Of a stretch of DNA of 64,000 nucleotides, positions 1-64,000 are shown in pieces. The notes under the pieces are model-generated. The model worked only from the letters and a program-made list of their open reading frames with translations. It was not told the DNA's origin and did no database searches. Origin of the DNA: Monocercomonoides exilis PA203 (lineage: Eukaryota; Protista; Preaxostyla); NCBI GenBank assembly GCA_001643675.2, contig LSRY02000024.1, positions 496,001 to 560,000 of the forward strand, in the 5' to 3' direction. Numbering within the stretch: the first letter of the stretch is position 1; each line of letters starts with the position of its first letter. The translations under genes and the position numbers were made by a program.

Positions 1-3000
1 ATATCAACAGACGAGCAAGGATTTTCTTTCGCTCCACAACTTGATAATCCGTTTCCAGAATTGCTCACAAACAAATCCGTTCCCAATCTTGGAAACAGAT
101 AATTGATCAATGAGTCTTCTTTTCTTGGTTCAGATGACTCAAGCACCCACATCTTATTTTCTGCTGTGACTCTTGTGGCTGTCCCTTCCCACAACTCTGG
201 AAAAAGCATCGTCCATGGTGATCCACACACCAAATACACATCTTCTCCCTTTTCTGCAACATTGTTCGCGAAATCATCATTCTTCATAGAGTATTCAATA
301 TTCGTTGTTTCAAATGTCAGGTGCAACCCTCCTCCTTTTCCGCTTCTCTCTGAAACTGTGCATCCATTCATCTTGTTATCATCAAACAACAAATTCCCTC
401 CATCTCCCACAATCATAACAATCCCTCCCCCAATTGCGCTCATTGACTCGCATCTGCATTCCTCAAACACACATTTGTTAATATCCACACACTTCCCACT
501 TCCCACTCTCCCATTCAACACCCCTCCATTCCCATTCACTCTCTGAATCGATTTGAATGTGCAGTTCCAGATTTTCGCATTAATCCCTTCTCCAATCTCA
601 ATCTCATTTCCATTCTCAAAACGAGATTCATTCATCGTCGTGTTCTTAATCTCAATATCTCCTCCATTTCTCAGCTCAAATAAGCTTCTTCCCACGTTTT
701 CTCTTGTCACATTCCTCACAATCACCTCATCAATCAATCCTCCAACCCCTGCTCCATCAAAAGTCACCATTCCTGATTTGGTCATTGCAAAATCTCCAAA
801 TTCACATTTTACCAGCACCACTTTCCCTCCTTTCCCACAAATCAATCCCACTCCAATCTCTTCTGATTCTGCTCCAAATGAGCATCCTTCAAATTTTAAT
901 GTGCTTGCACCGCACAGAAATACATACTCCTTTCTTGATTCGGCAAATGTTGATATTGAAAAAGCCAATGATGAAAATGAGATTATTTGTTCGCTCTTTA
1001 TCAAAAATTCATTTTCTCCTCCTTCGACAATTCCAATCTTTGCCTTTGCAATATCTCCATCAATGTTCATTTCTTGAGTGTTGAGTGTCATTTCATCGAA
1101 AATTGAACTTCCATCAACAAGTTTCAGTGTTGCCGGCGATGTGTCAAAAACACTTGTTCCTGCATATGTTAATGTGGAGCATGGAAAGTCAGCATATCCA
1201 CACTTATGATAGTCCATCCCTCCATTTCCCCCATTCACATACCCGACACTCGGTTTCTCTCGAAAGAACACCACAACTGGAATCAATATCAACTCATTCC
1301 CATCTTCTGCTCCCATAAGATCTTCAATATTAAAATCATCGCCTTCAATCTCAAATGAGAAGTCGAATGAAACATTATTCACCAATTGATACAAATTTGT
1401 TCCCTCAACAAACACATTGTTCCCTCCATGTGCCGCTGTGTTTGCTCCCTCACCTCTTCCAAATGTCAATCCACTCATCACAAAGTCCCTTCCTCCTTCT
1501 TCGCATCTCAACAACACTCCTCCTCCATACCCCCAACTGATCCCTCACCACCAGCTGAACATTTCTCAAACGATGTCACCACTCCACTCTTTCCCAAACG
1601 CATTTCTCCTGTTCCCTTCAATATCACACTCATCCCTCCTCCACATCCCTTCAATGTTCCACATCCTTCAATCACAACATCATTCACCTCAACAGCACAT
1701 CCATCCCCAACTTCTCCACTCACAACACTCCCATTTCCCTCCAAACTGCTCATCTTCATAATCGTGCAATTCCTCATCCCCAGCTTCTTTCCATTATCAT
1801 CCCATATCAGTCCTTTCCCTCCCATCACACATTCTTGTGCTGTCACATTCACAATCGTCAATGGACTCGATGATGATGACGAATACTCAATCAATCCCTT
1901 CATATTTGTAGTTTCCACACTCTCAAGCAAGGAATCCCCAATCGAAGCACCCCCATTTCCATTAATAACAATGAATGCCTTCATTCCAAATTTCACATGA
2001 GCCATGCTGAAATCTGAAATGGATAACATCCCTCCACTCGCACTCACAAACTCATAATTCGCAGAATTCACTCCGTTTCCCATCTTTATCCCACAATCAG
2101 CAAATCTCAATGTGCCTCCTGAAGAATGAACAAATGATGATCGCTCTCCAATCGATTCTCCCAATTCAAATAATATCCCTATCAATGTTGATGAAACACT
2201 GTTCATCACCAACGCTTCTTGCATTTTTGTTCCTGTTGCCTCGATTTTTATTCCAACATCTTTGTTGCTCGAATCAATCTCATATGGCTGCCCAATCAAC
2301 TTCACTTCTTCATCAAATGAAAATGTATTTGTCAGTCTGATCGTTCTCTCTGAACTCGGAAACTGAATTTCTCCAACATTCCCAATTCCTTTGCATGGAT
2401 AATCTTCATATCCACACAGCCTGAATTCACTTCCTTGTTCTCTCCCACTCACATATGCCGGCGATGAAAATGTCCGAAGAAACACAACAAGTGGAACAAT
2501 CACATCTGTCTGGTTTCTTTCTCTTCCACAAAGTTCATTCAAGTCTGCAGCATTTATTCCAATTTCTGGATTGAATCCAATTGAAGTGTTGTTGATAACA
2601 GCTGATAAGTCCTCTGCTTCCACAAACACATTTTTCCCTCCCAATGAAGCAGCACAACCATCAAAACTCACTGATGTTATCTCAAACTCACATGAGTCAT
2701 CAGCCAGATGCAGCATCACCCCTCCTCCATATCCACTGCACTTGCATCTGTTGAATTTTGTTGTTTCACTTCCTGGAGCTGATGAACTCCCCACCCGCAA
2801 CTTGCTTGAAGATGATTCCAACTCGACCTTGATCCCACCACCACTTCCAGCCTTGCATTCGCATTCTTCGATTGTCACATTCCGAACCACAAATGTCTCT
2901 CCTTCCTTCACACTCTTTGCTACAACAACCCCATCTCCTTCAGTCAACTTCACATTCATCACAGATAAGTTCGCCAGCTCGCTGTCTCCAGATGTTTTGG

Positions 3001-5428
3001 CTGTCAGATACAATGCAGATGACGACAACGAAGAAGAAGAAGAAGGAGAGAGATTCGGCTCAGAGAACAATGGTTTTGAGACATTCATATTTATGATCTC
3101 CACACCAACCATCAACAGCTGTGACAGTGGCACCACAAACACCGATGACGACATCACATACTCTCCAGTTTTACTCGTGGTGATCACAACATCCTCCAAC
3201 GAGAGTGATCCATTCCCACCAGTCACCACAACCACACTCGGCGAAGGACTTGAATTTGAATTGCAGTCAACCTTCATGTGCAATAAACCAAGATGACCTG
3301 TTGACACACTGAACAGAGCTCCAGTTGATGAAAGTGCCCCTGTTCCAATCGAACATGTTTCCCTTCTTTTTCCAATGACCGAAATCTTCTTTTCTCCAAT
3401 ATCAATAGTTATCGTCTCGCTGACATGTTTCCCTTCCATCAGTGTGACTGACAGACTCATTTGAATCACGCTCTTTTCAACAGCAATACCAATAGTTCTG
3501 CATGCACTTGACTCATCCAATCCGCACAACTCTTCTTCACCACCACCACTCACAGCCACAAATCGATTGAGGATCCCCCTCTTCAGCCAATCCTTCTTTT
3601 CTGTGTGTTGAACAGACCAGTTGCTTCCCGTATAATTGTATGCATAGCACATTCTCTTCTCATCTGCATTTGTGGTGTAACATTCTTTGAACGGATTATT
3701 TTGAGATAAATAAACACTGTAGTAATCAAAATACATCATATCATGACCAAATGGAGTAACTGCAGAGCATTTGCATTCATGGAAGAACAAAAAATAACAA
3801 TAAAATGCGTCATTTGGCGCATTTTCTCTATTCGGATTAATCCAAAATCCTCCTCCATTTGCCGTTGCTGAACATGAAATAAATTGAACGCTCCTCATTT
3901 TGAATGTTACAGGAACAGTTAGACAATACATGCCTCCGCCACTTGAACTTGAAAGTGAGCATGAAGTGAAACTGCAGTCGAACACACACGCACTTTCCCC
4001 TCCTCCATTTTCTGCTGGAATGCATCCTGATCCAGATACCTGAAAATTTTCAAGAAAAAGTCCTCCTCCTGCATTATTTGCTTTGCAACCCTGAAATTCA
4101 CATCCGCTGATCCGAACACACGTTGAAATCGTATAAACAAATACCCCTCCTCCATATCGATTTTGCGCAGTACATGAACCAAATGTGTTGTTCGCAATCT
4201 CAACAGAATTAATACAATGGCAATGAACGCCTCCGCCTGCATAATGAGCATAGCAATCATTGAATGAACAATGCGAAACCGAAAGTTCTCCTGAATTGAG
4301 GTTATATATTCGAATTGCTCCACCGTTGGAAGCTTCATCTGCGTAATCATCTTTGTTTCCATTAGCCTTCGATCCGTTCCACTCGCACCAAGTGAATGAA
4401 TTAGCTCCATTATCTGTTTCGTTTTGTCTCCCTGGAGTCAACTTAACATCTGAAGTTCCTTCACATACAACATTCCTTGTCCGATAACATCCCACAAACG
4501 AGGTGTTTGAGGCAGACAAGGAAGCCAAAGGGTTATTGAGGGAGGGAACAATCCCACCATCATACGTATCGCAAACAGATGAGAATGAGCAACTGCTCAT
4601 AATACATGATGCTTTTGTTGACGTAGTGGCTGAAGGTGAACATGCATCATTTGCTGTTGAAATGTTGAAAAAAGTGAGTTTGGAGAGGGATACGATGGGG
4701 ATAGAAGGAGAAGAAAGGAATGGGGCTGTTGAGACACAAAAAGAAGAGAAGTGTGATTCGCTCACTGAAATACTCCCTTCTCCTTCATCTCTCCCCCCAA
4801 ACAGCCTTCCCGAATATATCTTTCCCCAACTTTCCCATCCATTCAATGTGATATTCTTTAATATCCCAATGCTCCCACAAAGATCAAATGCCCCTGCCTC
4901 ATTGCCCTTCCCCATCCCCACAACACACCCCCTCACTGCAACCACACTCCCCTTCCTTCCGCGCACAACACTCCCACGCTCACCCCCAATCAGCCCAATC
5001 TCCTTCAACTCAATGGAAGAGTTTGATGCACAAACACATCCACCAATCTCACTTTTTATATGATCTTTCAACATTTCTTTAAAACGGTGCATCCGATAAT
5101 TACTTGATATTTCTGGTTCATTCGTCCGATAATATCTTTTGTTTTCCTTCACATCATGCTGCAAATCGTGTTTTTCGGATTTTCCTTCAATTTCAGTGTT
5201 TCCAAGGCTGATGCTCGGTTGGAAAGTATTCATGTGTTGCAATAAATTATTGTAATACACTTTATGCTCTGATGAATTTTCAAGACATCTGTGCATCTGA
5301 GGATGAACAAATATTTTCTCGCTTCTGCACTCTTCTTCGCGTTGTTGTTCGATGAAATGTTCGGTTGACTGGGAATTAACGATAAAAATGTATGCAAGGA
5401 CTGTAAAAAATATAACTGTTGATCGCAT
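1..5428 (-). CDS. Giant Cys/Gly-rich surface protein (beta-helix/Pmp-like repeats), paralogue of 23579-34717; runs off the window start; one 1-nt frameshift near 1530-1534
   Basis: ORF 1508-5428 has a signal peptide and an N-terminus nearly identical to the 3712-aa ORF. Homology continues to position 1 in another frame. The break is a C5 run where the paralogue has G6 (27491-27496). Confidence 0.85.
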
Positions 5429-6340
5429 CTCTAACGCTTAATCAATGAAACGAAGAAAAGTTGTTTTTGTGCATTTATTAAGGGCAAAAAACAAAATAAA
5501 CATTTTTATTTAAGAAACACTTAAATATATGAAACGTTTTGTGCTTTAATAACATTCTTGAAAGTCATCTCTATTTAAAACAACATGTTCAACATAAAGA
5601 AAAACAAATTGTTTGATTTATTGATAAATCTTTGAAAACAATACAATTGACACAATCATACAAGCAAATTCGAAACACTCTCAAACAAATTAATTTATTT
5701 ATAATTATTCTGGAAAAGCAAGGAAATTTTGAATCAATTCTTGTGTGCATAGTGGAAAAGGGTTTTTGAGAAATAACAAAAGGATGGTGAATCTGTTATT
5801 TTTCAGTCGAAGAAGAATTTTCATTTTGTGTGCAAAACTTCTCATTCACAATCACATTTGGTGAGCTTCTTCAGAAATATTATTTCTATTTGTTAAAGCG
5901 TGTGTGAAACAAAAATCACACAACATTCATTATTCACAGAGAAGGATAACAAAATCATAACTCCAAAACAGAACTCGAAATATTGAATACAAAAGTTTCG
6001 ATTGGGAAAACAAAAGCAAAAACAAAAACAATTTCAACAGAAATCAACTCAAAAAGATTCCACCTGCCAATTCAAAAAACATGAACCACAAATTCACAAT
6101 TCAAAAAAATAAAAAATACATTTCCATGATAAAAATCTCAATCAAAAGAAGTCGTTTCAACTTTTATCAAAAAATGAAAACAAAAAAGAAAAAAAGAAAA
6201 AAGAAAAAAAAGCATTCGATAACAGATTCTCTCGCTTTGTTTGGATTCAGCCAAAAGGAAGAAATGTGGAAGAAGAGAATGAATGTGGTTGAGAGTTGTT
6301 GGGAGGAGAAGAAGGAGAAGGAGGAGAAGGAGGAGAAGGA
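1..6340. repeat. Inverted segmental duplication, copy A (partner ~22665-29025)
   Basis: Antisense ORFs are identical in several frames (553-1077 = 27949-28473, 704-1084 = 27942-28322, 1085-1318 = 27708-27941). The peptide PPNNSQPHSFSSSTFLPFG* ends both ORF 6247-6519(-) and ORF 15546-22760(+). Confidence 0.95.
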
Positions 6341-7099
6341 GAAGGCGAAGAAGAAGAAGAAGAAGAAAAAGTACGAAAACATGAAGAAGGCAAAGTTAAT
6401 GAAGATAATGATTTGATAATTGAAGCAAACAAAGTGGAGCAGCTGAAGAAGAAAGGAATATTCATGTTTCTGTGCTTGAACGACATGGCTCTTCGGAATA
6501 TGTGCTTGAAAAGCAACAAATGTCAACGAGATTGCGGATGAGGAAGATTATCCCTGATGAAAATTAATTGAATGAGTTGGCTGTGCTTCAACGGCGAGGA
6601 GGAAGAATTACAGAAAAAGTTGGCATTCATTCGTCAATACTCATGCAGTGGATGAAAGGACTTCTGGAATGCATTCTTTGATACCCAAGGCACAAAATTC
6701 AATGGATCATGCATTGACATAGAAGCTGAGCGAAATTATGACTTTGTTGTAAAACAAACGATGAAACCAAAAACCATCAAATTCTCTTTCATTGGCAGTG
6801 GCGTCGAAGAAAGCAAACTTCGAATGATAATCGCCTTGCTTGCTCAAAATGGCTGTCCTTTCGAAGAATGAAATCCAGATGTGGCTGGCCTGAATGTTGT
6901 TCGACTGTCAACAAATATTTGATAATTGAATGTCTCGTAGTTGGAGTTTCTCCACTTTTTTGAAGCAAAAGCGGAATCAGAAATAGAATTTCATCGCTTT
7001 CCATGTCTGCCTGGATCAGTACGAGAAACAGGAAAACCTTACAAATAAAACCGATATTTTGGGGTTCTCCTTTTTTAAGTTGAATTCTTGCCTGTTTTA

Positions 7100-7900
7100 A
7101 AGTGATTAATATTCTTCCCTTGATATTGCCAGTCACTTTCTTTGCCAAAAAAGCTTCTCTCATGCCTTATGCTCCCAAATTCTATGTAATTTTGTGCAGA
7201 TTTTGTCCTTCACAGAATTCCTTCCATAAATTTTCATTCAACAAAATAACAATTGAATTTGTTTTCATCTCTTGTCCTAAATAAATATCATGTATCTTCC
7301 GTAACTTCATTTATTTCCCAATGGCTATACAATAATCAGCTCCGTTCTCATCGTATTGCTCCACAAAGCGGAGATTGGCCATTTCAACAATAACTCACAT
7401 TCCTGAACTTTGGAGAGGATACGGATGGAAATATCTTCACAATCAATAGAACTATAAAAATTACATACATTATGTCTTTTTGTGTTATTGATGAAATTGT
7501 TGTGTTCCCCTTGGCCATCCAATTACCAATAATCATCAGGCAGAATTTCAAAAATATTGCATTGCCTCATTTCTTGTTGCTATCACAGGAAATAATATTT
7601 CAAATTCAATAGGTAATGTTCATTCATGTATTCTCGATCAATGCATAAATATTTCATTTCAAAGAAAACTATTCGATCAAAGGATCCATAACAAATAAAG
7701 CAAATTGGAAAAACCTTTTTAATCTTTTAATAACCAACAAAAAATACAAATGCATAGAATGACAGTGTGAACGCTCATATTTTTATGACAATTTTGAGAT
7801 TTAATTATTCTCCAATTTCATCTATCCAAACATGTGCGAATTCAATGCGAATATGAAAATATATTATTTTCTGGATGCATTGTAATTTCAAAAAGCAGAT
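7100..7900. repeat. Conserved upstream block of the helical gene family, inverted homologue at ~56200-57025
   Basis: For example, 7340-7430 matches the reverse complement of 56680-56790 (ttgaaatggccaatctccgcttt...agcaatacgatgag), and 7102-7190 matches 56940-57025. Confidence 0.8.
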
Positions 7901-9288
7901 GATGAGCGTACAAAAAATGTTCAAAGGTTTTCACTCATTATTGCTTTTGAATTCTAACTTATTCCGATTGGACTGGTTTATTTTTTCAGAATTGCTTCAT
8001 GAATTGGAGCATTGCACTGACTCTGAGCAGAAACAGAAAATTGAAGAAATGGACGAAATAATTGATGGAATGAATAAAGAAGAATTCGAATCTATTTTCA
8101 CGAATGAACTATTTGATAATATCAACAAAATGATTGAAGAAAAGAAAATATCAATGGAAATTTCTGTTGAGCTATTGAAGCACATTGGATATTGCGCAGT
8201 TTTGAAAAATATGATTAATAGATGCATTGAATTTTCTTTGCTGAAATCAAGATTAGATGAAATGATCATTGAAGAAGAAGAGAAAATAGAAGGAAAGAAC
8301 GAAAAGCTTCTTGTTGATCTTTGCGAATGCTATCTTTTGTTGAACAGGTGGGCTTCTTCGAAATTTCTTTCAATTTGTGTGCATTGTCTTCTGAAGGTTT
8401 CCTTGAAAAAAGAGGAAAACGAAGAAGCAAGAAAAGAAGTGGAAATTGCTTTGCTGGCGTTGAGCAATATTGCGATGTGGAAGGTCAGATTTATTTTTTG
8501 ATATGTTTTTGGATTTTATTTTTTTTATACTTAGTTTATCGAACAAAATCTGTACTTGAAGGAAATCAAAGAAATCATCCAATGTCATCAGAAACATCAC
8601 AACCTCACTCGACTTGCGTATCAGTCGGCTTGGCAGTTTTTGATAAACAGATTATATGAAGATTACAGCTTGGTTGAAGTGGTTGTGAATGAGCTGCATT
8701 TTGGAAGGGAGGCAGCAAGAGAACTGGATGAGCTCAGGGGAAATGTGGATTGGAAGAGAAAAGAAGAAAGAGGAAAAGAAGCGAAAGAAGTGCATATTTT
8801 GATCAGATGGCTTGATGTGATTGGAGATTTCTTTTTCGAATGTCGATTGTCAAATGAAGAATACATAGGGCTTATCAGCAGCATGACAAGGTTGTTCAGA
8901 GCATCAAGGGATAATTACAGAGAAATTAACTTTTTCTGCATTTGTTTAATTGGAACAGTAGCAGATAATAGAGCGCTGGAAATTGAAGACCTGTTTAAGA
9001 GTGAAGCTATTGATGCTGCTTTGGAGGAGATAATTCGGTCTAATACTAAATACTCACAAATTGACTTTTATTTATCATTTTTTCGGAGTACTTCGTGAAA
9101 GATTGAAGAACAAGGAGGTTAATGAAACCGAAAGGAAAAAAAGAAATGAAATGAAAAGAAAGTTGATTGAAAAGATGGGGAAAAAAGGATATGAAGATTG
9201 CATCATCAGTCTGCGCAATGTCATTCTTATAAAAACATTTGACGAATTTTTGTATAATAATTTGGAAGAATGTTTTGTATACTCCTAA
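7875..9288 (+). CDS. Uncharacterised alpha-helical (ARM/HEAT-like?) multicopy family, copy 1; introns 7927-7989 and 8484-8534; +1 frameshift in T-run ~9078-9083
   Basis: Family motifs QKIEEM, EKLLVDLCECY, KEVEIALLALS, HHNLTRLAYQSAW, GYEDCIIS. GT-AG introns join the three exons in frame. Confidence 0.8.
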
Positions 9289-10427
9289 TTCATCTGTGTT
9301 TCGATTCACTAAATTTTTTGCATTCAAAATCCTTTTCACTTTATGTATATCGTTTGTTTTCTATACTCTGTGAAGTGAATGTATAACATTCTTTTTCAAT
9401 GAGTTGAACAGCAAAGGTTTTGAGTTTTAATTTATTATCTTTTCTTCTTTTTCTTTTTCTGCAGCCTTTCATCAAATATAAAAATAAAGGCAGCTATTTT
9501 TTATGATTTTGTCATCTTTTCATATTTGGAACGTTTTGATGAACATCAAAATTGTAAAATTGATGATTATTTTAACTTTTTATTTTTTCATTTATTTTGT
9601 ATTTTTATATGTGAGGTTATTTTAAATAGTGGTATTTTTCAGGGTGTAGATTATTTCCTAATTCTTTTATTGACGGTATATTCATTTTTTATTGGATTCC
9701 TAATCCATTCCAGTAACTTGTGAAATGTGTAAATGCATTTTTTGTTTTTAATAATTTTTTGTTCCATTACGTCAAAAATTATTCAACATCAAAAAAGTTT
9801 AATTCATCATCGAAAATTCATTAATCATCATTTGTTTTGAAAGATTTTCAAAACACAGACTCGTATCAGTTGTTTTTTGTTGAGTTAATGATCAAGAAAT
9901 TCGACAATTTCAATCGAAAAAAACCGTTTTAAATGTTTTTTTAATGTTTGATTGTGTTCAATTGCGTTAATGAGTAAATTTTTGAATATTATAATAAACT
10001 CTTCACTTGTGCAAAGGAAAAAATAAGTTTATTTAAAAAAAAAATTAAAATGATATGATTTTTTTTTACAATCATGCAATTCATAAAAAAATGAAAAACC
10101 AATTTCATTTATTTCAAACGAAATATAAGAAACAGTATTTGTTGAATTTGAAGATAACAAAATGAAACATTTTCAACTTTCAAAATGAGAAAATAATAAA
10201 TGGATTTCGTTTTATACTGTTGAAAGCAGCAGTTAGAAATAAAAGAAAAGCATTCTCTGCAAATAAACACTTTTTACTGCAGTCGAAATCGGATTTTGTA
10301 ACAAAGAATGAAATTAACATAAGTTATCATTTCATTTTTCTATACTGAAAAGTTTTTTTTTTTTCATTCATTCATTTTTCAACTCATATGATCTCAGAGC
10401 TAATTATTCGTGTGATTGTTTTTGATT

Positions 10428-10669
10428 TGGCAAAATTTTTTTGAAAAGTTCCTTTTGTTTAATTTTCTACAAAAATAATAATTTCATATTTTGATCAAAT
10501 TTCTGTTCCCACTTATGAAAATATGTTTTCATGAAAACAAAATCAAGACAAAGCTACTATTTACATGATTGTGAAGTTTCGTGAGTGGGAACAAAAATTT
10601 GATAAAAATATGAAATTTTTGTTTTATTTGAAAATAAAACAAATGGAACTTTTCAAAAAAATTTTGCCA
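10428..10669. mobile_element. MITE-like foldback element with ~95-bp imperfect inverted arms
   Basis: tggcaaaatttttttgaaaagttcc...gttcccacttatgaaa pairs with tttcgtgagtgggaac...ggaacttttcaaaaaaattttgcca. No ORF. Confidence 0.65.
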
Positions 10670-10791
10670 TTTCATATTTTTCCATTCAATATTTTGTATT
10701 TGAAAAACTCATTAAAAAAACGAAATGAACATTGAAAAATCAAAAAGGCTTTTTTATTACGCATTCATCTTTATTTCAGCAAAAACATTTA

Positions 10792-11098
10792 CTTTTGACA
10801 CAGTTGTAAAAGTTTTTGTATTTGAATTCAAAATCTCTTCCCAATGACACACAATCTTTGAAAAAACAACACACACACAGAAGAAAGTTATGATTTCGAA
10901 AATAATTATCCATGTTTCAGAACAATGAATTAAAAAAATGAACTTAAAGATTCAAGAACTTTCACAAAAAGAATAACAATTGGGTGATTATTTTTGAAAT
11001 CATAACTTTTTTCTGTGTGTTGTTTTTCCAGAGGTTGTTTGCCATCTGGAAGAGATTTTGAATTAAAATGAAAAATTCTTAACAACTGTTTCAAAAAC
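10792..11098. repeat. Imperfect palindrome with ~120-bp arms and ~68-bp spacer, made of two copies of the dispersed 'A-end' repeat
   Basis: 10792-10912 matches the reverse complement of 10981-11098 (gaattcaaaatctcttcc...aaagttatgatttcgaaaataatta). The same motif recurs at 11483, 13265, 60788 and 61005. Confidence 0.8.
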
Positions 11099-11480
11099 AC
11101 ATGAATGAGCAAAATTGAAGACGACGATCTTTTGAACATTCCTGTTAACTTTTAAGTGTTCTTTTGTCGATATTAAAGGAAATTATATGAATAGAAAATA
11201 TAGAATGAAAAAATATGTTTTGAATAATAACAACTCATTTGGAAATGATAATTGAATTTTTATTATAAAAAAATATTGGATGCTGAATAAACCACATCAA
11301 AAATAAAAACCCAATAATTTTCTATCTATTTTGCTGTATTTTTTTCAAAAAAAATATAACTTTGAAATAGTGGAATTCTTCAAAGAAAAAAAATTTTTTT
11401 GCTTTTTTTTTTTGCGAAATTCAAAATTGTTCACCAATATCAAAGAATAGTTCCAGATCATAATAATTAATTGGAAAAAA

Positions 11481-13298
11481 AATTGGGTAATTATTTTCGA
11501 AATCGTATCATTTTTAGGGGTGTTGATTTTTCAAAGATCGTTCGTTATTTGAAAGAGAATTTAAATTCCGAAGAGAAAAAGCACAATAATTGATTTTATA
11601 TACTAATGTTTTTGTTACACTGACAATCAAAAATAACTGATTCACTTTTGAAAATTGAAAATTTGAACCAATAGTGAAGAAAGACAAAAATCGTATTCAA
11701 TTATTGTAATAATTAAACATGTTCATGCTTTAAAATTGAGATAATTTTTTTTTTCTCTTTTCAAGAACAATGAAAAAAGAACGGTTTTCCTGAAAATGGA
11801 AAAAATTATTTGTCAAAAATATGAGATCTGAATTTTCAAAAAAAAGTAAAATTTTAAGAATTAATACCAATAACATAATCAAAATACATTGATAGTAGAT
11901 TGATTTTCCTTCATTCAATATAACTGTTTTGAGGAGTTTGTACATCGAATGAACAAGTTTATTAATAATATCCATTTCAATTTCATTCCAGGCATCCAAA
12001 ATTGATTGTTTCAGCTCATTCACATCTTTCTTTGGTTTCCCATCATTGAAAACTTTCCTGGATAAAATGCTCCACACATTTTCGATGATATCAAAATCTG
12101 GAGAATAATGGGGCTATTCAACGCTGGTAATTGAAAAATCTCTGATGACATTTTGCACCTTTATGGATCGATGAATAGGCGAATTATCGTGGATAAATCT
12201 CCAATTATTTTTGAACCGCTTGCGTGCATAAGGAATCAATGAAAATTTCAAAATACTGCAATATTCCTCAGAATTCATTGTTTTGCTGACAAAAACGATT
12301 GGTGATTTGAAATTATAACACACTAAGGCCCATATATTTATTTTTTCATGTTTATTCTGACTTTGATGGTTGACAATTTCCTCATTATCTTTTTCAATCC
12401 ATTCCATTCTTGTATTATCTGGTCCAAATTAATTGAGTTTTTTTCCATCTGCGAAGATCGAAAGTTCCCATAATTCATCATCCCTGAAATGTTTTTCAGC
12501 AAATTCGTTTCTCTTCTCACAAGCATTCTTTGATAGGAAAGGTTTGATTTTTCTCTTTGTTTATTTTCTATTTATCAAGCGCAATAGTCGATGAGCAGTG
12601 GAATTGCTGCAATTTACACCAAGATAATCGGTTGGATCTCTGGCTCTTCGAATTTGCATGCATTTTGATTCTTTTTTAGCTTTCCTCAACAGAGCATACG
12701 TTCGAATAAGTGGCCTTCCGAGTTTGCGGCTGACTTGCCGTTTTGTTTGAATATGGTTTGTTTTTAAGTCCTTTTTTGCAGTATTGACTGAAATATTTAA
12801 TAAACGAGCAATATCGTTTCTTCATTTCCCTTGATCGCGCAGTATATGTATTTTCTTTTGAATCGAGCCCTTTGTAATTCTTGTCATTTTGTTTTGTTTG
12901 TGTATTATTTCTTTTTTTATATTAATACCTTTATCATTCGCAAATTAACCTTTTTTCCAGATCACATTTTTTTGAACAAAATTTTCTGATAAATAATTAC
13001 ACAAACATTTTTTAATATTGATCAAATCTTTTTTTTAACACAAAAACCGATAAATCTTTAATATCATTTATTAATTAACTGATCGACAAATTTCAGCTTT
13101 CAACTTATGCTTTTATTGTAAAAAAATAAAGAAACTTCATCAGGATCACATAATTCTGATGAGCAGTGTAAGTTAAAGATAAAAATGTTTTGTATTATCC
13201 TTTTCACTCTTTGGTGTTTTTTTATTGTTATTTGAAAAGTACTTTTGCATCGAAATTTTTGTATGAAAAAATATGATTTCAAAAATAATCACACAATT
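11481..13298 (-). mobile_element. Degenerate Tc1/mariner-type element, tentatively bounded by inverted copies of aattgggtgattatttttgaaatcata
   Basis: The inverted motif lies at 11481-11510 and 13265-13298 and encloses the transposase pseudogene. A weaker inner IR pair exists at ~11805-11850 and ~12942-12985. Confidence 0.55.
11890..12887 (-). pseudogene. Tc1-family DD34E transposase pseudogene
   Basis: ATG at 12887. HTH-like N-terminus (RNDIARLLNIS, GRP), then IFAD, FIHDNSPIH, *PHYSPDFDIIENVWSIL and ELKQSILDAWNEI. 34 residues separate the second D from E. Several stops and a frameshift. Confidence 0.9.
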
Positions 13299-13518
13299 AT
13301 ATAAAAATTGCAAAAAATTTTTTGATCGCAATCCATAGTAAAATTGAAACAATATTTTATTATGGAATTACAGATTCTCTTTGTGAAAAGAAACAGTATT
13401 CTAAACGTAAAATATTTAAAGTTTACAAATTGGATTTATTAAATCATCAACATTTTAATATTTCCTAATATTATCTTTTTTCCTTTGTGGAATAAAATTA
13501 GAAAAATTTCAACCAAAC

Positions 13519-14944
13519 ATGAATCAAGTGATTGCAACAATGCTACCACCACATATGAGCAAAGAGGAAGTTCATGTTTGATTTTTTTCCCTAGTCATTT
13601 TTAATTTGCATTTTTGTTTTGGTATTCTTTCATTTTTAAGAAAATTTTTAGCCGATTTGGACTAATAACCGATTATAAGTTTACTGGTGTTGGAAGTGGA
13701 GCGCCATTTGGAACGGCTTGCATTACATATCAAAATCCTTCATCTGCTTGCAAAGCAATTGAATTAGACGAAACAATGATGGATGGAAGCAAAATACGTG
13801 TTTATACTCCTTCTCCATCTGGAATAATCCTTGGGAAAAAGCAAACAATTGTAGACGAAACAATGGATATTCTAAACAGAATTAAAGGCAAAGGGCTACT
13901 TTAAGGGTACCTAAAAAATTTTAAATTAGCTTTATGAAAAGGCTAAATGTTTCCAATTGAACTTTCATCAACACTCTTTGGTGTTGACAATATGTTTTAT
14001 TAATCATCGAACTTTTTTAGGGTTTTCGTTCTCAAAAACAACTGACCCCTAATTGAAATTTTGAATTTCTTTTTTGAAAAGTTAATTAAATAACAATAAA
14101 AAGACATTTTTAGGTTTATAAATTTGAATATTTGTGCTATTTGCAATTGTTAGGGTTGATAATAACTCGATTCAAGCACTGATATGAAGTTTGAAAAAAG
14201 TCTCGTAAAACTTAAGATTTGAATAAAAAAACATTCAATCATTTTCAGTTTTGATCAATTGATTATTATAAACCTAATATACTTTTAATATCTCTCCATT
14301 GCATTTTTTTAGCTATTTATTCATAAATTTAACGAAAAAATCGGGTACCCTTAAAGTAGCATCTTGCCGAATTAAAGTTCACAGCGTTGATTTTGTATCA
14401 TCTGTTTGCACTTGTACCCATTTGAATTTAAGAAAATTTTTTATCATTCATTCATTCTTTTTTATTTTATCAGGCAGCAAGCAAATTTGGTGCAAATCCA
14501 CAACCAAGGCAAGTTGCTACTGCAACTTCTCAGCAAGGAATTCCCACAGGTTCATCTGTTTCTCAACAAACTCACACTTGTTCATATTATCCTTCAACTG
14601 TTCCACAGTCTTTTACACCTCCAACTACGATGATAACTCCACCAACTATTTATGGTCCAATTCCAATTCAACAATTTTCAACCCCAGCTTTTATTCCTGT
14701 TTCTGCTCCTGCACCTGCTCCGGCCCCAGCTCCAGTTGCGGCTTCAGCTCCTTCATTCCCTTATCCTTTACAAACGAACAAAACCAACGATCAGAGTTAT
14801 TGCAATCAATTTACACAAGATAAGACCCCGGCTGGATATGTTCAGACTCCTCTATATTATCAGCCAACATCATTACCAGAACCTTTTTCCTCTTCTTCAT
14901 TTGCAACACCATATTCTACACAATCTGATATAGAAAAGTCTTAA
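13519..14944 (+). CDS. RRM-domain protein with Pro/Ser/Thr/Gln-rich C-terminus; exons 13519-13575, 13641-13887, 14378-14394, 14474-14944
   Basis: RRM-like sequence LPPHMSKEEVHKIFSRFG...GTACITYQNPSSACKAIELDETMMDGSKIRV. GT-AG introns 13576-13640 and 14395-14473. All exons are in frame if 13888-14377 is spliced as a GC-AG intron. Confidence 0.75.
13887..14368. mobile_element. 482-bp non-autonomous DNA transposon: 25-bp TIRs (22/25 match, GG...CC termini) and 8-bp TSD GAATTAAA
   Basis: Left TIR ggcaaagggctactttaagggtacc; right TIR reverse complement ggcaagatgctactttaagggtacc. TSD copies at 13879-13886 and 14369-14376. Removing the element plus one TSD restores ...DILNRIKVHSVDF... Confidence 0.9.
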
Positions 14945-15175
14945 AATTCACCAAAATATTTATTCAAAGAAGAAAAACAAATGAATCTTCTCCTAAAAGA
15001 TTGAACGATTTTTCAGTTATGCTTACAAGATCTGAACCTTTGTATTTTTAGTGATTTTGAGGATTTTAAATTCGTTCGTTACGAAATAAATTATTTTGGT
15101 TCAGATCATTTTATAAAATGATAAAAATTTTTATTTTCCTTAAATATTTGTTGTTTATTGAATTCATTTGAGCAC

Positions 15176-18100
15176 ATGCAATCTAATTTTCCATTTCAAA
15201 CGGCGTTATCTTCTGTGACACTTGGTGTGCTTTATTAAATGATAAAATCATTTTTGATAACTTTCATCATTTTCTCTGTATGTTTCACTTTTTATGAATT
15301 TTCTATAATTATGTCCTGTTCAAAAATTAATTTGCAACAATAAAAGGTTGGAACATAATTGGAGAAGATCCCGAGGAAGATGAGCATCCTCATTTTTGCT
15401 CAAAACGTTGTTCAAAAGTTCTTCTGATAGCTTCCCCGTATGAAGCATTTCTTCTCGAAGATGAAAGTTTGAATATTTCATTTTCTATTTCTGTTTATCG
15501 TTGTCTTGATTTTATTAATTTCATAAAGGTTCGCAGTTTAATTTTTTGGACGAATATCACACTGTTTCAAATGCGAAAGTAATTTACAAATTTGCAAACA
15601 TTTGTGAGCGAGTTCATTCATTAAAAGATGCAATAAAGAGACTTCAACACAATAAATATGATTGCATTTTCGCTGTTTCACAATTGAATGATCAGGGGAT
15701 GATAAATATGGTTTCTTTGCTGAGGAAAAAAATTGGAAATATGATTCCAGTTTTTCCTATTTGCGTAACATATTTGCCCCATCATTTTTCATTGACTTCT
15801 CTGCATTTTCATGAAGATTCTCCTTTAAGACCGTATATGTGCCATTCTCCTGAACTTGGACCTTTGGTTATGCCTTTGCCATTTTCTTGGAAAGGTGATT
15901 TCTCTCTCTTTCAAGCACTTATTCAGCTAGTGGAAGATGCAAAAAACTGCGAACAAGATAGCGTGTTAGGAGCAGGCATAATTGTATATGTTGAGGATGA
16001 TCCATTGTGCTATTCAATTATGTTACCGTTTCTCTATCGCACGATAAACAAATTGCTGCAGCGTCAAATGTTGCCATTGCCCCAAACAGGAATACTCAAA
16101 GAAACAACGAATCAGAAAGAATGCGATCCTTCCATTAAAAAATACAAACAGACTTATTTTCAGTTCACTTGCAGAAAATATCTGCAACACACATTGTTTT
16201 TGCAATGCAGCAGAGTGAAGCTAATACACGTGCACACTTTTGAAGAAGGCCAGATGGCAATTGAGAGATACAAAGACAATATGATTGGACTAATTTGCGA
16301 TGTGAATCTTCGCTGCACAGATGAAAAGAACAGCAATTCTCGGCCTCTTTCATCCCAGCTGCCTTATAACCATCATCATCAGTGTATTTCACAAGTTTCG
16401 CCTTTGAGCTTTTCTGCTGATTTGCCTTCTTTTCCCGAAATGTTTACTCAAAGTCCACTTTCTTCTTCTTCTTCTCCTCCTTCATTTTCGTCAATCCCGC
16501 GTGGAATGGAGATAGAGATGAGGTATCAACTGGCTCAATTAGATGAATCTCTTTCTGCTCAAAACGGTTTCTCCTCAACAGAACATTCTCTGCGAACAAA
16601 TAAGATAGAAACACCGATTCGGTCAACAATAGCTTCTCCTTTCACACCAAATTCTCTCTTGCCATCTCCAAATGTGACTCCAGTTTTATCGAACTCGTTT
16701 TTCTCAAGCAGCTCTTCAAACGACCGTCTTGTTCGGTTCGGCGGAGGATTGGAACTGAAGCGGCAGCTTGGAGACAGATGCACCGTCCTTTTCTTGTCCT
16801 CTCTTGAACACCCACCTGTTTCTATCATTTTGGATTTGCTAACGCCACCACCGCTGCCCCAACCACTTCAGCAGCCTGCTCAAGTTTCTGAGCAGTTTGA
16901 AGTGCCTCGTTTGTCTTCCCTGTCGTCATCATCATCATTATCATCATCAACATCTTCTTCTTCTACTTCACTGCAGCCTTCTTCATTCATAAACTTTCCA
17001 TCTCAATCTTCTGCCCCATTGCCGCCGACTTATCCAGTTTCTTCAGTTCCTTCGTCAAACGTTACTTTCATTTACCGAGATTCGCCTGACTCGCTCAAAA
17101 AGATTGAATATTTCTTGGAGATATACGTTGGACTGGGCCCTTTCCAGTTCCGCCATCCGCAGACGGAAGAGACAGTGTATGAGGCAGCGACTGTGGATGA
17201 GCTGTTTAACTACATTTTCACAGCAGACGATGAGATTATTGTGCGGCATGCGTTCCGCAACGACTTCAGCAACTGGCTGTTTGCCCACGGAGAGTTTGCG
17301 CTGGCTCGCCTGCTGCGTGTGTATGACACACATGCTGTGCATTTTTCGGGAAATGAGCTGAAAGAAAGAGTGCGGAAGATCCGGCTGTTTATGGAGACAG
17401 CGTTTCAGATATACAGAAAGAGGCACGTGATGGGTGAGGCGGCGTTTGCAGAGGAATTTGCGTCTGGCAGAACAGAAGCAGAGGAAAGGCATATTTTTGA
17501 AGGAATTAGCGAAAAAGAGCAGTTGAAGAATATAAAGAGCAATTTTGCAGCAAATGAGGAACTTGTGATTGCTGGAGACAAAAAGAGAAATGAATTTGAA
17601 TGGAAGAAAGGAGAAAGTCTGAACGATGAGCAAAATGGAAACAATTCTTTCTTAAGAGAGCCAGAATTAAATGATGATAAAGATAATGAGTCGGTTTTTC
17701 AATCAAAACCCGAGTCATTTGAAGTGCCTACAAATCCGTCAGACCGCGCAACAGACAAGATTCGCAATCGTTCCATTGCATCTTCAAAAGTTAGCCAGCC
17801 AATTCCTTCGACCTTCTCATACAAGCACATTTCTCCTTCGTTTCTGACTTCAGTCACACGAGTGGGATCAGGCGCAGTTGGCGGCAAAGCGCGGGGGCTT
17901 CTGTTTTTGGAGCGGCTGATTTCGCTGGAAAAGAACTCATTGGAACAGACATTGAATGGGAAGAGCAGCAGAGATGTGAATGCTAACTTTGCGTCTTCTG
18001 GTTCGACTGGATCGTCAGCATTTATATCTGGTGTTGGAGGAAGCAATTTCGGATTTGGTGCAAATGACGCTGCTTCACAGCGAATATCAATCAAAATACC

Positions 18101-21100
18101 CCGAACGCTTGTTTTGTGCACAGACATCTTTGACGAATTTATTCAGATGAATCATTTTGAGTTCCTGTTTGATGAAGAAAATTATACCAACATGGACAAA
18201 AACTGTTCCCCTCTTTTAACACCAATGTCTGAATCACCTTCTTCTTCCTCTTCTTCCTCTTCCTCTTCCTCCTCTTCTTCTCCTCCTTCAGTAACAAGCA
18301 CACAATCTGCTCTTGAGTCGCTGTTCCTGTCATCTCCTGTTCCACCTCGAATCATTCCTCATCTGGCCAGTTTTGTTGCGGCGCTCGATGTTCCCCTGGC
18401 GGTGCGTTCGTCTTCTCTTCTGGAAGACTCACAGCATCAGCCGATGGCAGGCATTTATGAGACAGTGATGATACCCAATCAGCCGAGGAGGAATTCAAAG
18501 AAATCAACAAAGTCAAAGAAATCAAAAAGGAGAAGAAGATGGAGGACAGAAAAGGAAATGGAAAGAGAGAAACAGATAGAAGAAGAGGAAATAAATGGAA
18601 GGATAGGAATGGAATATGAAGGCAGCAGCAATTGCACTGAAGCAGATGCAGCAGAAGGAGAAAACAGCGACGACAACATTGACGAAGAGGATATTCGAAG
18701 CAGAGTTGAAACTCTTTGTGGAGCAGTGAAAAGAGTGTGGGCATCAATGTTTACTGAAAAGGCAAGACAATCCATCAATCTGTATGGATTCACCATCAGA
18801 GACGAAAAAATGGCAGTTATCATTCAGGAAGTGGTTGGCAAATACTTCTGCAGCAACGCTAAAGATGAAAGCGAAACACAACAAAACGATTCTTCTGCTG
18901 CTTCAATGAAATCTTTGTCATTCGCTTCGATGTCGAACTTTCTGTTTGGCGATTCATTTGACAGCGAAAAAACAACTTCTTTTGATTCAAACGAAACCAG
19001 CACAATCAATTCAAATAAGAACGAAAATGAAAAAGACGATGAAGAAACGTTGGAACCGACTCATTTCTATCCAGATGTGTCTGGGGTGTTGCAGTCGATC
19101 AACCACTACCCAATCAACGGAATGAAAGCAGAGGATGGAGTTTGCATGCTTTCACTGGGATTGGGAAAGACTGTTGTGGAAGGCGGAAACAGCTATGCTT
19201 TTTCACTGACAAGACCAGATGTGTCCTATCATTTTGGGAAATCTGAGTTGCTTACTCAAACACAGAAGGATTTCTTTGCAGTTGATTTGAGAAGGAGAAA
19301 GAAGGAAACAACAAATAAGTCCAAAGGCAATGGATTTCTATGTGTAGGGCTGAACGGGAGAAAAGGAATAAGCAATAATTTTGATTCATATTTATCATCA
19401 GGTTCAAACAATCACATTCTTTTTCACGAAAACAGTCAAACAAGAAAGTTCGAAAATACAGAGTTTACAGACATGAATGAAGAAGAAGAAGAAGAAAAAG
19501 AAATAAACGAAAGCGAAAGCGATGAAGAAGACAACAGCAGTGATTGTGTGATGAAGCTGACACTGGAGGATGCGGAGTTGGACGGAACACTGCAGCCACA
19601 TGGGAGTGTGTATGATTTTGACGACGATCGGCTGAAGAACTACATCCACGGAGACTTGTTTACGAAGCCACGGGTTGTGACGTTCCATCGGCTTCTGAGA
19701 CAGCCCATCCAGAACATTGTGATGCGGCAGGCGCCTCAAAAGAGCGTGATGGCCAATCCACTTTGCATTTCGCCGAGTTGTCTTTCGTCTTCAATTCAGT
19801 CATTTCCGCCTCCATCTCTCAGCACCCCAACATTTGCTACTCCTTCTCTGCCATCTTTTTCATCTGGCTCGTCGTTGCCATTTCAATCATCCCAGTTTAT
19901 GAATCACTCTTCCTCTTCCCATTCGCTTCTTTCTACATCGAATTCTTGTTCCTCATTTTCATCTTCTCTTCAGTCAATTCTTGATTCTCTTTCTGTGAAC
20001 ACTGCGTCCTCTTTCACTTCGTCATTGACTTCAAACACATCAAGCACGTCAAGCACATCAAACACCTTTAACACTTTAAACATCTCGAACACTTCATGTT
20101 CTGCACCAACTCTTTCAACATTGTCTCTCGTTCCAACGAAAAAACAAATTTGCAAGCCATCATTTTCTCTCCCTCCTCGTTCACTACGACATTCTTCTTC
20201 ATCAACTTCTATCTCTTCCTCTTTGTTTTCTTCATCAACCAATTCATCTTTTTCATCATCTTCATCATCTTCCTCCTCCTCCTCTTCTTCTTCCACACAG
20301 AACAACATGACATTCCCAGAACTGCTGCAGAAGCTGATCAAGCTGTGTGAGTGGGGCATGGCTGGGGCAGTTGAAATGGAATTTGCGATTACGTTTCCTC
20401 CGTCGCTGCATTCGCAGTCGAGACAAGTGTTTCCTCGTTGTTCATCGTCATTTGCTGCTTCAACGAGTCATACGTGTTTGTTGCCAGCTTCAGGAAAAGA
20501 TGAGTTTTGGGGCCAGCAGCTAGAAGAAATGACGATTCCGCAGCTGTTCCTTTTGCAGCTGCGGCGAATGTCGACGCTGGACAACGAGGAGATGAGCGAG
20601 ATGAGCAGCCAATCAGCGGCAGAGAGCAGGGGAAATATGAGCAGGATGGGTGATGCAGCTTGCTGGAAGAAAATAGCATTCTCTGGGTTGGCGCTGGGGC
20701 ATGGGACGCGGGAATGTATTCGGGACATTGTGTTTGTGAAGCCATCGAGGTTTGACCGGACGAAGACAGAGAGGATAGCGCGGGAGATTGCAGAGTTCAA
20801 CAGATGTCTGATGGCAGCAGATGCACCAGATGCATCGGCTGTGACAGCATCGGTGGAAGCTGAGATGGGCAAAGGGAGCAACAGAAGAGGGATTGAGAGA
20901 AATATGTGTTGTGGCCATCGTCCATATATTGCAATTGGGGTTGGGCGGTGGGGCACAACGTGTCCTTCGCTGGGCATTCCTGTTGAGTGGTCGTCGATCA
21001 GCGGGGCAGTAGTTCTGGTGGAGGCGTCGTCTGTTCCTCAGAAGTCGTCTTCGTCTTTGTTTGAGGTGGAGCCGTCGCTGGGGACACACTTTATGCACAA

Positions 21101-22760
21101 TGTGATGACGAGGAAGATTCCGATATTGTTCATCCAGCCGAAGAAAAGAGCAGCCGTTCAGAATCATCATCCACCATCCTTCTCAGACTCAGTAAACCCA
21201 TCAACATCTTTGGAAGGGGATGAAAACAGGCCATTTATTGACTGGGAGTGGCTGATGGAGCAGGAAGTTGTTCGGGAAGGGGAGTTTGTGGTGTGGTGCC
21301 GGACGAAAGAGGACATTGCTGTTTCTGTTGATCCAGAGACTCGGACAGCCTCGATATATGCCATCAAAGAGAAAGAGAAAAGCGAAGAAAAAGAGAAAAA
21401 CAAAGAGAAAGATAAAAATCAAAATGCGAAAGAAACAAAAAAGAAGGAGAAAAATGAACTGAGCAACATCAAAGACTTGAAGAATGGGAGATATTTTGTG
21501 GACAAGAGAGAGAGGACGAGTGATGGATCTGTGTGCAGCGAGGGAGAAATGTTTGATGAGGCAGACTCGAACTTCTTGTGCTCAAACGAGGATTTGGATG
21601 AGAAAGAGAACATTGAGAGGCACATCCAGTGTGGAGAGGACGAGGGGGATTTGGAGAGTTCAGATGAGGAGAAAGAGGATGGAGGGGGTGTTGTGAAGAA
21701 AAGACGAAATCCGTCTGGTTTCTTTCTTGGCTCTGCATTGCCTTCGCTGTTGCCTTCAGCGAATGGAGAGGCACATGCCAGTCAGTTTCATTCCTCCGTT
21801 CCTTCCTCTCTTTCTCTGAACACTCCACTTCACATTCGCTGCTCATCATTCTCGCCTTGCTCAACACATTTGTCTTCTTCTCCACCTGCTTTTTCTTCTT
21901 CGTGCTTGATTCCATCACACACACCTCAGGAAGCATCTCCCTCTCCCTCTTCTTTTCACATTCATTCACTCTCTCCCTCTCCTTCTCTTTCTCCTTCTCA
22001 CTCTCCCATCCCATCTTCGCTCTCAGCAGCGTCTTTGTCGTTCATTATACCCCGCCCTCAGTCACTGTCTTCAATCACACACGCATCCTCATCGCACATG
22101 TTTGCACACTCGCAGCCTCTTCCATCTCGACTCTCTCCATCCAAATCGAACAACGGAAATATCAAGTTACACAACAGAAATTGCAGTGAAACAATGAATG
22201 TGCCATCTGAAGAAGTAATTGCTGCAAATGTGAATAAAGAGCCACAATCTGCGCTTCCTGTTTTGCTGAGAGCAGAAAAAGTGGAATTGTGCATGAATGT
22301 TTCGAGAGATGAGAGGGAAGAGAGGGATGAGAGGGATGAAAGACATGAAAGAAAGAAAGGATTTTTGGATGACTCAGACAGAATGGACAAAGGGAAAAAG
22401 AAGCTGAGACTGGAAAAACAGTCAGGGTTTGGAGAGACGAAGGAGGCTGAGATGAAAGGAGAGGATGACAAGTTTGTGAAGCCAGATGAAGTCCCTTCAC
22501 TTTCTCCTCCTTCTCTTACTCCTCCTTCACTTTCTCCTCCTCCTCCTTCATCGCCTTCGATATTCTTCTCTTCTTCGCCGAGTTCTTTTGATTCGTCGAT
22601 ACCCACATACTACATTGTGCCTCCAGCCAGCCATTCTTCGGACCTTTCTGTACCAACTCTGAAGCCTCCCTCTCCTCCTTCTCCTCCCTCTCCACCTTCT
22701 CCTCCCAACAACTCTCAACCACATTCATTCTCTTCTTCCACATTTCTTCCTTTTGGCTGA
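15176..22760 (+). CDS. PEP-synthase/PPDK N-terminal (ATP-grasp, PPDK_N) domain protein with receiver-like N-terminal region and long low-complexity inserts; probable introns 15225-15346 and 15467-15528
   Basis: Motifs VLLIASPYEAFLLED, VGGKARGLLFL, IPRTLVLCTDIFDEF, LAVRSSSLLEDS.HQPMAGIYET, EKMAVIIQEVVG, LGLGKTVVEGG, VEMEFA, GRWGT..LGIPV, EPSLGTHF. The first exon is less certain. Confidence 0.8.
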
Positions 22761-25700
22761 ATCCAAACAAAGTGAGAGAATCTGCTATTGATTGCTTTCT
22801 TTTCTTTTACCTTTTTCTTTTTTGTTTTCATTTTTTGATAAAAGTTGAAACGACTTCATTTGATTGAGGTTGTTTTCATGGAAATGTATTTTTTTATTTT
22901 TTGAATTGTGAATTTGTGGTTCATGTTTTATGAATTAGCAGGTGGAATCTTTTTGAGTTGATTTCTGTTGAAATTGTTTCTGTTCTTGTTTCTGCTTTTA
23001 TTTTCCCAATCGAAATTTTTGTATTCAACATTTCGTGTTCTGCTTTGCAGTTATGATTTTGTTATCCTTCTCTGTGAATAATGAATGTTGTGTGATTTTT
23101 GTTTCACACACGCTTTAACAAATAGAAATATTTCTGAAGAAGCTCACCAAATGTGATTTTGAATGAGAAGTTTTGCACTCAAAATGAAAATTCTTCTTCA
23201 ACTGAAAAAAACATATTCACCTTCCCTTTGTTATTTCTCAAAAACCAATTTCCACCATGCACACAAGAATTGATTCAAAATTTCCTTGCTTTTCCAGAAT
23301 AATTATAAATAAATTAATTTGTTTGAGAGCGTTTCGAAATTGCTTGGATGACTGTGATATTTTGAAGATTTTCAAAGATTAATCTAAATAACAAACAATT
23401 TTATTTTTTAAAATGTTTCCATGTTGTTTGAAATAGAGATATTTTTCAAGAATGTTATTAAAGCACAAAACGTTTCATATATTTAAGTGTTTCTTAAATA
23501 AAAATGTTTATTTTGTTTTTTGCCCTTAATAAATGCACAAAAACAACTTTTCTTCGTTTCATTGATTAAGCGTTAGAGATGCGATCAACAGTTATATTTT
23601 TTACAGTCCTTGCATACATTTTTATCGTTAATTCCCAGTCAACCGAACATTTCATCGAACAACAACGCGAAGAAGAGTGCAGAAGCGAGAAAATATTTGT
23701 TCATCCTCAGATGCACAGATGTCTTGAAAATTCATCAGAGCATAAAGTGTATTACAATAATTTATTGCAACACATGAATACTTTCCAACCGAGCATCAGC
23801 CTTGGAAACACTGAAATTGAAGGAAAATACGAAAAACACGATTTGCAGCATGATGTGAAGGAAAACAAAAGAAATTATCGGACTTTTGGACCAGAAATAT
23901 CACGTAATTATCGGATGCACCTTTTTAAAGAAATGTTGAAAGATCATATAAAAAGTGAGATTGGTGGATGTGTTTGTGCATCAAACTCTTCCATTGAGTT
24001 GAAGGAGATTGGGCTGATCGGGAGTGAGTGTGGGAGTGTTGTATGTGGAAGGAGGGGAAGTGTGGTTGTGGTGAGGGGGTGTGTTGTGGGGATGGGGAAG
24101 GACAATGAGGCAGGGGCATTTGATCTTTGTGGATGCATTGGGATATTAACGAATATCACATTAAAGGGATGGGAAAGAGGAGGAGAAATTTATTCGGGAA
24201 GGCTGTTTGGAGGGAGCGATGAAGGAGAAGGGAGTATTTCAGCGAGCGAATCACACTTCTCTTCTATTTGTGTCTCATCAGCCCCATTCCTGTCATCACC
24301 TTCAATACCCCTAATATCCCTCTCCAAATTATCATTTTTCAATATCTCAACAGCAAATGAGGCATGCTCGCCTTCAACCACTTCCATTTCCCAAACAAAT
24401 TGTTTGATGAGCAGCTGCTCATTCTCATCAGTCTGTGATGCGTATGATGGAGGAATCGTTCCTTCACTCAATTACCCTTTGGCCTCTTTGACAGCCTCAA
24501 ACACCTCATTCATTGGATGCTGTCGGACAAGAAATGCCAATTTCATTGGAACTGCAGAGGCACCATTGAAACCAGGGAGACAAAACACAACGGATAATGG
24601 AGCAAATACATTCATTTGGTGCGAATGGAATGGATCGAAGGCAACAGGAACAAGTGATTCAGTTTCAGATGGGATATCGAGTGGAGGGGCTATCTGCATG
24701 TACAGCCAATCGTCGGCATCGATTTCAATTAAGCACTGCTCATTCAACGACTGCAATGCTTTTTATGACGGAGGAGCAATCATGTGCCATTACATAAAAT
24801 CTGTTGAGGTTGTTAACAATTCATTCGACTCATGTACCGCTCAAGCTTGGGCCGGAGGAGGGATATGTGTTATGACGATTTCAACATGTGTTCGGATCAG
24901 CAGATGCGAATTTCAGAATTGCAAGGCACACCACGATGGGGGAGGGTTGAGATTAGAAAATATTCAAGTGAACGGATCTGGATGTATTGGAGATGAGAAT
25001 GGAGAAGGGGAGAGTGCGTGCGTGTTTGACTGCAGATTTTCTTCATGCTCTGTAACAAATAATTGGGGTGGAGGAATGTGTTGTTATTATATAGTTCCCC
25101 AATTCAAGGTAAGGAGCGTTCAATTTATCTCATGCACTGCACGACAAGAAGGTGGAGGGTTTCATTTAAATCCATATCAACAAAATGCACCAGATGATAG
25201 GATTTATTGTTTTTTCCTTTTCTTTCATGAATGCAAGTGCAGGGATGCATCCAATCCATATGGGCATGATTTAGAATATGTAGATTATAACAATGTCTAT
25301 TTGCATTCAGGAAATCCGTTCTTTGAATGTTACACCACAAATGAAAATGACAAGAGAGTGTGCTTTGCATACAATTATGCAAATGCAAGTGCCTGGACAT
25401 ATGACCAAACATCAAAAAAGGATTGGCTGAAGGATTGGACGAAGGTTCTATTTGTTGGAGTGAATGGAGATGACTCGAGAGGGCTGTGTGGAATGAGTGT
25501 GTTGGCACCTTGCAAGACGGTGGGACACGCAGTGGAGACGGGCTTGGAAGAGCTGAGCTCATCAGTCACACTGATGGAAGGGAATCACACAAGCGAGGTG
25601 ACAACGATTGAGATTGGAGAGAAGAAGATTTCGATCATTGGGAAAGGCAAAGAGAAAAGTTCGATTGGAACAGGAGCACTTTCATCATCATCAGCAGCAG

Positions 25701-28700
25701 GAGCTCTGTTCAGTGTGTCAACAGGCCAACTTGGTTTATTGCACATGAAGGTTGATTGCAACTCAAATTTAAGTCCTTCTTCGCCGAGTGTGGTTGTGGT
25801 GACTGGTGGGAATGGATCACTCTCATTGGAGGATGTTGTGATCACCACGAGTGTTTCTTCTGGAAACTATGTGATGTCGTCGTCAGTGTTTGTGGTGCCG
25901 CTGTTGCAGCTGTCGATGGTTGGTGTGGAGTTCAAAGATATGAATGTGTCAAAACCATTGTTCTCTGAGCCGAATCTATCTTCTTCTTCTTTTGCATCGT
26001 CTTCATCTTACATGTTTTTGACAGCCACAGCATCAGGAGATAGCATGCTGGCGAATGTGAAGGTGACGAATGTGAAGTTGACCGAAGGAGATGGGGTGGT
26101 TGTAGCAAAGAGTGTGAAGGCTGGAGAGACATTTGTGGTTCGGAATGTGACAATCGAAGATTGCGAATGCAAGGCTGGAAGTGGTGGTGGGATTAAGGTT
26201 GAACTATCATCATCAACAAGCAAGGTTCTGATTGGAGATTCAATATCACACAGTGGAGGGACAACTTCGTTCAATCAATGCAAATGCAGTGGATATGGAG
26301 GAGGGGTGATGCTGCATCTGGCTGATGACTCATGTGAGTTTGAGATAACATCAGTGAGTTTTGATGGTTGTGCTGCAACAATGGGAGGGAAAAACATGTT
26401 TGTGGAAGCAGAGGACTTGTCAGCTGTTATCAACAGCACTTCAATCGGATTCAATCCAGAAGTTGGAATTAATGATGCAGACTTGAATGGGCTCAGTGGA
26501 AGAGAAAGAAACAATCCAGAGCTGATTGTTCCACTTGTTGTGTTTCTTCGAACATTTTCATCACCAGCATATGTGAGTGGGAGAGAACAAGGAAGTGAAT
26601 TCAGACTGTGTGGATATGAAGATTACCCATGCAGAACAATTGGAGAAGCGAGTGAATATCGGTATCTGAGCTCAAAGAGATTCATCAGACTGACAAATAC
26701 ATTTTCATTTGATGAAGAAGTGAAGTTGGATGAGCAGTCATATGAGATTGATTCGAGCAACAAAGATGTTGGATTGAAAGTTGGAGGAACAGGAACAAAA
26801 ACACAAGAAGCATTGGTGATGAACAGTGTTTCATCAACATTGACAGGGATATTGTTTGAATTGGGAGAATCGATTGGAGAGCGATCATCATTTGTTCATT
26901 CTTCAGGAGGCACATTGAGATTTGCTGATTGTGGGATAAAGATGGGAAACGGAGTGAATTCTGCGAATTATGAGTTTGTGAGTGCGAGTGGAGGGATGTT
27001 ATCCATTTCAGATTTCAGCATGGCTCATGTGAAATTTGGAATGAAGGCATTCATTGTTATTAATGGAAATGGGGGTGCTTCGATTGGGGATTCCTTGCTT
27101 GAGAGTGTGGAAACTACAAATATGAAGGGATTGATTGAGTATTCGTCATCATCATCGAGTCCATTGACGATTGTGAATGTGACAGCACAAGAATGTGTGA
27201 TGGGAGGGAAAGGACTGATATGGGATGATAATGGAAAGAAGCTGGGGATGAGGAATTGCACGATTATGAAGATGAGCAGTTTGGAGGGAAATGGGAGTGT
27301 TGTGAGTGGAGAAGTTGGGGATGGATGTGCTGTTGAGGTGAATGATGTTGTGATTGAAGGATGTGGAACATTGAAGGGATGTGGAGGAGGGATGAGTGTG
27401 ATATTGAAGGGAACAGGAGAAATGCGTTTGGGAAAGAGTGGAGTGGTGACATCGTTTGAGAAATGTTCAGCTGGTGGTGAGGGATCAGTTGGGGGGTATG
27501 GAGGAGGAGTGTTGTTGAGATGCGAAGAAGGAGGAAGGGACTTTGTGATGAGTGGATTGACATTTGGAAGAGGTGAGGGAGCAAACACAGCGGCACATGG
27601 AGGGAACAATGTGTTTGTTGAGGGAACAAATTTGTATCAATTGGTGAATAATGTTTCATTCGACTTCTCATTTGAGATTGAAGGCGATGATTTTAATATT
27701 GAAGATCTTATGGGAGCAGAAGATGGGAATGAGTTGATATTGATTCCAGTTGTGGTGTTCTTTCGAGAGAAACCGAGTGTCGGGTATGTGAATGGGGGAA
27801 ATGGAGGGATGGACTATCATAAGTGTGGATATGCTGACTTTCCATGCTCCACATTAACATATGCAGGAACAAGTGTTTTTGACACATCGCCGGCAACACT
27901 GAAACTTGTTGATGGAAGTTCAATTTTCGATGAAATGACACTCAACACTCAAGAAATGAACATTGATGGAGATATTGCAAAGGCAAAGATTGGAATTGTC
28001 GAAGGAGGAGAAAATGAATTTTTGATAAAGAGCGAACAAATAATCTCATTTTCATCATTGGCTTTTTCAATATCAACATTTGCCGAATCAAGAAAGGAGT
28101 ATGTATTTCTGTGCGGTGCAAGCACATTAAAATTTGAAGGATGCTCATTTGGAGCAGAATCAGAAGAGATTGGAGTGGGATTGATTTGTGGGAAAGGAGG
28201 GAAAGTGGTGCTGGTAAAATGTGAATTTGGAGATTTTGCAATGACCAAATCAGGAATGGTGACTTTTGATGGAGCAGGGGTTGGAGGATTGATTGATGAG
28301 GTGATTGTGAGGAATGTGACAAGAGAAAACGTGGGAAGAAGCTTATTTGAGCTGAGAAATGGAGGAGATATTGAGATTAAGAACACGACGATGAATGAAT
28401 CTCGTTTTGAGAATGGAAATGAGATTGAGATTGGAGAAGGGATTAATGCGAAAATCTGGAACTGCACATTCAAATCAATTCAGAGAGGCAGTGGGAATGG
28501 AGGGGTGTTGAATGGGAGAGTGGGGAATGGGAAGTGTGTGGATATTAACAAATGTGTGTTTGAGGAATGCAGATGCAATTCAGTGAGCGCAATTGGGGGA
28601 GGGGTTGTTCTGATTGTGGGAGATGGAGGGAATTTGTTGTTTGATGAAAACAAGATGAATGGATGCACAGTTTCAGAGAGAAGCGGAAAAGGAGGAGGGT

Positions 28701-29025
28701 TGCACCTGACATTTGAAACAACGAATATTGAATATTCTATGAAGAATGACAGTTTCACGAACAATGTGGCAGAAAAAGGAGAAGATGTGTATTTGGTGTG
28801 TGGATCACCATGGACGATGCTTCTTCAAGAGTTGTGGGAAGGGACAGCCACAAGAGTCACAGCAGAAAATAAGATGTGGGTGCTTGAGTCATCTGAACCA
28901 AGAAAAGAAGACTCACTGATCAATTACCTGTTTCCAAGGTTGGGAACGGATTTGTTTGTGAGCAATTCTGGAAACGAATTATCAAGTTGTGGAGCGAAAG
29001 AAAATCCTTGCTCGTCTGTTGATAT
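22665..29025. repeat. Inverted segmental duplication, copy B
   Basis: Reverse-complement homology to 1-6340; matching coordinates sum to 29007-29026. Confidence 0.95.
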
Positions 29026-32000
29026 TGGGTTTGATCGGTTGAAGGATGATATAGAGAGCATTATGCTTGTTAGTGCTGCATCAGTGAGCAAGCCAATCAA
29101 CAGAGATGGGAAAGGATTGACAATCAAAGGGAATGAAGAAACGAGAGAACTGGTTGTGAAGGAAGGAGGGAAATTTGAATTGACAGAAGGAGATGGGCAA
29201 ACACATTTGACATTGTCACTTCTTCAGATTTCACTTCCATGCTCCTCCCCAGCAAGTGCAACTGATGATGAATCGATTGTGGAAGTGAGGATTGGGCAAT
29301 GCTTCATTTTGGATTGTTTGTTTACAGGAGGAGAAAGGAATTCAAATGTGAATTCAAATGTGAATGAGTGTGGGAAGTGGATAGTGATTGGGAATGGAGG
29401 GGCAATTCGAATAGAGAGAACAGAAATGAACGGGATGAGATTTGAAGGATGTGGAATTGCACAACTGGGAGGAGGGAATGTGATATTTGAGAACTGTTCA
29501 TTGAATGGGATTGAGACCAGTGGAGGAGGAGTGATTGTGGGGAATGGTGGATCGGAAGTGACATTGAGGAACATGACAGCATTGGGGTGTGTTGTGGGAG
29601 CAGGATCGCTGATAACATCGAATGGAGGTTCGAGTTTGAGAGTTGATGGAGGAAGCAGATTTGAAAACATCGAGACAGAAAGTGTGAGAGGAGGGTGTGT
29701 GAAGAGCGAGATGAAGCTGAATGATTTGCTTGAAATTGGATCATCATCCATATTGAGATGCTCGGCGAATGGAAATGGAGGAAGAGGAGGAGGAATATAT
29801 CTGGATTTGAGTGATGATTGTGTGAATAACTTTGCGTTGAAAACATTAACATTTGAAGACAATGTTGCTGCAGAGGGAAGGGATTTGTTCATTTCTTGCA
29901 AGAAACTGAATGAAACAGTGATGAAGGAGAGGTTTGGATTTGAATATGAAAACGGAGAAGGAGAAGGAGAAGGAGAAGGTCAGGCAGTTGATATGAAAGG
30001 GATTGACAGAGAGCATTTTGCAGAGAGTGTTGATCTTGGGCTGTTTCTTGTTGAAGTGAAGAGAATAGAGGTGTGTGTGTCGAGGGAGGGGTACGACACG
30101 TTGGGATGTGGGAGCGATGGATATCCGTGCGAATCGATGTGGAGTGGAATAAGTCACATTGACAGAAGTGAGACAGAAGGAGAAAGGAAAGTGAAAGTGA
30201 GGGATGAAGGGACATTTGAAGATATTTATTCATTCACAGATGCACTTTCGATTGATGGGTGTGTGAATGAGGGGGATGTCATTAAACACAAAACAGTTTA
30301 TTTTGAAGGGACAATCAAAGGGAATTCTGCACCATCATCTTCATCTGTTATTTCATCAACAGTATCACTCAGCTTGTTATCATTGAAGCTGAAGATTCCA
30401 AGTCAATTTGAGCCAAATATGAATTCATTGATCTCATCGAGTGGGGTTCTTCAACTCGAAAGATGCTTGTTTGAGATCCAATCATCAATGGCCATTCAAT
30501 ACTCATTGATAACAACAACCACTGGAAGTTGTACATTGAAAGGATGCAGTTTGACAGGGCCATCATTTGTCAAATCTCCATTGGTGATGGCTTCTTCTGT
30601 TTTATTTGAAAACAGCAGCTTTTCAAACATTATGAACACTGGAAGCGGTGAAGGTGGTGTTGCAAGAGTGACATTAAAAAATGACGAAGATTTGGTCATT
30701 CAATCAACAAATGCATCATCTTGCTCACTTTCATCAAGAAATGGAAAAGGAGGATTTCTTTATTTGGATTGTCATGTTTGTTCCAATGAAAATCCATTTA
30801 TTTTTGATGCTGACGTAACATTTGAGAACAACAATGCAGCCACAGGGAAGAATGCGTTTATTTTGGGAAATGATTTTAATACTTCTGTTACAAAAGACTC
30901 ATTCAAGTTTGATTATTCATCAATGGCAAATGATGGAAATTTGTTTGTTGGAAATGATAATTTTCATTCAAACAAAGATTTGTTCATGTTCCTCGTTCCA
31001 TACAGCTCAATTGAGATATTTATCTCATCTGAAGGATTTGATGTTGCACGTTGTGGAAGTGAAGAAGAGCCATGCTTCACAATGTGGAAAGGGATGGAAA
31101 ACATGAAAAAGGAGATTGAAAAGAAAACAATTCAGATTGAAGGATCAACCCTTATAAGAGATTCATTCAATGTTTCCAATTATCAGATCAAAAAGGGTGT
31201 GAAGATGGGCGAAGAGAATGTGAAAGCAACTTTGAATTTTGAAAAGGCAGTTGGAAGTCAACTGGAATATTTCATGGGAAATAATATTCATCTTGAATTG
31301 TCCAACATCCAACTGCAACTGACATCTGGATTTGACAACTCAGCCAAAACAATCTTTTCAAATAGAGATGGAGAATTGGTGATAACTGGATGTTCATTCC
31401 ATTCAGAGGCTGGAGTTAATAATGGATTTGATTGTGAATTTGTGGATGCGATTGGAGGAAGTGTGGATGTGAATGATTTGTTGATAGAATCATGCAATGT
31501 TGGAAACAGTATTTTTGCCATTCATGATTCTGGAGTCTATTGCCAGTTGAAGAATATTCGAGTGGAATCGTTGAATGAAAGTGGAGGCTGCATTTTATCA
31601 ATCAAGGAATCTGAACCAGGATTGAAGATAAATGAAGTGGGTGAGGAAATTAATCTCAACATTGACAATTCATCATTTTCAGGAGTGAAGAGAAGTGACA
31701 ATGGAGCGAGCATTTTGGAGTCAAAGAGTGAGAAAAAGATAGATTTGGTTGTGAATTCGAGCAATATCACAGAAGACAAGGCAGAAACAAGTGAAAAAGG
31801 AGGGGCATTATTCTTCACATTGGGTGCATCTGGCTCAATGAAGATGATTGACTCAACAATTAGCCATTGCAGTTGCAACAACAACACAGGAAGAGGAGGA
31901 GGGGTGTATCTGGCAACAAAGGAAACAGGGGAATTGAATTTCACATTTATGGGGATGAAGTTCAGTGCAAACACAGCAAGAGTGGGGAATGATATTTTCA

Positions 32001-34717
32001 TTGAATGCTTCAATATCACATCTCAGATCAATGAAAGGCAATTTCAGTTTGATCTTCGAGAGAATCATTATTCACGAATTAATGCAATCTATGGAATTGA
32101 TAGCTGTGATCATCAAACCGACACAGATCTGATCGGACTGATAACAATCCATCAGAGTGACACAATCATTGTTTGCAATGTGAATGGATCGAATGAGAAG
32201 CAATGTGGAACAAACACACTTCCATGTGATTCAATTGAGCATGGGCTGGTGCATCTGACATCAGATTTCATGAGTCTGATGTTCATTGTTGAAGAGAGTG
32301 TGATTGGAAGAGAAATAAATTTGGAGGAAATGAGTCTGAGTTCGAAGAGCAGGGAGATGTGCAAAGTTGAAGTGAAATCAGAGATTGAAAAAACAAAAGA
32401 GACCTTGGTGACAACAACCGGAACAGTCTCATTGTTGAGAATGAATTTTGTGTTTGATTCAAATTTCATTTCTTCACATGAATCACTGATATCTCCCGAA
32501 GGAGGGATTCTTGAAATAATGAATTGTTCATTTGATTCAAAACAATCGGCTGGAGAAGGAAGTATAGAATTAGCAAACATTCCATTTCACATCATTAATA
32601 CGGCAGAAGGAGAATTACAAGTTGATGGATGCACAATATCAAATCTCATTCTTCAAAAATCTTCAATATATCTTTCATCACCGCTTCCTTCAGTAATTGA
32701 TTCATTAACGATTTGCAATTCAACAATAAAAACTTCTCTATTTGATATTAATGAATGTGGGCAATTGAATATGGAAAAGTTTCATTCAGAAAATATCACA
32801 GTTGAGGGAAATGAAGAATCATTGATATCTTGTTTGTCAATGAAAAAGACAATTCAGTTGACAAATTGCACAGTTGGCGGAGTCTGTTCAAACAAAGCAA
32901 AAGGGAAATTGATGAAAATGGAGAATTGTTTGGATGTGAAAATGGACAGTTGCATTTTTGACGGGAGTTCAAAGGAAAGAAGGGGGCAGAATTTGAATTC
33001 AAATGAAGAAGAAGAGATGTGCAGATGGGATGGATCTCTTGTGGATATTGTGAAGAGTTCTGTGATGATGAAAGATACAACATTATCGAATTCACCAGAA
33101 GGTGGAATAACAATGAGTGGAGGAAATATGAAAATTGAGATGGGATTGTTTGAGAATAATAAACCGTCAATTGAAGGATATCCATCAGCTCGAAGGAATA
33201 TCATCTGTTCAGATTCTGGAACATTGAATGTGATGAGTTTGAAAGGGGGAGATGGATGGGAAAGAAATACCTCATTGTGGATTTTGGATGATGGATGCGA
33301 ATTGGAAGGAATTACATCAGAAAGAACATCATCATTCTTTATTCCTGTATTGGAAGAAGTGAAGAACACAACGCAGCCAACAGGAGAAATGGAACTGATC
33401 ATTCATGGGAAGTTGCTTCTGCCATGCAATCTGTCAGTGAAGATAAGCATGAAGGATGGAGATGTCGAACTTTCTCACACAAACAACATTGCAGAAGACG
33501 GATATATATCAGAGAGCGAGGTGCATTCAGTTATCTCATCTGAAGTGTTGGAAGAGATGGAGAAGAAAACAGAAGTGAGCGTGTGCATTGTGTTTGGAAA
33601 AGGCAAAACATCGTGTTCGAATGGAATTGTGGTGATAAACAAGAGTGAATCACAATCAAAAGGAGATGAGAATGAGAATGAAGGAGGAGACGATATCAAC
33701 AAAGGAGGATCGAACAATGATTGGAGCTTGATTGTGATTGTTGTGTTGGGTGTGTTGCTTTTGATTGTTCTGGTTGGCTTTTCATTCATTGTTGTGCTTT
33801 TGCGAAAGAAACTGAAGGAAGTGGAAAAGAAAGTTGAAAAAGAGAGAATGGAAAATGAGGAGATAATGAGAAAGATTGAGAGGAGGAGAAGAGAAGGGAA
33901 TGGAGGGATCTTTGAGATGAATGAAATGCCATCAACATTGCTGGAGGGAATGACAAGCCAAATTCCACTTCTGATTGACAACGATGAAGAAGATCTTCTG
34001 AAGCCTCCGTCATTGAACGATGGAGAGCTGAATGAAAATGATCTGCCAGATCTGGAATCTTCATTTCCATTTTCTGAAGATGATTCTGTTTCCTTGGTGT
34101 CTCAATCGTGTTCATTGAATGTGATATCAGCAAAGAAGCCATTTCGAGAGAAGGAGAAAAAGAACCTGAAAACATTGTACTCGGTGATTCATTCGGTTGA
34201 GGGGGATTTCACATTGGGGACAAGAGCTATGAATGTTATTGATGGGAAGGAAGTGGTTTTGGCAGTGGCAGAGCTGTTTGAGCATTTGATTTCAGTCGGA
34301 GACGAAAGGATTGAGATGATGGGGAGGCAGCTGTGTCCATATACAATCTTTGTTGAGGAAGGAAATAACGAAATATTTGTTTTGGCAGAGGAATTGGAGG
34401 ATGAAAAGCAGAAGGAAGAAATGAAGCGATGGAGTGCACCAGAAGTGGGAAATGAAGATGAGGAAATGGAAAAAACAGTTGTTTTTTCACTTGGACTGAT
34501 TCTGCATGAAATGACAACCGGGGAAGTGCCTTTGAGCGAGTGTGATGCAGAAGAAGCACAAGAGATGATGAGAGATGGGGTGCGACCGCTGACAGAAGGA
34601 ATCGAAGGAGAAGATCTGGTTGAGCTGATGGAGAAGATGTGGGGAGACGAGCCAGATGGCAGACCCACTTTGGCAGAAGTGAAGAAATCGATAAAGAAAA
34701 TGATAAATGAAGGATGA
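23579..34717 (+). CDS. 3712-aa type I membrane protein: repeated Cys/Gly-rich beta-helix-like modules, one TM, C-terminal degenerate TKL-like kinase lobe
   Basis: Signal peptide; about seven CGxxxx(x)PCx[TS] module starts; many GGG[VAI]x[LF] and FxxN motifs; TM WSLIVIVVLGVLLLIVLVGFSFIVVLL; RWSAPE...VFSLGLILHEMTTGEVPL...RPTLAEV. Confidence 0.9.
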   Translation: MRSTVIFFTVLAYIFIVNSQSTEHFIEQQREEECRSEKIFVHPQMHRCLENSSEHKVYYNNLLQHMNTFQPSISLGNTEIEGKYEKHDLQHDVKENKRNYRTFGPEISRNYRMHLFKEMLKDHIKSEIGGCVCASNSSIELKEIGLIGSECGSVVCGRRGSVVVVRGCVVGMGKDNEAGAFDLCGCIGILTNITLKGWERGGEIYSGRLFGGSDEGEGSISASESHFSSICVSSAPFLSSPSIPLISLSKLSFFNISTANEACSPSTTSISQTNCLMSSCSFSSVCDAYDGGIVPSLNYPLASLTASNTSFIGCCRTRNANFIGTAEAPLKPGRQNTTDNGANTFIWCEWNGSKATGTSDSVSDGISSGGAICMYSQSSASISIKHCSFNDCNAFYDGGAIMCHYIKSVEVVNNSFDSCTAQAWAGGGICVMTISTCVRISRCEFQNCKAHHDGGGLRLENIQVNGSGCIGDENGEGESACVFDCRFSSCSVTNNWGGGMCCYYIVPQFKVRSVQFISCTARQEGGGFHLNPYQQNAPDDRIYCFFLFFHECKCRDASNPYGHDLEYVDYNNVYLHSGNPFFECYTTNENDKRVCFAYNYANASAWTYDQTSKKDWLKDWTKVLFVGVNGDDSRGLCGMSVLAPCKTVGHAVETGLEELSSSVTLMEGNHTSEVTTIEIGEKKISIIGKGKEKSSIGTGALSSSSAAGALFSVSTGQLGLLHMKVDCNSNLSPSSPSVVVVTGGNGSLSLEDVVITTSVSSGNYVMSSSVFVVPLLQLSMVGVEFKDMNVSKPLFSEPNLSSSSFASSSSYMFLTATASGDSMLANVKVTNVKLTEGDGVVVAKSVKAGETFVVRNVTIEDCECKAGSGGGIKVELSSSTSKVLIGDSISHSGGTTSFNQCKCSGYGGGVMLHLADDSCEFEITSVSFDGCAATMGGKNMFVEAEDLSAVINSTSIGFNPEVGINDADLNGLSGRERNNPELIVPLVVFLRTFSSPAYVSGREQGSEFRLCGYEDYPCRTIGEASEYRYLSSKRFIRLTNTFSFDEEVKLDEQSYEIDSSNKDVGLKVGGTGTKTQEALVMNSVSSTLTGILFELGESIGERSSFVHSSGGTLRFADCGIKMGNGVNSANYEFVSASGGMLSISDFSMAHVKFGMKAFIVINGNGGASIGDSLLESVETTNMKGLIEYSSSSSSPLTIVNVTAQECVMGGKGLIWDDNGKKLGMRNCTIMKMSSLEGNGSVVSGEVGDGCAVEVNDVVIEGCGTLKGCGGGMSVILKGTGEMRLGKSGVVTSFEKCSAGGEGSVGGYGGGVLLRCEEGGRDFVMSGLTFGRGEGANTAAHGGNNVFVEGTNLYQLVNNVSFDFSFEIEGDDFNIEDLMGAEDGNELILIPVVVFFREKPSVGYVNGGNGGMDYHKCGYADFPCSTLTYAGTSVFDTSPATLKLVDGSSIFDEMTLNTQEMNIDGDIAKAKIGIVEGGENEFLIKSEQIISFSSLAFSISTFAESRKEYVFLCGASTLKFEGCSFGAESEEIGVGLICGKGGKVVLVKCEFGDFAMTKSGMVTFDGAGVGGLIDEVIVRNVTRENVGRSLFELRNGGDIEIKNTTMNESRFENGNEIEIGEGINAKIWNCTFKSIQRGSGNGGVLNGRVGNGKCVDINKCVFEECRCNSVSAIGGGVVLIVGDGGNLLFDENKMNGCTVSERSGKGGGLHLTFETTNIEYSMKNDSFTNNVAEKGEDVYLVCGSPWTMLLQELWEGTATRVTAENKMWVLESSEPRKEDSLINYLFPRLGTDLFVSNSGNELSSCGAKENPCSSVDIGFDRLKDDIESIMLVSAASVSKPINRDGKGLTIKGNEETRELVVKEGGKFELTEGDGQTHLTLSLLQISLPCSSPASATDDESIVEVRIGQCFILDCLFTGGERNSNVNSNVNECGKWIVIGNGGAIRIERTEMNGMRFEGCGIAQLGGGNVIFENCSLNGIETSGGGVIVGNGGSEVTLRNMTALGCVVGAGSLITSNGGSSLRVDGGSRFENIETESVRGGCVKSEMKLNDLLEIGSSSILRCSANGNGGRGGGIYLDLSDDCVNNFALKTLTFEDNVAAEGRDLFISCKKLNETVMKERFGFEYENGEGEGEGEGQAVDMKGIDREHFAESVDLGLFLVEVKRIEVCVSREGYDTLGCGSDGYPCESMWSGISHIDRSETEGERKVKVRDEGTFEDIYSFTDALSIDGCVNEGDVIKHKTVYFEGTIKGNSAPSSSSVISSTVSLSLLSLKLKIPSQFEPNMNSLISSSGVLQLERCLFEIQSSMAIQYSLITTTTGSCTLKGCSLTGPSFVKSPLVMASSVLFENSSFSNIMNTGSGEGGVARVTLKNDEDLVIQSTNASSCSLSSRNGKGGFLYLDCHVCSNENPFIFDADVTFENNNAATGKNAFILGNDFNTSVTKDSFKFDYSSMANDGNLFVGNDNFHSNKDLFMFLVPYSSIEIFISSEGFDVARCGSEEEPCFTMWKGMENMKKEIEKKTIQIEGSTLIRDSFNVSNYQIKKGVKMGEENVKATLNFEKAVGSQLEYFMGNNIHLELSNIQLQLTSGFDNSAKTIFSNRDGELVITGCSFHSEAGVNNGFDCEFVDAIGGSVDVNDLLIESCNVGNSIFAIHDSGVYCQLKNIRVESLNESGGCILSIKESEPGLKINEVGEEINLNIDNSSFSGVKRSDNGASILESKSEKKIDLVVNSSNITEDKAETSEKGGALFFTLGASGSMKMIDSTISHCSCNNNTGRGGGVYLATKETGELNFTFMGMKFSANTARVGNDIFIECFNITSQINERQFQFDLRENHYSRINAIYGIDSCDHQTDTDLIGLITIHQSDTIIVCNVNGSNEKQCGTNTLPCDSIEHGLVHLTSDFMSLMFIVEESVIGREINLEEMSLSSKSREMCKVEVKSEIEKTKETLVTTTGTVSLLRMNFVFDSNFISSHESLISPEGGILEIMNCSFDSKQSAGEGSIELANIPFHIINTAEGELQVDGCTISNLILQKSSIYLSSPLPSVIDSLTICNSTIKTSLFDINECGQLNMEKFHSENITVEGNEESLISCLSMKKTIQLTNCTVGGVCSNKAKGKLMKMENCLDVKMDSCIFDGSSKERRGQNLNSNEEEEMCRWDGSLVDIVKSSVMMKDTTLSNSPEGGITMSGGNMKIEMGLFENNKPSIEGYPSARRNIICSDSGTLNVMSLKGGDGWERNTSLWILDDGCELEGITSERTSSFFIPVLEEVKNTTQPTGEMELIIHGKLLLPCNLSVKISMKDGDVELSHTNNIAEDGYISESEVHSVISSEVLEEMEKKTEVSVCIVFGKGKTSCSNGIVVINKSESQSKGDENENEGGDDINKGGSNNDWSLIVIVVLGVLLLIVLVGFSFIVVLLRKKLKEVEKKVEKERMENEEIMRKIERRRREGNGGIFEMNEMPSTLLEGMTSQIPLLIDNDEEDLLKPPSLNDGELNENDLPDLESSFPFSEDDSVSLVSQSCSLNVISAKKPFREKEKKNLKTLYSVIHSVEGDFTLGTRAMNVIDGKEVVLAVAELFEHLISVGDERIEMMGRQLCPYTIFVEEGNNEIFVLAEELEDEKQKEEMKRWSAPEVGNEDEEMEKTVVFSLGLILHEMTTGEVPLSECDAEEAQEMMRDGVRPLTEGIEGEDLVELMEKMWGDEPDGRPTLAEVKKSIKKMINEG

Positions 34718-35623
34718 AGCCGAGTGAAAAATATCACAAAAAAATGTGCCTAAATAAATAACATTTCACCTTTGAATATTTAATTGCAAAATTGTGTTGC
34801 TTGATGCCTGGTGCAATAGGTGCAATATGTGCAAAAGGTGCACTTTACTCAAATTGTGCGATTGATATTTCAAAAATTTCAATGAAACGTGGAATAATTA
34901 TCACACACGATCTTTTTGGTTGCTTAAATAATATGTTTGTGTGCGAAAATGTTTATGTATTATCGAACGATAGATTTTCACATTCAATGCAGCCTGAATG
35001 ATTCTCATTTCACAGCACTTCGATATGCAACTTTTGTATTTCCATTTTCATCTCTTTTTCTTTCTCTTTCACTTCATTTTATTTGTTTGTGCTTCAGCCA
35101 GATTATCTGATGAGATAATTTATTCTCATATTTTTTTTCCATAAATTTTCTATTTTTATTTCTAAGTTTTATTTTATTTTATTTGGATGTTCGACATTTC
35201 AAATTATCCAATCAACATGTTTTTTGGAATTGTGAACAAGAATTTTTCATTGAAAAGCATGCACATGAAATGAATTAAGTGAAGATATTCTTTTGAGCCT
35301 TGCAGTTATTTTCATTTAAAATGAATGAAAGAAGTTCAAAAAAAGCTCCCACACAGAAATATTTGACAATCGAAGTTGATAATATTCAATGTGATTATTA
35401 AGTATTTTAGGTGAACAACAAAACTGAAAAAGAAAAAATGATGACTTTGATGGAATTGAGGGAAAAAAGAAACAAGAAGTTAATTTACAAGAAACTAATA
35501 AAAATTGTTATTAAAACATTCGAAATCCACAGGATCTCCACGAAAAACAAAAAATCAAAATATCAAAATTCATCCATTCAACAAAAAAAAAAATAGCATT
35601 TTTCAAAACACGCAGTAAATTGA

Positions 35624-38600
35624 TCATTCGGTACCCTTCAACTGCTTTCCAGATGAAATTGCAGCCAGAAACGACAACGGAACATCCACAGCCTGTGTGC
35701 ACGGAACAGTCACTGGAGCCAAAGGCCTCGAAGCGCTCTCGTCTGCAAGCTCTGCTTCGCCAACTGTTGGCAAAGAAGACATCATCTGCTTCCTCCGCAA
35801 TGGCTCCTCTGTCTTCATTCTTTGTGCATTTGAGGCTTCGTCTCCTGCATTTTTCCTCTTCTCCGTTGGTTCTCCAATTCTTGCTTCGTTTTCCTTCCCT
35901 CTTTCTCTTTCTCTTTCTCTTTCTTCAGTTCCTCCAACATTGTTCATCCCAAATGCAATCCTTCTTTGTATCGATAGCCAGCGCATCTTCGCCTGCTCCT
36001 TCGCCATCTCCTGCCGAAGCTGCTGCTGCACAAGCAGCCGATTCTCCCGCCACGCCTTCCGCCTCATCGCTTTCTCTCTTCTTGCTTTCTCTTCTTCTGA
36101 CTTTCCTTTTTCTTCCTTTTCCTCCCCTTTCTTCCTCCCAAACAAACTCCACTTCTCTTTCTTTTTTTCTTTTTCTTTCTCTTTCTCTTTTTGCTCCTTT
36201 TTTCTCCTCTCTCTTTCTCTCTCCCTTTCCTCCTCTTCCTCTTCCTCGTCGTCATCCAGCTCCTCCTGCACACTCATAATCATCCCTGCCAGCTGCTGCA
36301 TTCTCATCTGGCACTCACTTGCTGCTCCCATCCAACTCGCACGCTGTCTCTCCACACCCAGCTGAAATTGCCCTGCTGCACCACAGACAGAAGAGGCAGC
36401 AGGAGGCACCCCCTTCCACTGGGCACTCAGAGCATTTGGCTCATTCATTTGGATTAGGGGTGCCTGCTGAACTGGCTGAACTGGCTGAGACAGAACTGGA
36501 TTCGAGTGCTGAATGAACGGAGGAACAGAAGACGCGGCTGGAACGAAAGTGGCTTGAGAGGCAAGGGAAAGCGAAGGCAAAGAAGAAAAGAAAGATTGTG
36601 GAGGCTCCATTGGAAGTGTGCCACGACAATCATTCAGTGGAGCTTGAATAGAAATTGGCAGAGAAGAAGGAGAAGGAGGAGAAGATGATGATGAAGAAAG
36701 TGGAGAAGAAGAAAGAGGATTGCCGACAAACGAAATCGCATCTGATGAACAAGCCCTGTTCTCTGATGATAATTGCACACCTGTCAACTGCGGAATTATT
36801 TGTGCCTCTCCCTTTTTCTTTCCCTTTTTCGTTTCTTCTTCTTCTCTCTTCTCCTTTATTCCCTTCTTCTTCCTTCTCCTCCTCTCTTTCCTCCTCTTCC
36901 TCCTCTTCATCTCTTCCATCACTTCTGCCGCCTCCTCCAGCAACTCCTCCATTTTCGGTCTTTCTCTCGGATCTTCTCTCAAACACCTCCTCACAAACTG
37001 CTCCCAAAACCCGCCTTCTTCTTTTGGATGCGCCTCATTCGTCTTCTTTTGGCGTGCTATTTCTTCTGAAGATGCCACTTCTTTTCTTCTCCTTCCTCTT
37101 CCTTCTCTTCTTCTTCTTCTTCTTCTTCGCCTCTCTTCCATCCATGGCCCATCCACCCCCAGCACCTTCTCCATCGCCCGCACCCCTTCCATCCCCACTG
37201 CCTCCAGCGTCTGCCCCTTTCGCGCCATTTCTGCTGCTTCCAGCGCATTCGCCCAGCTGAACGGCACTTCCCCTGTCAGCATCTCCCACACCACCAGCCC
37301 TGCCGAATACACCACCGACGCTGCTGCTGCCGTCGACGACACACAAAACGTGTGCATCTGCTTTTGGCCGTGTGCTTGTCCCGATGGAGAGGCATTGCTG
37401 TGATCCTCCTCAGCCACATCTCCTCTCTCCTCTTCCTCTTCCTCTTCATCTTCCTCTCTCACCAGAACATTCGATGGAGTGTATGTCGGATCACGTGTTT
37501 CAGGCGCTGCATAGCGGAACGCCTCCAATCCGATGTCTGCTTCTGCGGCGGATGCAAACGAAAAAGAAGGCGAAGGAGAAAACGAAATAGCTCTGAGAGC
37601 AAACGAAGAAGAAGAAGAAGAAGAAGAATAAGAAAATGATGAAGATGGCGGTTGAATAGTCGGAGCATTTTCATCTTCTGGTGTTTTGTGCTCAGCGGCA
37701 GAATCTGACTGATCGTCTTTCTTCTTTCTTTTCTGCAGAAGCACTGCTGCCTTTAAAATGCATGTCATCTTTCTCACTTTCTCATTCTCTTTCTCCTTCT
37801 CTTTCTCTGTTTCTTCTGTGGGGTTTGTTTTGCTTTCCTTCTCTTCTGCTTCCCCTTCCACCAAAACACACCTTCCATCACCTTCTTCTTCAATCATCTC
37901 TTCTTCTGCTTCTTTTTCTATTTCTTCTTTCTCCTTCTCCTTCTCCTTTGTGTCTGTGTTCTTCTTCATCAGTTGGCAGCTCGCCTTCACAACAGAATAA
38001 ATTGATGGATGCTTCTTTGTTTCTTCTGCTGCAGACGGTGTTGGCTGTTCTTTTGCTTCTTTTGCTTCTTCTGCCTCCTTTTCTGCCTTCTCCTCTTCCT
38101 CAGAAGAAGGCAATGGCGAGGCAGATGACACCAAAAGAGGGGCAAATATCGATTCGCAGTCGATTGCAGCTGTGCCGTCAGCCAAAACAAACACCGAATG
38201 CGGAGTCAGCCGAAGCACCAGCATCAGCAGCAGCTTCTCCACATCCTCATTCACAGCAGACACCCTCAACGATGCTGGTGAGACAGAAGAAGAAGAAGAT
38301 GATGATGATGAATGAGTCGATTCACCAGAGCTGCACAGCAGTTGCAGTGCCATCTCTTCTCTTTCTCTGAAAATCGTTGACAGAATAAATCGCAGCCCAT
38401 CAATCAGCCCATACGCCACCTGAGCCACATCCACATTCGGCTTAAATGAATCCTCCTCCTCCTCTTCTTCTTCGCTTTCATCGCTTTCATCTCTTTCTTC
38501 ATCCTCTTCTTCTTCTTCTTTCATTCCAGAGCAAAATCGAGCACTTTTGCCTTCTCCCTCTTCTTCGTTCGCCAAGCAAACATTTTTACGCATCCTTGTT

Positions 38601-39421
38601 TCTTTGTTCTCTTCTGCAAAACCCTTCCTCTTCGCACTCTCACCACTCGCCTCGCTGTCGCAATCGCTCGTGTGATGTGCTCTTTCCCGAAGCCAGCTCT
38701 TCTCGCGCTGAACTGCACTCCAGTTGTGAATCAAGCGATGCACAGACACACAGCTGGCCAGCGCCTCTTTCGCCTCCCAAGAAATCGAATATGGTGCCCT
38801 GCAAATTACTGGCTCGTTTATGCTCTTCAAGCTGAAGGAAGCTGCGCTCCTGCCACTCCCTGAACAGCCTTCTCCCAGAAATTCGCTTTTCGCTTCAACA
38901 AAATGTCTGTTAACCGATGGCTGGCAACTTTTCCCTTTCAGGAACTTGCTGACACTCATCATCACCAACGGGAAAACTCGCCTTTGCGTAACAACAGAGT
39001 GCTGCAGTTGCTCGCCCCCGCACTCGTCATTGTCCAGAATTGAACAAACACAAATCCCTTTCTCTTCGCGAGTCGGTGCCTGCAACTCGCCAGCTGTTCC
39101 ACTTGCATCACAATCGAATTCATTTCCCCCGATGCCTTTGGCAGGAGGGCCTTTCCTTTGCTCAGCATTCGCTGCCGACTGCGCAGAGCAATCGCCATCG
39201 AAATTTTTCTGCTCCTCCAGCGATGCCATTTGCTTTCGGATTTCCTGCTCCCTCAGCTCCCACGGCGATACTCCGTTTTCGTTGCTGCCTTCTGATGTGT
39301 CTCGATGTTTTTTCAGCTTCCGCTGTCTGCAGCAGCAGAATATCGAAATTCCAGCAACAATTGCAACAAGAGCCCCGCCCGCTGCGCACCCAGCGATGAT
39401 GTACACAACTTTGTCGTTCAT
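35624..39421 (-). CDS. N-terminally membrane-anchored low-complexity protein with pseudokinase C-lobe motifs
   Basis: 1265-aa ORF; hydrophobic VVYIIAGCAAGGALVAIVAGISIFCCC followed by basic residues; FRYAAPE, VYSAGLVVWEMLTGEVPF, CLREDPRERP. No HRD or DFG seen. Confidence 0.75.
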   Translation of the reverse strand: MNDKVVYIIAGCAAGGALVAIVAGISIFCCCRQRKLKKHRDTSEGSNENGVSPWELREQEIRKQMASLEEQKNFDGDCSAQSAANAEQRKGPPAKGIGGNEFDCDASGTAGELQAPTREEKGICVCSILDNDECGGEQLQHSVVTQRRVFPLVMMSVSKFLKGKSCQPSVNRHFVEAKSEFLGEGCSGSGRSAASFSLKSINEPVICRAPYSISWEAKEALASCVSVHRLIHNWSAVQREKSWLRERAHHTSDCDSEASGESAKRKGFAEENKETRMRKNVCLANEEEGEGKSARFCSGMKEEEEEDEERDESDESEEEEEEEDSFKPNVDVAQVAYGLIDGLRFILSTIFREREEMALQLLCSSGESTHSSSSSSSSSVSPASLRVSAVNEDVEKLLLMLVLRLTPHSVFVLADGTAAIDCESIFAPLLVSSASPLPSSEEEEKAEKEAEEAKEAKEQPTPSAAEETKKHPSIYSVVKASCQLMKKNTDTKEKEKEKEEIEKEAEEEMIEEEGDGRCVLVEGEAEEKESKTNPTEETEKEKEKENEKVRKMTCILKAAVLLQKRKKKDDQSDSAAEHKTPEDENAPTIQPPSSSFSYSSSSSSSSFALRAISFSPSPSFSFASAAEADIGLEAFRYAAPETRDPTYTPSNVLVREEDEEEEEEERGDVAEEDHSNASPSGQAHGQKQMHTFCVSSTAAAASVVYSAGLVVWEMLTGEVPFSWANALEAAEMARKGQTLEAVGMEGVRAMEKVLGVDGPWMEERRRRRRRRREGRGRRRKEVASSEEIARQKKTNEAHPKEEGGFWEQFVRRCLREDPRERPKMEELLEEAAEVMEEMKRRKRRKERRRRKKKGIKEKREEEETKKGKKKGEAQIIPQLTGVQLSSENRACSSDAISFVGNPLSSSPLSSSSSSPPSPSSLPISIQAPLNDCRGTLPMEPPQSFFSSLPSLSLASQATFVPAASSVPPFIQHSNPVLSQPVQPVQQAPLIQMNEPNALSAQWKGVPPAASSVCGAAGQFQLGVERQRASWMGAASECQMRMQQLAGMIMSVQEELDDDEEEEEEERERERERRKKEQKEKEKEKEKKKEKWSLFGRKKGEEKEEKGKSEEEKARREKAMRRKAWRENRLLVQQQLRQEMAKEQAKMRWLSIQRRIAFGMNNVGGTEERERERERGKENEARIGEPTEKRKNAGDEASNAQRMKTEEPLRRKQMMSSLPTVGEAELADESASRPLAPVTVPCTQAVDVPLSFLAAISSGKQLKGTE

Positions 39422-39900
39422 TTGGTGTTTATCATCGAAATGTCAAAACGTGTAGCAGACAGAATTTAAAAAAAAAGATTTGTTTTCGATTCCTGATCAT
39501 TCGAGCCAACATACAATTATCTTTCCATTTTCCAAAATTTTTCAATTTTCGATATTTATTGTGATTAATCCTATGAAAAATAAGAATGAAATTTTTTGAG
39601 ATTAAAAATTGTGTTTCTGTTTGTTTCATTTATTTTTTAAATCTTCAAGAATATAAATTTAAAAAAAAGAATTGATGAAATGAGAATAGAAAGGCTTTAT
39701 TCGAGTAAAATATAACTTATTCAAATGAACAAAGAAAATTCGGAATAAATAATTTTTATTGGAATAAAATTAAGTCAAGTCACATCAAACCAGAGAAATC
39801 GAGAAATCAAGAAAGAGAGAAAAATAAAAGATCAAAGTTGAAAGAAAAAGAAATCGAAAATTGAACTTCCGAGACACGATATGCAACTAATTTCATTTCC

Positions 39901-41336
39901 TCAAATATTCACAAAATAATCAGAAATTCCAAACAATAAAACATAGAGATATTTTGTGTTAAGAAAACCAACTACTTCATGAAAGCTGATGATGATATCT
40001 TCGTATCCCTCTTCTTCCATCTTATCAAACATTTTCCTTTTTGCTGCCCTTCTTTCCACTTTTTCTGTTTTGTCATCCTCTTCTTTCAATCGACTTGACA
40101 ATGCAACAAAAATTATCAAGCAATCACATATCATTTCGTCATCAAGTGTTGGTCGTCGAATTTCCTCCAAAATAGCATCGACCGCTCCTCCTTTCAACAA
40201 GTCATCAACTCTTCCGCATTTCCTTTCTGCTGCTGTTTTGAAAGCATAAATGCATTGATTGCTTGTTTCTCTGTGATTATCCCTTGATGCTCGAAATACA
40301 CTCACAAGGCTGCCCACAAGCCCAGCAAGTTCTTCATTCCACAAATTGCAAGAGTCAAAGAAATAAAAAATGACATAGAGCCATCTCCCGATTACAAGCA
40401 ATTCTTTCTCTTCTTTTCCTCCTTTCCCCTCTTTTTTGTCCTTCCAATCCACATATTTTGAAAGTTCTTCCAGTTCTCTTGTCGCCTCTTCACCAAAACG
40501 CAGCTCATTCACAATCACTTCATTTTTGTTTTTTCCACTGTTTAATCTGAAGATCAAAAACTGCCAAGCTGACTGATAGGCAAGCTGAGTCAAGTTGCGA
40601 TGTTCCTGATGATATTCGATGATCTCAGTCATTTCCTTAAAGCACATCTCTTCTTTATCTCCCTGTTATAATAGAGGGGGGAAAATATCAACAAGAAAGG
40701 TTTTAAAATTCGACAAATGGAAATATGAATAAATCAGACACAATATCCAATGTTGCCCAAAGACAGCAAAGCCATTTCCACTTCTTTTTGAGTCTCCATA
40801 TTTTCCTCTTTTTTAAAATCGGTTTTCAAAAGACAAGAAGCACATATTGAAAGCAATTCTATAGAAAGCTGGTTGTCAAGAAAAAGATAGCATTCGCAAA
40901 GATCAGCAAGAAGCTTTTCGTTCTTTTCATCTTTTTTCTGTTCTTCATCAGCAATCATCTTCTCAATTCTTTCGTTCAACGAATTTTCTCTAAATCCATA
41001 AATACGCACATGTTTCAACGTTTTGTTATATCCCAAGTTCTTCAGCAACAGAATGGCATTCTCCAAATTCAGTTTCTTTTCCTCAATCATTTTGTGAAGT
41101 TTGTTGAATATTTCATCATCGAAAATAGATATCAACTCGACTATATTCATTCCATCAATCATTTTATTCATTTCTTCAATTTTCTGTTTTATCTCTGCAT
41201 CAGTGGAATTCATCAGTTGCAAAAGCTTCTCTTTTTAATTGAAAAAAAAAAACAATAAATAATCATTTGCTCAAAGCACAGACTTACCAAGAAATATTTG
41301 CTTTTTTGAAGGTGACTGCGAAATTGAAAAATACAT
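39901..41336 (-). CDS. Helical multicopy family, copy 2 (apparently intact); introns 41231-41287 and 40663-40739
   Basis: ATG at 41336, GTAAGT donor, in-frame joins; HRNLTQLAYQSAW, KMEEEGYEDII, SDYFVNI*. Confidence 0.85.
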
Positions 41337-44300
41337 TCAAAACAAATAATAAATTCATTTTCGAAATAATCGTGGTGCAAAAGAATTAATAGAATTAAAA
41401 ACACAAAATCCAAAATCTAATAAATAACATAGGATTCGAAACCTCTTTTGCCATCAATTATTTTTGCCTCAAAACTAGTGAATCAATGAAACAAATAAAT
41501 CTTCTTTTTGGGAAAACAAATAAGGGTGTCTAACCAATTATTTTAAAAGTTGAAATTTAAGATTGGTGATTTCCTGCAGCCTGAGCATGTTTGAGCTGCT
41601 TAGAACCACGGCTACAAATGCGCTCATGCGAGATTTAGCACTGCAGAAGAACAGGGATTTTTCTTGCAGATGGAGGAGCGAGTGGCTGTTTGCATCGATT
41701 GAATTTGAAAATTGAGTAAGTATGGGAAGTTGCATGAAATTTGAACTTGGTTACATATAGCAAAACATATGGTGCAACATCGGCCGTTATATTTTGAATG
41801 AAAAATAGCTTTAGGAAGATGCTGAAAAAGCGAGCAGAATATCAGAAAGATTGAATTGAACCGCTTGTTCATTTCGAGGGAAATGTGTTTCACTTGGCAT
41901 ATCTTTTGCATAGGACTTGCTTAATATGGTTTTTGGGCTGAAGGTTTATTTTGTGGAAAAGGAAAGGGAATTTAGTGGTTGGACAATGGAGGAAGCGAGT
42001 TGAGCAAAGCACCCAGCAGGCCTCAACAACAATCACACTTTCATTATGCACAAAACCCTTTGGAAAGCCATGAGCAAAGACTTGACGTTGAATTAGTCTT
42101 GAAAGGGGGTTATTTTCTTGTTAATATGTAGAATGTGTTATTTCATTTGGAATCATTGCCAACTTCACAATGGATTCTCTGATTTCAATCAAGTTCTATG
42201 CCACCCATTTGTTATCCAGTTGTCTGTTTTTTTATGTGGTGAAAGGCAATTTTGGAGAACAAAAAAGCCAGCTGGACTGATAATTACCAATCCATTGGAG
42301 ATGGGAAAATGTTGAAAGGCCAAAAAGATAGTTTGACTTTTTTTAATTCATTCATTTTTCTTTAATGACATTCTTTTAATGAATGCAGATTGGCCATGAA
42401 CAGGAATGCCACGAAGAGAGAGGGAAGCCTTTTTTTCGTTTTCAACAAAAGAGAAAGAAGTTTTGGAATTATTCTTGTTTGGATTGCATTCAATGATGAA
42501 ATTCGTCCTTCTTCCATCTGCCTTGCATGTTGCATAGCCTGACAATGCTTGACATGAGCTTGAAAGAGAAAAGCAGTTTGCTTTGCATATTTGTTGTGGA
42601 TGTTTGGCAGAGGCGACTCTTTTGTCGGAGCTGATGGGCTGGCTGGACATTCTCATTCAGAAAGCATCTGACTTTTCGTATGATTCAACGCTAATCTTCT
42701 TCTATAGACTCTTTGCAGTCATCGCCTTTATTGATAATGTTGTATTTCTTCTTCTCCTCCTCCTCCTTCTCCTCCTTCTCCTTCATATCTCTCAACAGAA
42801 TCCTCTGGCTGCACCAAAATCTCCATTCTGTTTATATCGCTTCTCTCCATCCAGACGCTATTAAAGCGATTCTCTGAGCGATTCGACGATTTTGGATGGA
42901 AGGAAAGGAGGAAGGTGCATTCAATAGCAGAGGCTGCTAAAAAAACACAGGTAAATAAGCACGATGAATGTGAATGCCTTCACAAGCGACTGAAGATTGT
43001 TGTGGATGGAATTGATGAGAAGCCGCAAGAAGAAACAGTTTTTGAGTGAAGTTTTAAAAGATGTTCACAAAATAAATCGAAAAAAATGAAAAGAAAAAGT
43101 GAGAAAAAGAAGAAATTCATGTCAAAAACATGCATTAATAAATGAGACAATACCCTTTTTTAATAAGCTCGTCTTCTCTCCTCTCTGATTGAAGCAGTCT
43201 GCCTTTTATCATTTCTTCCCAACCATTTATTTTTTATTAGCAAAAATCAAAAGAATATCTATGAAACACCAAAACAGAAAGAAAAGAGAGAGAGAATGGA
43301 AAAGTGAAAGTGAAAATGTGAAATTATCATTGCAAAAAAGTTTGAGTAATTTTCAATGATTTCTTTCATTCTTTCTTATTAAAGTAAAATATAAATAAAT
43401 AATACATTAATTGGATAACACACCTCAATTTGATCAAACACTTCAATCGCAATCTGTTCTGTCTTGTCGTACTTGATTCGGAATCACTCGTGCTGTTTCG
43501 AGGTTTGCTTCAAAATCCACGAAGAAATCGGTGAATCAATGATTGCCATCAAAACGATCCAAGGTGATGAAATTTCCAAAAAAAAAACGTAACAAGTGTC
43601 TTCATAGAAAAATACTTCCCAAACGGTTACACAACTGAACGATTAAAATCTTGAAATGAACTCAAAAACTCGGTTGCAATTTGATTCCGCATATTGAATT
43701 AACCTCCCTTCGCCATCTCGAATTTTTCCATCTTCGCTTAGCTTCAAAGCCTTTTGGAATGAAATCTCTTTCATTGCATGATTTATTATGATGTCCATTG
43801 TTGTCATGAAACCGTCACTTAGGGATTCAATTGTTATTCACCCTCACATCAAAAAATGTGGAGCAATGAATGAATGATCCCTTTCATCAATACTCCTTCA
43901 GCCTGAACACCCGCTCAAGAGAGGAACTTATTATAAAAGTATCTTGATCGCTTGCGATTTAAACAAACACGTGAAATCGAAACATCCAAGGAAACCAGCA
44001 AACACTTTGAAATGATAGAAATAATCATTTCGTTGAAGCAAAGATTCCAGATAACTCTTAATGCGAATTGCAAAATTAAAATGCAATTGTTTCAATTAAG
44101 ATTTGAAGTGAAGTTGGAATGCATATTATTAACTGCCAGGTTGCTGCTTTTTTGTCTCTTCCTTGTTTTGTTCTTCATAACTATTTGTTGCTTTTTCTTC
44201 ATGCTGCTCGGAATATAAAAATGGAAATTATTTTTTTAACAATTAATGCCAAATATGTGGAATATTTTCCAGTGCGATCAAAATTTCAATCGAAAGTTCA

Positions 44301-44564
44301 TCCATTTCAACGAAATAAATTATTGTTGGTTTGATCTGAAAGAAAGAAAATTCTTTCGTTTTTGACTTGATAAAGACTTTCTCGTTGGCTTCTTTGTGAA
44401 TTGCTTTTTAGCACTTATTTTTACTAAGCAAAAGAATTGAGTTTGGCCTTTCTCTTTGTTTTGTCAATCATGAACAATATTTGTTGTTTTTGTTATTTTG
44501 TCTTTTATTTGAAGTTCTGCTGCAAATTGATCTTTGAATAAAATAAACTGAATGAAAAGGTGTG

Positions 44565-46012
44565 ATGAAGTCAAATCCAATGATGATGTTCAAGAACTAT
44601 CATGTGTTGAGAAATTTTAAAGTTTGCATAAATTGCGTATTTTCAAAGATTTCATGTTTGATGATTTTTGATGATATTGGAAGAATTGTTTGATCAGTTG
44701 GAGCATTGCAATGAAACCGAACAGAAACAGAAAATCCTTGAAATGAATGAAATAATTGATGGAATGAATAATGAAGAATTTAATGTCGTTTTCACAAAAG
44801 AACTATTCAATAAAATTGACAAAATGATTGAAGAAAAGAATATGCCATTGGAAAATGCCATTGGATTGTTTAAGCATGTTGGATTTTGTGATGTTCTTTT
44901 GAATTTGTGGAGTTATGGCTTTAAAGACTCTTTGTTGTGCAAAAGATTTGAAAAGATGATTTTTAACGAAAATGAGAAAAAAGAAGGAAAGAACGAAAAG
45001 CTTCTTGTTGATCTTTGCGAATGCGATCTTTTGTTGAACAGGTTGGCTTCTTCGGAATTGCTTTCAATTTGTGTGCATTGCCTAATGAAAGTTGTGATGA
45101 ACAAGGAGGAAAGCGAAGAAGCACAAAAAGAATTGGAAATTACTTTGCTGGCGTTGAGCAATTTTGCGATGTGGAAGGTCAGATTTATTTTTTGATATGT
45201 TTTTTAATTTTATTTTTAATTTTTATTAGTTTATCGAACAAGGACTGTACTTGAAGGAAATCAAAGAAATCATCCAATATCATCAGAAACATCACAACCT
45301 CACTCGACTTGCGTATCAGTCGGCTTGGCAGTTTTTGATTTTCCGACTTTGGAGTGAAAGAAGCTTGGAAGATGTTATTGCGGATGATCTGCATTTTGCA
45401 AGAGAAGCAACAAGAGAGTTGGAGGAGCTGGCTGAAAGAGTCGATTGGAGCAAAAGGGAAGAGAGAGAAAGAAAATGGAAAAACATTTGGTGCATCAATG
45501 GGTGGTTAATAACGATGCAATAGTTCGGTGTGAATAGCGATTATTCAGGAACAGATATTGAAAGAATTGTCGCTGGTATAATTAATTTACGCAGAGTTAC
45601 GAAGAATGTTGAGAAAGAAATTGCAAGAAAATTCATATAGGTTGTTGAAAGCATGATATGTGACAGAAAAATAGGAGTCACATATAATATTTTCGATTTT
45701 GGTGAGATTGTTTTGGAGGAATTGAGTCAACCAACATTGAATTTGTCAACAACATACAGCAGCAAATATTATTTCATGTCTCTTTTTGAAATGCTGAACA
45801 GGAAAAAGGAGTCAAAAAATGCTGTTTTGAAATTGTTATCTTCAGCACCGAGTTGGCTGAAAGGAGGGTCAAACGCGGAAAATGAAGAAGAGGAAGAGGA
45901 AAAGAAAAAGATGGAGTTGAAGAAGAAAATGGCGGAAAAGATTGAAGGGAAGGCATCGAAGATATTTGTTTCAGCTTTAATGGAATGTTACTCCGAGTGG
46001 AAGATTGGATGA
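44565..46012 (+). pseudogene. Helical multicopy family, copy 3 (in-frame TAG at 45521 and 45638; first splice donor unclear; divergent 3' part)
   Basis: Family motifs in ORFs 44668, 45251 and 45653; intron 45178-45229. Confidence 0.75.
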
Positions 46013-47122
46013 TTGCAACAAATTGGAACAGTTCGAAGTGAATTTTGTGTGATTTGAAATGATATGAATATCCACTTTTGTTCAATTCATATTATTTCCC
46101 CAAAAATATCACTTCCTTTTTTTTAATTCAAAAAAGAGTTCTTCGTTCATTTTCTCCTCGTATTGAAGGGATCATATCATTCAAAAGCAAACTTATTTCA
46201 ATACGATCTTTTTTGTGTCTTTTTATACTTTCTTGGGAAGTGTCTTTTTTTTTAAATAATGTTCCAGATATAACAATTTGAGAATTATTCTAAAGAAGTT
46301 TTTTTTCCTTTTTGTTTTTTTGAAAAAATGAAAGGATTGGATGCTCGAATTCTGTGCCATTTGTATCACATTTCACAGTTAAATAAAAAAATGATTTCAA
46401 AAACGGAAGCAAGAAGAACTTTGTGACTGTGAACATTGAACCATTATCGAAAAGATTAATGAAGGGAGAATGGAAGAACAAATAAAGATACTGTTTTTTT
46501 TTTGTTGAATAATCTGAAAAATAGATGTAAAATATTTATTTTTTTAATCACAACATTTAGAATGAAGAGAAAATTATTTCTTTGATAAAATATATTATTA
46601 AAGTTATCAGAAAAAAAATATCAAGACTTTTTCAATTTTCTTTGTATTTTTGCGTTCAGTTTTCATTCTTCAATGCATGATGAAGTTTTCTGAAACAAAA
46701 TTGCTTTTTTCTGCTAAAAAATTATGATCATAAAGATTTTATCGAAAATCTTTATTTTTTGTTAATTTTTGAAATTCTTTTTTGTAATGGAAAAGATTTA
46801 AGTTTTTTTAATTATGTTTGAGAGTATTTCAGCTTTGTTTAATATTTCGTTAGAAGAAACCAAAATGGAAAAGCAAAACAAAAATTTCTCCAATATATCA
46901 ATCTCACAATTGAACAAATTGATAATAATTATGATTATTGTCAAATGTGCTTTTGAAAAGGAAGTTTAAATACATATGAATGTGATCACCTCACTTTTGA
47001 ACAAAGAGTAATATTACTATGTCAATTTGGAAACAAGAATTCAAATTCGAATTCAAAATTTTCAAAAATGTAGAATAATCTTCTAACAAAATTGTTGATC
47101 AACAGGCATCAGCAGAATATGT

Positions 47123-47389
47123 GTTATTCTTTTTGAATAGTCTCAAATGTTAAGTATTTGGGTTCAAAATATTGCCCCTTTTTTTTTAATTTTTTGTGAT
47201 AAATCGATCAAACTTGATTATTTTTTTCAAATAAGATTGCACAAACATATTTGATGCTTGAATGTGATCGTTGTGGAGAAATTTGAAGAATTGACAGCTT
47301 AAAAATGATTAAACAAGGTTTCATTTTTTATTTTTATTTTTTTTTTTTGACTCAGATATTTGACATTTGCACTTTTCAAAAAGAATAAC
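47123..47389. repeat. Short inverted-repeat (MITE-like) element with ~45-bp arms
   Basis: gttattctttttgaatagtctcaaatgttaagtatttgggttcaaa pairs with tttgactcagatatttgacatttgcacttttcaaaaagaataac. Confidence 0.5.
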
Positions 47390-48175
47390 CCAAGTTGTTA
47401 AAAACTTAGAATGAATAACAGTAAACAGATGAATTATCACATCAATCATTGATTTTCTCACTCAAACAGAAAATGCAATCATTCCTGTGATGTATGTGAA
47501 CTCGCGAAATTCTTTGAATACAAATTTCTTATTCTTATGAAATAATTCAAATTTGTTTTTCATTTTCAAAGAAACTTAGAAAATTATTATAACTCGAAAA
47601 TAATTTTTAAAACAACACAAATAATTAAAAGTTTGCATTATTTAAAACTCTAAAATTTTTTCAAAATTTTGTTGACTACAAAAAGTGTTTTTGAAATAAA
47701 CATAAAAATGTGAAACCTCTGTTAGTCATTAACAAAAACAAAAAAACTAATAATAAAAAAAATGCACAAAATATATTAAAAACGTTTAGATTAATGTCGA
47801 AAACCATTGGGTGGGTTTCAGCAGTAAGTAAGCAAAAACATAAAAAGTGCATAAAAAGGAAAAATTCTCATTAAACAATTGACTCTATACAGATTTTGTG
47901 AAATCTTTCAAAAGTGAAAAAAATGAATATTTAACAATGATAAATATAATAAATACTCTAATTATAAACAAAATTCCGTACAAAAGAAGTGAATTCGATA
48001 TACAATTCACACTGAAACAAATAATTTGAAGCACAATTGTTTGGGAAAACTTCTTGGCCACAATCCCTTTAAAGTACAAAACTTATAAAACTGAAAAAAA
48101 ATAAAAATACACACACACAAAAAAAAAGAATGATAAGTGCGAGTTACATTATTTACAAAAAAAGCTCTTTTCAAT

Positions 48176-51100
48176 TCATAATAAGCTTGATGAAAGAGGT
48201 TCATTCATCATTGCTTCCAACTCCAAAATATACTCATTATTTTTCTCTGTTCTCTTGTTCTTTTTTGAAGAGTCATGAAACACTGTTGTCACTTTTTTCT
48301 GCACTTTTCTTCCACATGGCCAGTCGATGTTCAGCAACGTTTCAAACACTGGCAAAACATTTCCAATATATCCGAAATACACAAAAGTTCCTCCCAGAGA
48401 TGAAAGAATCATAACTCCAGAAACTTTCATTGATCTTTGGGTGACAACAACAGTTTTATCCAGTTTCAGTTTGATATTCACACCAAATCCCATACTGTAA
48501 TGCAAATCTCGGTTAGTTGCAGTTGAACCATTTTCAAAAGAAATGTGGTTAATGAGATGGCCATCCTTTTTTGGAACAGATCTAAAAAATACATTTTGCT
48601 GGAAAATAGAATTGACCAGCTCCAACGTTATGTTTGTGGGATGATTGCCACTGTAAACGCAATCATTGCCACTGACTGTGAGTTCTTCAATCGAAGAATA
48701 ATAATTTTTCGAGTCAAACAATAATCTGTTCTCTTTATTTTGTGCAAGTATGGCCGAGTCAACAGATGCAAAAACTTTTATTGCACGACAAGTGGCTTCT
48801 CTTTCAGACGAAAACATTGAAAAGAAAGCGGAATAATAATCGTTCACTGGGAAATCAATATTGTTTGCATTAATTGAAATTAAGCAGTTTTTCGTTGGCG
48901 GATAAAAACTGTTGCCAGATTCGCTTTCTGTGCACGTTGGAGAGAATTGCAGCTTGACATGATCACTTACATCTAAGAAATACATACATACATACAAACA
49001 TACATAAATAAATAAATCAAAAAATAAATCAAAAAAAAAAAATAAATAAATAAAAATACAAAAAAATAAAAAAATAAAAAAATAAAAAAATAAAAAAATA
49101 AAAAAATAAAAAAATAAAAAAAAATTCTACTAAATTTAATCTGTCACAAACCAAATGGATCGAACATAGTTTTTCCAAAACCCAATTTTTCAGAGCATTT
49201 TGAGTCTTTTACACATTCGCCAGAGTAATCCATCAGTGTAAGATCGACTCTGAAATTTGCATTATTTATTTTTTTCAACTGAACATTTTCTTCCGAAGTT
49301 GCATCAACAGTTGTTTTTGTTTCAATAATATTGAATAATGCTATTCCCAAAATGTTAGAAATTATTGCGCCCAACACAAAAAACATGCCCACAATCGAAA
49401 TAAATCCTCCAAAGGTTGTTTTTTTGACCTGCTTGATAGTCTTATGCGTATTGGGATCAAGAGAATCAACGTACTTGTTCGAATAACCATCGAGTTTCCA
49501 CAAATACTTTTTTGATGGCAAGCAGAGGAGAATTAAAGCAACAGCAGCACCTATGCCTATTGAAGCAATATATGAAACCAAATTTGCTGTGAGCTCAGAA
49601 GAAGATGATATTTGATACAATTCCGGTTGTTTTGTCTTTGATGGATCATGAGAGGGATATGTGTTGTTATTTGATGCCGAACCCATTGGACAATAATGGC
49701 CTTTTGTGCAATTTTCAAATGCCAAAGAATTTGTTGAGTTGCTATATGTTCCAGGATTAACAGGAACACAACCATATTTTCGAGAACCACGTAATGTTCC
49801 AAATGTTCCTTTTGGACACGGATCACATTGACCATTGCTATACCCTTCAGAATACCAACCAGCTTTGCAAAATTGACATTCTCCATTTTCATCCTGATAA
49901 GAACCTGGGGCACACTCAAATGCGTCATTTTGAAGTTTGAATATTCTCAAGGAATCATATGCAATTTCCGTGACGATACGATTTTCACTGACCTGTCTCC
50001 CACCAAAACAGAAAACTTCTCGCTTTTGAACTGCACATCCAGCTTCAACAACATCAAGATGCTTTCCATTTGCAAGAAATGTTCCATCATCTTCGATCAC
50101 ATTTGCTGTTCTATTTTTGTTAATTTTGACAATCTTGAATGTGTCCATTGCTCTGCCATCGTTCATCCCTCCAAACATCAATACTTTATCATCTAATGGC
50201 AATGCATTCCCATCTTGATGATGATATGTGAGGACAAATTCTCTGTCAGCTTTTATGTCGTTAGAAGCATTGTGACTTGGATTCTTCATTGCGTAGGCAA
50301 CCGGTATGCGACCAAAGCCATGGAAAGGAAAAGTTCCTACCATTCCACCAAGAAAAACCACATTTGGAGATGCAGGTTCTTCGTTTTTTGTTCTCAAGTT
50401 TCGATTATTATTAACTTTTGTTGAATCAAAATTATCAGGATAATTTTTTTTATATTCATCACGCCCTTGATTTTGAAATTTTCCTTCGTTTTTCGGATCT
50501 ATCATGTCCATAACAAAGGCGCTGGTGCGATAAAATGGCGAGTTCAGAACTGAAGCATCCCATGCATCTATTTGAAAGTCAAACATAGATATAATGGTAT
50601 ATTTTGTTCCATAACTTGTTCGTCCTCCAACAACATATAAAAAATCCATGTACATTTCCATTGCTGCTCCATACACAGGAACAGGCTTATTAATTGAATT
50701 CTTTCCCAACTGTTTCCATAAACCAGTTAAAAATGAAAATTCCCACAATTCATTTGACGGCTCCACTTTTCCTGTTTGTGGATTCGGTCCCAAGCCACCA
50801 AATATTAATAACCTTCCATTATCGTGACAATATGAAGCAAGCTCCCTTGCTGGAGGAGTTTCTGAATAAACAGCAGGAATAACTTTGTTCCACTGATTAT
50901 TAGTTGGTCTCCATAAATACATATCATTAAATATTTCTCCAGTTTCAGGGTCACGACCACCATAAACGAAATATGAATCTCCTCTTGTTCCCACAATTGG
51001 GTTCACACGCGGAGAAGGCGCATAGTCGTTCACTTTGATAATTGAAATAAATGGTGACAAAAACTCATCTGATGAAGATGTTGAGTTGCATACTTGTGAA

Positions 51101-52305
51101 GAATCGTAATTGTCAGACTTTTCCAGCGAAGAAACAGTATCATCATAAGCAAATAACTTTTGATGAAAATTCGCTCTTCTTTCAATTGCTTTGCCAGAAT
51201 AAATATCATTTTCTATATGATTGATTGACAAATCCTCTTTCATAACAGAAATGAAATCAGCGTTCACATCAATCAACGTTCTTCCTCCAAAGATAAAAAG
51301 ATTTCCTTCGTTGTCTGTTGCACATGTGCAATCAAATCGATACATTTCCATTTTTTCTAATGATATTTCTTTGAAATAGGCTATTGATGGATTATTTCCA
51401 CTCTTAACAACTTCACTGAGATCAAGAATTAACAAAACATTGCAGACAGTGTATATGCTATTTGCCTGTTTTCCTCCAAAAATGTATGCAAATGCCTCAT
51501 TTGGAGAAAAGAAAGTGGAGTGCCCAAAATTGGTCCGAGAGTCGGGAATGAAGCTTTCCTTCACATTCTTATCCTGCATTTTCACTTTTTCCCAAGATTG
51601 AGTACCAACATTCAAGTTAACTCTGAACACCTTCATTTCAGGAATTGTATTTTCGTCTGGGTTCCCTCCATATACGACTGCATATCCATTTGAAACTATC
51701 ATTCCAGCACCGAAACATGGCTCAGGAGCATCTGCACTTGTAGATATGTTCAGTTTTGTCCATTGATTTGCTCGAATGTCAAATTCCCACAGATCATTCA
51801 GAAGGCCTGATGCGCCGATTCCTCCAAAAATATATAGCCTTTCCCCATCCGTTGCATATGCCATTGATTGTCTTGCTTCTGGAATTGTATCACTTTCATC
51901 CACTTCTTTCCATTCTTTTGATGAAAAATCAAATGCCCAAAGAGCGTTTGAAAATCCACTATCTTGCCACCCACCCCAGATGAAAAACGTGTTATTCACT
52001 CTGAATTGAGCAAAATTCTTAACCAATGGTTTTTTGCTTTCCAACGGCAAGTGCAAGCGCTTTATGTGCAAAGGGTAAAGTTCAACAACGTAAGCATCCG
52101 TTAATATGCGGTCATCATACGAGACACCTCCGTAGACGAATAAGCTATCTTTTCCATTGTTTGTAAAAAACTGGACAAAAGAAGAATAACGCGGATTAAT
52201 TTGACTGCCATATGCAGGAAATGTTTCCACAGATTTCACAATCTGCTTTTCTTCATAACAACAAGCATATTTGATGCAAAACAAACCAAATAAAACTCCA
52301 ACCAT
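48176..52305 (-). CDS. Kelch-repeat and Cys-rich (CxxC..G[YT]Y/GCC2-GCC3-like) multi-pass membrane protein; intron 48973-49151
   Basis: Signal peptide; about 10-12 Kelch blades ([YF][IV][FY]GG...ND.W.[FY]D...W); CAPGSYQ, CKAGWYS, CPKGTFG repeats; three hydrophobic segments. The GT-AG intron joins ORFs 49144 and 48176 in frame (PF-D-VSDHV). Confidence 0.85.
48980..49125. repeat. Intronic simple repeats (TACA)n and (AAAAAAAT)n
   Basis: Directly visible inside the Kelch gene intron. Confidence 0.85.
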
Positions 52306-52961
52306 TATTTTTGATCTGATATATAATATAAAACAGATTGAATTTTAAAATTAAAATTATTGAAATGTTTAATTGGAACAATATCGTTTATTCAAACATC
52401 ACGCAAGAGGCAAGCAAAACCTGATAAAGCGTATGACGAAAAACTGCAAAATGAAGAAAAAAGATAATTAGATAGAAAATGAAAATATTCAATGAAATTA
52501 TTCAAGAAAAAAAACTGTTATTATCAGGTGAGAATAATTTTCTTTTTCATATTTTTTCAATTGAAACTTATTATTTTTAAGCTTTTAACCTTTTTCACAT
52601 TCATTGGAAACCTGACGATGATCACAAACCACGTTAATCACTTGTATTCCATTTATTAAAAATTATAAAAGATTTATTCTCTTCAATTTTGACTCAATGA
52701 TTTCGTATAAATGCATATTAACATGTGTTTTTTTAGTTATCTTTCTTTGATTAAACAATCCATTCTTTCATTTGAAGCTTTTAAGAACAGCTTTATCTTC
52801 ATATATCTTTGCTAAATATTTTCATTTTCAAAACGATGGTTCAAATACTGATGTTTTAATGGAAACTATAGAAGATCAAGCCAATTAATTTTGCCAAATA
52901 TGTGCGAATTCACTTTCATTAGGGTGATTTTTTTTCCAAGCAATACATTTTCAAAAAGCAG

Positions 52962-54368
52962 ATGATGAGAGTCACAGAAATGTTCAATGGTTGGCACTCA
53001 TTCTTGCTTTTGAATTCTTGATTATTGAATTTCTCTCAACATACTTTTTTCAGAATTGATTCATGAACTAGAAGATAGCTCTGATGCCGAGCGCAAATAG
53101 AAAATCGAAGAAAACGATGATATAGACGATTGAATGAATAAAATAGAATTTATATCTGTTTTCACACAAGATTTGTTCAATAAAATCGAAAAAAATGATT
53201 GAAGAAAAGAAAGTAACAATGGAGAATGCAATTTTGTTGATGAAACACATCGGATGCTGCAAAGCTTTGAAAGAAGCTTGGAGTTCTGGTTTTGAAGAAT
53301 CTTCGCTGAATAAAAGATTTGAGAATATGATAATTGAAGAAGATAAGAAAAACGTTGAAAAGAATGAAGAACTTTTGATAGATCTTTGCGAATGCTACAC
53401 ATCTTTGAACCACCATTTTCCATCAAAATTAATTTCAATCTATGTGACCTGTCTTTTGAAAGTTGCTTTGAAGAAGGAGGAAAACGAGGAGACTCAGAAA
53501 GAAGTGGAAATGGCTTTATTGACTTTGAGTTGTACTAAATCTAGTGTATGAACATTTGTATTTCATTTTTGATAATGAAAATATCTTTTCTATTTTAATT
53601 ATCAGTTTTTGAGGCAAAAATTGTATTTGAAAGAAATATCAGAAATCATCAAATATCATCGGGAACATCGCCATCTGACACAGCTTGCGAATCAGTCTGC
53701 TTGGCAGTTTTTGATAAAAAGATTTAACAATGACAAAAGCTTGGAAGAAGTGATTACGAATAAACTGCATTTCGCAAGAGAAGCAAAAAGAGAACTGGAA
53801 GGGCTGATAAAATGCGTGGATTGGAAGAGAGAAAAAGGAGAGGAAAAAAGAAAACAAAAAACAAAGAAGAGTTGGTTTATTTCGATGGCTCCAAACGTTG
53901 GAAATATTCTTTTTCCACTGGAGATTGCGGAATGAAGAGTGCGTTGGGTTTCTCAGCAGCGTTGTTCAGGTATTTCGAGCATCAAAGGATGATAATAGAG
54001 ATATTAGCGACAAGTGTATTTTCTGCATGAGATGTGCAGCAGAAAACAGAGTTGTCGAAAATGAAGACTTGCTGAAAATTGGAGCAGTTGATCTCATTTT
54101 GGAGGAGATTCAGGGGCCGACGTTGGATAACTATTTTTTGGAGAGACACATGAAATGCCTTTTGGATACTTTCAGAAGATTGAAAAATGAGGAGGACTCT
54201 AAAAACGAAGAGGTGAAAAGAAAGGCAACGAAAAGGAAGGTTTTTGAGAAGATGGAAGAAGAAGGATACGAAGATTGCATCATTGGGCTGCGCCATTACA
54301 TTTGTCTCGGTGAATTTAGGTATTTTAGTTTGTTTGAGAATTATCCAGATTATTTTGTGTATTTATAA
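52962..54368 (+). pseudogene. Helical multicopy family, copy 4 (TAG 53098, TGA 53131, frameshifts ~53190 and ~53860)
   Basis: Family motifs across ORFs 53195, 53609 and 53898; 5' end and intron 1 resemble copy 1. Confidence 0.8.
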
Positions 54369-54796
54369 TTAATCCGCAAAAACATTCACTTCATCTTTTT
54401 GAATTTCCATTTTATTATTTTTTATGTGAAACGCTCATTCACTCGAGAAAAAAGGGAATTATGACTTGAAAAGTGGATGAAAATGTTTTCACAAAAAATA
54501 TCAAGAATTTTCGAGAAAAATGAGAATATCTGAAAAGAATATAGTTTGAAATTTGAAGTTAAAAAAATCGATACAAAAAGAATCAATCCTGCTGAAATTT
54601 TCTGTTTGTGCTGTGAAACAAAAATTTATAACTCCGAAAAAACAATCAAATAACAGCAAAATTCATTCGAAAAAAAATCTCCAGAATTTCAAAGCCAATA
54701 ATTTCAAAACAAAATAATGGAGGATAAGGAACACTGGTTTGCTATTTCACAGTTCATCTGATTTTTGAGTTACAATGTGAAATGCATCTGATTTCT

Positions 54797-56217
54797 TCAG
54801 ATATTCACAAAATAATCAGAAATATTTAAAGATAATTTTCCAGAATTAAAATATATTACGTTGAGAATAGCAAATGTTTCATAAAAGCCAATGATGACAT
54901 CTTCATATCCTTCTTCTTCCAACTTTTCAAATATCTTTTTCACTATCTCTTTTCTTTTCATTTCTTCCTTTTCATCTTTCTCCTTCGCTTTCAATCTTCT
55001 TGAAACAAACGTAAGGTGTTGCAAACAATAATGCTCCATCATATCATCCAATGTATGTCTCTGAATCTCCTCCAAAATGAGATCAATTGCCTCACCTTTC
55101 AATAAATCATCAACTTTCACTGCTCTAATTTTTGTGGCAATTTGAAGAAAATGAATGCATCTTTCTCTGATTTCTTTGTGATTCTCTTTTGCAGCTCGAA
55201 ATACCTTAACAACGCTACCAATAATTCCTGTATATTCTTCATTCCGCAAACGACAATTCCAAAAATAAATGTTTAACGTTTCGATCCATCTCATTAAAAG
55301 AAGCTCTTCTTTTGTTTCGTTTCCTCTTTCTTCTTCTTTTCTCTCCCAATCCACACTTCTTGTCAGCTCTTCCAATTCTATTGCTGCCTCTCTTCCAAAA
55401 TGCAGCTCATTCGCAATAACATCTTCCAAACTTTTGTTATAGTATAATCGGTTCATTAAAAATCCCCAAGCTGATTGATAAGCAAGTCGCGTGAGGTTGT
55501 GATGCTCCTGATGATATTGAATAATTTCTTTCATATCATCAAAAAACAAATCTTTTTTGATTTCCTGTTCGACAATAAACGAAGAAAAATAAATAAAGTC
55601 AAAAACGAAATTGAAATGTTCATACAACATATTGGCTGATGTAACTCAAAGCCATGAAAGCTATTTCAACTTCTTTTTGAGTTTCTTCATTTTCCTCTTT
55701 GTTCAACGCAACTTTCAAAAGGCATGATACACAAATAGAACGTAATTTATTTGAAAATATGCTGCTTAGCAAAAGATAGCATTCCCAAAGGTCAGCCAAA
55801 AGCCTTTCGTCCTTTTCTTCTTTTTTCTCTTCTTCTTCAATGATCATTTCATTTAATCTTGATTTCAGCAAAGAAAATTCAATGCACCTATTAATCATAT
55901 TTTTCAAAACTGTGCAATATCCAATGCGCTTCAACAGCAACAAAGTGTTTTTCATTGTTATTTTCTTTTCTTCAATCATTTGGTGAATTTTATTGTACAG
56001 TTCTTTTGTGAAAACGACATTAAATTCTTCATTATTCATTCCATCAATTATTTCATTCATTTCAAGGATTTTCTGCTTCTGTTCGGTTTCATTGCAATAC
56101 TCTAATTGATCAAACAATTCTTCAATAAAAACATAGAAATAACAGAAATAAACAAGAATTCAAATGCAACAACGAATTCAAACCTGTGAAGTGTTTTGTG
56201 TTGTCAGTCTCCTTCAT
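54797..56217 (-). CDS. Helical multicopy family, copy 5 (apparently intact); introns 56120-56183 and 55565-55625
   Basis: In-frame GT-AG joins; HHNLTRLAYQSAW, EEEGYEDVII, SDYFVNI*. Confidence 0.85.
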
Positions 56218-58480
56218 CTTTGAAAACAGATTGCATTCAGAAAACAATACCATTTTGATTATCGCATTGAATCAGCATTTGTTTGGACAGAAGAAGCAGA
56301 CGAAAAATTAAACCTCAAAATTGTTATGTAAATGTATGCATTCATACTGTTTTTCCTATTGTTGACATTCTGGCAAAGAATTATGAAGATAAACAACGAT
56401 TAATATTTCAAAGATTGTTGTTATGGATTTCACGATCATTTAATTGTTTTTGAACCGAAATGTTTTTTTGCAAAATGACAGAACAGCATGTGAACATCAC
56501 CTATGAAAAAAAGAAACATCATATCCTAAGATTTCAGAAGGCAATGATGGAGATGGCTCGATTTTGGAATTCAGACTGATGATTTTTGAAAATTGAAAGA
56601 CAGACGAAATGCATCATTTTAATAATGAAATGAAAATATTTGTTCGTGCGCATATTATATGGTTTTTATTTATTATGAAGGCATTTCCATCTGCATCCTT
56701 TCCAAAGCCCGGGAATCCAACTTATTGTTGAAATGGCCAATCTCCGCTTTGGAGAGCAATACGATGAGGATCGAGCTGATTATAATATGGCCATTGGAAA
56801 ATAAATGAAATTACTCAAGATACATGATTTTCCTAAATTCATGATTGGAACAAGAGGTGAAAACAAATTCAGATGAAATTAAGTTGAACGAAGACAAAAG
56901 AGGAAGGATTTCTATGAAAAAATCTGGATGAATCAAAATTAGATACAATTTTGGAACATAAGGAAGTTGAACGGTTTTTTAGCAAAAAAAGTGGTTTGCC
57001 AACCAAGGGAAGAATATTTATCACAAAAAGAAAGAAGAAAAGAAAAGAATGAAAAGAATGAAAACAATGCGATTGGAGCTTGATGGAATTTTGTGTTGAA
57101 CTGCCTTCTTCTTTTTGCGATAAGAAGAAAAGATCTATGTTTTGTGGAATTTTTATTTACCATTGAAGACGGCAACTCATATCATAACAACACAGACATG
57201 AAAGATATATTTGGGTTCTGGCTCAATCATTCATCTTACTGATTATCGAAAAAAAACATTGTGTGGAGGAACGACAAGTTATGCTATTTTGTCATTTTTC
57301 TTCATTTGGGGCATATTGAACAGGAAGGAGCAGCAACATCACTGTTCTGTTAAGATCTGCTTTGATTTCATCAGGATTTCCAAAATGCTTTGTTATCGCG
57401 TTCTTCTTTTTCATTTTCTTCTTCTTCTTCATTTCGAATGTGACTCTTTTGTCATCCATCCAGCCTCAGGAGGTGGACTCCCAAGTTCCTTGGTCGTGCA
57501 CTCATCCAGTTGCATTATCAGCAGCTGGATTCCTTCAATTGGTTGTGCTTCAGAACGGTTATCGAATGATGCGTAAGGACAGGAACAGATTGCATAGAAT
57601 GAATACAAACAACGCTGGGTTTTTTTCCTTTGTTAAATATTTTTTTTCAAAAAAAAAATGAAACAACGTGCATTCCACGAAAGCAAATTAATTATTTTTT
57701 TTTTGTTCTTGCTTTTGCCTCACAACAATAAATCACCCCATTTCTTTTGATGTTTCTGTCTCATCTGACTCTGTGGTGTGCATCTTTTCTGATGATGTTG
57801 GCCTTTGTTGTTTTTCTTCATGGCACGTGATTATGTGACAACTGAAGGGTTGGGCCTTTTCCTTCAACCACTCGTCGATCATGTTCTCCATGCTCAAGAA
57901 CTTTTCAACCGTCATTTTGTGCATATTTTCAGAGGTTCATTTCTTTTCATCATCCACAATCCAGTGGACATTTTGCAAATGAGCTTAAAACGCAACAGCT
58001 TCAAAATATGCCAATCCTTCAACAATCACATGTTCATGTTTTCAGTTTCATTCTTCTTTCACAAATAATAAATTGCAAGAATGAACTTTCTTCATATTTT
58101 CAAACTTGTTTGCTTCCTTTTTCTTTTCATTCAAACTCAATTATTGGATTTGCAAATGAACAAACTCCAAAATCAATAATCTTTCATTTTCTAATTAATT
58201 ATTGGTTCGATCAAATCGAAACAAAAGATTTGTGTTTCCGTTCTTGTGCTGCTTCGCCTGGTGGTTTCATCCCACTTGCTTTTGCATTTCTTTTTATTAA
58301 GCAAAAACAAAGCAGCATATATTGCAGTCTTTTTTATTTTGCTTGGCAATCGCTTTTGTTTGTATTTATCTTTTGTTTCATCGGGTGAAGAACAATTTTG
58401 AACAAATAGAAAAAACGCAAGCTACAAGCAGAATGAGCTCATGTGATGATAATGATATACGATTTCGTGTGTATCAGGAG

Positions 58481-59919
58481 ATGTGCCGAAGAACAGAGTT
58501 TTCAAGTTTGCTCGATTTGCTTGATTTGCTTGATTTGATTGAAGGAAACTGATGTTGTTTCGCATTTCCTTTTTGATTTTTGAAGTGTTATTCAATGAAC
58601 TGGAAGATTGCCCAGAAATGAAGCAGAAGCGGAAAATCGAAGAAATGAATGAAATAATTGATGAAATGGGCGAAGTTGAATTTCAATACGTTTTCACGGG
58701 AATCTATTCTATAGACTGCTTTGTATGATTTGCATGAAGAATTTATCGATGGGGAATGCCCTTTGCTGCTGAAACACATTGGATTCTGCAGTGTGCTGAG
58801 AAAAATTTGGATCATTGGCTTGAAAACATCTTCGCTGAATCAAAGTTTCGAACAGATGATAATCGAAGAAAATGCGAAAAAAAAAGAAAAGGACGAAAAG
58901 CTTTTGGCTGATCTTTGTGAATGCAGTTTTTATTTGAGAGATGACTTCACGTTTAAAATGATTTCAATTGGCGTGCCTTGCATCCTGAAAGCTGCACTGA
59001 ACAAGGACGAAAGCGAGGAGATTAAAAAGGAAGTGGAAATGGCTTTGCTGTCATTGTGCAACATTGAACTTTCCGTATGAGAATTTCATTTTCCTTTTTC
59101 ATGTTTTTATTTTATTTTTCACATTTTTATTTTTTATTTTTTGAAAAGTTTGTCGCAAAAGAGCTGTATTTGAATGAAATCAAAGAGATCATCCTGTACC
59201 ATCAGGAGCATCGCAACCTGACGCGGCTTGCGTATCAATCGGCTTGGGAGTTTTTGAAAAATCGATTGCTGGATGAGAAAAGTTTGGAAGAAGTGATTAT
59301 GAATGAGCTGCATTTTGCGAAAGAGGCAGCAATGGAATTGGAAGAGCTGACAGAATGCATTGACTGGAAGAGGAAAAAAGAGGGAAGAAGAAGGAAAGAA
59401 GCGAAAGAAGTGCTTGTGCTCAAGAGGTGGTTCTACGTTATTGAAAATGACTTGTCGCTGAGGAAGTTGTGGAATAAAGAATTTGTTGGGCTTGTCGGCA
59501 GCCTTGCGGGGCTGTTTCGAGCAGCAAGGGGTAATTGCAAAGAAATCAGCTATCAATGCTCGAATTCAATCAGAGAAGCAGCGGAAAAGAAAGAGATGGA
59601 GGTTGAGGACTTGCAGAAGGGAGGTGCGATCGATCTGTGTTCAGAGGAAATGAAGCAATCAACTTTGCTGGATGAAGTTTTGTGGGATTGCTTGTATTTC
59701 TTTTTGGATATTTCAGAAAGACTGAAAGAAAAGACTGATAATGAAGCTGGAGAAGCTGGCGAAGCGAAAAGAAAGGCAGCAAAAAGGAAAATGTTTGATC
59801 AGATGGAAGAAGAGGGATACGAAGATATCGTTGCAAGCTTTCATGGAGTGATTCCATTTTTTAACAAAAGATACAATGAATTAACAAAAGATTTGGCAGA
59901 TTATTTTGTGAATGTTTGA
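58481..59919 (+). pseudogene. Helical multicopy family, copy 6 (frame disrupted at ~58700-58765; second intron ~59075-59148)
   Basis: Family motifs in ORFs 58721 and 59077; two apparent 1-nt losses in exon 2 relative to paralogues. Confidence 0.7.
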
Positions 59920-60787
59920 GGAAGTTCTTTTCATTTGAATTTGTAACTCAAAAATTGTTTTTATTATTTTTTTATTTTATTCATTTCACAAAAGAGAGAG
60001 AGAGAGAGTTGTCATTTCAAGAATTATTTTTTTCGATTTCAAAAAAGAAGAGAAGAAGAAAAGATAGGTTTCTGGATGATGCACTGGAAAGTGGAGAATC
60101 AACCTACACCTTGAAATAGGCATAGACAGTCATTTTTCCATCATATGAAATGATCTTTACTCGAAGTATTTGAAGATTTTTTTGAGAAAAATAGCCATAT
60201 GCATAGATGAAAAATCATCCACATTTTTATCATTTTGTCACAAACAATTAATATTTTCTGGTGAAACCATCACTTATTGACCTTTTCTTAAGCCTAGCGA
60301 TAATTATACGAAAACAATTAATTATGTTACCCAAAAAATACTTATTTCGGAAAGTAATTTTAGAAATAATAATTAAACGAGTATTATTATAAATGGTTTG
60401 ATCAAAAGAGATATCGATTGATAACCCAGGTCATTGCACAAGAAACAACTTTAATAAAAATTTGCATGAATGATAAACTTTATTATTGACTGTTACATGC
60501 TTTTATTCTATTTTTTTGGAAGCTTTTTATCAAACAAATCATGCACAGCGTGCATACAGTTTGTGCAAAAAATACCGAACATCGCAAAAAATATCGGACA
60601 AGATCGATTTCTCAATTGCCACTCAAAGAGAAAATCTGTAATTGTTCCTCTTAATATATCTCATCAACACAAACTCACGTGACATACAAGACTTTTATCA
60701 ATTCCTCGTTAATGCTCAGAAAAAGATTATTTAAAAAAATCTCGGAAAAATAGGATTTTGAGTTTCTCCGAAATTTCAATATATATT

Positions 60788-61044
60788 TGGGTGATTATTT
60801 TTGTAAACATATTTTTTCTTTCAAAAATTTTGGTTCGGATATTTCCCTTGAACATCAACAAAACAACACAGAAAAAGGAAAAGGTACACAAATGATATTT
60901 TTATCTATGTTTAAGCAAAAAAGTTTGATTTTGTCACAATTGCAATTCAAAAAATATGAAAATGATAATTTTCAATCAATTTTCAAAAGAAAAAAATAAA
61001 TTTAACACCCAGAAAAAAGTTATGATTTCAAAAATAATCACTCA
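60788..61044. mobile_element. ~257-bp MITE-like element sharing both ends with the 11481-13298 Tc1-containing interval
   Basis: tgggtgattatttttgtaaacatattttttc ... gaaaaaagttatgatttcaaaaataatcactca. Its left ~120 bp resemble the reverse complement of 13175-13296; its right end resembles the reverse complement of 11483-11525. Confidence 0.6.
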
Positions 61045-61684
61045 TTTTTTCTGAGTACAAACGAGGAAGTTTAAAAAGTTTTGTGTTTCAAACAAGTTTG
61101 CATTGATGAGATATATTTTGAGGAAAATTAACAGAATCATTCCTCTTGCAGTTATTGTGAAATCGATCATGTCCGGTATTTTTGGCGATATCTGTATATC
61201 ATAATTATATCTTTTACAGTCATAGAGAAATCTATTCAGTCCGGCATTTTGCGTACAATCTGCATTTGGTCATTAATTTTTTTTATTATTTTAATTTAAT
61301 TATTTTAATTATTATTATTATTATTTTTATTATTTTTGAAAATTTCTATCAATCATTATTTCAAAAAAAAAAATTACAATAAAAAATATTTTTTAGTGAT
61401 TGTTGAATAATAATGTTATGAAAAGTGATTCAATTATAATTTCATTCATCATATATAAACAACACATTATTTCTGAATGGGCGAAACGGAAAAAACAAAC
61501 AAAATGTGAATTATCCTGAAAAACAAATAAATTGCAAAAAGTTGTATTATCTATGTGTATTTTGTAAGGCCATATTTTTTTTATCGAAGGCTGAAGGAAA
61601 TGATGAATTTGCAAAAGATCAATTTTGAAGGTTCTTTATTTTTAACCATAATTATATTATTTGTTCGGTTTTGTCAAAATTATC

Positions 61685-63782
<2,098 letters not shown>

Positions 63783-64000
63783 AGTGAAAATGAAGAGAAA
63801 GAAGAGAAAGGAATGAACAATTAGAGAATTATTCATTGCTTAACTTTAATTACCTCTGATCTTATAAATTTAAAAAAAAAATTTGATTGAAAAAGAGAAA
63901 GAAAACAATCAATGAAAAGCATGCAGCTAAAAAAAAAGAAAGATTCATTTTGGAAAGAAGATTGTATCTTTGAGTTTTATAAATTAAATTTCTATTTCCT

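Follow-up and report, generated by a model that had tools for sequence, protein, structure and literature searches.

The 64,000-nucleotide stretch of forward-strand DNA analyzed here (the window; contig 19, 496001-560000) carries a single-copy RRM gene of Monocercomonoides exilis that is interrupted by a 482-bp element. Exon 1 of this gene (13519-13575) starts with the ATG at 13519 and comprises 19 codons. It is followed by intron 1 (13576-13640, 65 nt, GTTTGA...AAG), a GT..AG intron whose splicing is confirmed by an RNA contig joining 13575 to 13641. Exon 2 begins at 13641 within an open reading frame spanning 13614-13904 and extends to the insertion point at 13886, where its frame is interrupted after codon 101. 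Exons 1 and 2 together encode a complete RRM domain (Pfam PF00076 RRM_1, E 1e-09, residues 9-72 of the 106-aa product), and the insertion point lies 29 codons past this domain. Downstream of the element, the original remainder of exon 2 (14377-14403, GTT CAC AGC GTT GAT TTT GTA TCA TCT) is followed by a predicted intron 2 of 70 nt (14404-14473, GTTTGC...TTTTATCAG), taken from the published gene model, and by the last exon (14474-14944). The latter consists of 156 codons plus stop, encodes a P/Q/S/T-rich low-complexity tail in which no Pfam family was detected, and is now severed from the RRM.

The exons were searched one by one against protein records. The proteins encoded in the window match the M. 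exilis models MONOS_10963 and MONOS_10964 at 100% identity, and the same exon-wise searches for orthologs or an empty site returned M. exilis models only. MONOS_10963 (106 aa) is composed of exon 1, whose residues form its N-terminus, exon 2, and the residues GKGLL appended by the element, and it ends with ...NRIKGKGLL at the element-borne stop codon. MONOS_10964 (188 aa), which is matched by the last exon at 100% identity, has its start codon, an ATG at 14184, within the element. Its model includes two putative introns, 14189-14312 and 14404-14473, and reads ...VHSVDFVSS|AASK. A joined protein of about 266 aa, comprising RRM and tail, was not recorded in the searched range of 86-273 aa.

Anatomy of the inserted element

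The element occupies 13887-14368 on the forward strand and is flanked by two copies of a perfect 8-bp target site duplication (TSD), GAATTAAA, at 13879-13886 and 14369-14376. It is bounded by terminal inverted repeats (TIRs) of 25 nt, GGCAAAGGGCTACTTTAAGGGTACC on the left (13887-13911) and GGTACCCTTAAAGTAGCATCTTGCC on the right (14344-14368), the latter with 11 exact copies in the genome. The arms are complementary at 22 of 25 positions (88%), and the expected count of their 17-nt core by chance in the window is 0.04. The direct repeat GAATTAAAG, found at 13879-13887 and 14369-14377, corresponds to the perfect TSD plus one G. This ninth base is the element's own first base at 13887 and a host base at 14377, and the two are equal by coincidence. 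The repeat coordinates given in the initial annotation of this DNA, namely, a 482-bp element with 25-nt TIRs (22/25) and a perfect 8-bp TSD inside the RRM gene, were thus confirmed, as was the stop codon introduced at 13902. The latter is a TAA (13902-13904) in the frame of exon 2 (GGC AAA GGG CTA CTT TAA) and coincides with the annotated stop of MONOS_10963.

Within the 482-bp interior we found no ORF longer than 48 aa and, using ARAGORN, no tRNA; among Rfam families, just snoRNA models were matched, with scores far under the gathering cut-offs. The motifs AAATAA and AATAAA, both reported as poly(A) signals for M. exilis (PMC8767320), are present at 14088-14100 and conserved in the consensus of the element family. 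They are candidate premature polyadenylation signals. Three TTAGGG/TTAGGT boxes (14014-14024, 14107-14117, and 14147-14157) are likewise conserved in the family consensus. TTAGGG/TTAGGT is the telomere repeat unit of M. exilis, and the boxes in the element occur without an accompanying tRNA-like unit. The family also conserves a donor of consensus type, GTTTGA (14189), and a T-rich acceptor (T7-AG, 14312).

The element family and its autonomous partner

The search for related sequences covered the whole genome (82.3 Mb, 101 contigs). As anticipated in the initial annotation, it revealed further copies, at least 40 of which were scored among 74 candidates, with identities of 79-98% and nearly all of full length. 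Of 29 distinct sampled copies, 22 retain both the GGCA...GCC termini and a TSD of 8 bp whose two copies differ at no more than one position, and the TSDs of these 22 copies are 78% A+T, without a consensus. The closest relative of the window copy is a copy termed L002, with 98.3% identity and 8 differences, and identity to the family consensus amounts to about 92%; the window copy therefore belongs to a young sub-lineage. Two further members, L013 (G000:C80:1829067-1829552, plus strand) and L014 (1831016-1831501, minus strand), are identical, lie in inverse orientation to each other, and are separated by about 1.5 kb. Since their 20-nt flanks are identical on both sides, they apparently derive from one inverted duplication and not from two insertions. 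In another copy, L032 (G000:C25:1121021-1129583), two nested insertions, one of about 5.3 kb and one of about 2.7 kb, break the element into three segments; the larger insertion contains a 614-aa ORF with DUF5906 and VapE-like (primase/helicase-type) domains.

Searching the genome with the TIRs only, we detected TIR pairs also at other spacings, and an autonomous partner with the same TIRs, which the initial annotation had suggested looking for, was found. This partner (L033:556-2122; G000:C25:722055-723621) is a 1,567-bp element whose TIRs are identical or nearly identical to those of the short element and which carries the perfect TSD ATTTTTTA on both sides. Its uninterrupted ORF (L033:739-1914, 392 aa) matches PF12762 DDE_Tnp_IS1595, the ISXO2/IS1595-type transposase domain, with E 3.6e-23 and 82.7 bits versus a cut-off of 27. 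Among the matches listed, no other copy of its lineage is intact, and stops are present in four relatives with 77-93% identity.

Because it shares its TIRs with this IS1595-type partner, we classify the 482-bp element, on sequence grounds, as a non-autonomous Merlin (IS1595/IS1016-like) MITE. The Merlin/IS1016-like class favored in the initial annotation is in accord with this domain match and with the 8-bp TSDs. Like Merlin elements, the partner combines an IS1595-type DDE transposase with 8-bp TSDs and short TIRs, and, as in Merlin MITEs, similarity between the non-autonomous copies and the autonomous element is confined to the ends. We see no essential difference from known Merlin MITEs. 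The Merlin superfamily, reportedly treated by Feschotte in 2004, comprises transposons and MITEs that are eukaryotic relatives of bacterial IS1016/IS1595.

A genome search with the Merlin transposase of the partner gave 1029 first-look candidates, and the 105 that were scored produced 106 matches, all passing. Open frames are present in many of these matches, at 37-49% identity (105 of 1029 candidates scored), which suggests that M. exilis harbors a very large and varied set of Merlin elements. Recent mobility of the MITE family is probable, and a single intact source of transposase is present for it. Neither the 482-bp family nor the 1,567-bp partner has a name in the genome papers on M. exilis that were searched, and the terms "merlin" and "mite" do not occur in PMC8767320.

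RNA across the insertion

Transcription of the locus was assessed in Logan contigs, not raw reads, of four metatranscriptome libraries from one study; such contigs are without strand and without true ends, and rare variants are dropped from them. One contig (X1 record 1) joins 13575 to 13641, skipping the 65 nt of intron 1, and then proceeds unbroken through the left junction of the element and the premature stop to 14058. The left junction is also crossed by contigs of three more libraries (13684-14012, 13701-14049, and 13706-14006), and four contigs (14276-14722, 14313-14935, 14313-14820, and 14300-14728) begin inside the element and extend over the right junction into the last exon. Except for two letters in one contig (X3 record 7), all of them are 100% identical to the locus. 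A spliced joint 13887/14378 (...AGAATTAAAG|TTCACAGC...) was not present in the contigs of the four RNA libraries. Depth in the flanking intergenic bins was zero in all four runs, making genomic DNA carry-over unlikely. The dominant RNA keeps the element.

The only stretch without any RNA contig coverage is 14059-14133, which contains the AAATAA/AATAAA motifs. As this stretch is uncovered, we infer, and do not directly observe, one RNA spanning the whole element. Most sense transcripts may end within 14059-14133, and the RNA on the right-hand side would then represent read-through or antisense transcription. Contig ends within a multi-copy repeat are, however, expected from assembly alone. In the contigs of all four libraries, predicted intron 2 (14404-14473) is unspliced, whereas intron 1 is spliced, even though the donor of intron 2, GTTTGC, scores 4.4 bits, its acceptor is also good, and both fit the consensus described below. 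The initial annotation had counted on a normal intron downstream of the element; it is retained in every RNA contig covering it. We also considered the T7-AG at 14312 as an internal acceptor, which was suggested by two contigs starting at 14313. This position is crossed unspliced by the contigs 14276-14722 and 14300-14728, and the contig ends at 14313 lie in sequence shared with L002-like copies, for which reason they were rejected as evidence of splicing.

The arrangement of the contigs bears on the possibility that the insertion split the gene into two expressed units. In this scenario, the RRM unit would end in the element, and the P/Q-rich tail would be encoded by MONOS_10964, with a start codon at 14184 and transcription from an element-borne promoter. 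The existence of the two published models, the division of the RNA contigs into a left group (ends at 14006-14058) and a right group (starts at 14276-14313), and the poly(A)-type motifs within the uncovered gap are in line with such a fission. However, the frame of MONOS_10964 requires both introns, 14189-14312 and 14404-14473, and the contigs are unspliced at the first donor (14134-14295), at the first acceptor (14276-14722 and 14300-14728), and across the entire second intron. It follows that the annotated 188-aa product is not encoded by the dominant RNA, and we regard the start of the MONOS_10964 model as a prediction artifact. Since, in addition, the grouping of contig ends is what assembly of a multi-copy repeat would produce, we consider gene fission unlikely.

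Splice signals and the possibility of a nascent intron

The initial annotation had proposed that the element acts as an introner, spliced out without a trace as a GC-AG intron. The underlying arithmetic is correct: removing the 490 nt from 13888 to 14377 restores AGA ATT AAA GTT CAC, the sequence before the insertion. A further part of this proposal, a 17-nt exon downstream of the element, holds insofar as the reading frame continues through it, but it depends on the weaker donor GTATCA (14395, exon end 14394). The published model and the consensus favor the donor GTTTGC at 14404, which leaves a 27-nt remainder of exon 2 that is also in frame.

The 5' splice signal of M. exilis was derived from 11 introns, comprising introns of chaperonin (PF00118) genes delineated by profile continuity and the RNA-confirmed intron 1 of the RRM gene. 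Of these 11 introns, 10 are from chaperonin paralogs; despite the small sample, the signal is sharp. The donor consensus is G|GTTTG, with T at +2 in 11/11, T at +3 in 10/11, T at +4 in 10/11, and G at +5 in 8/11 introns. Splice matrices built from the window by ORF joining yielded first coding-sequence artifacts and then 17 noisy loci, and they were dropped. The candidate donor G|GCAAAG at 13888, considered usable in the initial annotation, mismatches the consensus at +2, +3, +4, and +5 and scores -10.1 bits; 90% of the GT/GC sites in the window score equal or higher. The TIR in the opposite orientation would offer G|GCAAGA as a donor, with mismatches at +2, +3, and +4. The candidate acceptor TTAAAG is acceptable and resembles a real acceptor, ATTAAAG, in locus L047. 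For M. exilis, a "ubiquity of canonical GT-AG" has been described (PMC6759080).

Traceless removal as a GC-AG intron requires a TSD ending in A that is followed by a host G. This A|G configuration occurs in 2 of the 22 intact copies, with two or three expected by chance according to a rough estimate from base composition, and in the opposite orientation in none of the 22. When the element and one TSD were removed in silico, a protein-like frame (242 codons) was restored at the window locus only (1/29 copies), and the next-longest spans across the junction in the other 28 sampled copies were not protein-like; this test was based on ORFs without gene annotation, and it could overlook copies flanked by very short exons. 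The predicted enrichment of exonic copies with an AG at the TSD end was therefore not borne out: the configuration is at chance level, and no other sampled copy lies in a protein-like ORF.

Introners have been described in Micromonas and Aureococcus and in the lineages surveyed in PMC9860276 and PMC12130899, and one of these surveys required at least four similar copies as introns of unrelated genes (PMC9860276). The element resembles them in being a short DNA transposon with TIRs and a TSD in a coding exon, and, on paper, in having one element-derived splice site and a second formed by TSD plus host sequence. In contrast to introners, it is unspliced in the RNA at hand, although rare isoforms are invisible to contigs, and its donor deviates from the host consensus. 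Moreover, none of the other 28 sampled copies was found in an exon or as an intron of an unrelated gene, and the target-site configuration does not exceed chance. Neither of the two surveys mentions Monocercomonoides, metamonads, or Merlin (PMC9860276, PMC12130899).

On balance, a nascent introner, in which a minority of transcripts would be spliced from G|GC at 13888 to the AG at 14376-14377, with 490 nt taken out and some full-length protein made, appears very unlikely. The exact restoration of the pre-insertion sequence, the acceptable acceptor, the intact downstream ORF, and the possibility that rare isoforms escaped the contigs speak for it. Against it stand the lack of the joint in the contigs of four libraries, the donor score of -10.1 bits in a genome with ubiquitous GT-AG introns (PMC6759080), the retention in all covering contigs of the downstream intron, whose splicing would also be needed, and the chance-level A|G configuration without other exonic copies in the sample. 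Furthermore, the contigs are unbroken at 13887 and at 14378, the positions at which a second path of appreciable size would tend to interrupt them. Both junctions are retained in four libraries, in one case on a contig with spliced intron 1, and transcripts retaining the element, which the initial annotation had itself named as evidence against its proposal, make up the dominant RNA.

Discussion

We propose that a young Merlin MITE copy broke the RRM gene, that it is transcribed with this gene and not removed, and that the protein is truncated as a result; the combined evidence makes this account very probable. The 482-bp copy would have entered exon 2 by cut-and-paste transposition, which would have generated the 8-bp TSD, and since then it would have been transcribed as part of the gene. 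As G|GCAAAG is unlike G|GTTTG, the spliceosome would ignore the 5' junction, and with the element retained, translation would stop at the TAA at 13902. The presumed product is a protein of 106 aa in which the RRM is intact and the P/Q-rich tail of about 165 aa is missing. Transcripts may end at the AAATAA/AATAAA motifs of the element. That a GC-AG intron can be sketched here on paper would be an accident of the target site, where a TSD with a terminal A happens to be followed by a host G. Given that the insertion is young, the intact frame of 156 codons in the last exon is expected and is uninformative either way.

The alternative that the element is an assembly artifact, or a somatic or rare allele absent from the site in most cells, is extremely unlikely, and nothing was found in its favor. 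Both junctions are found with 100% identity in RNA of four libraries that postdate the assembly by years, the TSD is perfect, and the consecutive tags MONOS_10963 and MONOS_10964 suggest that even the first annotation contained the split.

Insertion of the Merlin MITE explains the two odd neighboring models MONOS_10963 and MONOS_10964. The situation is similar to gene truncation by exonic transposable elements, in that the element is kept in the mRNA, a stop is located five codons inside it, and annotation splits the gene. It differs from those exonic truncations in which a poly(A) site of the element is used, as use of AAATAA/AATAAA is only presumed here. The event is an ordinary recent gene-breaking insertion, and the MITE family is not built for intron making.

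M. exilis is an intron-rich, mitochondrion-less oxymonad, in agreement with the intron-rich metamonad host assumed in the initial annotation, and the origin of its lineage-specific introns is an open question (PMC6759080). If a low-abundance isoform were spliced with GC (13888) as donor and AG (14377) as acceptor, the locus would present a Merlin MITE at the first step toward a spliceosomal intron in a metamonad, a prospect that we judge to be highly improbable. An intron-making transposon in M. exilis would, if true, be a real finding; the evidence presented here says otherwise. The donor rule G|GTTTG can be used to screen the M. exilis genome for other introners that exist on paper.
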